In this document: positions 1 through 7,812 of the stretch, piece after piece
Position numbering within the stretch: the first letter of the stretch is position 1
Layout: each line of letters opens with the position of its first letter
Source: a virus
Lineage: Duplodnaviria; Heunggongvirae; Uroviricota; Caudoviricetes
Length of the DNA: 7,812 nt
IMG/VR virus record: IMGVR_UViG_2724679140_000010
Location: 1-7,812 of that record
Strand: one strand, 5' to 3'
Position numbers and translations under genes: made by a program
The notes under the pieces: generated by a model
Database searches by the model: none
Seen by the model: only the letters and a program-made list of their open reading frames with translations
What the model was told of the DNA's origin: nothing

Positions 1-154
1 AACTTAACTGATATCCCTTTTTACGGATAAAGGTATTCAAGCCTGACACATCATGCGCTGTATCGTCGTCGTATTCCCGTATTAACAGAGACCGTAGCCC
101 GACGGGGAACTCCTTCTGCGCGAGTGTGCGGTAATAATCAAAAACGATGCGCAC
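1..154 (-). CDS. Possible 5' part of a minus-strand ORF running off the window start (hypothetical protein); start codon uncertain
   Basis: Reverse-complement frame is open for 49+ codons from the window edge, bounded upstream by a stop (TTA on + strand at 161-163). N-terminal translation is (V)RIVFDYYRTLAQKEFPVGLRSLLIREYDDDTAHDVSGLNTFIRKKGYQLS. Only a GTG start (+152-154) is available and there is no Shine-Dalgarno. An open frame of this length has roughly a 10% chance of arising by chance. Confidence 0.2.
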   Translation of the reverse strand, partial: MRIVFDYYRTLAQKEFPVGLRSLLIREYDDDTAHDVSGLNTFIRKKGYQLS

Positions 155-189
155 CGGGTTTTAGTGTGCTGACGGACGCAGGTTTACCC

Positions 190-669
190 TCATAGTCGCT
201 TTTCCGGTGCGATGGTGGAAGAAACCGGAATAATGAATTGTGAATGCAAAATGTGGTTTCTTACTGAGTAATACTGGCAGTGTTTTCTGTTTACATCCAG
301 AACATATTTAAAGATGCCTGCACGGGAAAGAGTAAAGTGGCTCCGGAAGAAGGGTATGTTTCCGGATAAATGTTTTTTTATAACCAGTTTTGTCCAGATA
401 TTATTTGACCTGTGGTTTATATAAGCAGATCTTTTTTGGGGCTGTACCGTGATCATACTTTGATTATGTGTGGTAAACCTTATATTCCCTGTTGACAGAA
501 AGTAAAAACAATGCGAGATGCCATTTTTATTAAGGTAATCAGTAACGGAAATAATATCATTATCGTGTGATGAAATAAGCAACGATATAACAGAGGTTAG
601 CCGACTATTCTCTGTGGAAACACAATCTGGTGGTGATAAATCTGAATGAGTTATGTAAAAATTGAACAT
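190..669 (-). CDS. Hypothetical 159-aa ORF in the AT-rich right-end region; doubtful as a real gene
   Basis: A 480-nt open frame is statistically unusual in ~35% GC DNA. However, the translation is Ser/His/Asn/Ile/Thr-rich with almost no Glu or Ala, there is no Shine-Dalgarno before the ATG at 669, and I recognise no family. Confidence 0.2.
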   Translation of the reverse strand: MFNFYITHSDLSPPDCVSTENSRLTSVISLLISSHDNDIISVTDYLNKNGISHCFYFLSTGNIRFTTHNQSMITVQPQKRSAYINHRSNNIWTKLVIKKHLSGNIPFFRSHFTLSRAGIFKYVLDVNRKHCQYYSVRNHILHSQFIIPVSSTIAPEKRL

Positions 670-1077
670 GTAAAAAGATGGTGTTTAACTGAAGGTATAG
701 TACTGCTGGAAAATAATAAACTGAAAAGTGAATGTCTATTAGTTATTTCCGCATGGTAAATCAGAGGTATTGTTTTCTTGCTAATTTATTAAAGTGATAA
801 GTCTTATCTTGATTTTAGATATAAACTTTTATCAGGCCTTATCAACTTACATCTTCAGTATTGGAGGCAGTGCCAGTTACGTAAGGACGCAATGCCTGGT
901 ATTTAAGCGAAGTGATCGACTGGATAAATAATATTCCTCGCGCTTCTGAATGTTGCCGTGTTCCTGTGCCAAAAAAGCCAGATGTGCACTATGCCTCAAT
1001 ATTGAGCGTGTACGCCGTAATGCACGGGATGGCCGCTATAAGCTGATTGGTTGATGAATTTAGGCCCGCTCTGGCTG

Positions 1078-1092
1078 GCGGGTCCTTTCCGG
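1078..1092. other. cosQ-like element (packaging termination signal) about 30 bp upstream of cosN
   Basis: GGGTCCTTTCCGG lies about 20-30 bp upstream of cosN. As I recall, lambda has the same sequence at the same position in its right end (...ACGGGTCCTTTCCGGTGATCCGACAGGTTACG). Confidence 0.5.
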
Positions 1093-1109
1093 CGATCCGG
1101 CAGGTTACG

Positions 1110-1121
1110 GGGCGGCGACCT
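1110..1121. other. cosN: 12-nt cohesive-end sequence GGGCGGCGACCT, the terminase nicking site
   Basis: Exact match to the lambda 12-nt cohesive end, preceded by CAGGTTACG (lambda right-end terminus) and followed by CGCGGGTTTTCGCTATTTATGAAAATTTTCCGG (lambda left-end start). It sits about 185 bp upstream of the terminase small subunit gene, as in lambda. Confidence 0.85.
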
Positions 1122-1154
1122 CGCGGGTTTTCGCTATTTATGAAAATTTTCCGG

Positions 1155-1270
1155 GATCCATGTCCGGTTTCTCTTCAGGTTAACTATATGAAAAATATAG
1201 AAACAGGTTTTCTGTGAACCGGACGTGAACAAAAAATAAACATGTAAGCCGGACATGACCGGTTTTGTTG
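1155..1270. promoter_or_regulatory. cosB-like region: three candidate small-terminase binding repeats around an AT-rich, IHF-site-like segment
   Basis: The motif GTCCGGTTT and variants occur at 1162-1170 (forward), 1218-1225 (reverse, AACCGGAC), 1250-1256 (reverse, GCCGGAC) and 1258-1266 (forward, GACCGGTTT). They are spaced about 50, 110 and 150 bp downstream of cosN, mirroring the lambda R3/I1/R2/R1 layout. An AT-rich segment at 1176-1210 contains the inverted repeat CTATAT-gaaaa-ATATAG. Exact site boundaries are not determinable from sequence alone. Confidence 0.5.
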
Positions 1271-1304
1271 TGATTGTGAGGTGAGAGTTTTTGCGAGGTG
1301 AGGA

Positions 1305-1814
1305 GTGGCTACGCAGACTGAAGTTGCCAGGCATTTAAGTCTGACCGATCGCCAGCTTCGCAGATTGCAGAAATTGCCGGGTGCCCCGATATCGAATAAG
1401 CGAGGGCAACTGGATCTGGATGCCTGGCGCGATTTTTACATATCGTATCTGAGGAGAAGTAAAAACGATGTGCCTGGTGGCGATAGCGAAGACGACTATG
1501 AGGAGAAATTGCTTATTGCCAGATGGGAACTGACAGCAGAACAGGCTGTTACACAGCAGTTAAAAAATGAGGTGTCAAAAGGAAAACTTATTGACACCGG
1601 GTTCTGTATTTTTGCCCTCAGTAAGCTGGCAATGGCGTTATCCAGTACGCTTGATTCCATCCCTTTATCCATGCAGCGACAGTTTCCTGATTTAACACCG
1701 CGCCATCTTGACCATCTGAAAACCCTTATTGCGAAGGGGGCAAATCAGTGTGCGCGGGCGGGGGATAAATTACCGGATTTACTCGATGAATATATCAGAG
1801 CAACAACTGAATAA
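1305..1814 (+). CDS. nu1: Terminase small subunit (lambda Nu1-like), 169 aa, GTG start
   Basis: C-terminal half (…TGFCIFALSKLAMALSSTLDSIPLSMQRQFPDLTPRHLDHLK…LPDLLDEYI) resembles lambda gpNu1 as I recall it. The N-terminus has a helix-turn-helix-like segment (TQTEVARHLSLTDRQLRRL) but differs from lambda. GTG at 1305 has GAGG 6 nt upstream and an in-frame stop immediately upstream. It sits between cos and the large terminase gene. Confidence 0.88.
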   Translation: MATQTEVARHLSLTDRQLRRLQKLPGAPISNKRGQLDLDAWRDFYISYLRRSKNDVPGGDSEDDYEEKLLIARWELTAEQAVTQQLKNEVSKGKLIDTGFCIFALSKLAMALSSTLDSIPLSMQRQFPDLTPRHLDHLKTLIAKGANQCARAGDKLPDLLDEYIRATTE

Positions 1815-3714
1815 TATGATGAGCGCTGTCACAACAGCATTACAGCCCCTGATAAGGGCATTGCCGGTGACGCCAGTTGAATGGGCTGATCAAAATTATT
1901 ATCTGCCGAAAGAATCTTCATATGGTGAGGGAGAATGGAAAACGCTGCCATTCCAGATCGCCATCATGAACAGCATGGGGAATGATCAGATCCGCACTGT
2001 TAATCTGATTAAATCTGCCCGTGTTGGCTATACAAAGATGTTGCTGGGGGTGGTCGGATATTTTATTGAGCATAAATCCCGAAACAGTCTGCTTTTTCAG
2101 CCCACGGATTCTGCCGCTGAAGATTTTATGAAGTCTCACGTGGAGGCGACGATTCGGGACGTGCCATGCCTGAAAGACCTTTCCCCATGGCTGGGTCGTA
2201 AACATCGTGACAATACTCTCACGCTGAAACGCTTTTCATCGGGTGTGGGCTTCTGGTGCCTGGGCGGCGCTGCCGCCAAAAACTACCGTGAAAAATCCGT
2301 GGACGTGGTCTGCTATGACGAACTTTCCTCGTTCGAGCCGGATGTCGAAAAAGAGGGCTCGCCAACCCTGCTGGGGGATAAGCGTATTGAGGGCTCTGTA
2401 TGGCCAAAATCCATTCGCGGCTCGACGCCTAAAATCAAAGGCTCCTGCCAGATCGAAAAAGCCGCTAACGAGTCGGCACATTTCATGCGTTTTTATGTGC
2501 CCTGTCCGCACTGTGGGGAGGAGCAGTATCTGAAATTTGGCGATGATGCCTCGCTTTTCGGTCTTAAGTGGGAGAAGAATAAGCCAGAAAGTGTTTTCTA
2601 CCTTTGTGAGCATCATGGCTGTGTGATCCATCAGTCTGAGCTTGAACAGAATAACGGGCGGTGGATCTGTGAAAACACGGGCATGTGGACACGTGACGGC
2701 CTGACATTTTACAGCGCGGGTGATGAGGAGATGCCGCCACCGCGATCCATCACTTTCCACATCTGGACGGCCTATAGCCCGTTTACCACCTGGGTACAGA
2801 TAGTCTATGACTGGCTGGATGCGCTGAAAGATCCCAACGGCCTGAAAACCTTTGTGAACACCACGCTGGGCGAGACCTGGGAAGAGGCCGTGGGCGAAAA
2901 ACTCGATCACCAGGTTCTGATGGATAAGGTCGTGCATTACACGGCGGCGGTACCTGACCGGGTGGTTTATCTGACGGCGGGCATTGACTCGCAGCGAAAC
3001 CGTTTTGAGATGTATGTCTGGGGATGGGCACCGGGAGAGGAAGCTTTTCTGGTGGATAAAATCATCATTATGGGGCGTCCTGATGAGGAAGAGACGCTGT
3101 TACGTGTGGACGCGGTGATTAACAAAAAATACCGCCATGCGGATGGCACCGAAATGACTATTTCCCGTGTCTGCTGGGACACCGGGGGGATCGATGGCGA
3201 AATCGTTTACCAGAGGTCAAAAAAACACGGTGTTTTCCGTGTGCTACCGGTAAAAGGTGCGTCTGTCTATGGCAAGCCGGTGATCACCATGCCGAAAACC
3301 CGCAATCAGCGGGGCGTGTATCTGTGTGAAGTGGGGACGGACACCGCAAAAGAAATTCTCTATGCCCGTATGAAAGCCAGTCCCACACCTGCAGATGAAG
3401 CCACATCGTATGCCATCCGTTTTCCTGATAATCCGGAGATTTTTTCGCAGACAGAGGCGCAGCAACTGGTCGCGGAAGAGCTTGTGGAGAAGTGGGAAAA
3501 AGGAAAGATGCGCCTGCTGTGGGATAACAAAAAGCGGCGTAACGAAGCGCTGGACTGCCTGGTGTATGCCTACGCAGCATTACGTGTGTCCGTGCAACGC
3601 TGGCAGCTTGATCTGGCTGTACTGGCAAAATCCCGGGAAGAAGAGACGACCCGGCCAACCCTTGAAGAACTGGCAGCGAAGCTGTCCGGAGGAGTGAATG
3701 GTAACAGTCGCTGA
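1786..3714 (+). CDS. A: Terminase large subunit (lambda gpA-like), 642 aa
   Basis: Matches lambda gpA along its length as recalled: MNIS… start, conserved NYYLPKE segment, Walker-A-like KSARVGYT, CPHCGEEQYLKFGD, TAYSPFTTWVQIV, FVNTTLGETWE, LTAGIDSQ, KKRRNEALDC. Start placed at the ATG giving MNISEQQ (19 codons inside the longer ORF in the track). Overlaps the nu1 3' end by 29 nt. Confidence 0.95.
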   Translation: MNISEQQLNNMMSAVTTALQPLIRALPVTPVEWADQNYYLPKESSYGEGEWKTLPFQIAIMNSMGNDQIRTVNLIKSARVGYTKMLLGVVGYFIEHKSRNSLLFQPTDSAAEDFMKSHVEATIRDVPCLKDLSPWLGRKHRDNTLTLKRFSSGVGFWCLGGAAAKNYREKSVDVVCYDELSSFEPDVEKEGSPTLLGDKRIEGSVWPKSIRGSTPKIKGSCQIEKAANESAHFMRFYVPCPHCGEEQYLKFGDDASLFGLKWEKNKPESVFYLCEHHGCVIHQSELEQNNGRWICENTGMWTRDGLTFYSAGDEEMPPPRSITFHIWTAYSPFTTWVQIVYDWLDALKDPNGLKTFVNTTLGETWEEAVGEKLDHQVLMDKVVHYTAAVPDRVVYLTAGIDSQRNRFEMYVWGWAPGEEAFLVDKIIIMGRPDEEETLLRVDAVINKKYRHADGTEMTISRVCWDTGGIDGEIVYQRSKKHGVFRVLPVKGASVYGKPVITMPKTRNQRGVYLCEVGTDTAKEILYARMKASPTPADEATSYAIRFPDNPEIFSQTEAQQLVAEELVEKWEKGKMRLLWDNKKRRNEALDCLVYAYAALRVSVQRWQLDLAVLAKSREEETTRPTLEELAAKLSGGVNGNSR

Positions 3715-3901
3715 ACTGCAGGCGCTGCGTCAGGCGCGTCTTGATTTATTAACCGGTAAACGGGTGGTGTCGGTCCAGAAAGATGGTCGCAGAATTGAAT
3801 ATACGGCAGCCTCTCTGGATGAGCTTAATCGTGCTATCAATGATGCGGAGTCGGTACTGGGGACAACCCGCCGCCGTCGCCCGCTGGGAGTGAGGTTATG
3901 A
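3698..3901 (+). CDS. W: Head-tail joining / head completion protein (lambda gpW-like), 67 aa
   Basis: The sequence …LTGKRVVSVQKDGRRIEYTAASLDELNRAI…TRRRRP resembles lambda gpW (68 aa) as recalled. GGAGG lies upstream of the ATG. Stop overlaps the B start as ATGA. Confidence 0.88.
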   Translation: MVTVAELQALRQARLDLLTGKRVVSVQKDGRRIEYTAASLDELNRAINDAESVLGTTRRRRPLGVRL

Positions 3902-5490
3902 AACGAACGCCAGTCCTGATTGATGTGAACGGCGTTCCGCTTCGTGAGAGTCTCAGCTACAACGGGGGCGGCGCAGGATTTGGCGGGCAAATGGCCGAGT
4001 GGTTACCACCGGCGCAGGGTGTTGATGCTGCCCTGCTGCCTGCGTTGCGTCTGGGGAATGCCCGTGCAGATGATCTGGTACGCAATAACGGTATAGCGGC
4101 CAATGCGGTGGCCCTGCATAAGGATCACATTGTCGGGCACATGTTTCTTATTAGTTACCGTCCGAACTGGCGCTGGCTTGGGATGCGGGAGTCCGCGGCA
4201 AAAATCTTTGTCGATGAGGTGGAGGCGGCCTGGTCGGAATACGCGGAAGGAATGTTTGGCGAGATCGATGTGGAAGGGAAACGCACCTTTACGGAATTTA
4301 TCCGTGAAGGTGTGGGCGTTCATGCATTTAACGGTGAAATCTTTGTGCAGCCGGTCTGGGATACGGAAACCACACGGTTATTCCGCACGCGTTTTAAAGC
4401 CGTGAGCCCTAAACGGGTGGACACGCCGGGACACGGTATGGGTAACCGTTTCCTGCGGGCCGGGGTGGAAGTCGATCGGTATGGACGGGCCGTTGCGTAC
4501 CATATCTGTGAGGATGATTTTCCGTTCTCTGGTCGTGGACGATGGGAACGGATCCCGCGTGAACTTCCCACCGGGCGTCCGGCCATGCTGCATATTTTCG
4601 AGCCGGTTGAGGACGGGCAGACCCGTGGGGCTAATCAGTTTTACAGCGTCATGGAACGGCTGAAAATGCTCGATTCCCTGCAGACCACGCAGCTTCAGTC
4701 GGCCATAGTGAAGGCGATGTATGCAGCGACGATTGAAAGTGAACTCGATACCGAAAAGGCCTTTGAATATATCGCGGGTGCACCGCAGAGTCAGCAGGAT
4801 AATCCGCTCATTAATATTCTGGAGAAGTTCACCCGCTGGTATGACACGAATAACGTGACGCTGGGCGGTGTCAAAATTCCGCACCTTTTCCCCGGGGATG
4901 ATTTGAAACTGCAGACTGCGCAGGATTCAGATAATGGATTTTCTGCGCTTGAACAGGCGCTGCTGCGGTATATCGCCGCCGGTCTTGGTGTTTCCTACGA
5001 ACAGTTGTCCCGTGATTACTCGAAGGTCAGTTACTCAAGTGCCCGTGCCTCAGCCAATGAGTCGTGGCGTTATTTTATGGGGCGACGAAAATTTATTGCG
5101 TCCCGGCTGGCCACGCAGATGTTTTCCTGCTGGCTGGAAGAGGCGCTTCTTCGGGGGATTATTCGTCCGCCACGGGCGCGTTTTGATTTTTATCAGGCGC
5201 GTTCAGCCTGGTCACGGGCAGAGTGGATTGGCTCCGGAAGAATGGCCATTGATGGACTCAAGGAGGTTCAGGAGTCGGTGATGCGCATTGAGGCCGGACT
5301 GAGCACGTATGAGAAAGAGCTGGCGCTGATGGGTGAGGATTATCAGGACATTTTCCGCCAGCAGGTCAGGGAATCTGCAGAGCGGGAAAAAGCCGGGCTC
5401 TCACGCCCGGTGTGGATAGCGCAGGCGTATCAGCAGCAGATAGCGGAGAGTCGCAGGCCGGAAGAGGAGACAACACCACGTGAGACGTAA
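3898..5490 (+). CDS. B: Portal protein (lambda gpB-like), 530 aa
   Basis: Size (530 aa vs lambda 533) and position immediately after W, translationally coupled via ATGA overlap, fit a lambda-type portal. The long ORF has coherent codon usage. Confidence 0.9.
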   Translation: MKRTPVLIDVNGVPLRESLSYNGGGAGFGGQMAEWLPPAQGVDAALLPALRLGNARADDLVRNNGIAANAVALHKDHIVGHMFLISYRPNWRWLGMRESAAKIFVDEVEAAWSEYAEGMFGEIDVEGKRTFTEFIREGVGVHAFNGEIFVQPVWDTETTRLFRTRFKAVSPKRVDTPGHGMGNRFLRAGVEVDRYGRAVAYHICEDDFPFSGRGRWERIPRELPTGRPAMLHIFEPVEDGQTRGANQFYSVMERLKMLDSLQTTQLQSAIVKAMYAATIESELDTEKAFEYIAGAPQSQQDNPLINILEKFTRWYDTNNVTLGGVKIPHLFPGDDLKLQTAQDSDNGFSALEQALLRYIAAGLGVSYEQLSRDYSKVSYSSARASANESWRYFMGRRKFIASRLATQMFSCWLEEALLRGIIRPPRARFDFYQARSAWSRAEWIGSGRMAIDGLKEVQESVMRIEAGLSTYEKELALMGEDYQDIFRQQVRESAEREKAGLSRPVWIAQAYQQQIAESRRPEEETTPRET

Positions 5491-6985
5491 TCTTTCACAC
5501 ATTATTGCAGCAGCATTCAATGAACCGCTGCTTCTGGAGCCCGCCTATGCGCGGGTTTTCTTTTGCGCGCTGGGGCGTGAGATGGGTGCGACAAGTCTTT
5601 CGGTACCGCAACAGCAGGTACAGCTTGATGCTCCCGGGATGCTGGCTGAAACGGACGAGTACATGGCCGGAGGAAAACGACCGGCCCGTGTTTACAGGGT
5701 GGTGAATGGTATTGCTGTACTGCCGGTGACAGGCACGCTGGTGCACCGGCTGGGGGGGATGCGGCCATTTTCCGGAATGACAGGTTATGACGGCATTGTC
5801 GCCTGTCTTCAGCAGGCAATGTCGGATACCCAGGTGCGGGGTGTACTGCTGGATATTGACAGCCCTGGTGGGCAGGCCGCCGGCGCGTTTGACTGCGCTG
5901 ACATGATTTACCGCCTCCGGCAGCAGAAGCCTGTCTGGGCGCTGTGCAATGACACGGCCTGTTCTGCCGCAATGCTGCTGGCATCGGCCTGTTCCCGACG
6001 GCTGATTACCCAGACATCACGTATCGGCTCCATTGGTGTGATGATGAGCCATGTCAGCTATGCCGGTCATCTGGCGCAGGCCGGTGTTGATATCACGCTT
6101 ATTTACGCCGGATCGCACAAGGTGGATGGCAATCAGTTTGAATCCCTGCCGTCAGAGGTTCGCCAGGACATGCAGCAGCGCATTGATGCGGCGCGCCGGA
6201 TGTTTGCTGAAAAAGTGGCGATGTATACCGGTTTATCTGTGGATACGGTTATGGGGACAGAGGCCGCTGTTTTTGAAGGGCAGTCAGGTATTGAGGCCGG
6301 GCTGGCGGATGAATTAATCAATGCGTCGGATGCCATCAGCGTGATGGCCGCGACGCTGAACACACATGATACAGGAGGCACTATGCCGCAATTAACTGCA
6401 ACGGAAGCCGTCGCGCAGGAGAACCAGCGAGTGATGGGGATCCTGACATGCCAGGAAGCGAAAGGACGTGAACAGCTTGCCTCGATGCTGGCAGGACAAC
6501 AGGGCATGAGCGTTGAGCAGGCCCGGGCGATTCTGGCAGCGGCGGCACCGCAGCAGCCGGAGGCATCCCCGCTGAGTGAAGCCGATCGCATTATGGCGTG
6601 TGAAGAAGCGAAAGGTCGTGAACAACTGGCTGCAACGCTGGCGGCGATGCCGGATATGACAGTGGAAAAAGCCCGCCCGATCCTGGCTGCTTCACCACGG
6701 GCGGATGCCGGACTATCACTCCGTGATCAAATCATGGCCCTGGATGAGGCGAAAGGGGCTGAGGCGCAGGCTGAAAAACTGGCGGCCTGCCCGGGGATGT
6801 CCGTGGAGAATGCCCGGGCTGTACTGGCTGCTGCATCAGGTAAAGCTGAACCAGTCTCTGCCTCCACGACATCCATGTTTGAACGTTTCATGGCGAACCA
6901 TTCACCGGCAGCGGTGCAGGGCGGCATGTCACAAACGTCAGCAGACGGTGATGCGGACGTAAAAATGCTCATGGCCATGCCATAA
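5480..6985 (+). CDS. C: Prohead protease / scaffold fusion protein (lambda gpC-like, S49-type serine peptidase domain), 501 aa, GTG start
   Basis: N-terminus NLSHIIAAAFNEPLLLEPAYARVFFCAL and the segments GMTGYDGIVACLQQA, AGAFDCADMI, KPVWALCNDTACSAAMLLASA, IGVMMSHV, ITLIYAGSHKVDGN resemble lambda gpC as recalled. GTG at 5480 is preceded by GAGGAGA and overlaps the B stop by 11 nt. Confidence 0.88.
   Translation: MRRNLSHIIAAAFNEPLLLEPAYARVFFCALGREMGATSLSVPQQQVQLDAPGMLAETDEYMAGGKRPARVYRVVNGIAVLPVTGTLVHRLGGMRPFSGMTGYDGIVACLQQAMSDTQVRGVLLDIDSPGGQAAGAFDCADMIYRLRQQKPVWALCNDTACSAAMLLASACSRRLITQTSRIGSIGVMMSHVSYAGHLAQAGVDITLIYAGSHKVDGNQFESLPSEVRQDMQQRIDAARRMFAEKVAMYTGLSVDTVMGTEAAVFEGQSGIEAGLADELINASDAISVMAATLNTHDTGGTMPQLTATEAVAQENQRVMGILTCQEAKGREQLASMLAGQQGMSVEQARAILAAAAPQQPEASPLSEADRIMACEEAKGREQLAATLAAMPDMTVEKARPILAASPRADAGLSLRDQIMALDEAKGAEAQAEKLAACPGMSVENARAVLAAASGKAEPVSASTTSMFERFMANHSPAAVQGGMSQTSADGDADVKMLMAMP
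6383..6985 (+). CDS. nu3: Candidate nested in-frame scaffolding protein (lambda Nu3-like), 200 aa, sharing frame and stop with C
   Basis: In-frame ATG at 6383 (C residue 302, MPQLTATEAV…) is preceded by a perfect AGGAGG at 6373-6378 with 4-nt spacing. In lambda, nu3 is translated in-frame from within C. The exact start is an inference. Confidence 0.5.
   Translation: MPQLTATEAVAQENQRVMGILTCQEAKGREQLASMLAGQQGMSVEQARAILAAAAPQQPEASPLSEADRIMACEEAKGREQLAATLAAMPDMTVEKARPILAASPRADAGLSLRDQIMALDEAKGAEAQAEKLAACPGMSVENARAVLAAASGKAEPVSASTTSMFERFMANHSPAAVQGGMSQTSADGDADVKMLMAMP
6437..6860 (+). repeat. Three tandem in-frame repeats (~141-150 nt, ~47-50 aa each) within the C/Nu3 coding region
   Basis: Peptide units are RVMGILTCQEAKGREQLASMLAGQQGMSVEQARAILAAAAPQ, RIMACEEAKGREQLAATLAAMPDMTVEKARPILAASPRADAG and QIMALDEAKGAEAQAEKLAACPGMSVENARAVLAAASGKAE. 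The DNA anchor GAAGCGAAAGG is at 6455 and 6605, and GAGGCGAAAGG at 6746. Units have diverged at the DNA level, so the duplication is not recent. Confidence 0.75.
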
Positions 6986-7021
6986 AGCCACTGCTGATCA
7001 TCAATATGAGGTTTTAATAAT

Positions 7022-7369
7022 ATGGTAACGAAAACCATCACTGAACAGCGTGCGGAAGTACGTATTTTTTCCGGTAATGATCCGGCTCATACAGCCACAG
7101 GTAGCAGCGGGATTTCCTCGGCGACACCGGCTCTGACGCCTCTGATGCTGGATGAGGCCACCGGGAAACTGGTGGTCTGGGACGGACAGAAAGCCGGTGG
7201 TGCGGTTGGCATACTGGTACTGCCGCTTGAAGGCACAGAGACGGTACTGACGTATTACAAGTCGGGGACTTTTGCGACGGAGGCAATTCACTGGCCTGAG
7301 AGTGTGGATGAACACAAAAAGGCCAACGCCTTTTCCGGCAGTGCCCTGAGTCATGCGGCGCTGCCGTAA
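7022..7369 (+). CDS. D: Head decoration protein (lambda gpD-like), 115 aa
   Basis: The segments NDPAHTAT, TPLMLD, KLVVWDG, AVGIL and YYKSGTF resemble lambda gpD (110 aa) as recalled. GAGG lies about 10 nt upstream of the ATG. Position between C and E matches lambda. Confidence 0.9.
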   Translation: MVTKTITEQRAEVRIFSGNDPAHTATGSSGISSATPALTPLMLDEATGKLVVWDGQKAGGAVGILVLPLEGTETVLTYYKSGTFATEAIHWPESVDEHKKANAFSGSALSHAALP

Positions 7370-7377
7370 CACATTAT

Positions 7378-7397
7378 CAGGCCACTGCGGTGGCCTG
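7378..7397 (+). terminator. GC-rich stem-loop in the D-E intergenic region (possible partial terminator or RNA-stability element)
   Basis: CAGGCCAC-tgcg-GTGGCCTG forms a perfect 8-bp stem with a 4-nt loop, 9 nt after the D stop, followed by ACTTATTTCTG (T-rich but not a clean U-tract). Confidence 0.35.
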
Positions 7398-7425
7398 ACT
7401 TATTTCTGAATGAAGGAACTGATTT

Positions 7426-7812
7426 ATGGGATTGTTTACGACCCGCCAGTTGCTCGGTTATACCGAACAAAAAGTTAAATTTCGTGCGCTGTTTCTGGAG
7501 CTGTTTTTCCGCCGTACGGTGAATTTCCAGACCGAAGAGGTGATGCTGGACAAAATTACCGGAAAAACGCCGGTGGCGGCCTATGTCTCCCCGGTTGTTG
7601 AAGGAAAAGTGCTGCGTCATCGTGGTGGTGAAACCCGCGTGTTGCGTCCGGGCTACGTCAAGCCGAAACACGAATTTAATTACCAGCAGGCGGTTGAGCG
7701 CCTTCCTGGTGAAGATCCATCTCAACTGAACGATCCGGCTTACCGCCGTCTGCGTATCATTACCGATAACCTCAAACAGGAAGAGCACGCGATTGTCCAG
7801 GTGGAAGAAATG
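7426..7812 (+). CDS. E: Major capsid protein (lambda gpE-like), N-terminal 129 codons; continues past the window end
   Basis: MGLFTTRQLLGYTEQKVKF…LFLELFFRR…AAYVSPVV…RPGYVKPKHE…NDPAYRRLRII…VQVEEM resembles the lambda gpE N-terminus as recalled. AGGA lies 8 nt upstream of the ATG at 7426. The frame is open to the window edge. Confidence 0.93.
   Translation, partial: MGLFTTRQLLGYTEQKVKFRALFLELFFRRTVNFQTEEVMLDKITGKTPVAAYVSPVVEGKVLRHRGGETRVLRPGYVKPKHEFNYQQAVERLPGEDPSQLNDPAYRRLRIITDNLKQEEHAIVQVEEM

Follow-up and report, generated by a model that had tools for sequence, protein, structure and literature searches.

Three members of the DUF1398 family are encoded by Escherichia coli K-12, namely YbcV (prophage DLP12), YdfO (prophage Qin) and YcgX, and their genes occur as stand-alone genes in lambdoid prophages of Enterobacteria. 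DUF1398 is a recurrent cargo gene of lambdoid phages, and one with a solved structure; full-text searches turned up no paper giving it a molecular function. Several studies have reported on the expression of the K-12 genes. Both ybcV and ybcW were approximately 10-fold down in a pdhR mutant, with ybcV being PdhR-dependent (PMC7660256), while ybcV was more than 1000-fold up on overexpression of phage T4 MotB, which alters H-NS-dependent repression (PMC7827196). De-repression of ycgX was seen in an hha/ydgT mutant (PMC3686432), and ydfO was strongly induced by ionic liquid, its overexpression being reported to raise resistance to oxidative stress (PMC4077768). These data on the K-12 paralogs favour an expression that is low and conditional, from prophage DNA that is otherwise silent; they give no mechanism.

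The concept of the phage moron is said to go back to Hendrix, Juhala et al. Well-known lambdoid morons are bor and lom of phage lambda, whose products, Bor and Lom, are envelope proteins. In DLP12, borD is located directly beside ybcV.

The window examined here is a stretch of 7,812 nt from the genome of a tailed phage (Caudoviricetes), and the features of its left part are as follows:

1 to 231, no strand assigned: left flank of the variable cassette, conserved (many phage records match 1-229/231 at 87-97% identity)
Left edge to 154, minus strand: small ORF open at the left end, probably not a gene
190 to 669, minus strand: protein-coding gene of 159 aa, DUF1398 (YbcV/YdfO/YcgX) family (Pfam, PGAP)
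670 to 820, minus strand: upstream region conserved with the gene, comprising leader, promoter-like site and invariant block (megablast, five-sequence alignments)
710 to 738, minus strand: sigma-70 promoter-like site (pattern scan; conservation in five copies)
821 to 862: junction DNA
863 to 1054, plus strand: AlpA-family winged-HTH pseudogene, the 3' remnant of a 127-aa gene (PGAP; alignment with intact genes)
1055 to 1121, plus strand: sequence before cosN, and cosN (read directly; aligned with other prophages and satellites)
1159 to 1257, no strand assigned: probable cosB (pattern search; three exact copies of CCGGAC(A/G)TG)
1305 to 1814, plus strand: Nu1-type terminase small subunit (Pfam Phage_Nu1, 67.4 bits; PGAP 'terminase small subunit')

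In the lambdoid prophage genome, the segment of interest (190-900) falls at the right end, with an Rz-type lysis gene on one side and cos on the other. A sequence-only reading of this DNA had placed it next to cos, and this is borne out by the Nu1-type gene and by the sequence GTTACG|GGGCGGCGACCT at 1104-1121, which we take to be a lambda-type cosN from its agreement with the lambda end sequence, with a 12-nt cohesive end (GGGCGGCGACCT) at 1110-1121. In lambda, cosQ is found on the side leading up to cosN, here the side of position 1055. All exact copies of CCGGAC(A/G)TG in the 7.8-kb window (1159-1167, inverted; 1219-1227; 1249-1257) are confined to approximately 100 bp, and with up to one mismatch allowed no shuffled sequence reached the observed count. 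By analogy with the R sites of lambda, these repeats are probable TerS-binding sites. With the Nu1-type gene the late structural operon begins; in an identical record annotated by PGAP, genes for the large terminase, head-tail joining, portal and S49 protease proteins come next.

The gene order at this locus, with Rz-type lysis genes on one side of the minus-strand DUF1398 gene and cos and Nu1 on the other, is also that of K-12 prophage DLP12 (rzpD, borD(-), ybcV(-), ybcW(+), ylcI(-), nohD), where ybcV occupies the same slot in the same orientation as minus-strand cargo between Rz and cos with Nu1/nohD. Phages PhiR70_1 and Kati likewise possess Rz, a minus-strand ybcV-type gene, cos and Nu1. 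This repeated layout indicates a typical lambdoid accessory ('moron') slot. The window locus differs from that of ybcV in lacking the PdhR box of the ybcV-ybcW intergenic region and in having no ybcW, ylcI or bor neighbour. Its left flank (1-231) is common to many lambdoid phages and prophages, the part at 190-231 (the first 42 nt of the query) having matches in more than 1,100 E. coli genomes. Phage records share with the window only 1-231 and approximately 1050-1154, so that the slot is conserved while the DNA in the middle is exchangeable cargo; in phage YDC107_1 no gene is annotated over the matched stretch. A distant DUF1398 gene occupies the second classical moron slot, which lies between the Q antiterminator and holin genes, and further homologues are stand-alone chromosomal genes with no conserved partner gene.

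The likeness to lambda bor and lom extends to several features: the DUF1398 gene is an extra gene between conserved phage genes, its orientation is opposite or independent, its composition is foreign, a putative promoter precedes it, and in related phages the gene is missing or represented by another allele. Unlike Bor and Lom, the window protein has neither a signal peptide nor a membrane segment. Also missing is one classical moron feature, a terminator, as no intrinsic terminator was found on the minus strand within approximately 600 nt downstream of the gene. Overall, positions 190 to approximately 820 very probably constitute a self-contained accessory-gene cassette, or moron, between the lysis genes and cos. 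The sequence-only reading had offered morons as one kind of content for AT-rich DNA beside the cos of lambdoid phages, and that guess was a good one. The segment is an ordinary, already annotated feature of a well-known kind.

Most of what had been read from the composition and layout of the segment was confirmed. It is AT-rich relative to the flanking structural genes, with a GC content of 0.353 for 190-900 and 0.291 for 670-865 against 0.542 for 1305-7812; by a rough calculation of our own, the drop over 711 bases amounts to approximately 10 sigma. The minus-strand ORF at 190-669 (159 aa, ATG start) is, as claimed, the only long one and is atypical in composition (GC of 0.362, with all three codon positions at approximately 0.36). 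The plus strand overlapping the segment contains no ORF of at least 60 aa, the longest being 45 aa. The absence of a ribosome-binding site was also correctly seen: there is no Shine-Dalgarno sequence within the 20 nt before the start codon (GTTAAACACCATCTTTTTAC-ATG), nor is there one in the four diverged relatives. The description of the plus strand as T-rich was not upheld, as T outnumbers A in the segment by just 237 to 223, with a skew of -0.03 that becomes positive at 501-700. The observation was thus largely correct; the reading of the segment as one without a convincing gene was wrong.

That the 159-aa ORF is a real and already annotated gene is shown by three lines of evidence. A clear match of this ORF to a known protein family had been named beforehand as the result that would speak against a gene-free segment, and one exists: residues 41-143 align to positions 15-117 of the 119 positions of the Pfam DUF1398 profile (PF07166; E=4.5e-19, 69.1 bits against a gathering cutoff of 22). 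The same ORF is annotated in PGAP/RefSeq as 'DUF1398 family protein' (WP_073519626.1). Related prophages, in which conservation had been proposed as a check, supply the third line. Copies with 84-88% nucleotide identity are present in the same prophage slot of four other E. coli lineages, three of them intact, and pairwise Nei-Gojobori comparisons (six) gave a dN/dS of 0.09-0.17, indicating strong purifying selection on 190-669. Third codon positions account for most of the differences between copies (for example 15/7/53). In the remaining two frames of the sense strand, dN/dS is 1.8-2.0 and there are 6-9 stops; one antisense frame also has a low value (0.14) but contains 7-8 stops. The N-terminal residues are conserved, which identifies the ATG at 669 as the start codon.

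Searches with the window protein also showed how restricted its subfamily is. It is rare (11 clusters at 90% identity), and among the matches listed most of the genomes with near-full-length copies come from rodents. A translated search of phage records returned only 6 weak matches, all ybcV-type, with the window subfamily absent from those records; an NCBIfam search gave no match. A small ORF running off the left end of the window to 154, downstream of the gene, was considered as a second gene and rejected: it had no PHROG match, its stop is variable and its pN/pS of approximately 0.5-1.8 (around 1) reveals no purifying selection. A two-gene operon is therefore not supported.

An essentially non-coding segment, whether regulatory DNA, DNA bound by H-NS or a locus for a small RNA, in which the 159-aa ORF is spurious, would fit the low GC content and the lack of a Shine-Dalgarno sequence. 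Both features, however, are usual in accessory genes acquired by horizontal transfer, and neither speaks against coding. Such a reading could further draw on the minus-strand RNA of 670-865, whose predicted fold is somewhat more stable than that of shuffled sequences (z = -2.55); however, the plus strand gave a z-score of +0.15, and a scan of 1-1400 against Rfam at E values of up to 1 found no match. The RNAalifold consensus of five homologues (-3.6 kcal/mol) had an unfavourable covariation term of +0.84, and only one of its 21 predicted pairs showed a compensatory change, the pairs joining invariant promoter blocks. With no Rfam match and no covariation in the five homologues, a small or structured RNA at 670-865, an option that had been raised from the sequence, has no support and was rejected. 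With these results, a Pfam score three times the cutoff, the purifying selection and a predicted fold matching that of YdfO, the non-coding interpretation is almost certainly wrong. No tRNA or tmRNA genes were found, and repeats in 1-1400 were limited to chance-level pairs and one cosB-related pair.

Conservation extends beyond the gene into approximately 150 bp before the ATG; in megablast, the matches to the diverged copies end at window positions 747-820. This upstream region contains a sigma-70 promoter-like site on the minus strand, with a -35 hexamer TAGACA (738-733), a 17-nt spacer and a -10 hexamer TATTTT (715-710) positioned 41 nt before the ATG. Five copies that differ by 12-16% in their coding regions agree at every base of both hexamers and in the distance between them. 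It is the only minus-strand promoter-like site of the conserved upstream region and scores 9 of 12; as the number of such sites found (2) is not above that expected by chance (3.2), only its position and its conservation speak for it. Another invariant block (TGCTAATTTATT) is present at 780-791. Transcription is predicted to start near 703, with a leader of approximately 34 nt that lacks a Shine-Dalgarno sequence.

The DUF1398 gene may have a sigma-70 promoter to itself (738-710) and so not depend on the late promoter of the phage; in that case, and by analogy with the transcription of ybcV, ydfO and ycgX in K-12 cryptic prophages, one would expect expression in the lysogen rather than a virion component. 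During lytic growth, convergent late transcription across cos would oppose the gene. Translation would begin from the conserved ATG at 669; as no Shine-Dalgarno sequence precedes this codon, output may be low or conditional. Given the low GC content of this DNA (29-36%), expression is probably kept low through silencing of the H-NS/Hha type, to be released by particular stresses as has been published for ybcV, ycgX and ydfO of K-12. A search with an H-NS nucleation motif identified one site with 2 mismatches at 783-792, and 14 sites in the whole window against 7.1 expected; the search was uninformative. As the PdhR box of ybcV is also absent from the window locus, regulation as described for K-12 is not simply transferable.

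The window protein is a diverged member of its family. YbcV, found in DLP12 and also in PhiR70_1/Kati, is only approximately 23% identical to it over 106 residues, so that the function of this subfamily may differ. A sequence match to YdfO, the one DUF1398 member with a solved structure (PDB accession no. 2HH8), was obtained at E=1.2e-6. With 159 aa, the protein is larger than the single-domain proteins of approximately 130 aa typical of DUF1398, and its domain is complete (residues ~20-146). Compared with YbcV, YdfO and YcgX, it possesses a conserved, subfamily-specific N-terminal extension (residues 1-19) and a tail (residues ~147-159) whose codons lie in the conserved flank 190-231; in PhiR70_1 and Kati, this flank is non-coding DNA 3' of ybcV. 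It is also more basic, with a pI of 9.75. The tail is variable, some alleles reading 18 codons further to give 177-aa forms.

A profile search of 1.8 billion representatives recovered only 19 clusters at E values of up to 0.001. Structure prediction from nine close homologues alone reached a pLDDT of 31.5, while the 19-sequence alignment including distant DUF1398 members gave a usable model (pLDDT of 80.7, pTM of 0.74). The model predicts two helix-helix-three-strand units, which is the fold of YdfO and is shared with YbcV and YcgX, together with an N-terminal strand and a low-confidence tail as additions of the subfamily. A fold search of the viral BFVD set returned nothing significant. No hydrophobic segment is present (maximum Kyte-Doolittle value of 1.0 for a 19-residue window). 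One glycine is the only invariant column across the family; in the YbcV/YdfO branch, neither H100 nor the other conserved polar positions are retained.

It is extremely unlikely that the product is a virion 'head protein', the annotation which PHROG 413 and pharokka-type pipelines would give it. PHROG 413 carries this label in the category 'head and packaging', it is matched by the window protein (E=3e-10) and by YbcV of PhiR70_1 (E=4e-85), and the gene adjoins the head genes. The gene and the late operon are, however, on opposite strands, and the gene has its own promoter-like site; homologues are located between Q and the holin gene as well as at non-phage chromosomal sites. In K-12, the paralogs show regulated transcription in cryptic prophages, which produce no heads, one natural copy of the window gene is frameshifted, and fold searches found no similarity to any head, decoration or scaffold protein. 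The PHROG label is probably wrong and is being propagated into new phage annotations.

If the gene is real, there is roughly an even chance that its product is a soluble, non-enzymatic binder; this view draws on negative evidence, namely no catalytic signature and no fold analogue. Such a protein, being neither an enzyme nor a membrane or structural protein, could act in the cytoplasm by binding a host protein or nucleic acid and so alter host physiology or stress tolerance.

The prophage carrying the window may offer a route to this role. Positions 190-900 are identical in nine listed genomes of mouse E. coli, with the ORF intact in all nine, and one of them is the evolved invader strain IGC_EcoliInv_1.1. 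The prophage of this strain contains ralR, a RecE-family gene and ydaS/T/U/V, and its end adjoins uspF-ompN. Gene content and position identify it as 'KingRac', the Rac-related prophage of mouse-gut E. coli (Frazao et al. 2019, PMC6731689). KingRac confers a benefit in the mouse gut which has been measured and is genetically unexplained (PMC6731689). A DUF1398 copy in such a tractable, fitness-conferring prophage is a cheap candidate for deletion and could help to reveal the role of DUF1398.

A role of the cassette in anti-phage defence or superinfection exclusion, rather than in modulating host physiology, is unlikely. It would be consistent with the slots in which the family is found, as both the Rz-cos and the Q-S positions are cargo slots and the cos-adjacent slot of related satellites holds TIR-domain and DUF2971 genes, and with a single, lysogen-oriented gene that has been retained in three cryptic prophages of K-12. 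One phage-resistant APEC mutant has ydfO on the list of its lost genes, which is a weak argument for defence and, if anything, points the other way. The window protein, however, matched no PADLOC-DB 2.0 family at E values of up to 1 and showed no defence-type domain or fold. Published phenotypes of its paralogs concern stress and not phage, and Frazao et al. 2019 (PMC6731689) saw no immunity of the KingRac lysogen to phage Nef.

Signs of decay at the locus raise the question of whether the gene is an evolutionary leftover in the prophage with no present function. The neighbouring AlpA gene is dead and the ECOR29 copy of the DUF1398 gene is frameshifted, from which it follows that the gene is dispensable; the variable C-terminal tail with its read-through forms and the missing Shine-Dalgarno sequence could be taken in the same way. 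Against this, the ORF is intact not only in the nine identical genomes but also in three lineages differing by 12-16%, where it is under the purifying selection described above, and the promoter blocks are conserved. A leftover is very unlikely, and a moron is the reading preferred here.

Between the cassette and cos, the window contains the remnant of an AlpA-family gene (863-1054), called by PGAP at 885-1054 as a frameshifted/partial 'AlpA family / HTH regulator'. Approximately 70 N-terminal codons are missing, a TAA stop codon at 882-884 replaces the GAA of intact genes, and a 1-bp deletion has occurred at 985/986; the native stop codon is retained at 1052-1054. The surviving part covers only the region after the recognition helix, so no intact winged-HTH domain remains. 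The remnant has approximately 91% identity to the intact genes of strains IAI39 and PEB20-37-A, and intact 127-aa copies at this level of identity are found in more than 200 E. coli genomes. The intact protein matches PF05930 (35.8 bits; cutoff of 21) and the AlpA structure 8c3t in the PDB (E=2.1e-9). It was also considered as an Rpp, the packaging protein of PICIs described in PMC6739421, and this was rejected as a PDB search gave no sequence match between the AlpA-type protein and Rpp chains.

Intact AlpA-type genes are located directly before cos in small elements inserted in the major capsid gene of lambdoid prophages. These elements encode, in order, an integrase, an HTH protein, an Icd-like protein, a primase, SSB, a lambda-E-like capsid protein and a decoration protein, then the AlpA-type protein, followed by cos, sometimes Nu1, and a gene for a TIR or DUF2971 protein. 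Tommasini, Mageeney and Williams described these elements as helper-embedded satellites and noted a 258-bp cos segment with 90% identity as common to satellite and helper (bioRxiv 10.1101/2022.07.18.500453). In comparison with these satellites (11capE type, Gram-negative PICIs), window positions 863 to approximately 1150 are approximately 91% identical to the end of the satellite late zone through cosN. The satellite segment starts inside the intact 127-aa AlpA-family gene, whereas the gene of the window is truncated and carries a nonsense codon and a frameshift; the cosN (GGGCGTCAGGCG) and cosB of the satellites also differ from those of the window. The dead remnant at 863-1054 belongs to a cos-proximal module common to phage and helper-embedded satellites. 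The window carries the phage-side copy of this shared cos module, in which the gene fragment has decayed, and the remnant provides a concrete trace of exchange at cos between a lambdoid phage and helper-embedded satellites.

The window is part of the Rac-related prophage KingRac, as gene content and position indicate: in the evolved invader strain (L017, NZ_CP054665.1 1393000-1442000) this prophage occupies the Rac site. KingRac has been described as active and as conferring a fitness benefit in the gut (Frazao et al. 2019, PMC6731689). In this strain the prophage also has four genes for tRNAs and a lom gene that carries a frameshift. The following features were located in the window:

203-231: inverted repeat TTCCGGT-N15-ACCGGAA, within 190-231
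863-1054: decayed 3' part of an AlpA-family gene (intact form 127 aa)
1159-1257: CCGGAC(A/G)TG, three exact copies, one of them inverted, in a 100-bp span right of cosN

Beside cos, the AlpA remnant carries two lesions, a TAA stop codon at 882-884 and a 1-bp deletion at 985/986, and shares approximately 91% identity with intact satellite genes that adjoin cos. This remnant is evidence for an exchange between phage and satellite at cos. Satellites of this kind were found in the genomes of PEB20-37-A (L009, NZ_CP062853.1 3597715-3609794) and IAI39 (L007), where a lambdoid prophage has its major capsid gene interrupted by an 11-kb element. The genes of this element are, in order, int, HTH, Icd-like, primase, SSB, its own capsid and decoration genes, an AlpA-type gene, cos, Nu1 and DUF2971, and the element agrees with the helper-embedded satellites published as '11capE'. 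Cargo adjoining cos varies between copies, with a TIR-domain gene in IAI39 versus DUF2971 in PEB20-37-A.

The prophages of ECOR29 (L004 2981-3950) and A8 (L005 2980-3895) have approximately 0.9 kb of unrelated, unannotated DNA in place of the AlpA remnant, located between the putative promoter region of the DUF1398 gene and cos.

The left flank (window 1-189, extending further left; L001 5801-5965) is common to many lambdoid phages and prophages. It contains a minus-strand ORF of 54 aa, annotated as a hypothetical protein in some phages; its pN/pS of about 0.5-1.8 and variable stop position indicate that it is probably not a gene. The adjoining flank DNA (190-231), which has matches in over 1,100 genomes of E. 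coli, supplies the final ~13 codons of the DUF1398 gene, while the same DNA is non-coding in ybcV-type phages. The inverted repeat within it marks the left boundary of the exchangeable cassette. In some alleles, read-through extends the DUF1398 product to 177 aa.

PHROG 413 names the DUF1398/YbcV family 'head protein', a label repeated in recent phage annotations (e.g. that of ybcV-type phage Kati, L011 1730-2155). Orientation, context and fold suggest that this is likely a mislabel. The ybcV-type phages carry a 77-aa gene of PHROG 949, whereas the window has no counterpart. In PhiR70_1 this additional minus-strand gene lies upstream of ybcV (L010 2207-2440) and shows a faint HicB-like match (E=0.007).

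The cosN 12-mer is not uniform across otherwise related elements (L003 ~3420-3440; L007/L008 ~3240-3260): it reads GGGCGGCGACCT in the window, ECOR29, A8 and L006, GGGCGGAAGGCG in L003 and GGGCGTCAGGCG in satellites L007 and L008. To its right, the CCGGAC(A/G)TG copies, with no further exact copy elsewhere in the window, are probably the cosB sites bound by the phage's divergent Nu1. This sequence is unlike the cosB of satellite L008, which is lambda-like. The Nu1-type small terminase of the window (1305-1814) matches the Pfam Nu1 model over residues 50-150 only, and the divergence of its DNA-binding N-terminal part is consistent with a different cosB.

Follow-up and report, generated by a model that had tools for sequence, protein, structure and literature searches.

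The window is a 7,812-nucleotide stretch of DNA (positions 1 to 7,812 of IMG/VR record IMGVR_UViG_2724679140_000010), in which an earlier note, made from the letters alone, had proposed an intact cosQ-cosN-cosB at 1078-1270. We conclude that 1080-1265 is probably the functional cos of a lambda-like temperate phage, and propose that its cosB and the phage's own small terminase (TerS) form an initiation specificity distinct from those of lambda, 21 and N15/Monarch.

Results

The cos lies within a prophage at the Rac locus

The window had 100% identity with a lambdoid prophage that mouse E. coli strains (M8, IGC_EcoliInv_1.1 and others) carry at the Rac/ttcA locus. In this prophage the lysis genes are upstream of cos, and the genes for terminase, portal, protease, head and tail are downstream of it. 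The cos is therefore prophage-internal and is followed by intact Nu1/gpA-type terminase genes; this identity and the flanking gene order bear out the suggestion that the DNA came from a prophage with an internal cos. We infer that the prophage is KingRac, for which the paper gives no accession, from the name of the strain (IGC_EcoliInv_1.1, G2 mouse), the position at the Rac locus and the genes that it carries. KingRac was reported to transfer between E. coli strains in the mouse gut, repeatedly in vivo, and to form particles and lysogenize a K-12 invader in mice, with weak induction and no scorable plaques; its particle, by electron microscopy, had a 99-nm head and a 249-nm tail (PMC6731689). 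The prophage encodes an 859-aa tape measure and has lambda-like head and tail genes, for which this particle seems oversized, so the particle evidence is shaky. Several pseudogenes were present in the prophage (DUF1627, lom, an AlpA fragment and others), including the following:

885-1054: AlpA-family gene fragment, just upstream of cos

The view that the element is potentially packaging-competent fits both the KingRac work (PMC6731689) and five deposited PhiR12 genomes with the same cos and a 98.8% identical TerS. The element itself is of an ordinary kind, and its packaging specificity is likely undescribed.

The cosQ-cosN-I2 core is essentially that of lambda

The core comprises four features.

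1080-1086, + strand: cosQ (GGGTCCT), equal to lambda 48473-48479 and 30 nt before the predicted top-strand nick, as in lambda
1087-1107, + strand: cosQ-cosN spacer, with two differences from lambda (1093 C, 1100 G)
1108-1123, no strand assigned: cosN core, CG/GGGCGGCGACCT/CG, 16/16 identical to lambda
1134-1150, + strand: I2-region block CTATTTATGAAAATTTT, between cosN and R3, identical to lambda bp 25-41

We ran the alignment with lambda cos that the earlier note had proposed as a check. Window 1080-1154 aligned with lambda (NC_001416, 48473-48502 joined to bp 1-45) without gaps and at 73 of 75 positions, and both mismatches, at 1093 (C for T) and 1100 (G for A), fell in the cosQ-cosN spacer, leaving every critical base of cosQ and cosN unaltered. 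This match is contiguous homology and not chance. The right-end sequence CAGGTTACG (1101-1109) and the left-end sequence GGGCGGCGACCT (1110-1121) were contiguous, so the two phage ends are indeed joined. Because the cosN 16-mer is identical to that of lambda, the nick positions named in the earlier note, 1109/1110 (top strand) and 1121/1122 (bottom strand), are the lambda-homologous ones, and nicking there is predicted to leave 12-nt 5' cohesive ends.

Conservation was assessed in 33 unique related sequences (59-94% identical overall) from an IMG/VR search in which the R3 14-mer was fixed, so that its invariance in this set is uninformative. cosQ, for which Wieczorek and Feiss (2001) reportedly gave a 7-bp definition, was invariant at 6 of its 7 positions and the I2 block at 16 of 17, while only 3 of the 21 spacer positions were invariant; the length of the spacer was constant to within 1 nt in the relatives examined. 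In published work cosQ is defined as 7 bp and I2 is conserved in lambda, 21 and N15 (PMC4669245). Across the whole site, cosQ, I2, I1 and the R2 and R1 cores were invariant or nearly so, while the spacers and the start of terS varied, and the same pattern was seen in 10 E. coli and phage copies, two of which had different cohesive-end sequences. The stronger conservation of R, I1 and I2, which are non-coding, relative to the spacers and the terS start points to ongoing selection.

cosB has the lambda layout and a different set of putative R sites

Homology to lambda broke exactly at module borders, upstream of cosQ and after window 1154 (lambda bp 45), and the cosB that follows (1155-1265) was unrelated in sequence to that of lambda. 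Five elements were recognized in it.

1158-1171, + strand: putative R3-equivalent TerS site CCATGTCCGGTTTC, cos bp 49-62, with the core TCCGGTT at bp 54-60
1181-1193, - strand: I1-equivalent candidate IHF site TTTCATATAGTTA (bottom strand), between R3 and R2, with a flanking A-rich tract to ~1198
1217-1227, - strand: putative R2-equivalent CACGTCCGGTT (bottom strand), inverted relative to R3, cos bp 108-118 as in lambda and 21 R2
1247-1257, - strand: putative R1-equivalent CATGTCCGGCT (bottom strand), sharing the orientation of R2, which R1 of lambda does not
1254-1264, + strand: fourth, overlapping copy R1b CATGACCGGTT, forming with R1 an imperfect palindrome or weak hairpin; function doubtful

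The motif CATGTCCGGTT, allowing at most one mismatch, occurred four times in 106 nt (1159-1264) and nowhere else in the 7.8-kb window. The number expected by chance was 0.23, and none of 200 shuffles reached four copies. The right limit of 1270 drawn in the earlier note thus holds. The cosB named in that note is intact but is not lambda's; the note missed that lambda homology ends at 1154. With a different R-site set and a different TerS DNA-binding domain, the alignment with lambda validates cosQ and cosN only.

The repeats lay at cos bp 49-62, 108-118 and 138-148 and the IHF-like 13-mer at bp 72-84, placing R3, I1 and R2 within 1-2 bp of the annotated positions in phage 21 and lambda. The R3-equivalent had the position of lambda and 21 R3 (bp 50-65) with a different sequence and was invariant in 10 divergent E. 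coli copies. The I1 candidate was offset by 2 bp from I1 of lambda and 21 (TAACTTAATGTTT and TAACTTTTTGTTT, bp 74-86) and matched 7 of the 9 specified positions of WATCAANNNNTTR, the same score as lambda I1; among the 33 relatives, 15 of the 20 positions of 1179-1198 were invariant. The R2 core GAACCGGAC and the R1 core CCGGACAT were invariant in the relatives, with the window carrying one minority substitution in each site (in R2, a G at 1225, where the consensus reads CATG). R1b was considered as a true R site and downgraded, as it was not conserved in the divergent prophage copies STEC306 and VL7S7 or in the PICI copies. R1 and R1b together match a weak terminator-like hairpin followed by T's, with modest folding stability (z-score -1.9). 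An Rfam search of 800-1500 matched no RNA family, a promoter scan around cos gave no signal above background, and a literature search for the motif as ATGTCCGGTT or AACCGGACAT returned unrelated primer or construct matches only.

The small terminase has a divergent putative DNA-binding domain

The two terminase genes follow cosB.

1305-1814, + strand: TerS, 169 aa, GTG start (RefSeq annotation); Pfam Phage_Nu1 matches residues 50-150 only
1786-3714, + strand: TerL, gpA type, the expected cosN-nicking enzyme; Pfam GpA_ATPase and GpA_nuclease

TerL was 66% identical to lambda gpA over 639 aa, and intact W-like, portal and S49 protease genes came after it; all packaging and head genes in the window were intact, in agreement with the reading of a complete cos-to-terminase layout. 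Taken together, the locus has what marks a lambda-like cos: cosN, the cosQ heptamer ~30 bp upstream of the nick, the cosB layout, and an adjacent Nu1-type TerS and gpA-type TerL.

Residues 50-150 of TerS are Nu1-like, and the N-terminal ~55 aa probably form a divergent winged helix-turn-helix (MATQxEVAxH...). By tblastn against lambda, 21, N15 and phi80 no similarity to the TerS N-terminus was detected, the matches covering the C-terminal two thirds (starting at residues 57-73). A profile comparison of TerS with lambda, 21 and N15 TerS (hhalign) was colinear over residues 5-167 with a probability of 99.9 and showed different helix residues. The AlphaFold2 model of TerS (pLDDT 75-85 over residues 1-50) had a strand, helices at 4-10 and 15-22, a loop, a strand and a helix at 38-54, which is the element order of a winged helix (MerR/Nu1-type). 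When the full-length model was searched against the PDB with Foldseek, nothing reached significance; the top matches (all E >= 0.9), the RacA DNA-binding domain, MerR-family regulators and 6hn7 (Rpp/TerS), form a ranking that is suggestive at most, and phmmer against PDB sequences returned only a chance match (E 0.74). The proposed recognition helix spans about residues 15-23 (DRQLRRLQK), with K23 aligned to E24 of lambda.

Comparison with the known cos specificities

The window shares with lambda cosQ, the cosQ-cosN spacing, the cosN 16-mer, I2 (73 of 75 bases over the core) and the positions of R3, I1 and R2; its TerL is 66% identical to gpA and the C-terminal two thirds of its TerS are ~46% identical to Nu1. 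It differs in its R sites (CATGTCCGGTT versus CGTTTCC(N)TTCT), in R1, which has the opposite orientation and lies about 14-20 bp nearer to R2, and in a TerS DNA-binding domain that has no BLAST-detectable similarity and a shorter wing. The marks of lambda packaging specificity were not found: the window cosB had no CGTTTCC(N)TTCT, and the helix differed from Nu1 residues 17-24 (E24).

Phage 21 (OL657228) likewise has a tripartite cosB with an IHF site, and its R sites TTTCATGTCGGNCCTT share TCATGTC with those of the window; the window sites, however, have an extra C (GTCCGG versus GTCGG) and different flanks, and the helix is TDRQLRRLQK in the window TerS versus DPRTIERWQS in 21 gp1, which matched by tblastn at residues 64-166 only. 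Neither TTTCATGTCGGNCCTT R sites nor the gp1 recognition helix, which define the 21 specificity, occur in the window. N15 and Monarch have one specificity with a 'complex' and a 'simple' cosB (PMC4669245), and the same pattern was seen here, with one TerS/R-site family having a complex cosB in E. coli and a single-R3 simple cosB in Pseudomonas-type prophages and phiARM81ld. N15 itself differs, with GAGGTTGTTGTT as R3 and a gp1 that matches the window TerS at residues 57-164 only; an R3 of the GAGGTTGTTGTT type and the N15 gp1 helix are both missing from the window. The nohA/cos of K-12 Qin was considered as the same type because of names like 'prophage Qin DNA packaging protein Nu1-like' and was rejected, as both the cosB of Qin and the N-terminus of its NohA are of the lambda type.

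Escherichia phages PhiR12_1 to PhiR12_5 (PV340549-PV340554), also among the closest systems, had a cos 93.5% identical over 1079-1400, a 98.8% identical TerS and all four repeats, and differed in the context of the upstream lysis region and in that their records are not cos-oriented. The hosts given for these deposited genomes are K-12 and E. coli C; our literature search found no paper describing the phages.

The cosB motif and the TerS N-terminal domain occur together

About 21% of complete E. coli genomes had the cosB/TerS pair, among them O157:H7, E2348/69 and ATCC 25922. This figure is based on 1156 genomes with a match covering at least 80% of the query, a count we relied on because such matches extend into terS, whereas the full count could include PICI cos2 copies. 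Many of the E. coli copies reside in polylysogens; O157:H7, with several defective prophages, is an example. The pair was found in 5 of 50,697 phage records: the cosQ-cosN core occurred in 102 records, only five of which continued into a cosB of the window's type, and the only phage records with a TerS at least 95% identical were the five PhiR12 genomes. In IMG/VR, a MATQxEVAxH TerS was encoded ~147 nt downstream in 35 of 44 related loci and at none of 76 chance 14-mer matches.

Distant TerS relatives (34-44% identical over the full length) were found in Pseudomonas, in one gammaproteobacterial and one Rhodospirillaceae MAG and in Aeromonas phage phiARM81ld. They keep cosQ and one copy of TTCCGGTT, which lies at the R3 distance or a few bases off it. 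The single (T)TCCGGTT lay 82-86 nt from the start of cosQ in Pseudomonas-type prophages and 75-79 nt from it in two relatives of the Azospirillum group; in phiARM81ld, whose record begins at a GGGCG... end, it was at bp 56-62. In 'simple' cos sites of this family only ~20 nt separate the motif from the start of terS. What was observed directly comprises the identities in sequence, the architecture of the site, the pattern of its conservation and this motif-domain co-occurrence.

The second cos of EcCICFT073 has the same cosB

EcCICFT073 is the model Gram-negative PICI, and cos2 is its second cos site (Fillol-Salom 2018 and 2019). Published work on cos2 concerned lambda and phi80 helpers only, with or without RppA, and cos1 rather than cos2 was used; a cos2 plasmid was transferred by lambda and phi80 less well than one with their own cos (PMC6739421). 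No protein recognizing cos2 was reported in the literature searched. We compared the window with cos2 in CFT073 (NC_004431; 3120-3360, minus strand, in the numbering of the excised locus) and as printed in Fig. S1 of PMC6739421, and found the same cosQ-cosN-R3-I1-R2-R1 block in both, the cos2-type series CCATGTCCGGTTTC ... GTTAAC.ATATGAAAAATATA ... GAACCGGAC.TG ... CCGGACAT after a lambda-type cosN being present in the window. The left edge of this homology was cosQ and the right edge R1, with cos2 diverging immediately after CCGGACAT; the terminase-less satellite, like eight PICI-like loci in IMG/VR, keeps exactly the cosQ-to-R1 block and nothing else. The cos2 cosB was nearly identical to that of PhiR12_1 and of the window's type and layout, but it has no adjoining terminase gene, an inverted orientation, another cosQ-cosN spacer and no R1b. 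A 114-aa ORF beside the PICI cos2 (9824-10168) was considered as an Rpp- or TerS-like gene; it seems spurious, with no similarity to the TerS family.

Discussion

From these observations we infer nicking, binding of TerS to the R sites, IHF binding and specificity as follows. The core (1080-1150), essentially that of lambda, would be the substrate of the gpA-type TerL, which would nick at 1109/1110 and 1121/1122 to give the 12-nt 5' ends GGGCGGCGACCT, with cosQ serving termination; transfer of the prophage in vivo (PMC6731689) supports such nicking only indirectly. cosB (1158-1257) follows the lambda layout: R3 (bp ~50-62), then an IHF-type bend site, R2 in inverted orientation and finally R1. 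Its CATGTCCGGTT-type R sites would be bound by the TerS that the phage itself encodes, through the divergent N-terminal domain, a probable winged helix. TerS on these sites may anchor TerL at cosN, so that packaging would start rightwards into the terminase and head genes. Initiation specificity would then be distinct from lambda, 21 and N15/Monarch, and termination interchangeable with them.

It is hardly credible that cosB is lambda's and that the lambda Nu1 terminase initiates here, even with a cosQ, cosN and I2 essentially identical to lambda and downstream genes that belong to the Nu1/gpA family by Pfam. No CGTTTCC(N)TTCT is present, and past lambda bp 45 the two sequences are unrelated; TerS has no tblastn similarity to Nu1, 21 gp1, N15 gp1 or phi80 TerS before residue 57, Phage_Nu1 covering residues 50-150 only; the true lambda-type cosB beside nohA in K-12 Qin looks quite different; and the plasmid with the same cosB, that of EcCICFT073 cos2, was a poorer substrate for transfer by lambda and phi80 than one with their own cos (PMC6739421). 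We also regard it as very unlikely that this is the cos of a decaying prophage, neither cut nor packaged any longer. The pseudogenes, the weak induction of KingRac and its lack of scored plaques, the misfit between particle dimensions and lambda-like genes, and the many copies in polylysogens with defective prophages would suit a relic, but the packaging and head genes in the window are all intact, cosQ and cosN match lambda at every critical base, R, I1 and I2 are more conserved than the spacers and the terS start, the prophage was reported to move between strains repeatedly in vivo, and near-identical cos and TerS sequences occur in deposited phage genomes.

The CATGTCCGGTT repeats might instead serve another factor (a late-gene regulator or a host protein) or, as R1/R1b, a terminator, with TerS recognizing something else. 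The part that we assign to these sites in TerS binding is read from sequence, R1 and R1b match a weak terminator-like hairpin followed by T's (z -1.9), and an AlpA-family gene fragment lies just upstream (885-1054). We nevertheless find this very unlikely: in all members of the TerS family, across genera and with 'simple' cos sites included, the motif is as far from cosN as R3 is, it co-occurs with the TerS N-terminal domain in both the phage and the IMG/VR sets, R1b, the other half of the hairpin, is not kept in copies that keep R1, and the R3-I1-R2 layout copies the experimentally defined arrangement of lambda and 21. A functional cos with its own initiation specificity remains our preferred reading.

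An intact cos junction in a lambdoid prophage is textbook biology. Its use is chiefly in annotation, where it places the predicted ends of the phage genome at 1109/1110 and 1121/1122 and establishes that the packaging module is complete. The new part is cosB, which with its TerS forms a pair distinct in sequence from the lambda, 21 and N15/Monarch specificities already worked out, and our literature search found no description of this recognition type. The pair occurs in about one in five complete E. coli genomes, yet in five deposited phage genomes only. Since termination of packaging is independent of cosB (PMC4669245), such cos sites should still stop other lambdoid terminases in polylysogens, while initiation should be private to the cognate terminase, which bears on predicting which prophages, satellites and adjacent host DNA are mobilised together.

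We put at about even the wider proposal that the CATGTCCGGTT-type cosB and the MATQxEVAxH TerS constitute a fourth, undescribed lambda-like initiation specificity, among the commonest in E. coli prophages, and the natural cognate of the orphan cos2 of EcCICFT073-like satellites. It offers a testable answer to why EcCICFT073 has a second cos that lambda and phi80 barely use. If it is true, having two cos sites would let PICIs use helper phages of two classes, each in a different way: cos1 with Rpp would re-program TerS of the lambda, 21 and phi80 types, and cos2 would be a direct copy of the KingRac/PhiR12-type cosB, needing no Rpp.

A lambda-type cosQ-cosN core joined to an unrelated cosB

We aligned the cos region with lambda (NC_001416), its right end joined to its left end. 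Window positions 1080-1154, which read GGGTCCTTTCCGGCGATCCGGCAGGTTACG, GGGCGGCGACCT and CGCGGGTTTTCGCTATTTATGAAAATTTTCCGG in succession, had 73 of 75 identities with the joined ends, and the two mismatches (1093 and 1100) both fell within the cosQ-cosN spacer. An earlier note had proposed an intact cosQ-cosN-cosB, to be checked by such an alignment; cosQ and the 16-bp cosN core were indeed identical to lambda, and the nicks it had predicted at 1109/1110 and 1121/1122 coincided with the lambda-homologous positions. The homology started sharply at cosQ and ended sharply past lambda bp 45 (window 1154), beyond which cosB showed no relatedness to lambda, 21 or N15 sequence. The claim held for cosQ and cosN; cosB has repeats in lambda-like places, but its sequence is unrelated to that of lambda.

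Features of the cos region (window positions; cos bp 1 = window 1110)
1080-1086: cosQ, GGGTCCT
1108-1123: cosN core, 16 bp, identical to lambda
1159-1169, forward: R3-equivalent, first repeat copy, cos bp 49-62
1217-1227, reverse: R2-equivalent, second copy, cos bp 108-118
1247-1257, reverse: R1-equivalent, third copy
1254-1264, forward: R1b, fourth copy

The repeat CATGTCCGGTT occurred four times with at most one mismatch, always in cosB and nowhere else in the window; 0.23 copies were expected by chance and four copies were reached in none of 200 shuffles. The first and second copies occupied the places of R3 (50-65) and R2 (107-122) in lambda and in the curated phage 21 record. Between them we found a candidate IHF site, I1 (TAACTATATGAAA, bp 72-84), paralleling I1 of lambda and 21 (TAACTTAATGTTT and TAACTTTTTGTTT, bp 74-86). 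The IHF consensus is WATCAANNNNTTR, and the candidate matched seven of its nine specified positions, equal to lambda I1. The R1 of the window is oriented as R2, unlike lambda R1, and this inverted or palindromic R1 is a difference from lambda. Relative to aligned relatives, R2 and R1 of the window each carried one minority base. The R1/R1b palindrome scored as a weak terminator-like hairpin, and an Rfam search of the cos region returned no family match. The R sites of phage 21 (TTTCATGTCGGNCCTT; L004 50-166) and of the window (TCATGTCCGGYT; 1155-1261) have TCATGTC in common and are one inserted C apart; the N-terminal domains of the two TerS proteins had no BLAST-level similarity. The common TCATGTC could reflect either shared ancestry or convergence.

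The cos site lies within a Rac-locus prophage

Four mouse E. coli genomes matched the full 7.8-kb window at 100% identity, and of 5426 complete E. coli genomes, 1236 contained 80% or more of it. In strain IGC_EcoliInv_1.1 ('G2 mouse', Oeiras) it lies within a lambdoid prophage at the Rac locus, with RecE, ydaS/T/U/V, lysis genes and a DUF1398 gene upstream and TerS, TerL, W-like, portal, S49 protease, D-like, major capsid and tail genes downstream, followed by uspF, ompN and nifJ. Therefore, the contiguity of right and left ends reflects a prophage-internal cos, as the earlier note had expected; its observation was confirmed overall and its interpretation supported. According to Frazão et al. 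2019 (PMC6731689), the 46.8-kb Rac-like prophage KingRac displaced Rac in mouse G2, at ttcA of a K-12 invader; its induction was weak, particles were made and transfer occurred again in a second mouse cohort. We infer that the window comes from KingRac, for which PMC6731689 gives no accession that would prove identity. Electron microscopy of the KingRac particle indicated a 99-nm head and a 249-nm tail (PMC6731689). This seems oversized for a genome of 46.8 kb whose head genes are of lambda E/D type and whose tape measure has 859 aa (27426-34426 of the prophage record L001), and the particle imaged may be other than KingRac. The late-regulatory region of L001 also holds four tRNA genes (Ile, Arg, Thr, Gly) and hokD, at 14092-14401 and 10973-11128, and the prophage has several pseudogenes (DUF1627, lom and others).

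A DUF1398 (ydfO-like) gene (190-669, minus strand) and a frameshifted AlpA-family fragment (885-1054) lie just upstream of cos in the window. In the Qin prophage of K-12, ydfO and ynfO occupy the corresponding position ahead of its lambda-type cos and nohA, so a pre-cos cargo slot is common across cos types. Two mechanically called ORFs, of 56 and 66 aa, cross cos (1047-1217 plus and 1134-1334 minus). Several phage records, PhiR12_1 among them, annotate similar ORFs over the cos region as 'hypothetical protein'; such ORFs are most likely artefacts of annotation.

Conservation of the cosB and its small terminase

Of 5426 complete E. coli genomes, 1184 contained the cosB segment, at a median of two places per genome; in 1156 genomes the hit spanned 80% or more of the query and therefore reached into terS. 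An alignment of ten divergent copies, two of them with other cohesive-end sequences (STEC306, VL7S7), left cosQ, CTATTTATGAAAATTTT, CCATGTCCGGTTTC, GTTAAC, GAACCGGAC and CCGGACAT invariant; spacers varied and R1b was not conserved. The same footprint emerged from 33 unique IMG/VR sequences (59-94% identical), in which the non-coding elements had invariant positions and the start of terS had none. Among 102 phage records with the cosQ-cosN core, five extended into the window-type cosB, and window-type TerS was encoded by five PhiR12 records, which are not cos-oriented. A TerS with the divergent N-terminus MATQxEVAxH lay ~147 nt downstream in 35 of 44 related IMG/VR loci, the remainder being one truncated locus and eight satellites. 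The same cosQ and cosB were also joined to other cohesive ends (e.g. GGGGTCATAGCACGCG, GGGGCGGGAGCGGC, GGGGCGTCGACC) in STEC306 (L013 221-300), VL7S7 (L014 319-400) and four of the 44 IMG/VR loci, so that cosN and cosB modules recombine independently. A locus of Escherichia ruysiae (L026 1300-1950), with cosQ changed to GGTTCTT, a changed cohesive end, an R3 variant CATTTCCGGTTT and an apparent stop after three codons of terS, seems to be a degenerated version of this kind of cos.

The Pfam Phage_Nu1 match of TerS (1305-1814) was limited to residues 50-150, and tblastn similarity to TerS of lambda, 21, N15, phi80 and Gifsy-1 covered the C-terminal two thirds only (query starts at residues 57-73). 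Full-length tblastn matches came from PhiR12 phages (98.8%), two Aeromonas phages (32-36%) and one Vibrio phage (24%). By profile comparison, residues 5-167 were colinear with lambda, 21 and N15 TerS, and DRQLRRLQK coincided with the recognition helix of Nu1, K23 being paired with lambda E24. In Nu1 this helix is formed by residues 17-24, of which E24 makes contact with bp 56 of R3 (PMC9026076). An AlphaFold2 model (pLDDT ~80 over residues 1-50) had a strand, helix, turn, helix, wing and long helix; Foldseek gave no significant matches, its list being led by MerR-type winged-helix domains with the Rpp/TerS entry 6hn7 among them. TerL was 66% identical to gpA, which fits the unchanged cosN.

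Distant TerS family members (A4; 34-44% identical over full length) occurred in Pseudomonas-type prophages and a Rhodospirillaceae MAG. In their short 'simple' cos, cosQ and a GC-rich cosN region are accompanied by a single (C)TTCCGGTT(CC), which lies 82-86 nt from where cosQ begins and ~20 nt ahead of the terS ATG; the motif core of the window is 83 nt from the cosQ start. In two Azospirillum-group loci, matching the N-terminal part of TerS only, the motif was slightly nearer (75-79 nt). The Aeromonas phage phiARM81ld record starts with GGGCGTTAGACC, has GGGTCCT 30 nt from its end and carries TTTCCGGTTCC at bp 54-64. N15-like 'simple' cos sites with a single TTCCGGTT were seen in L020-L031 (~110 nt upstream of terS), L154 1-80 and L155 (phiARM81ld), and these had no IHF site, R2 or R1. 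The complex and simple cosB in the TerS family of the window mirror the Monarch/N15 pairing.

The comparative evidence suggests that the CATGTCCGGTT-type repeats are TerS sites. By analogy with lambda, dimeric TerS winged-helix domains would dock on R3 and the inverted R2 (PMC4669245, PMC9026076), with an IHF-induced bend at I1 lying between them. Docking would set TerL on cosN for nicking at 1109/1110 and 1121/1122, packaging would proceed rightward, and cosQ, cosN and I2 (the block between cosN and R3) would be enough for termination at the next cos, whatever its cosB type. The site has all sequence-testable features of the lambda-like cos family and falls outside the specificity classes of lambda, 21 and N15.

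The same cosB in cos2 of phage satellites

Eight IMG/VR loci (L033, L035, L050, L051, L069, L095, L135, L144) had exactly the cosQ-to-R1 block of the window, diverged beyond it and had no terS. They fell into two upstream contexts, L069 and L135 versus the others. The 10.7-kb contig L095 has genes for an integrase, an Ash-family protein, a D5-type primase, an SSB and two head proteins (a lambda E-type capsid protein and a D-type decoration protein), the same gene make-up as in EcCICFT073-like Gram-negative satellites (PICIs). In CFT073 (L156, NC_004431 1385000-1430000), one cos of EcCICFT073 immediately precedes an Rpp-like ORF (MIDKACFVSQQEIAEHFKVNRTT...; L156 2509-2700, plus strand). The other, on the opposite strand (L156 3120-3360 minus), has CCATGTCCGGTTTC, GAACCGGACATG and AACCGGACAT, and therefore a window-type cosB, which was almost base-for-base that of PhiR12_1. 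These sites are printed as cos1 and cos2, respectively, in Figure S1 of Fillol-Salom et al. 2019 (PMC6739421), where both PICI cosB sequences are termed 'completely divergent' and where, with lambda and phi80 helpers, RppA-TerS works through the cosB of cos1, not of cos2. In the literature that could be searched, cos2 is mentioned by two papers only, and its cosB is assigned no cognate. Prophage 4, the resident helper of CFT073, has a phage-21-type cosB (L156 ~39715). The block shared with cos2 independently delimits the functional cos (window 1080-1257).

Judged from sequence, this cosB/TerS specificity appears undescribed yet very common, and linked to PICI cos2. We infer that cos2 was copied directly from the cosB on which MATQ-type terminases act, which would give cos2 a testable role.

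Follow-up and report, generated by a model that had tools for sequence, protein, structure and literature searches.

A lambda-type cos in an Escherichia coli prophage with a candidate packaging specificity distinct from those of lambda, 21 and N15

Packaging specificity determines which DNA enters the phage head in a cell where more than one lambdoid prophage, or a prophage along with a satellite, has been induced. As of 2015 the Feiss laboratory found only three specificities (those of lambda, 21 and N15) documented among the lambda-like cos phages and described this diversity as 'modest' (PMC4669245). The classic case is phage 21, in which specificity is set by the N-terminal domain of the small terminase subunit (TerS, or gp1 in this phage) together with cosB-21 (PMC9026076). 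The locus described here, which lies within a stretch of 7,812 bp that was analyzed as a whole and is referred to below as the window, raises the question of whether a prophage that shares the cohesive-end region of lambda also shares its packaging specificity. An earlier note on this DNA had proposed that the DNA-binding domain of TerS and cosB co-vary here in the manner known for lambda versus 21, a proposal supported computationally by site positions, conservation, co-occurrence and domain swapping (see below). Positions 1078-1304 are likely to form a complete lambda-type cos in which cosQ and cosN are those of lambda and cosB is of a different specificity class, and the packaging specificity of the prophage, judged from its sequence, is probably distinct from those of lambda, 21 and N15.

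The portion of cos involved in cutting and termination is that of lambda. The block at 1078-1154, which comprises cosQ, cosN and bp 1-45 (window position = 1109 + lambda bp number), is 97.4-98.7% identical over 76-78 nt to lambda and many lambda-like phages, and the earlier description of cosN and cosQ as essentially lambda-identical is therefore accurate. The GGGTCCT of cosQ is unchanged in 42 of 44 aligned E. coli-family variants, and the extracts of the remaining two begin downstream of cosQ. As in other lambda-like cos phages, there is a lambda-related cohesive-end sequence, a 7-bp cosQ upstream of cosN, and the gene order terS, terL, W, portal and head genes. Similarity to lambda-type DNA is confined to 1078-1154 and breaks off at 1154. 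The features of the locus are listed in Table 1.

Table 1. Features of the cos region and terminase genes in the window
Feature	Position	Strand	Remarks
cosQ, GGGTCCT	1080..1086	+	packaging termination signal; lambda-type; inside the 1078-1154 block
cosN, 12-nt cohesive-end sequence GGGCGGCGACCT	1110..1121	+	same as bp 1-12 of lambda and phage 21; ends predicted
Spacer from cosN to cosB, bp 13-45	1122..1154	+	lambda-identical by alignment with lambda-type phages
R3-equivalent, CATGTCCGGTTT	1159..1170	+	candidate critical TerS site; bp 50-61, core TCCGGTT at bp 54-60
I1-like IHF site, TAACTATATGAAA, followed by an A-tract	1181..1196	+	predicted; 2 mismatches to YAANNNNTTGATW
R2-equivalent, inverted, CACGTCCGGTTC on the - strand	1216..1227	-	bp 107-118
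Third site, inverted as R2, CATGTCCGGCTT on the - strand	1246..1257	-	bp 137-148; 30 bp from R2
Fourth, weaker copy, CATGACCGGTTT	1254..1265	+	R3 orientation; overlaps the third site
17-bp tandem duplication with two Shine-Dalgarno-like boxes GAGGTGAG	1274..1302	+	second box serves the GTG start
terS, small terminase, 169 aa, GTG start	1305..1814	+	same coordinates in RefSeq for the 100%-identical E. coli M8 prophage
TerS N-terminal domain, 'MATQ' type, aa 1-55	1305..1469	+	DNA binding predicted
Predicted recognition helix, aa 15-22, DRQLRRLQ	1347-1370	+	encoded within terS
Nu1-like C-terminal part of TerS, aa 73-164	1521-1796	+	homology to lambda Nu1
terL, gpA-type large terminase	1786..3714	+	RefSeq annotation in E. 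coli M8; overlaps the end of terS

Beyond 1154, cosB (1155-1304) is organized around repeats whose common core is TCCGGTT, and the earlier claim of repeats with a non-lambda core is borne out. Four copies of CATGTCCGGTTT with no more than 2 mismatches occur in the 7812 bp, compared with 0.71 expected, and at least four were obtained in 2 of 200 shuffled sequences. All four copies fall inside 1159-1265, where the third and fourth (1246-1265) jointly constitute a small palindrome; the exact 9-mer GTCCGGTTT occurs once, in R3. A search with the lambda R consensus CGTTTCC(G/T)TTCT at up to 2 mismatches gave no hit in cosB and just two elsewhere in the window, at 4272 and 4517, which are at chance level; the phage 21 R type (C/T)(A/G)TGTCGG (YRTGTCGG) has no match anywhere in the window. 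The R3 of the N15 type, GAGGTTGTTGTT, is absent at bp 48-59, where the window reads TCCATGTCCGGT.

Despite these differences in sequence, the complex cosB layout is present: R3 occupies bp 50-61, the IHF-like site bp 72-84 and an inverted R2 bp 107-118. Lambda likewise has R3 from about bp 50 followed by an IHF-like site and an inverted R2, its R3 lying at bp 53-64 and its R2 at bp 109-120, although its R sites read CGTTTCCKTTCT rather than carrying the TCCGGTT core. In phage 21, R3 (bp 53-61) and R2 (bp 111-119) are within 3 bp of those of the window. The strict IHF consensus WATCAANNNNTTR has no match in cosB at 1 mismatch or fewer, and the predicted IHF site, which is the best 13-mer match in the window, appears only at 2 mismatches. 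Support for the site comes from the positions of the IHF sites in lambda and phage 21 and from relatives that have perfect matches at the same position. The IHF-like match of phage 21 is at bp 74 (its record annotates an IHF sequence at bp 75-85), as against bp 72 in the window, while the best lambda 13-mer is at bp 79 with 1 mismatch, 5 bp to the right of that of phage 21, and a lambda 13-mer at bp 74 has 2 mismatches. Lambda R1 has the same orientation as R3, whereas the conserved third site of the window (1246-1257) is inverted and the weaker direct copy that overlaps it (1254-1265) is absent in some relatives. Since the third site is inverted relative to lambda R1, the higher-order complex may differ from that of lambda.

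The repeats are conserved against a changing background. R3 is invariant across 44 distinct E. coli-family variants, in which 6 of 36 R-site columns vary, as against 22 of 47 spacer columns (Fisher p = 0.005). In the 11 enteric loci examined, whose spacers have diverged, the cores of R3 and R2 are always 54 bp apart, and in 10 of them the best IHF-like match is located at exactly +18 relative to the R3 core (0-2 mismatches, perfect in four). The third site is retained in all E. coli-family variants; Enterobacter has the same spacing, and in Klebsiella an inverted third site lies 42 bp from R2. The fourth copy is mutated or lost in five loci (L038, L043, L066, L077 and L089). R2 of the window departs from the family consensus, reading CACGTCCGGTTC in place of CATGTCCGGTTC, and one copy of the 17-bp duplication upstream of terS is missing in locus L029.

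The terminase genes share much with those of lambda. TerS resembles lambda Nu1 over residues 73-164 (46% identity) and phage 21 gp1 over residues 64-166 (40% identity), and TerL is 68% identical to lambda gpA across its first 200 amino acids. The earlier description of the C-terminal half of Nu1 as lambda-like is correct as a statement of homology but not of near-identity. Open reading frames and the RefSeq annotation of E. coli M8 place the overlapping terL next, followed by W, portal, protease, decoration and capsid genes. The prophage neighborhood in E. coli M8 contains pseudogenes, so the copy in that strain may not be fully active.

Similarity to lambda does not extend to the N-terminal domain of TerS. 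The Pfam family Phage_Nu1 (PF07471) scores 67.4 bits, above its gathering threshold of 30, but matches residues 50-150 only, which correspond to profile positions 63-163; profile positions 1-62 have no match in TerS, and an N-terminal gpNu1-type domain is not recognizable by sequence. Neither BLASTP nor tblastn with residues 1 to about 60 detected similarity to lambda, 21, N15, phi80 or Gifsy-1. The earlier note was correct in quoting an N-terminal sequence unlike that of lambda, and alignment of Nu1 and cosB with lambda, 21 and others, the check it had suggested, indicates that neither the N-terminus nor the repeats match lambda. Comparison of the MATQ domain family with the lambda, 21 and Gifsy-1 domains by hhalign gave a probability of only 9.9%, so homology to those domains is not demonstrable by sequence. 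Searches of the PDB with full-length TerS (phmmer) and with the domain profile (hmmsearch) returned chance matches only, neither lambda TerS nor Rpp being found; a sigma-factor helix-turn-helix (HTH) and the winged helix of eS10 were among these chance matches. The predicted fold of the MATQ domain is a MerR-like winged HTH that is nearest to RppC and lambda TerS (pLDDT about 81, a moderate confidence), and its three-helix winged HTH superposes on the DNA-binding domain of lambda TerS. By sequence comparison and structure prediction, the N-terminus of TerS belongs to a sequence family of its own that shares the predicted fold, and is not merely a diverged lambda domain.

A parallel is found in N15 and Monarch, in which another TerS domain family is fused to a lambda-like C-terminal half. 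The N15 domain, MAVLLNKSDMASSLGISVQAF..., is unrelated in sequence to that of the window, and N15 R3 is GAGGTTGTTGTT at bp 48-59 (PMC4669245). In protein P0054 a domain of the N15/Monarch type is joined to a C-terminal stretch near-identical to TerS of the window from about aa 92 on, and from this comparison P0054 is a natural chimera and the DNA-binding domain of TerS is swapped as a module in nature. The N15/Monarch group includes both complex cosB (R3-I1-R2-R1) and simple cosB, the latter with R3 and a remote inverted site within terS about 200 bp away (PMC4669245), and the MATQ class has the same split as that known between N15 and Monarch. Its simple-cosB members have an inverted AACCGGAA within terS, 194-200 bp from R3, which parallels rR2 of N15 (PMC4669245); in the Pseudomonas and Aeromonas phages this site is at +172 of terS.

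The repeat motif accompanies the domain. Of 95 distinct loci encoding a MATQ-domain TerS, 92 have a TCCGGTT-type core at a distance of 82-86 bp from cosQ, a count that took in only loci carrying both marks. Loci with the MATQ domain and the TCCGGTT core were found in E. coli, Klebsiella, Salmonella, Citrobacter, Enterobacter, Pseudomonas, Aeromonas and metagenomes; one Rhodospirillaceae metagenome genome is also among them. Within the family, TerS proteins with Arg20 in the predicted recognition helix are associated with ATGTCCGGTT sites, which have G at bp 53, whereas T occupies that base when residue 20 is Asn, Asp, Thr, Ser or Glu. The Arg20 proteins form nearly one clade, and this covariation consequently represents one or two independent evolutionary events. 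For that reason the pairing of Arg20 with G at bp 53, a candidate contact, is treated as suggestive.

Site positions, conservation, co-occurrence with the domain family and the predicted fold were each established computationally, and from them we infer that TerS binds these sites, that IHF bends the DNA and that a packaging specificity results. The lambda-like C-terminal half of TerS would mediate self-assembly and binding of the gpA-type large subunit, while dimers of the MATQ domain would bind the TCCGGTT-core repeats. A bend induced by IHF at the intervening site may bring R3 (bp 50-61) together with the inverted R2, 54 bp away, and the third, inverted site could add cooperativity. With TerS in place at R3, TerL would then be positioned to nick cosN about 50 bp to the left. 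Given that the recognition helix and repeats are unlike those of lambda, 21 and N15, the phage would be expected to package its own DNA and to discriminate against lambda, 21 and N15 DNA, and vice versa.

It is possible, though improbable, that the specificity is fully or partly common to phage 21, in which case a 21-type cosB would be cross-recognized and there would be no independent specificity. By sequence, the R sites of the window are closer to phage 21 CATGTCGG than to anything in lambda, and the repeats CATGTCCGG are one base off CATGTCGG, so cross-recognition could occur. The phage 21 sites CGTGTCGGT, CATGTCGGA and CATGTCGGG occupy almost the same positions as those of the window, and in the best profile alignment, which is weak, Arg20 aligns with lambda Asn21, the equivalent of Arg21 in phage 21 gp1. 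Asymmetric cross-packaging has a precedent in N15 and lambda, the N15 terminase packaging lambda DNA in spite of its divergent domain (PMC4669245), so a difference in sequence does not guarantee full insulation. The one base by which the window core differs from the phage 21 site, however, is an extra C that shifts the family-conserved half of the site (TCCGGTT), and the window has no YRTGTCGG match. The recognition helices, DRQLRRLQ in the window and PRTIERWQ in phage 21, differ at most positions; the N-terminal domains as a whole are unrelated in sequence, with no BLASTP similarity, and blastn likewise finds none between cosB and phage 21.

Two further readings deny the repeats a role as TerS sites on DNA. 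One is that they are neutral remnants or are bound by some other protein, for example a regulator or a satellite-encoded Rpp-like protein, with TerS binding elsewhere. This is very improbable, since the motif goes with the N-terminal domain family of TerS in different classes of Proteobacteria, keeps a constant distance from cosQ, is placed as R3 and R2 are in lambda and 21, and is conserved while its flanks vary. The Rpp proteins of PICIs are 135-153 aa long, lack the TerL-binding C-terminus and form heterodimers with the TerS of the helper phage, whereas the protein of the window is a complete 169-aa TerS with a Nu1-type C-terminal half adjoining terL, portal and head genes and is thus not a short Rpp. 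The inverted repeats might instead act in RNA as a hairpin or terminator of the late transcript upstream of terS, and a consensus scan did report two terminator-like hairpins, at 1246-1265 and 1151-1167. The fold of 1150-1304 is nonetheless ordinary (z = -1.35, with 20 of 200 shuffled sequences folding at least as well), the arm at 1254-1265 is absent in several relatives, and the 54-bp separation of R3 and R2 with an A/T-rich IHF-like site between them is a layout for bending DNA. A terminator immediately upstream of terS would, moreover, stop expression of the downstream head genes. With both the fold and the hairpin scan considered, the RNA reading is scarcely credible and was rejected.

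Of 5426 complete E. coli genomes, 1135 (~21%) carry the cosB segment, O157:H7 strains included, with up to four copies per genome. With less assurance than for the locus itself, there is a reasonable case that these loci represent a fourth natural packaging specificity, insulated from those of lambda, 21 and N15 and used by prophages in roughly one in five complete E. coli genomes, and that the domain family reads TCCGGTT in several proteobacterial classes. Within the family there may be two sub-specificities, one pairing Arg20 with G at bp 53 and the other Asn20 or Asp20 with T. The TCCGGTT core and the candidate contact of Arg20 with G offer a defined, testable DNA-protein code. The class also predicts which co-resident prophages can or cannot package one another's DNA, a prediction relevant to how defective prophages and virulence genes are mobilized in polylysogenic strains.

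The MATQ/TCCGGTT class is common in E. coli genomes and nearly missing from deposited phage genomes. Open-access papers since 2016 that mention cosB and cosN yielded no description of it, and nothing on cos recognition was found in the literature on PhiR12, mEp332/ECOR13 or phiARM81ld. When cosB alone was compared with 50,697 phage records by sensitive blastn, only five PhiR12 phages matched. These phages keep all of the cosB sites and, having been deposited as phage genomes with a named host (E. coli K-12 or E. coli C), are apparently propagated phages.

Packaging specificity is set jointly by the N-terminal domain of the small terminase (TerS) and the R sites of cosB. The window, the 7.8-kb late-region junction of a lambdoid prophage, joins a lambda-type cosQ and cosN to a cosB of a different type. 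Among 50,697 phage records searched with megablast, lambda and many lambda-like phages match at 97.4-98.7% identity restricted to 1078-1154, which bears out the description of cosN and cosQ in the earlier note as essentially lambda-identical. Matches running on through cosB and terS are found in five records only, those of Escherichia phages PhiR12_1 to PhiR12_5 (96.8%), and a sensitive blastn search with cosB alone (1155-1304) returns the same five phages and no others. The lambda R consensus has no match within cosB and the phage 21 R consensus none anywhere in the window. The motif CATGTCCGGTTT, allowing up to two mismatches, occurs four times in the window versus 0.71 expected, with all copies within 1159-1265. 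As had been proposed, the candidate repeats are not of the lambda type.

Comparison with the left ends of lambda, phage 21, N15 and Gifsy-1 places these repeats, which have the core TCCGGTT, in a familiar arrangement. R3 and R2 are placed as in lambda and phage 21, with R2 likewise inverted, and no more than 2 bp separates the IHF-like site from that of phage 21. The window differs from both phages in that its conserved third site is inverted, as is R2; a copy oriented like R3 is present but weaker. In lambda itself (L098) bp 41-47 read exactly TCCGGTT; this heptamer falls between cosN and the R3 of lambda and is 13 bp left of the core position described here. This heptamer is probably coincidental, since the window reads TCCGGGA at that spot and other relatives are variable there, although it could be relevant to cross-recognition.

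Features of the cos region and terS. Positions marked bp are in lambda-type numbering; because the cohesive-end sequence lies where listed, lambda bp N is window position 1109+N.
Feature	Window	Lambda	Phage 21	Other loci
cosQ GGGTCCT	1080-1086			
Cohesive-end sequence (lambda) GGGCGGCGACCT	1110-1121			
R3	bp 50-60 (+)	bp 53-64 (+)	bp 53-61 (+)	
IHF-like site	bp 72 (TAACTATATGAAA)	bp 79 best (1 mismatch); bp 74 (2 mismatches)	bp 74	
R2	bp 108-118 (-)	bp 109-120 (-)	bp 111-119 (-)	
R1 / third site	bp 138-148 (-)	bp 155-166 (+)	bp 153-161 (+)	
Extra copy, overlapping third site	bp 145-155 (+)	none	none	
terS (GTG start, 169 aa)	1305-1814			
Inverted AACCGGAA in terS				L003 (LPPA33) 336-343; L004 (phiARM81ld) 250-257; many of L120-L161

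The sites are conserved among close and distant relatives. Eighty IMG/VR loci of the E. coli family, with N-terminal domains 96-98% identical, yield 44 distinct upstream sequences (window included), in all of which R3 is invariant. In the three main sites only two columns of the TCCGGTT cores are variable; across the R sites 6 of 36 columns vary, compared with 22 of 47 spacer columns (Fisher p = 0.005). The fourth repeat copy is lost or mutated in five loci (L038, L043, L066, L077 and L089). PhiR12_1, whose deposited phage genome names E. coli K-12 MG1655 as its host, retains R3, the IHF-like site, R2 and the third site. In more distant loci from Klebsiella, Salmonella, Citrobacter, Enterobacter and other E. 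coli, whose TerS homologues are 60-81% identical overall, the spacers have diverged, yet the distance from R3 core to R2 core is exactly 54 bp in 11 of 11 loci. Relative to the R3 core, the best IHF-like match is placed at exactly +18 in 10 of these 11 loci (0-2 mismatches), and four have a perfect YAANNNNTTGATW there. Several enteric lineages have R3 and R2 alone; the inverted third site is 42 bp from R2 in Klebsiella and 30 bp in Enterobacter.

The TerS translation agrees with that in the earlier note. Its residues 73-164 share 46% identity with lambda Nu1 and its residues 64-166 share 40% with gp1 of phage 21; N15, phi80 and Gifsy-1 match the C-terminal part only (tblastn), and the Pfam Phage_Nu1 match is confined to residues 50-150 (profile positions 63-163). 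BLASTP finds no similarity to lambda Nu1 or phage 21 gp1 for residues 1 to about 60, and so both the lambda-like C-terminal half and the dissimilar N-terminus that had been noted are upheld. Sequence methods find no link between this N-terminal domain (the MATQ family, residues 1-55) and the gpNu1 DNA-binding domain. The predicted fold is nevertheless that of gpNu1, as the AlphaFold2 model of the domain alone (18-sequence alignment, pLDDT 80.7) has helices at 4-10, 15-22 and 38-54, the second and third being separated by a wing. When the full library is searched by phmmer with these 55 residues, 42 representative clusters match, and in nearly all of them the domain starts at residue 1 and the protein is 150-210 aa long. 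P0105, P0121 and P0129 also come from this search. In a 2465-aa protein 19 separate stretches match domain residues 8-50 (28% identity), as do 6 stretches in a 349-aa protein; these may be repeat proteins of similar winged-helix units, or spurious. The domain profile also weakly matches the eS10/plectin-type winged helix in PDB.

The DNA-binding domain is swapped as a module through recombination within terS that separates its DNA-binding part from its TerL-binding part, since the TerS proteins P0054 and P0069 (E. coli and Klebsiella) are natural chimeras that join an N15/Monarch-type N-terminus to a C-terminal half. P0054 is nearly identical to the window TerS from about residue 92 on. These proteins are a natural counterpart of the lambda-21 chimeric TerS (PMC9026076). 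Helix 2 (residues 15-22 in the model) covaries with the sites among 39 distinct domains. Where residue 20 is Arg (RQLRRLQK; E. coli, one Salmonella, Citrobacter, Enterobacter) the sites read ATGTCCGGTT, and where it is Asn, Asp, Thr, Ser or Glu the base is almost always T, giving (T/C/G)TTCCGGTT. The Arg20 proteins are nearly one clade and the covariation therefore represents one or two independent events only; it is suggestive, but no proof, of an Arg20-G53 contact.

A pattern scan from the N-terminal alignment (consensus MATQxE[VI]AxH...R...L) finds the domain at the start of TerS-size proteins in hosts that include Aeromonas, Pseudomonas, Azospirillum, one Rhodospirillaceae genome and assorted metagenome-assembled genomes, as well as in Pseudomonas phage LPPA33 and Aeromonas phage phiARM81ld. 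Non-enteric relatives have a 'simple' cosB, consisting of TTCCGGTTCCGGTT or a near variant immediately 5' of terS; in phiARM81ld, whose record starts GGGCGTTAGACC, an TTCCGGTTCCGGTT-type element is at bp 55-68. Of the 95 distinct loci in which a GGGTCC cosQ is accompanied by a [T/G]CCGGTT core, 92 have the two 82-86 bp apart. It is this strict spacing, from cosN to R3, that was shown to be critical in lambda by the Feiss laboratory (PMC9026076). The conserved core at bp 54-60 overlaps both the segment contacted by lambda TerS (bp 55-63) and the most critical block of N15 (bp 54-59) (PMC9026076, PMC4669245). In N15 a remote site, 'rR2', is found some 200 bp from R3, and the Monarch relatives of N15 have a complex cosB (PMC4669245); the MATQ family likewise has both simple and complex layouts. 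Within terS, many simple-cosB relatives have an inverted AACCGGAA located 194-200 bp from R3 / TTCCGGTTCCGGTT (+172 counted from the start codon), which by analogy looks like a counterpart of rR2. The Pro-Glu that it overlaps is conserved, although the rest of the linker is variable.

The sites, their geometry and conservation, their co-occurrence with the domain family and the predicted fold are shown computationally, and the best-supported explanation is a mechanism after the lambda model, with presumptive binding, bending and specificity. TerS dimers would bind R3 and the inverted R2 through their winged-HTH domains across an IHF-induced bend, with the third site contributing cooperativity, and the C-terminal part of TerS would hold a gpA-type large terminase (TerL) to nick cosN, some 50 bp further left. 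The rival explanations are weaker as a group. Cross-specificity with phage 21 is possible given that the sites are alike, the phage 21 R sites CGTGTCGG and CATGTCGG resembling CATGTCCGG of the window with one C fewer, although the helix and core differ. That the repeats are bound by another protein, or are neutral relics, is a weaker reading at odds with their tight association with the TerS domain and their fixed position. An RNA hairpin or terminator reading of the repeats is unsupported.

Three specificities (lambda, 21 and N15) are documented in characterised lambda-like phages, in which the observed diversity is modest (PMC4669245), and the PICI Rpp proteins are an additional, satellite-borne variant (PMC6739421). 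No description of the MATQ/TCCGGTT class was found in the searchable literature, outside which lie subscription journals and older book chapters, and its annotation is only the generic 'terminase small subunit'. The class is widespread, cleanly defined and directly testable, and its mechanism is unsurprising. Of 5426 complete E. coli genomes searched with cosB alone (1155-1304), 1135 carry it, in 1759 places altogether, with up to four copies per genome and two in O157:H7 strains. Co-resident prophages sharing a cosB specificity could package each other's DNA.

Prophages of mouse E. coli strains such as M8 are 100% identical to window 1100-1820. The RefSeq gene order of the M8 copy is lysis genes, terminase small and large subunits, head-tail joining protein, portal, S49 peptidase, decoration protein and major capsid protein, with which the window ORFs are consistent. 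By the same annotation of this identical prophage, two lysis-region genes are partial, an intact DUF1398-family gene (190-669, -) lies between the lysis genes and cos, and a frameshifted helix-turn-helix regulator fragment (885-1054, +) lies just 5' of cosQ. A 17-bp tandem duplication at 1274-1302 (TTGTGAGGTGAG / TTGCGAGGTGAG), present as a single unit in the relative L029, provides two Shine-Dalgarno-like boxes before the GTG start of terS. The S49 peptidase / gpC-type ORF (5480-6985) has, from its translation, three tandem copies of a motif of about 35-40 aa (e.g. EAKGREQLASMLAGQQGMSVEQARAILAAA) in its C-terminal third.

Follow-up and report, generated by a model that had tools for sequence, protein, structure and literature searches.

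The scaffold part of the prohead protease gene in a phage-21-like Escherichia coli prophage contains three consecutive, in-frame copies of one protein module, which is predicted to form a compact three-helix domain and which probably serves the scaffold as a prohead-targeting or scaffolding contact, present here in triplicate. The triplication is already known, because three "Tri boxes" in the database record of the phage 21 head genes coincide, after a constant shift in coordinates, with the three units described below. What is new is descriptive and comprises the predicted fold of the unit, its distribution, its association with exchangeable proteases, and a natural series of copy numbers.

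The window (the whole stretch of DNA analyzed, 7812 bases) was identified from the order of its ORFs as the left end of a lambdoid head operon (Table 1). The order matches that annotated for both lambda and phage 21, namely Nu1, A, W, B, C/Nu3, D/shp, and E. The protease/scaffold gene was 92.7% identical in nucleotide sequence to phage 21 gene 5 over its full length and 91-93% identical to the genes of about twenty other E. coli phages, and an exact match to its scaffold part was found in E. coli M8 (NZ_CP019953.1). The locus belongs to a phage-21-like E. coli prophage.

Table 1. Features of the window. aa, residue of the 501-residue protease/scaffold protein.
Feature	Position	Strand	Basis and remarks
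Small terminase gene	1305-1814		ORF call
Large terminase gene	ends 3714		ORF call
W-like gene	3698-3901		ORF call
Portal gene	3898-5490		ORF call
Prohead protease/scaffold gene	5480-6985	+	ORF; 501 aa, GTG start; homologue of phage 21 gene 5 and lambda C
Ribosome-binding site (GGAGG) of nested scaffold gene	6374-6378	+	Read from sequence
Nested in-frame scaffold gene (predicted)	6383-6985	+	200 aa, ATG at 6383; homologue of phage 21 gene 6 and lambda Nu3
Unit 1 (aa 313-355)	6416-6544	+	HMM envelope, 88 bits; overlaps Tri1 box
Unit 1 helices (predicted)	aa 307-322, 331-338, 345-354		AlphaFold2
Unit 2 (aa 363-405)	6566-6694	+	HMM envelope, 90 bits; overlaps Tri box
Unit 3 (aa 410-452)	6707-6835	+	HMM envelope, 82 bits; overlaps Tri3 box
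C-terminal tail (aa 453-501)	6836-6982	+	Alignment to lambda
Tri1 box	6450-6553		M81255 5542-5645, offset +908
Tri box	6590-6700		M81255 5682-5792, offset +908
Tri3 box	6731-6844		M81255 5823-5936, offset +908
D/shp-like decoration gene	7022-7369		ORF call
E-like capsid gene (start only)	from ∼7427		ORF call

Residues 146-292 of the protease/scaffold protein matched the Pfam family Peptidase_S49 (PF01343; E = 1e-34, 120 bits against a cutoff of 24.9), and the SppA structures 3rst and 4kwb matched aa 77-290 with E values of ∼1e-15. Downstream of this domain, the scaffold is predicted from the sequence to be translated from an in-frame internal start and to share the C terminus of the protease. 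The arrangement GGAGG-N4-ATG was invariant in 83 of 83 related genes examined, and phage 21 records also annotate a ribosome-binding site at the corresponding position. By collinear alignment, gene 6 of M81255 (5475-6077) maps onto the nested gene with an offset of +908. The same gene is labeled "scaffolding protein" in OL657228, and the nested scaffold matched the head-scaffolding and Nu3 families of PHROG. An initial reading of the window, made from its sequence alone (hereafter the sequence-only reading), had placed the repeats in the Nu3-like part of the gene, and the interval that it gave is exactly that of the nested gene. Beyond the repeats, the tail carries the motif F-E-R-F-M (L-D-R-L-M in lambda) and ends in an invariant DADVKMLMAMP.

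The limits of the three units were set with an HMM built from the units themselves, and both the HMM envelopes and the alignment statistics bear out the earlier observation of three consecutive in-frame copies. The tetrapeptide EAKG recurs at aa 326, 376, and 423, so that the first two copies are 50 residues apart and the last two 47. Smith-Waterman scores between units were 90-107, compared with means of 24-26 (S.D. ∼5) for shuffled sequences, and the corresponding z values were 12.8-18.2, with the observed score reached in 0 of 2000 shuffles; the similarity is therefore significant. Units 1 and 2 gave z = 18.2 and unit 3 gave z = 12.8-15.5 against the other two, and 21-24 identical residues were found over 35-41 aligned positions. 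The consensus proposed in the sequence-only reading fits except at the start of unit 1, which reads RVM-x6-EAKG and not RVM-x3-EAKG. A gap-free alignment instead places "GIL" of unit 1 opposite "RIM" and "QIM" of units 2 and 3. Unit 3 reads EAKGAE at a site where the family form EAKGRE is nearly invariant (R18 of the unit alignment).

The repeat is a feature of the protein. Nucleotide identity between units was 50-61%, made up of 58-70% at codon positions 1 and 2 and 33-44% at third positions, the average for random in-frame segments of this gene being 29%. That third positions have diverged so far relative to positions 1 and 2 indicates that the duplication is old and that conservation has acted on the protein. 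Tandem Repeats Finder reported no tandem array, as a consequence of the low identity between units in DNA, and a search for direct repeats in the DNA likewise yielded no array, only fragments of 12-15 nucleotides.

Inspection of the phage 21 head gene operon (M81255) revealed three repeat_region features inside gene 6, each annotated as "function unknown; putative" and each overlapping one of the units after the +908 shift (Table 1).

To model the unit, aa 301-359 were submitted to AlphaFold2 together with 78 diverse single-copy homologues. The result, with a pLDDT of 93.2 and a pTM of 0.77, was a predicted compact domain of three helices in which the conserved EAKGRE turn lies between helices 1 and 2 and the first helix reaches upstream of the HMM boundary to about aa 307. 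When the whole 200-residue scaffold was modeled, the helices had pLDDT values of 70-80, the linkers fell below 50, and the pTM was 0.25, a picture of beads on a string whose relative positions are not fixed. The linkers between units are short, rich in Pro, Ala, and Gln, and predicted with low confidence.

No Pfam model covered aa 313-452, for which only S49-related matches and sub-threshold noise were returned, and 0 NCBIfam families matched the 200-residue scaffold. By contrast with these curated sets, each unit matched PHROG families for the head maturation protease, head scaffolding, and capsid assembly protein (Nu3), the clusters being phrog_53, 1999, 8399, 8940, 17040, and 16406. A Foldseek search of the PDB with the whole 200-residue model gave nothing meaningful, which is attributable to its lack of a fixed arrangement of units. 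Searching PDB sequences with a consensus unit returned only noise, and the matches in BFVD were all to further prohead proteases that carry this module. One PDB match to the unit profile, a 24-residue chain of 9hqv containing AKGREALAEK, was rejected as a chance hit, the entry being an apicomplexan mitoribosome.

The lambda proteins gpC and gpNu3 are organized in the same way, with an S49 protease and a nested in-frame scaffold gene that has a common C terminus, and both tails fit [LF]-[DE]-R-[LF]-M. Lambda gpC is 439 residues long, the length given in the sequence-only reading, and contains one unit only (aa 356-398), which is identical to unit 1 at 30 of 48 residues (z = 22); the three-unit arrangement is therefore not shared with lambda. 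The suggestion that the repeats account for the extra length of the present protein was also upheld, since the two added units and their linkers contribute ∼97 residues. The net gain over lambda gpC is only +62 residues because the linker from the protease to unit 1 is ∼39 residues shorter than in lambda. The internal starts also differ, that of Nu3 being at codon 239 within the protease domain and that of the present scaffold at codon 302 beyond it. The two scaffolds are of almost equal length (201 and 200 residues) though different in make-up. A rule holding scaffold length at ∼200 residues was considered and rejected, given that free-standing single-unit scaffolds are 120-150 residues long.

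Lambda gpC reportedly has protease activity and degrades the scaffold as the prohead matures, and gpNu3 is said to be intrinsically disordered. The latter sits uneasily with a folded module, but the module would occupy only ∼45 of the 201 Nu3 residues, and lambda Nu3 probably contains one small folded domain.

Within its own lineage, the three-unit state is the ordinary one. Of 5426 complete E. coli genomes, 1866 carried the three-unit scaffold gene, at up to five places per genome; in 1863 of these carriers the match covered 80% or more of the gene, and 37 of 40 sampled rows were full-length matches in a single piece. All 80 of the 80 closest relatives in IMG/VR likewise had three units. Outside the phage 21 lineage, a single copy is the rule. 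A search of 1.84 billion cluster representatives with the unit profile (E ≤ 1e-3) gave matches in 1364, and among the best 150 of these one unit was found in 136, two in 9, and three in 3. The list of matches also contained a 3486-residue protein (P0101), which was discarded as an unrelated repetitive protein whose tiny matches had been summed and which had 0 matched stretches. In a set restricted to one genome per species, 51 genes had one unit, 3 had two, and 4 had three, the last group comprising E. coli, Shigella, Trabulsiella, and Providencia, all Enterobacterales. Overall, copy number ranged from 1 to 4.

The genomic surroundings of the module were compared at 57 loci from diverse species. 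A portal gene of the lambda B type lay upstream in 49 of the 57. Downstream, a Phage_cap_E capsid gene was recognized at 26 loci with a locally built iterative HMM; this model missed divergent members, and Pfam assigned all 10 of the further loci tested to Phage_cap_E, so that every capsid gene identified (36 of 36) is of the lambda E type. The fused upstream protease belonged to S49 at 44 loci and was ClpP-type (PF00574) in all seven of the non-S49 cases tested. Three other unit-bearing proteins, two of them with two units, have no protease domain. The unit always lay ∼35-66 residues from the C terminus and was followed ∼10 residues on by a conserved "aLD.aM" motif. The module thus travels with the lambda-type pair of portal and capsid, whichever protease is attached to it. 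Since the two gene types always occur together, the context is compatible both with binding to the capsid protein and with binding to the portal. Genes with one, three, and four units all adjoin a lambda-E-type major capsid gene, which encodes ∼340 residues.

All three units are under purifying selection. Among 67 distinct three-unit genes, pN/pS was 0.22, 0.25, and 0.16 for units 1, 2, and 3, respectively, and 0.11 for the protease domain. Values of 0.56-0.58 were obtained for the linker before unit 1 and for that between units 2 and 3, and the linker between units 1 and 2 gave 0.22. The last 13 residues of the protein showed no amino-acid change among the 67 genes (pN = 0).

In a tree of individual units, all first units clustered with those of one-unit proteins, lambda included, and second and third units formed a separate group in which the genes of E. 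coli, Salmonella, Trabulsiella, and Providencia were partly sorted by unit position. Unit 2 of the window fell with its positional counterparts in Salmonella, Providencia, and Trabulsiella. The topology indicates that unit 1 is ancestral and orthologous to the unit of lambda and that three copies already existed before these enterobacterial prophage lineages diverged. Units 2 and 3 derive from an old tandem duplication that prophages of E. coli, Shigella, Salmonella, Trabulsiella, and Providencia have in common.

Departures from three copies were also found among close relatives. Two proteins have two units (P0019 and P0022), and in P0022 the first unit finishes with residues of unit 2, a sign of recombination between units. 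E. coli Ecol_448, whose genome is complete, has a 482-residue variant (L142) with an in-frame deletion of 19 residues inside unit 2. A four-unit gene (L141) lies in a normal head module beside D-, E-, FI-, and FII-type genes, and its units are 68-89% identical in amino acid sequence, closer to one another than those of the window. Taken with one-unit lambda, these variants indicate that three copies are not strictly required.

According to a published account of lambda (PMC3224144), Nu3 interacts with B, C, E, and itself, and is degraded by C before packaging. The observations above are together explained best, and in our judgment probably correctly, by a nested scaffold with three modules that mediate a prohead-targeting or scaffolding interaction, which in this lineage would be trivalent. 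The module would bring the scaffold and the protease into the assembling prohead through transient binding to a partner, which may be the portal, the capsid protein, or further scaffold molecules. Triplication would convert a monovalent scaffold and protease into trivalent ones, so raising avidity or allowing partners to be bridged or cross-linked. The scaffold would then be degraded by the protease, as in lambda, and capsid size would stay unchanged. In the scaffolds of P22 and herpesviruses, the capsid-binding element is the extreme C terminus. By analogy, the lineage-specific extreme C terminus, and not the module, may be the element that binds capsid protein in the present scaffold.

Other explanations of the triplication were weighed against this one. 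Extra units might simply be tolerated in a flexible scaffold tail, copy number being without consequence. Such neutral expansion would suit the viability of lambda with a single unit, the existence of variants with two units (P0019 and P0022), with a damaged unit 2 (L142), and with four units (L141), and the predicted disorder of the linkers. It is nevertheless unlikely, because each unit has a pN/pS of only 0.16-0.25, amino acids have been conserved while third codon positions have come near saturation, the three-unit state is common to several genera, and the scaffold gene is so uniformly retained in E. coli (at least 80% matched in 1863 of 1866 carriers; 37 of 40 sampled copies full-length). 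If the units were instead sites at which the prohead protease recognizes or cleaves the scaffold, more copies would speed its removal. The conserved, exposed EAKGRE turn could be such a recognition element, and lambda C is reported, in the interaction table of the account cited above (PMC3224144), to degrade its scaffold before packaging. The fusion of the module to unrelated S49 and ClpP-type proteases, its presence in free-standing scaffolds, and its predicted compact fold, as opposed to an extended site, make this quite improbable.

The sequence-only reading had raised the idea that unit copy number affects capsid assembly geometry. Scaffolds can set capsid size elsewhere, as with Sid of P4 and CpmB of SaPI1. 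The idea found no support here: genomes of three-unit phages span 42.9-54.4 kb, compared with 48.5 kb for one-unit lambda, and the adjoining Phage_cap_E gene encodes ∼340 residues whatever the copy number, so that a role in capsid geometry or size is very improbable. An effect on scaffold stoichiometry, the other suggestion made there, or on scaffold valency is possible. Finally, the repeat could be a DNA element, such as a set of regulatory sites or a recombination substrate, with the likeness of the proteins as a by-product. OL657228 annotates two CII-site pattern matches in gene 6, corresponding to 6388-6401 and 6622-6635 of the window, and the variant with the 19-residue deletion shows that recombination between short repeats does occur. 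However, the CII pattern is at chance level (2 found against 1.59 expected, with 95 of 200 shuffles reaching 2), no promoter-like site was found within 6200-7500, and the units have only 50-61% nucleotide identity, with third positions nearly randomized and a null result from Tandem Repeats Finder; a DNA-level origin is scarcely credible. A trivalent interaction module in the scaffold is accordingly the reading that we retain.

A broader proposal, which we put forward tentatively and hold to be somewhat less than an even prospect, is that the three-helix unit is a widespread, as yet uncurated domain specific to the system of lambda-type portal and E-type capsid, acting as a portable prohead-targeting module that is joined to S49 proteases, ClpP-type proteases, or free-standing scaffolds and whose copy number, from 1 to 4, tunes valency. 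In this sense, scaffold and protease seem to be targeted by way of one compact, well-conserved module that is shared by a very large group of lambda-like head modules. Natural alleles with one, two, three, and four copies, together with a damaged form that amounts to two and a half, make the effect of scaffold valency on prohead nucleation, on the loading of protease, and on scaffold stoichiometry testable. These results leave current views of capsid assembly as they were, and the feature that they concern occurs in about one in three complete E. coli genomes.

The nearest known system is that of phage 21, whose genes 5 and 6 agree with those of the window in length (501 and 200 residues), in internal start, and in the positions of the repeats, at 92.7% nucleotide identity, and differ from them only by point differences. 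The scaffolding protein of P22 has a C-terminal helix-turn-helix domain that binds coat protein. It resembles the present scaffold, by analogy only, in having a small helical module near the C terminus with conserved basic residues and in being a transient scaffold that leaves the prohead; the C-terminal domain of P22 gp8 gave no sequence match and no significant fold match to the unit. P22 differs in that it has one module only, lacks a fused protease, and belongs to another capsid and portal lineage. Tandem three-helix-bundle binding modules are also found in surface proteins of bacteria, among them staphylococcal protein A and the streptococcal GA/albumin-binding domains, for which the likeness is one of structural analogy only.

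Beyond the phage 21 lineage, proteins with two units were found in Bradyrhizobium (genes L110 and L139) and in Buttiauxella (L096), the Bradyrhizobium pair being free-standing scaffold proteins that lack a protease domain. These two-unit proteins seem to have arisen by independent duplication of the module that is found in the phage 21 lineage. A shortened form of the protease/scaffold gene (L142) was present in E. coli Ecol_448, where a 19-residue in-frame deletion, flanked by short 'LAA' repeats, has removed helices 2 and 3 of unit 2. The positions of this and the other features are collected in the table.

Features in the window and in the E. coli Ecol_448 genome
Feature	Position	Strand	Description
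159-aa ORF	190-669	-	DUF1398 (PF07166), E=4.5e-19
TTGYNNNNNNTTGY matches (two)	6388-6401, 6622-6635	-	"CII binding site" features annotated in OL657228
Last 13 codons, protease/scaffold gene	6947-6982		Protein end …DADVKMLMAMP
Terminator-like hairpin	7377-7398	+	9-bp stem, 6 GC pairs, then T-rich run
L142, protease/scaffold gene	NZ_CP015076.1 753152-754600		482-aa version; complete-genome prophage

Among the 67 distinct three-unit genes, the extreme C terminus of the protease/scaffold protein showed zero amino-acid changes, and synonymous diversity across its last 13 codons was also unusually low (pS of 0.024, against 0.08-0.28 elsewhere). Because pS is so low there, either extra constraint on the gene end or recent recombination is suggested. 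Downstream, the terminator-like hairpin separates the decoration (D/shp-like) gene from the major capsid (E-like) gene, and four terminator-like sites were found between positions 6200 and 7500 of the window, compared with 1.2 expected from shuffled sequences. The pattern TTGYNNNNNNTTGY, which matches the CII sites annotated in the phage 21 record OL657228, occurred in the window about as often as chance predicts (2 matches, against 1.59 expected).

At the opposite end of the window, the DUF1398 ORF lies upstream of the terminase genes within a low-GC stretch (32% GC at 401-800), and a PADLOC search with it returned no match. Since the best-matching phage records cover just ∼20-24% of positions 1-1304, this stretch seems to be variable cargo, inserted between the lysis region and cos/Nu1.

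Within unit 3 (6707-6835), the phage 21 lineage carries EAKGAE in place of the family motif EAKGRE, in which the arginine is nearly invariant; this substitution may reflect functional divergence between the units. The third units of the Salmonella, Trabulsiella, and Providencia genes have retained the arginine, whereas in the phage 21 lineage it has been lost.

What the first reader, a model, noticed from the sequence alone, without database searches (positions are those of the whole stretch)
6360..6400. Strong internal ribosome-binding site inside C supports an independently translated Nu3-like scaffold
AGGAGG at 6373-6378 precedes the in-frame ATG at 6383 with ideal spacing, inside the C reading frame. 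This fits the lambda C/nu3 nested-gene arrangement and places all three repeats in the putative Nu3 product.
Basis: partly seen in the sequence, partly recalled or inferred. Interest (0 to 1): 0.4.

Follow-up and report, generated by a model that had tools for sequence, protein, structure and literature searches.

The report
Internal start for nested phage scaffold gene
Inside a prophage head-protease gene there is a real, deeply conserved second ribosome-binding site and start codon that should make the capsid scaffolding protein separately, but phage 21 and lambda already taught us this, so it is ordinary.

Summary
AGGAGG lies at 6373-6378, followed by a 4-nt spacer (CACT) and then ATG 6383. 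The ATG is in frame with the 501-codon S49 protease gene (5480-6985) and opens a 200-aa C-terminal product.

The window is a phage-21-like prophage of E. coli, 100% identical to strain M8. Both GenBank records of phage 21 annotate an RBS and "gene 6 / scaffolding protein" at exactly the homologous base. They also place three "Tri boxes" inside that gene.

Lambda carries the same AGGAGG-N4-ATG at the homologous position (ATG 5342). This is not the nu3 start given in RefSeq (5132).

Among 51 non-redundant homologues (down to 37% identity), 50 keep a Met here and 46 keep an SD-like motif 3-11 nt upstream. A synonymous-codon null expects 8. The amino acids vary (Gly-Gly/Ala/Val) while the bases GGAG stay, so selection acts on the nucleotides.

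No other column in the gene shows this signal. The window's only other AGGAGG (5261, in the portal gene) drifts freely at wobble positions.

Translation from 6383 itself was not shown here and is inferred. "Ideal spacing" is overstated: 4 nt is the short end of the working range.

Verdict: real, interpretation supported, already known. Low interest.

The parts
5480..6985 (+). Gene 5 / lambda C homologue. It encodes a 501-aa S49 (SppA-type) prohead protease fused to a C-terminal scaffold domain. It has a GTG start and overlaps the end of the portal gene (3898-5490) by 11 nt.
   Evidence: ORF list. Pfam Peptidase_S49, E = 1e-34, residues 146-292. Same coordinates annotated in RefSeq E. coli M8 and in phage 21. 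58% identical to lambda gpC.
5464..5469 (+). GAGGAG, the putative SD of the full-length protease gene. It lies 10 nt upstream of the GTG start, so both the spacing and the start codon are sub-optimal.
   Evidence: Sequence. Phage 21 record annotates the RBS at the homologous 5465-5470. Anti-SD pairing is -9.1 kcal/mol.
5915..6355 (+). Region encoding the S49 peptidase domain (residues 146-292 of the 501-aa protein).
   Evidence: Pfam PF01343. PDB SppA chains match residues 77-290.
6373..6378 (+). Internal Shine-Dalgarno sequence AGGAGG, carried by the in-phase codons ACA-GGA-GGC (Thr-Gly-Gly) of the protease reading frame.
   Evidence: Sequence. -10.3 kcal/mol, the best of all internal in-frame starts. 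GGAG conserved in 43 of 50 non-redundant homologues against 6.3 expected from synonymous-codon resampling. 42 of 50 use the in-phase GGA codon followed by a G-starting codon.
6383..6985 (+). Nested in-frame gene, homologue of phage 21 gene 6 and lambda Nu3. It encodes a 200-aa scaffolding protein identical to the C-terminal 200 residues of the protease.
   Evidence: Homologous to the annotated gene 6 start in M81255.1 and OL657228.1. 91% identical to gp6. PHROG 8399 head scaffolding protein. Met conserved in 50 of 51 homologues.
6450..6553 (+). Tri1 repeat, the first of three ~40-45-aa helix-loop-helix repeats. This is the only one shared with lambda Nu3 and with distant relatives.
   Evidence: Coordinates mapped without gaps from the phage 21 'Tri1 box'. 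Protein self-alignment. Lambda Nu3 matches it with E = 3e-18.
6590..6700 (+). Tri2 repeat.
   Evidence: Mapped from the phage 21 'Tri box'. Self-alignment. Lambda repeat matches with E = 2e-11.
6731..6844 (+). Tri3 repeat.
   Evidence: Mapped from the phage 21 'Tri3 box'. Self-alignment. Lambda repeat matches with E = 6e-9.

Best explanation
The site is a genuine internal translation-initiation region in the head protease gene of a phage-21-like E. coli prophage.

Ribosomes that bind AGGAGG (6373-6378) start at ATG 6383. They make a 200-aa scaffolding protein (the gp6 / Nu3 homologue) whose sequence is identical to the C-terminal 200 residues of the 501-aa protease.

Two products therefore come from one frame:
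- A minor protease-scaffold fusion, from a GTG start with a distant SD that is translationally coupled to the portal gene.
- A probably more abundant free scaffold, from an ATG with a strong SD.

Because both share the scaffold domain, the protease is carried into the assembling prohead along with the scaffold. It can then digest the scaffold and itself to empty the shell for DNA packaging.

Shown here: the sequence features, their exact homology to the annotated phage 21 gene 6 start, and nucleotide-level purifying selection on SD+ATG across the family.

Inferred from lambda/21 biology: that initiation actually occurs, the relative yields of the two products, and the scaffold and protease-targeting roles.
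For: - Coordinates, frame and 4-nt spacer read directly.
- Best SD among 44 internal in-frame start codons (-10.3 against -7.8 for the next). Rank 5 of 719 start triplets in the window.
- The site lies 10 codons past the S49 domain, in a linker where homologues carry indels.
- Phage 21 records annotate RBS + gene 6 / scaffolding protein at the homologous base, with three Tri boxes inside. The sequence AGGAGGCACTATGCCG is identical in phage 21.
- In about 65 close relatives, the 12 nt just upstream fall into two haplotypes that differ at most positions (ACACATGATACA against AGTAATGTCAGA). AGGAGGCACTATGCCG is invariant.
- Lambda, Gifsy-1 and phi80 have (A)GGAGG-N4-ATG at the aligned position.
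- Among 51 homologues clustered below 85% identity (down to 37%), 50 have Met at the column and 46 have an SD-like motif 3-11 nt upstream. Only 25 of 723 other in-frame Mets do.
- 42 of 50 have in-phase GGA followed by a G-starting codon. The encoded second residue varies: Ala 16, Gly 14, Val 11, Glu 1. GGA is only 12.8% of Gly codons in these genes.
- With protein sequences held fixed and synonymous codons resampled, the null expects 8.0 +/- 2.4 SD-like sites (maximum 17 in 2000 trials). Observed: 46.
- No other alignment column accumulates more than 2 SD+Met cases.
- Chivirus FSL SP-124 and Rhodobacter RcIroh, both more distant, have their best-scoring internal SD+ATG at the same domain junction; in Xanthomonas FoX4 the junction site ranks second, behind a GTG at codon 22.
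- The product is 91% identical to gp6 and matches PHROG 8399 'head scaffolding protein'.
Against: - No expression data of any kind are available for this prophage, so initiation at 6383 is inferred.
- The motif alone is not statistically unusual in the window.
- A 4-nt spacer is at the short edge of efficient SD-start spacing.
- The 51 homologues are phylogenetically related, so counts overstate independent events.
- One lineage lacks a Met at the column (L078 group). Four lack a recognisable SD, and Felixounavirus wV8 shows none.
- RefSeq annotates lambda nu3 at a different codon (5132).
- The source genome record does not annotate the nested gene.
Confidence: 0.9

Rival explanations
1. Coincidence. 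AGGAGG is simply the Gly-Gly codon pair of a linker and the Met is an ordinary residue. No ribosome starts here.
For: AGGAGG count is 2 against 2.64 expected, and the composite pattern is 1 against 0.47 expected. The other AGGAGG in the window (5261, in the portal gene) is demonstrably such a coding by-product.
Against: The amino acids at the site vary (G/A/V/E, and the flanks are unconserved) while GGAG and ATG are kept. 46 observed against 8.0 +/- 2.4 under a synonymous-codon null. GGA, a minority Gly codon (12.8%), is used in 42 of 50. The contrast with the portal-gene AGGAGG is clear: there the peptide LKEVQE is conserved but wobble bases drift and Met becomes Leu.
Confidence: 0.02
2. The scaffold-domain fragment arises only by autoproteolysis of the full-length protease-scaffold fusion, as in phage P2 gpO. 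The internal SD/ATG is not used as a start.
For: Protease-scaffold fusions that are processed rather than re-initiated exist. P2 is cited as a single-gene protease/scaffold in PMC8508860. Lambda gpC is itself processed (established knowledge).
Against: This does not explain nucleotide-level conservation of SD and ATG. In lambda, C and Nu3 behave as overlapping but separate genes (Shaw & Murialdo 1980, listed; content from my own knowledge). Phage 21 curators annotate a separate gene 6.
Confidence: 0.04
3. The internal SD-like sequence acts on elongating ribosomes as a pause at the domain boundary that helps the protease domain fold. It does not act as an initiation signal.
For: It sits exactly at the S49 / scaffold domain junction. 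SD-like sequences in ORFs have been proposed to cause pausing. This is established but disputed literature, cited from my own knowledge.
Against: A pause element would not need a conserved Met 4-8 nt downstream, yet Met is present in 50 of 51. The SD-induced pausing idea has been seriously questioned. This role is also not exclusive of initiation.
Confidence: 0.02
4. The nested gene is real but starts at a different internal codon, for example GTG 6431 / ATG 6434 (preceded by AGGAG at 6420-6424), or at the codon homologous to the RefSeq lambda nu3 start.
For: GTG 6431 / ATG 6434 have a moderate SD (-7.4 kcal/mol). RefSeq places lambda nu3 at 5132.
Against: No column other than that of Met302 accumulates SD+Met among homologues (maximum 2 of 51). 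Met319 is a structural residue of the Tri motif and recurs in repeats 2 and 3. The residue aligned to lambda Met239 is Ile in the window, and Met occurs there in only 5 of 51 homologues. That position is inside the S49 domain and has a weak SD in lambda (-6.9 against -10.8 at 5342).
Confidence: 0.02

Closest known systems
Phage 21 genes 5 and 6 (GenBank M81255.1 'Bacteriophage 21 head gene operon'; OL657228.1 complete genome)
   Same: Same gene order: terminase, W-like, portal, gene 5 with nested gene 6, shp/D-like, major capsid. The sequence AGGAGGCACTATGCCG is identical. RBS and gene 6 start are annotated at the homologous base. There are three Tri boxes inside gene 6. DNA is 92.7% identical and the product 91% identical, with no indels.
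   Different: An allelic variant. It has 18 substitutions in the 200-aa product. The four codons before the SD differ (THDT against SNVR). The window is a resident prophage of mouse-derived E. coli strains, where RefSeq annotates only 'S49 family peptidase'.
Bacteriophage lambda C / Nu3 overlapping genes (Shaw & Murialdo 1980)
   Same: An S49 protease gene containing an in-frame nested scaffold gene. AGGAGG + 4 nt + ATG (5332-5337 / 5342) lies at the aligned position. The first Tri-type repeat is shared. Same synteny.
   Different: Lambda's scaffold part has one Tri-type repeat instead of three, plus a 36-residue insertion right after the Met. From Met309 the product is 131 aa, against 200 aa here. 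RefSeq and GenBank annotate nu3 from Met239 (5132, 201 aa), a codon that is not conserved in the family.
Gifsy-1 (Salmonella) and phi80 gpC homologues
   Same: AGGAGG-CACT-ATG (Gifsy-1, Met302 of 498) and GGAGG-AACT-ATG (phi80, Met311 of 447) at the aligned position. In each case this is the top-scoring internal start.
   Different: The nested gene is not annotated in either record. The phi80 scaffold part is divergent.
Herpesvirus UL26 / UL26.5 protease-scaffold nested genes, and phage Mu I/Z (from my own knowledge, not tested here)
   Same: Same logic. An abundant scaffold protein is co-terminal and in frame with a rarer protease-scaffold fusion, so the shared C-terminus delivers the protease into the procapsid.
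   Different: Herpesviruses use a separate internal promoter and transcript rather than an internal SD. Their protease (assemblin) has an unrelated fold. No sequence relationship was tested.

Membership tests
Lambda C/Nu3-type (phage 21 gene 5/6-type) nested protease-scaffold gene pair | The host ORF is an S49 (SppA-like) prohead protease gene lying between the portal gene and the decoration and major capsid genes. | tested here: met
   Pfam PF01343, E = 1e-34. PHROG 53 head maturation protease. RefSeq neighbours are portal, S49 peptidase, head decoration and major capsid.
Lambda C/Nu3-type (phage 21 gene 5/6-type) nested protease-scaffold gene pair | An in-frame internal start codon with its own Shine-Dalgarno sequence, downstream of the protease domain. 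| tested here: met
   AGGAGG 6373-6378, ATG 6383, codon 302. The S49 domain ends at residue 292. Best SD of all internal in-frame starts.
Lambda C/Nu3-type (phage 21 gene 5/6-type) nested protease-scaffold gene pair | The internal start is positionally homologous to the start in characterised members. | tested here: met
   Homologous to the annotated gene 6 start of phage 21 and to lambda AGGAGG/ATG 5342. It is not homologous to the RefSeq lambda nu3 start at 5132.
Lambda C/Nu3-type (phage 21 gene 5/6-type) nested protease-scaffold gene pair | The SD and start codon are under selection beyond what the overlapping protein frame requires. | tested here: met
   46 of 50 against 8.0 +/- 2.4 under the synonymous-codon null. 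25 of 723 for other in-frame Mets. The second codon varies G/A/V but always starts with G.
Lambda C/Nu3-type (phage 21 gene 5/6-type) nested protease-scaffold gene pair | The C-terminal product is homologous to gp6 / Nu3 scaffolding proteins. | tested here: met
   91% identical to phage 21 gp6. Lambda Nu3 repeat matches with E = 3e-18. PHROG 8399 'head scaffolding protein', E = 2e-35. Pfam and NCBIfam have no model for it.
Lambda C/Nu3-type (phage 21 gene 5/6-type) nested protease-scaffold gene pair | The shorter protein is actually made by independent initiation. | not testable with these tools
   No ribosome-profiling or proteomic data are accessible. Papers that might hold lambda data could not be retrieved.
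Lambda C/Nu3-type (phage 21 gene 5/6-type) nested protease-scaffold gene pair | The product acts as a scaffold: it is present in proheads, removed before or during packaging, and required for correct shell assembly. | not testable with these tools
   Inferred from homology only. A single-sequence AlphaFold model (pLDDT 66) shows three helix-loop-helix repeats and a disordered tail. This is compatible with a scaffold but not diagnostic.

The most novel reading that the evidence does not exclude
The SD+ATG at this column is the ancestral, family-wide start of the scaffold gene in lambda-type S49 protease genes, and it is constrained at the nucleotide level.

That would place the lambda Nu3 start at ATG 5342 (Met309, 131 aa) rather than the 5132 (Met239, 201 aa) carried by RefSeq and GenBank. 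It would also mean the nested scaffold gene is systematically missing from RefSeq prophage annotation. More than 1,200 complete E. coli genomes carry at least 80% of this window.

A further untested possibility is that Tri-repeat copy number (1 in lambda, 3 here) sets the valency of the scaffold.
Probability: 0.7. Interest if true: 0.25.

Novelty: already known. Interest (0 to 1): 0.1.

Why it matters
It matters little as a discovery. The nested protease/scaffold arrangement is a textbook feature of lambda, and it is explicitly annotated in phage 21, of which this window is a 93%-identical allele.

The practical value is for annotation:
- The nested scaffold gene is absent from the RefSeq annotation of the source genome and of most relatives.
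- The comparative signal gives a simple rule for finding it: an in-phase GGA-GNN, then 1-2 codons, then ATG, just past the S49 domain.
- The same signal argues that the reference lambda nu3 coordinates start 70 codons too early.

Tried and rejected
- Tandem Repeats Finder found nothing in the window. The DNA repeat finder returned only two 15-nt, two-copy families that look like chance. The three Tri repeats are visible only at the protein level.
- Folding 100 nt of RNA around the site gave no unusual structure (z = 0.06). I therefore dropped the idea of a structured regulatory element or an unusually open initiation region.
- A PDB sequence search found only SppA-type proteases for the N-terminal part and nothing for the scaffold part. 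Pfam and NCBIfam have no model for the scaffold part.
- I tried to settle the experimentally determined N-terminus of lambda gpNu3 from the literature. Medina et al. 2010 and 2011, Casjens & Hendrix 2015 and the lambda ribosome-profiling paper are not held. Six full-text searches and the readable papers gave only general statements.
- I considered the alternative start at 6431/6434 and rejected it, because no homologue column there accumulates SD+Met.
- I considered the second AGGAGG (5261) as another internal start and rejected it, because its wobble positions drift.
- The CII-box matches annotated in OL657228 are at chance frequency.
- I ran no fold search on the AlphaFold model, because its confidence (pLDDT 66, pTM 0.31) is too low for meaningful matches.
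Full report
**What is in the sequence**

Reading the window directly gives AGGAGG at 6373-6378, then CACT, then ATG at 6383-6385. The surrounding ORF runs 5480-6985 (GTG start, 501 codons). Since 6383-5480 = 903 = 3 x 301, the ATG is codon 302, in frame. It would give a 200-aa protein ending at the same stop.

The spacer is 4 nt. From established knowledge of E. coli ribosome-binding sites, that is the short edge of the efficient range, so 'ideal spacing' is an overstatement.

**Is it more than chance?**

Taken alone, no:
- AGGAGG occurs twice in the window against 2.64 expected.
- AGGAGG-N3-9-ATG occurs once against 0.47 expected, and 75 of 200 shuffles have at least one.

Context changes this:
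- Of the 44 internal in-frame ATG/GTG/TTG codons of the ORF, 6383 has by far the strongest pairing to the 16S anti-SD (-10.3 kcal/mol; next -7.8 and -7.4). It ranks 5th of 719 start triplets on both strands of the window.
- It lies 10 codons past the end of the Pfam S49 peptidase domain (residues 146-292 of 501, E = 1e-34). This is a linker where homologues carry insertions and deletions.
- Local RNA folding is unremarkable (z = 0.06).

**What the locus is**

The window is 100% identical to a prophage in E. coli M8 and three other mouse-derived strains. At least 80% of it is present in 1,236 of 5,426 complete E. coli genomes.

RefSeq annotates, in order: small and large terminase subunits, head-tail joining protein, portal, 'S49 family peptidase' (equal to window 5480-6985), head decoration protein and major capsid protein. 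No nested gene is annotated.

The nearest named phage is phage 21 (92.7% DNA identity over the gene, no indels). Both phage 21 records annotate a ribosome-binding site and a separate CDS starting at locus position 2404. That maps to window 6383. M81255.1 calls it 'gene 6, head-tail preconnector gp6' and OL657228.1 calls it 'scaffolding protein'. M81255.1 also annotates three repeat regions (Tri1, Tri, Tri3 boxes) inside gene 6. These map to window 6450-6553, 6590-6700 and 6731-6844.

The 16 bases AGGAGGCACTATGCCG are identical in phage 21. The 200-aa product is 91% identical to gp6.

**Comparison with lambda**

Lambda gpC aligns over its whole protease part (58% identity). RefSeq annotates nu3 at 5132-5737 (Met239, 201 aa). 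That codon has several problems:
- It aligns to an Ile in the window.
- It lies inside the S49 domain.
- It has only weak SD pairing (-6.9 kcal/mol).
- It is Met in only 5 of 51 non-redundant homologues.

At the position that aligns with window Met302, lambda reads TCAGGAGGGCGAATG. That is AGGAGG 5332-5337, a 4-nt spacer and ATG 5342 (Met309), with -10.8 kcal/mol. The geometry is the same as in the window.

Both lambda versions exist in public annotation:
- The 201-aa form is 'capsid assembly protein' (AAA96538.1).
- The 131-aa form was called on 165 contigs.
- PHROG 8399 'head scaffolding protein' has a 131-position profile that the Met309 product matches end to end. PHROG 8940 corresponds to the 201-aa form.

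I could not retrieve the papers that would give the experimentally determined N-terminus of gpNu3. My recollection is that specialists describe Nu3 as the C-terminal third of gpC, which fits 131 of 439, but this is unverified here.

**Family-wide test**

I fetched 160 related loci from species-representative genomes and viral contigs. I extracted the homologous ORFs, aligned 139 unique proteins and read the DNA under the column of window Met302.

Among about 65 close relatives, the 12 nt immediately upstream fall into two haplotypes that differ at most positions (ACACATGATACA against AGTAATGTCAGA, encoding THDT against SNVR). AGGAGGCACTATGCCG never changes.

I then clustered at 85% identity, which left 51 representatives ranging down to 37% identity:
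- 50 have Met at or next to the column.
- 46 have an SD-like tetramer 3-11 nt upstream, against 25 of 723 (3.5%) for all other in-frame Met codons of the same genes.
- No other alignment column collects more than two SD+Met cases.

The signal is at the nucleotide level. 42 of 50 have an in-phase GGA codon followed by a codon beginning with G. The residue encoded by that second codon varies (Ala 16, Gly 14, Val 11, Glu 1). GGA is only 12.8% of Gly codons in these genes.

Holding every protein sequence fixed and resampling synonymous codons from each gene's own usage predicts 8.0 +/- 2.4 SD-like sites (maximum 17 in 2000 trials). The observed number is 46. The spacing classes (4, 5 or 8 nt) follow from codon phase.

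Caveat: the representatives are related by descent, so these are not 51 independent events. However, synonymous sites are saturated across most of this range.

Outside the lambda-like set:
- Gifsy-1 and phi80 have (A)GGAGG-N4-ATG at the aligned residue.
- Chivirus FSL SP-124 and Rhodobacter RcIroh have their best-scoring internal SD+ATG at the same domain junction; in Xanthomonas FoX4 it is second to a GTG at codon 22.
- Felixounavirus wV8 does not.

**Internal negative control**

The only other AGGAGG in the window (5261-5266) lies in frame in the portal gene, upstream of an in-frame GTG-ATG. There the peptide LKEVQE(S/A)VM is highly conserved. But the wobble bases drift freely (AAGGAGG, AAGGAAG, AAAGAAG and others), and the Met is Leu in many homologues. 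This is the opposite pattern to that at 6373, and it is what a coding by-product looks like.

**The product**

The 200-aa protein contains three ~40-45-aa repeats with the pattern x(D/Q)(R/Q)(I/V)M...EAKG.E....LA..PGM(S/T)VE.AR.(I/V)LAA.

Lambda's scaffold part has a single such repeat. It matches each of the three (E = 3e-18, 2e-11, 6e-9).

A single-sequence AlphaFold model (mean pLDDT 66, pTM 0.31, so only secondary structure is usable) predicts three units of a long helix plus a short helix (6-40/44-54, 66-87/94-102, 113-134/141-151). It also predicts a low-confidence C-terminal ~45 residues.

**Mechanism (inferred)**

One reading frame yields two co-terminal proteins.

The full-length protease-scaffold fusion starts at a GTG that overlaps the portal gene by 11 nt. 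Its SD (GAGGAG) lies 10 nt away, which suggests a weak, coupled start.

The scaffold starts at an ATG with a full AGGAGG, which suggests a strong start.

The shared scaffold domain would take the protease into the assembling shell, where it later removes the scaffold and itself. This is the accepted lambda C/Nu3 logic. PMC8508860 notes that lambda encodes protease and scaffold in a single gene and cites Shaw & Murialdo 1980. It also parallels herpesvirus UL26/UL26.5 (my own knowledge). Neither the relative yields nor the function were tested here.

**Rivals**

- Chance Gly-Gly codons: contradicted.
- A fragment made only by proteolysis: does not explain the conserved SD+ATG.
- An elongation-pause element: does not explain the conserved Met.
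- Another internal start (6431/6434, or the RefSeq lambda position): no conservation there.

Together I give these about 0.1.

**Verdict**

The feature is already known, so interest is low.

The by-products worth keeping are the family-wide nucleotide-level conservation, the argument that lambda's reference nu3 coordinates are 70 codons too long, and the absence of the nested gene from RefSeq prophage annotation.

Noticed in passing
L003 (lambda NC_001416) 5132 versus 5332-5344: RefSeq and GenBank annotate lambda nu3 from ATG 5132 (Met239, 201 aa). That codon is inside the S49 domain, has a weak SD (-6.9 kcal/mol) and is Met in only 5 of 51 homologues. The family-conserved AGGAGG-N4-ATG is at 5332-5344 (Met309, 131 aa, -10.8 kcal/mol), and PHROG 8399 'head scaffolding protein' is exactly that 131-aa form. 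The reference annotation is probably 70 codons too long.
   Followed up: partly
window 5261-5283: The only other AGGAGG in the window lies in frame in the portal gene, upstream of an in-frame GTG 5278 / ATG 5281. In homologues the peptide LKEVQESVM is conserved, but the wobble bases drift and Met is often Leu. It is a coding by-product, not a start, and served as a negative control.
   Followed up: yes
window 6388-6401 and 6622-6635, minus strand: Two matches to TTGYN6TTGY. The homologous sites are annotated as 'transcription factor CII' binding sites in phage 21 record OL657228.1. The window has 2 matches against 1.59 expected (95 of 200 shuffles reach 2), so these look like chance pattern matches.
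   Followed up: yes
L146 (451 aa), L140 (482 aa), L144 (439 aa), L163 (538 aa): Otherwise close relatives of the gene differ in length within the scaffold part: about 50 aa shorter, 19 aa shorter, and 37 aa longer. This suggests gain and loss of Tri repeats or recombination between them. Lambda has one repeat and the phage 21 group has three.
   Followed up: no
L013-L021, L023, L037-L041, L050, L056 (genome-contig hits): Lambda-identical C gene sequences sit on short, very low-coverage contigs in assemblies labelled Neobacillus, Kitasatospora, Shewanella, Pseudomonas, Leeuwenhoekiella, Akkermansia MAG, Amycolatopsis, Enterococcus and others. This is almost certainly lambda DNA contamination (control or spike-in) in those assemblies, not real prophages.
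   Followed up: no
L164 (E. coli M8 NZ_CP019953.1), locus 8480-9985 = window 5480-6985: RefSeq/PGAP annotates only 'S49 family peptidase' and no nested scaffold gene. The same holds for the Gifsy-1 and phi80 records. The nested gene is therefore missing from annotation in most carriers of this very common prophage module.
   Followed up: partly
window 190-669 (minus strand) and about 885-1054: A DUF1398-family gene on the opposite strand and a frameshifted helix-turn-helix pseudogene sit between the lysis genes and the small terminase gene. This looks like a moron-type insertion upstream of the head operon.
   Followed up: no
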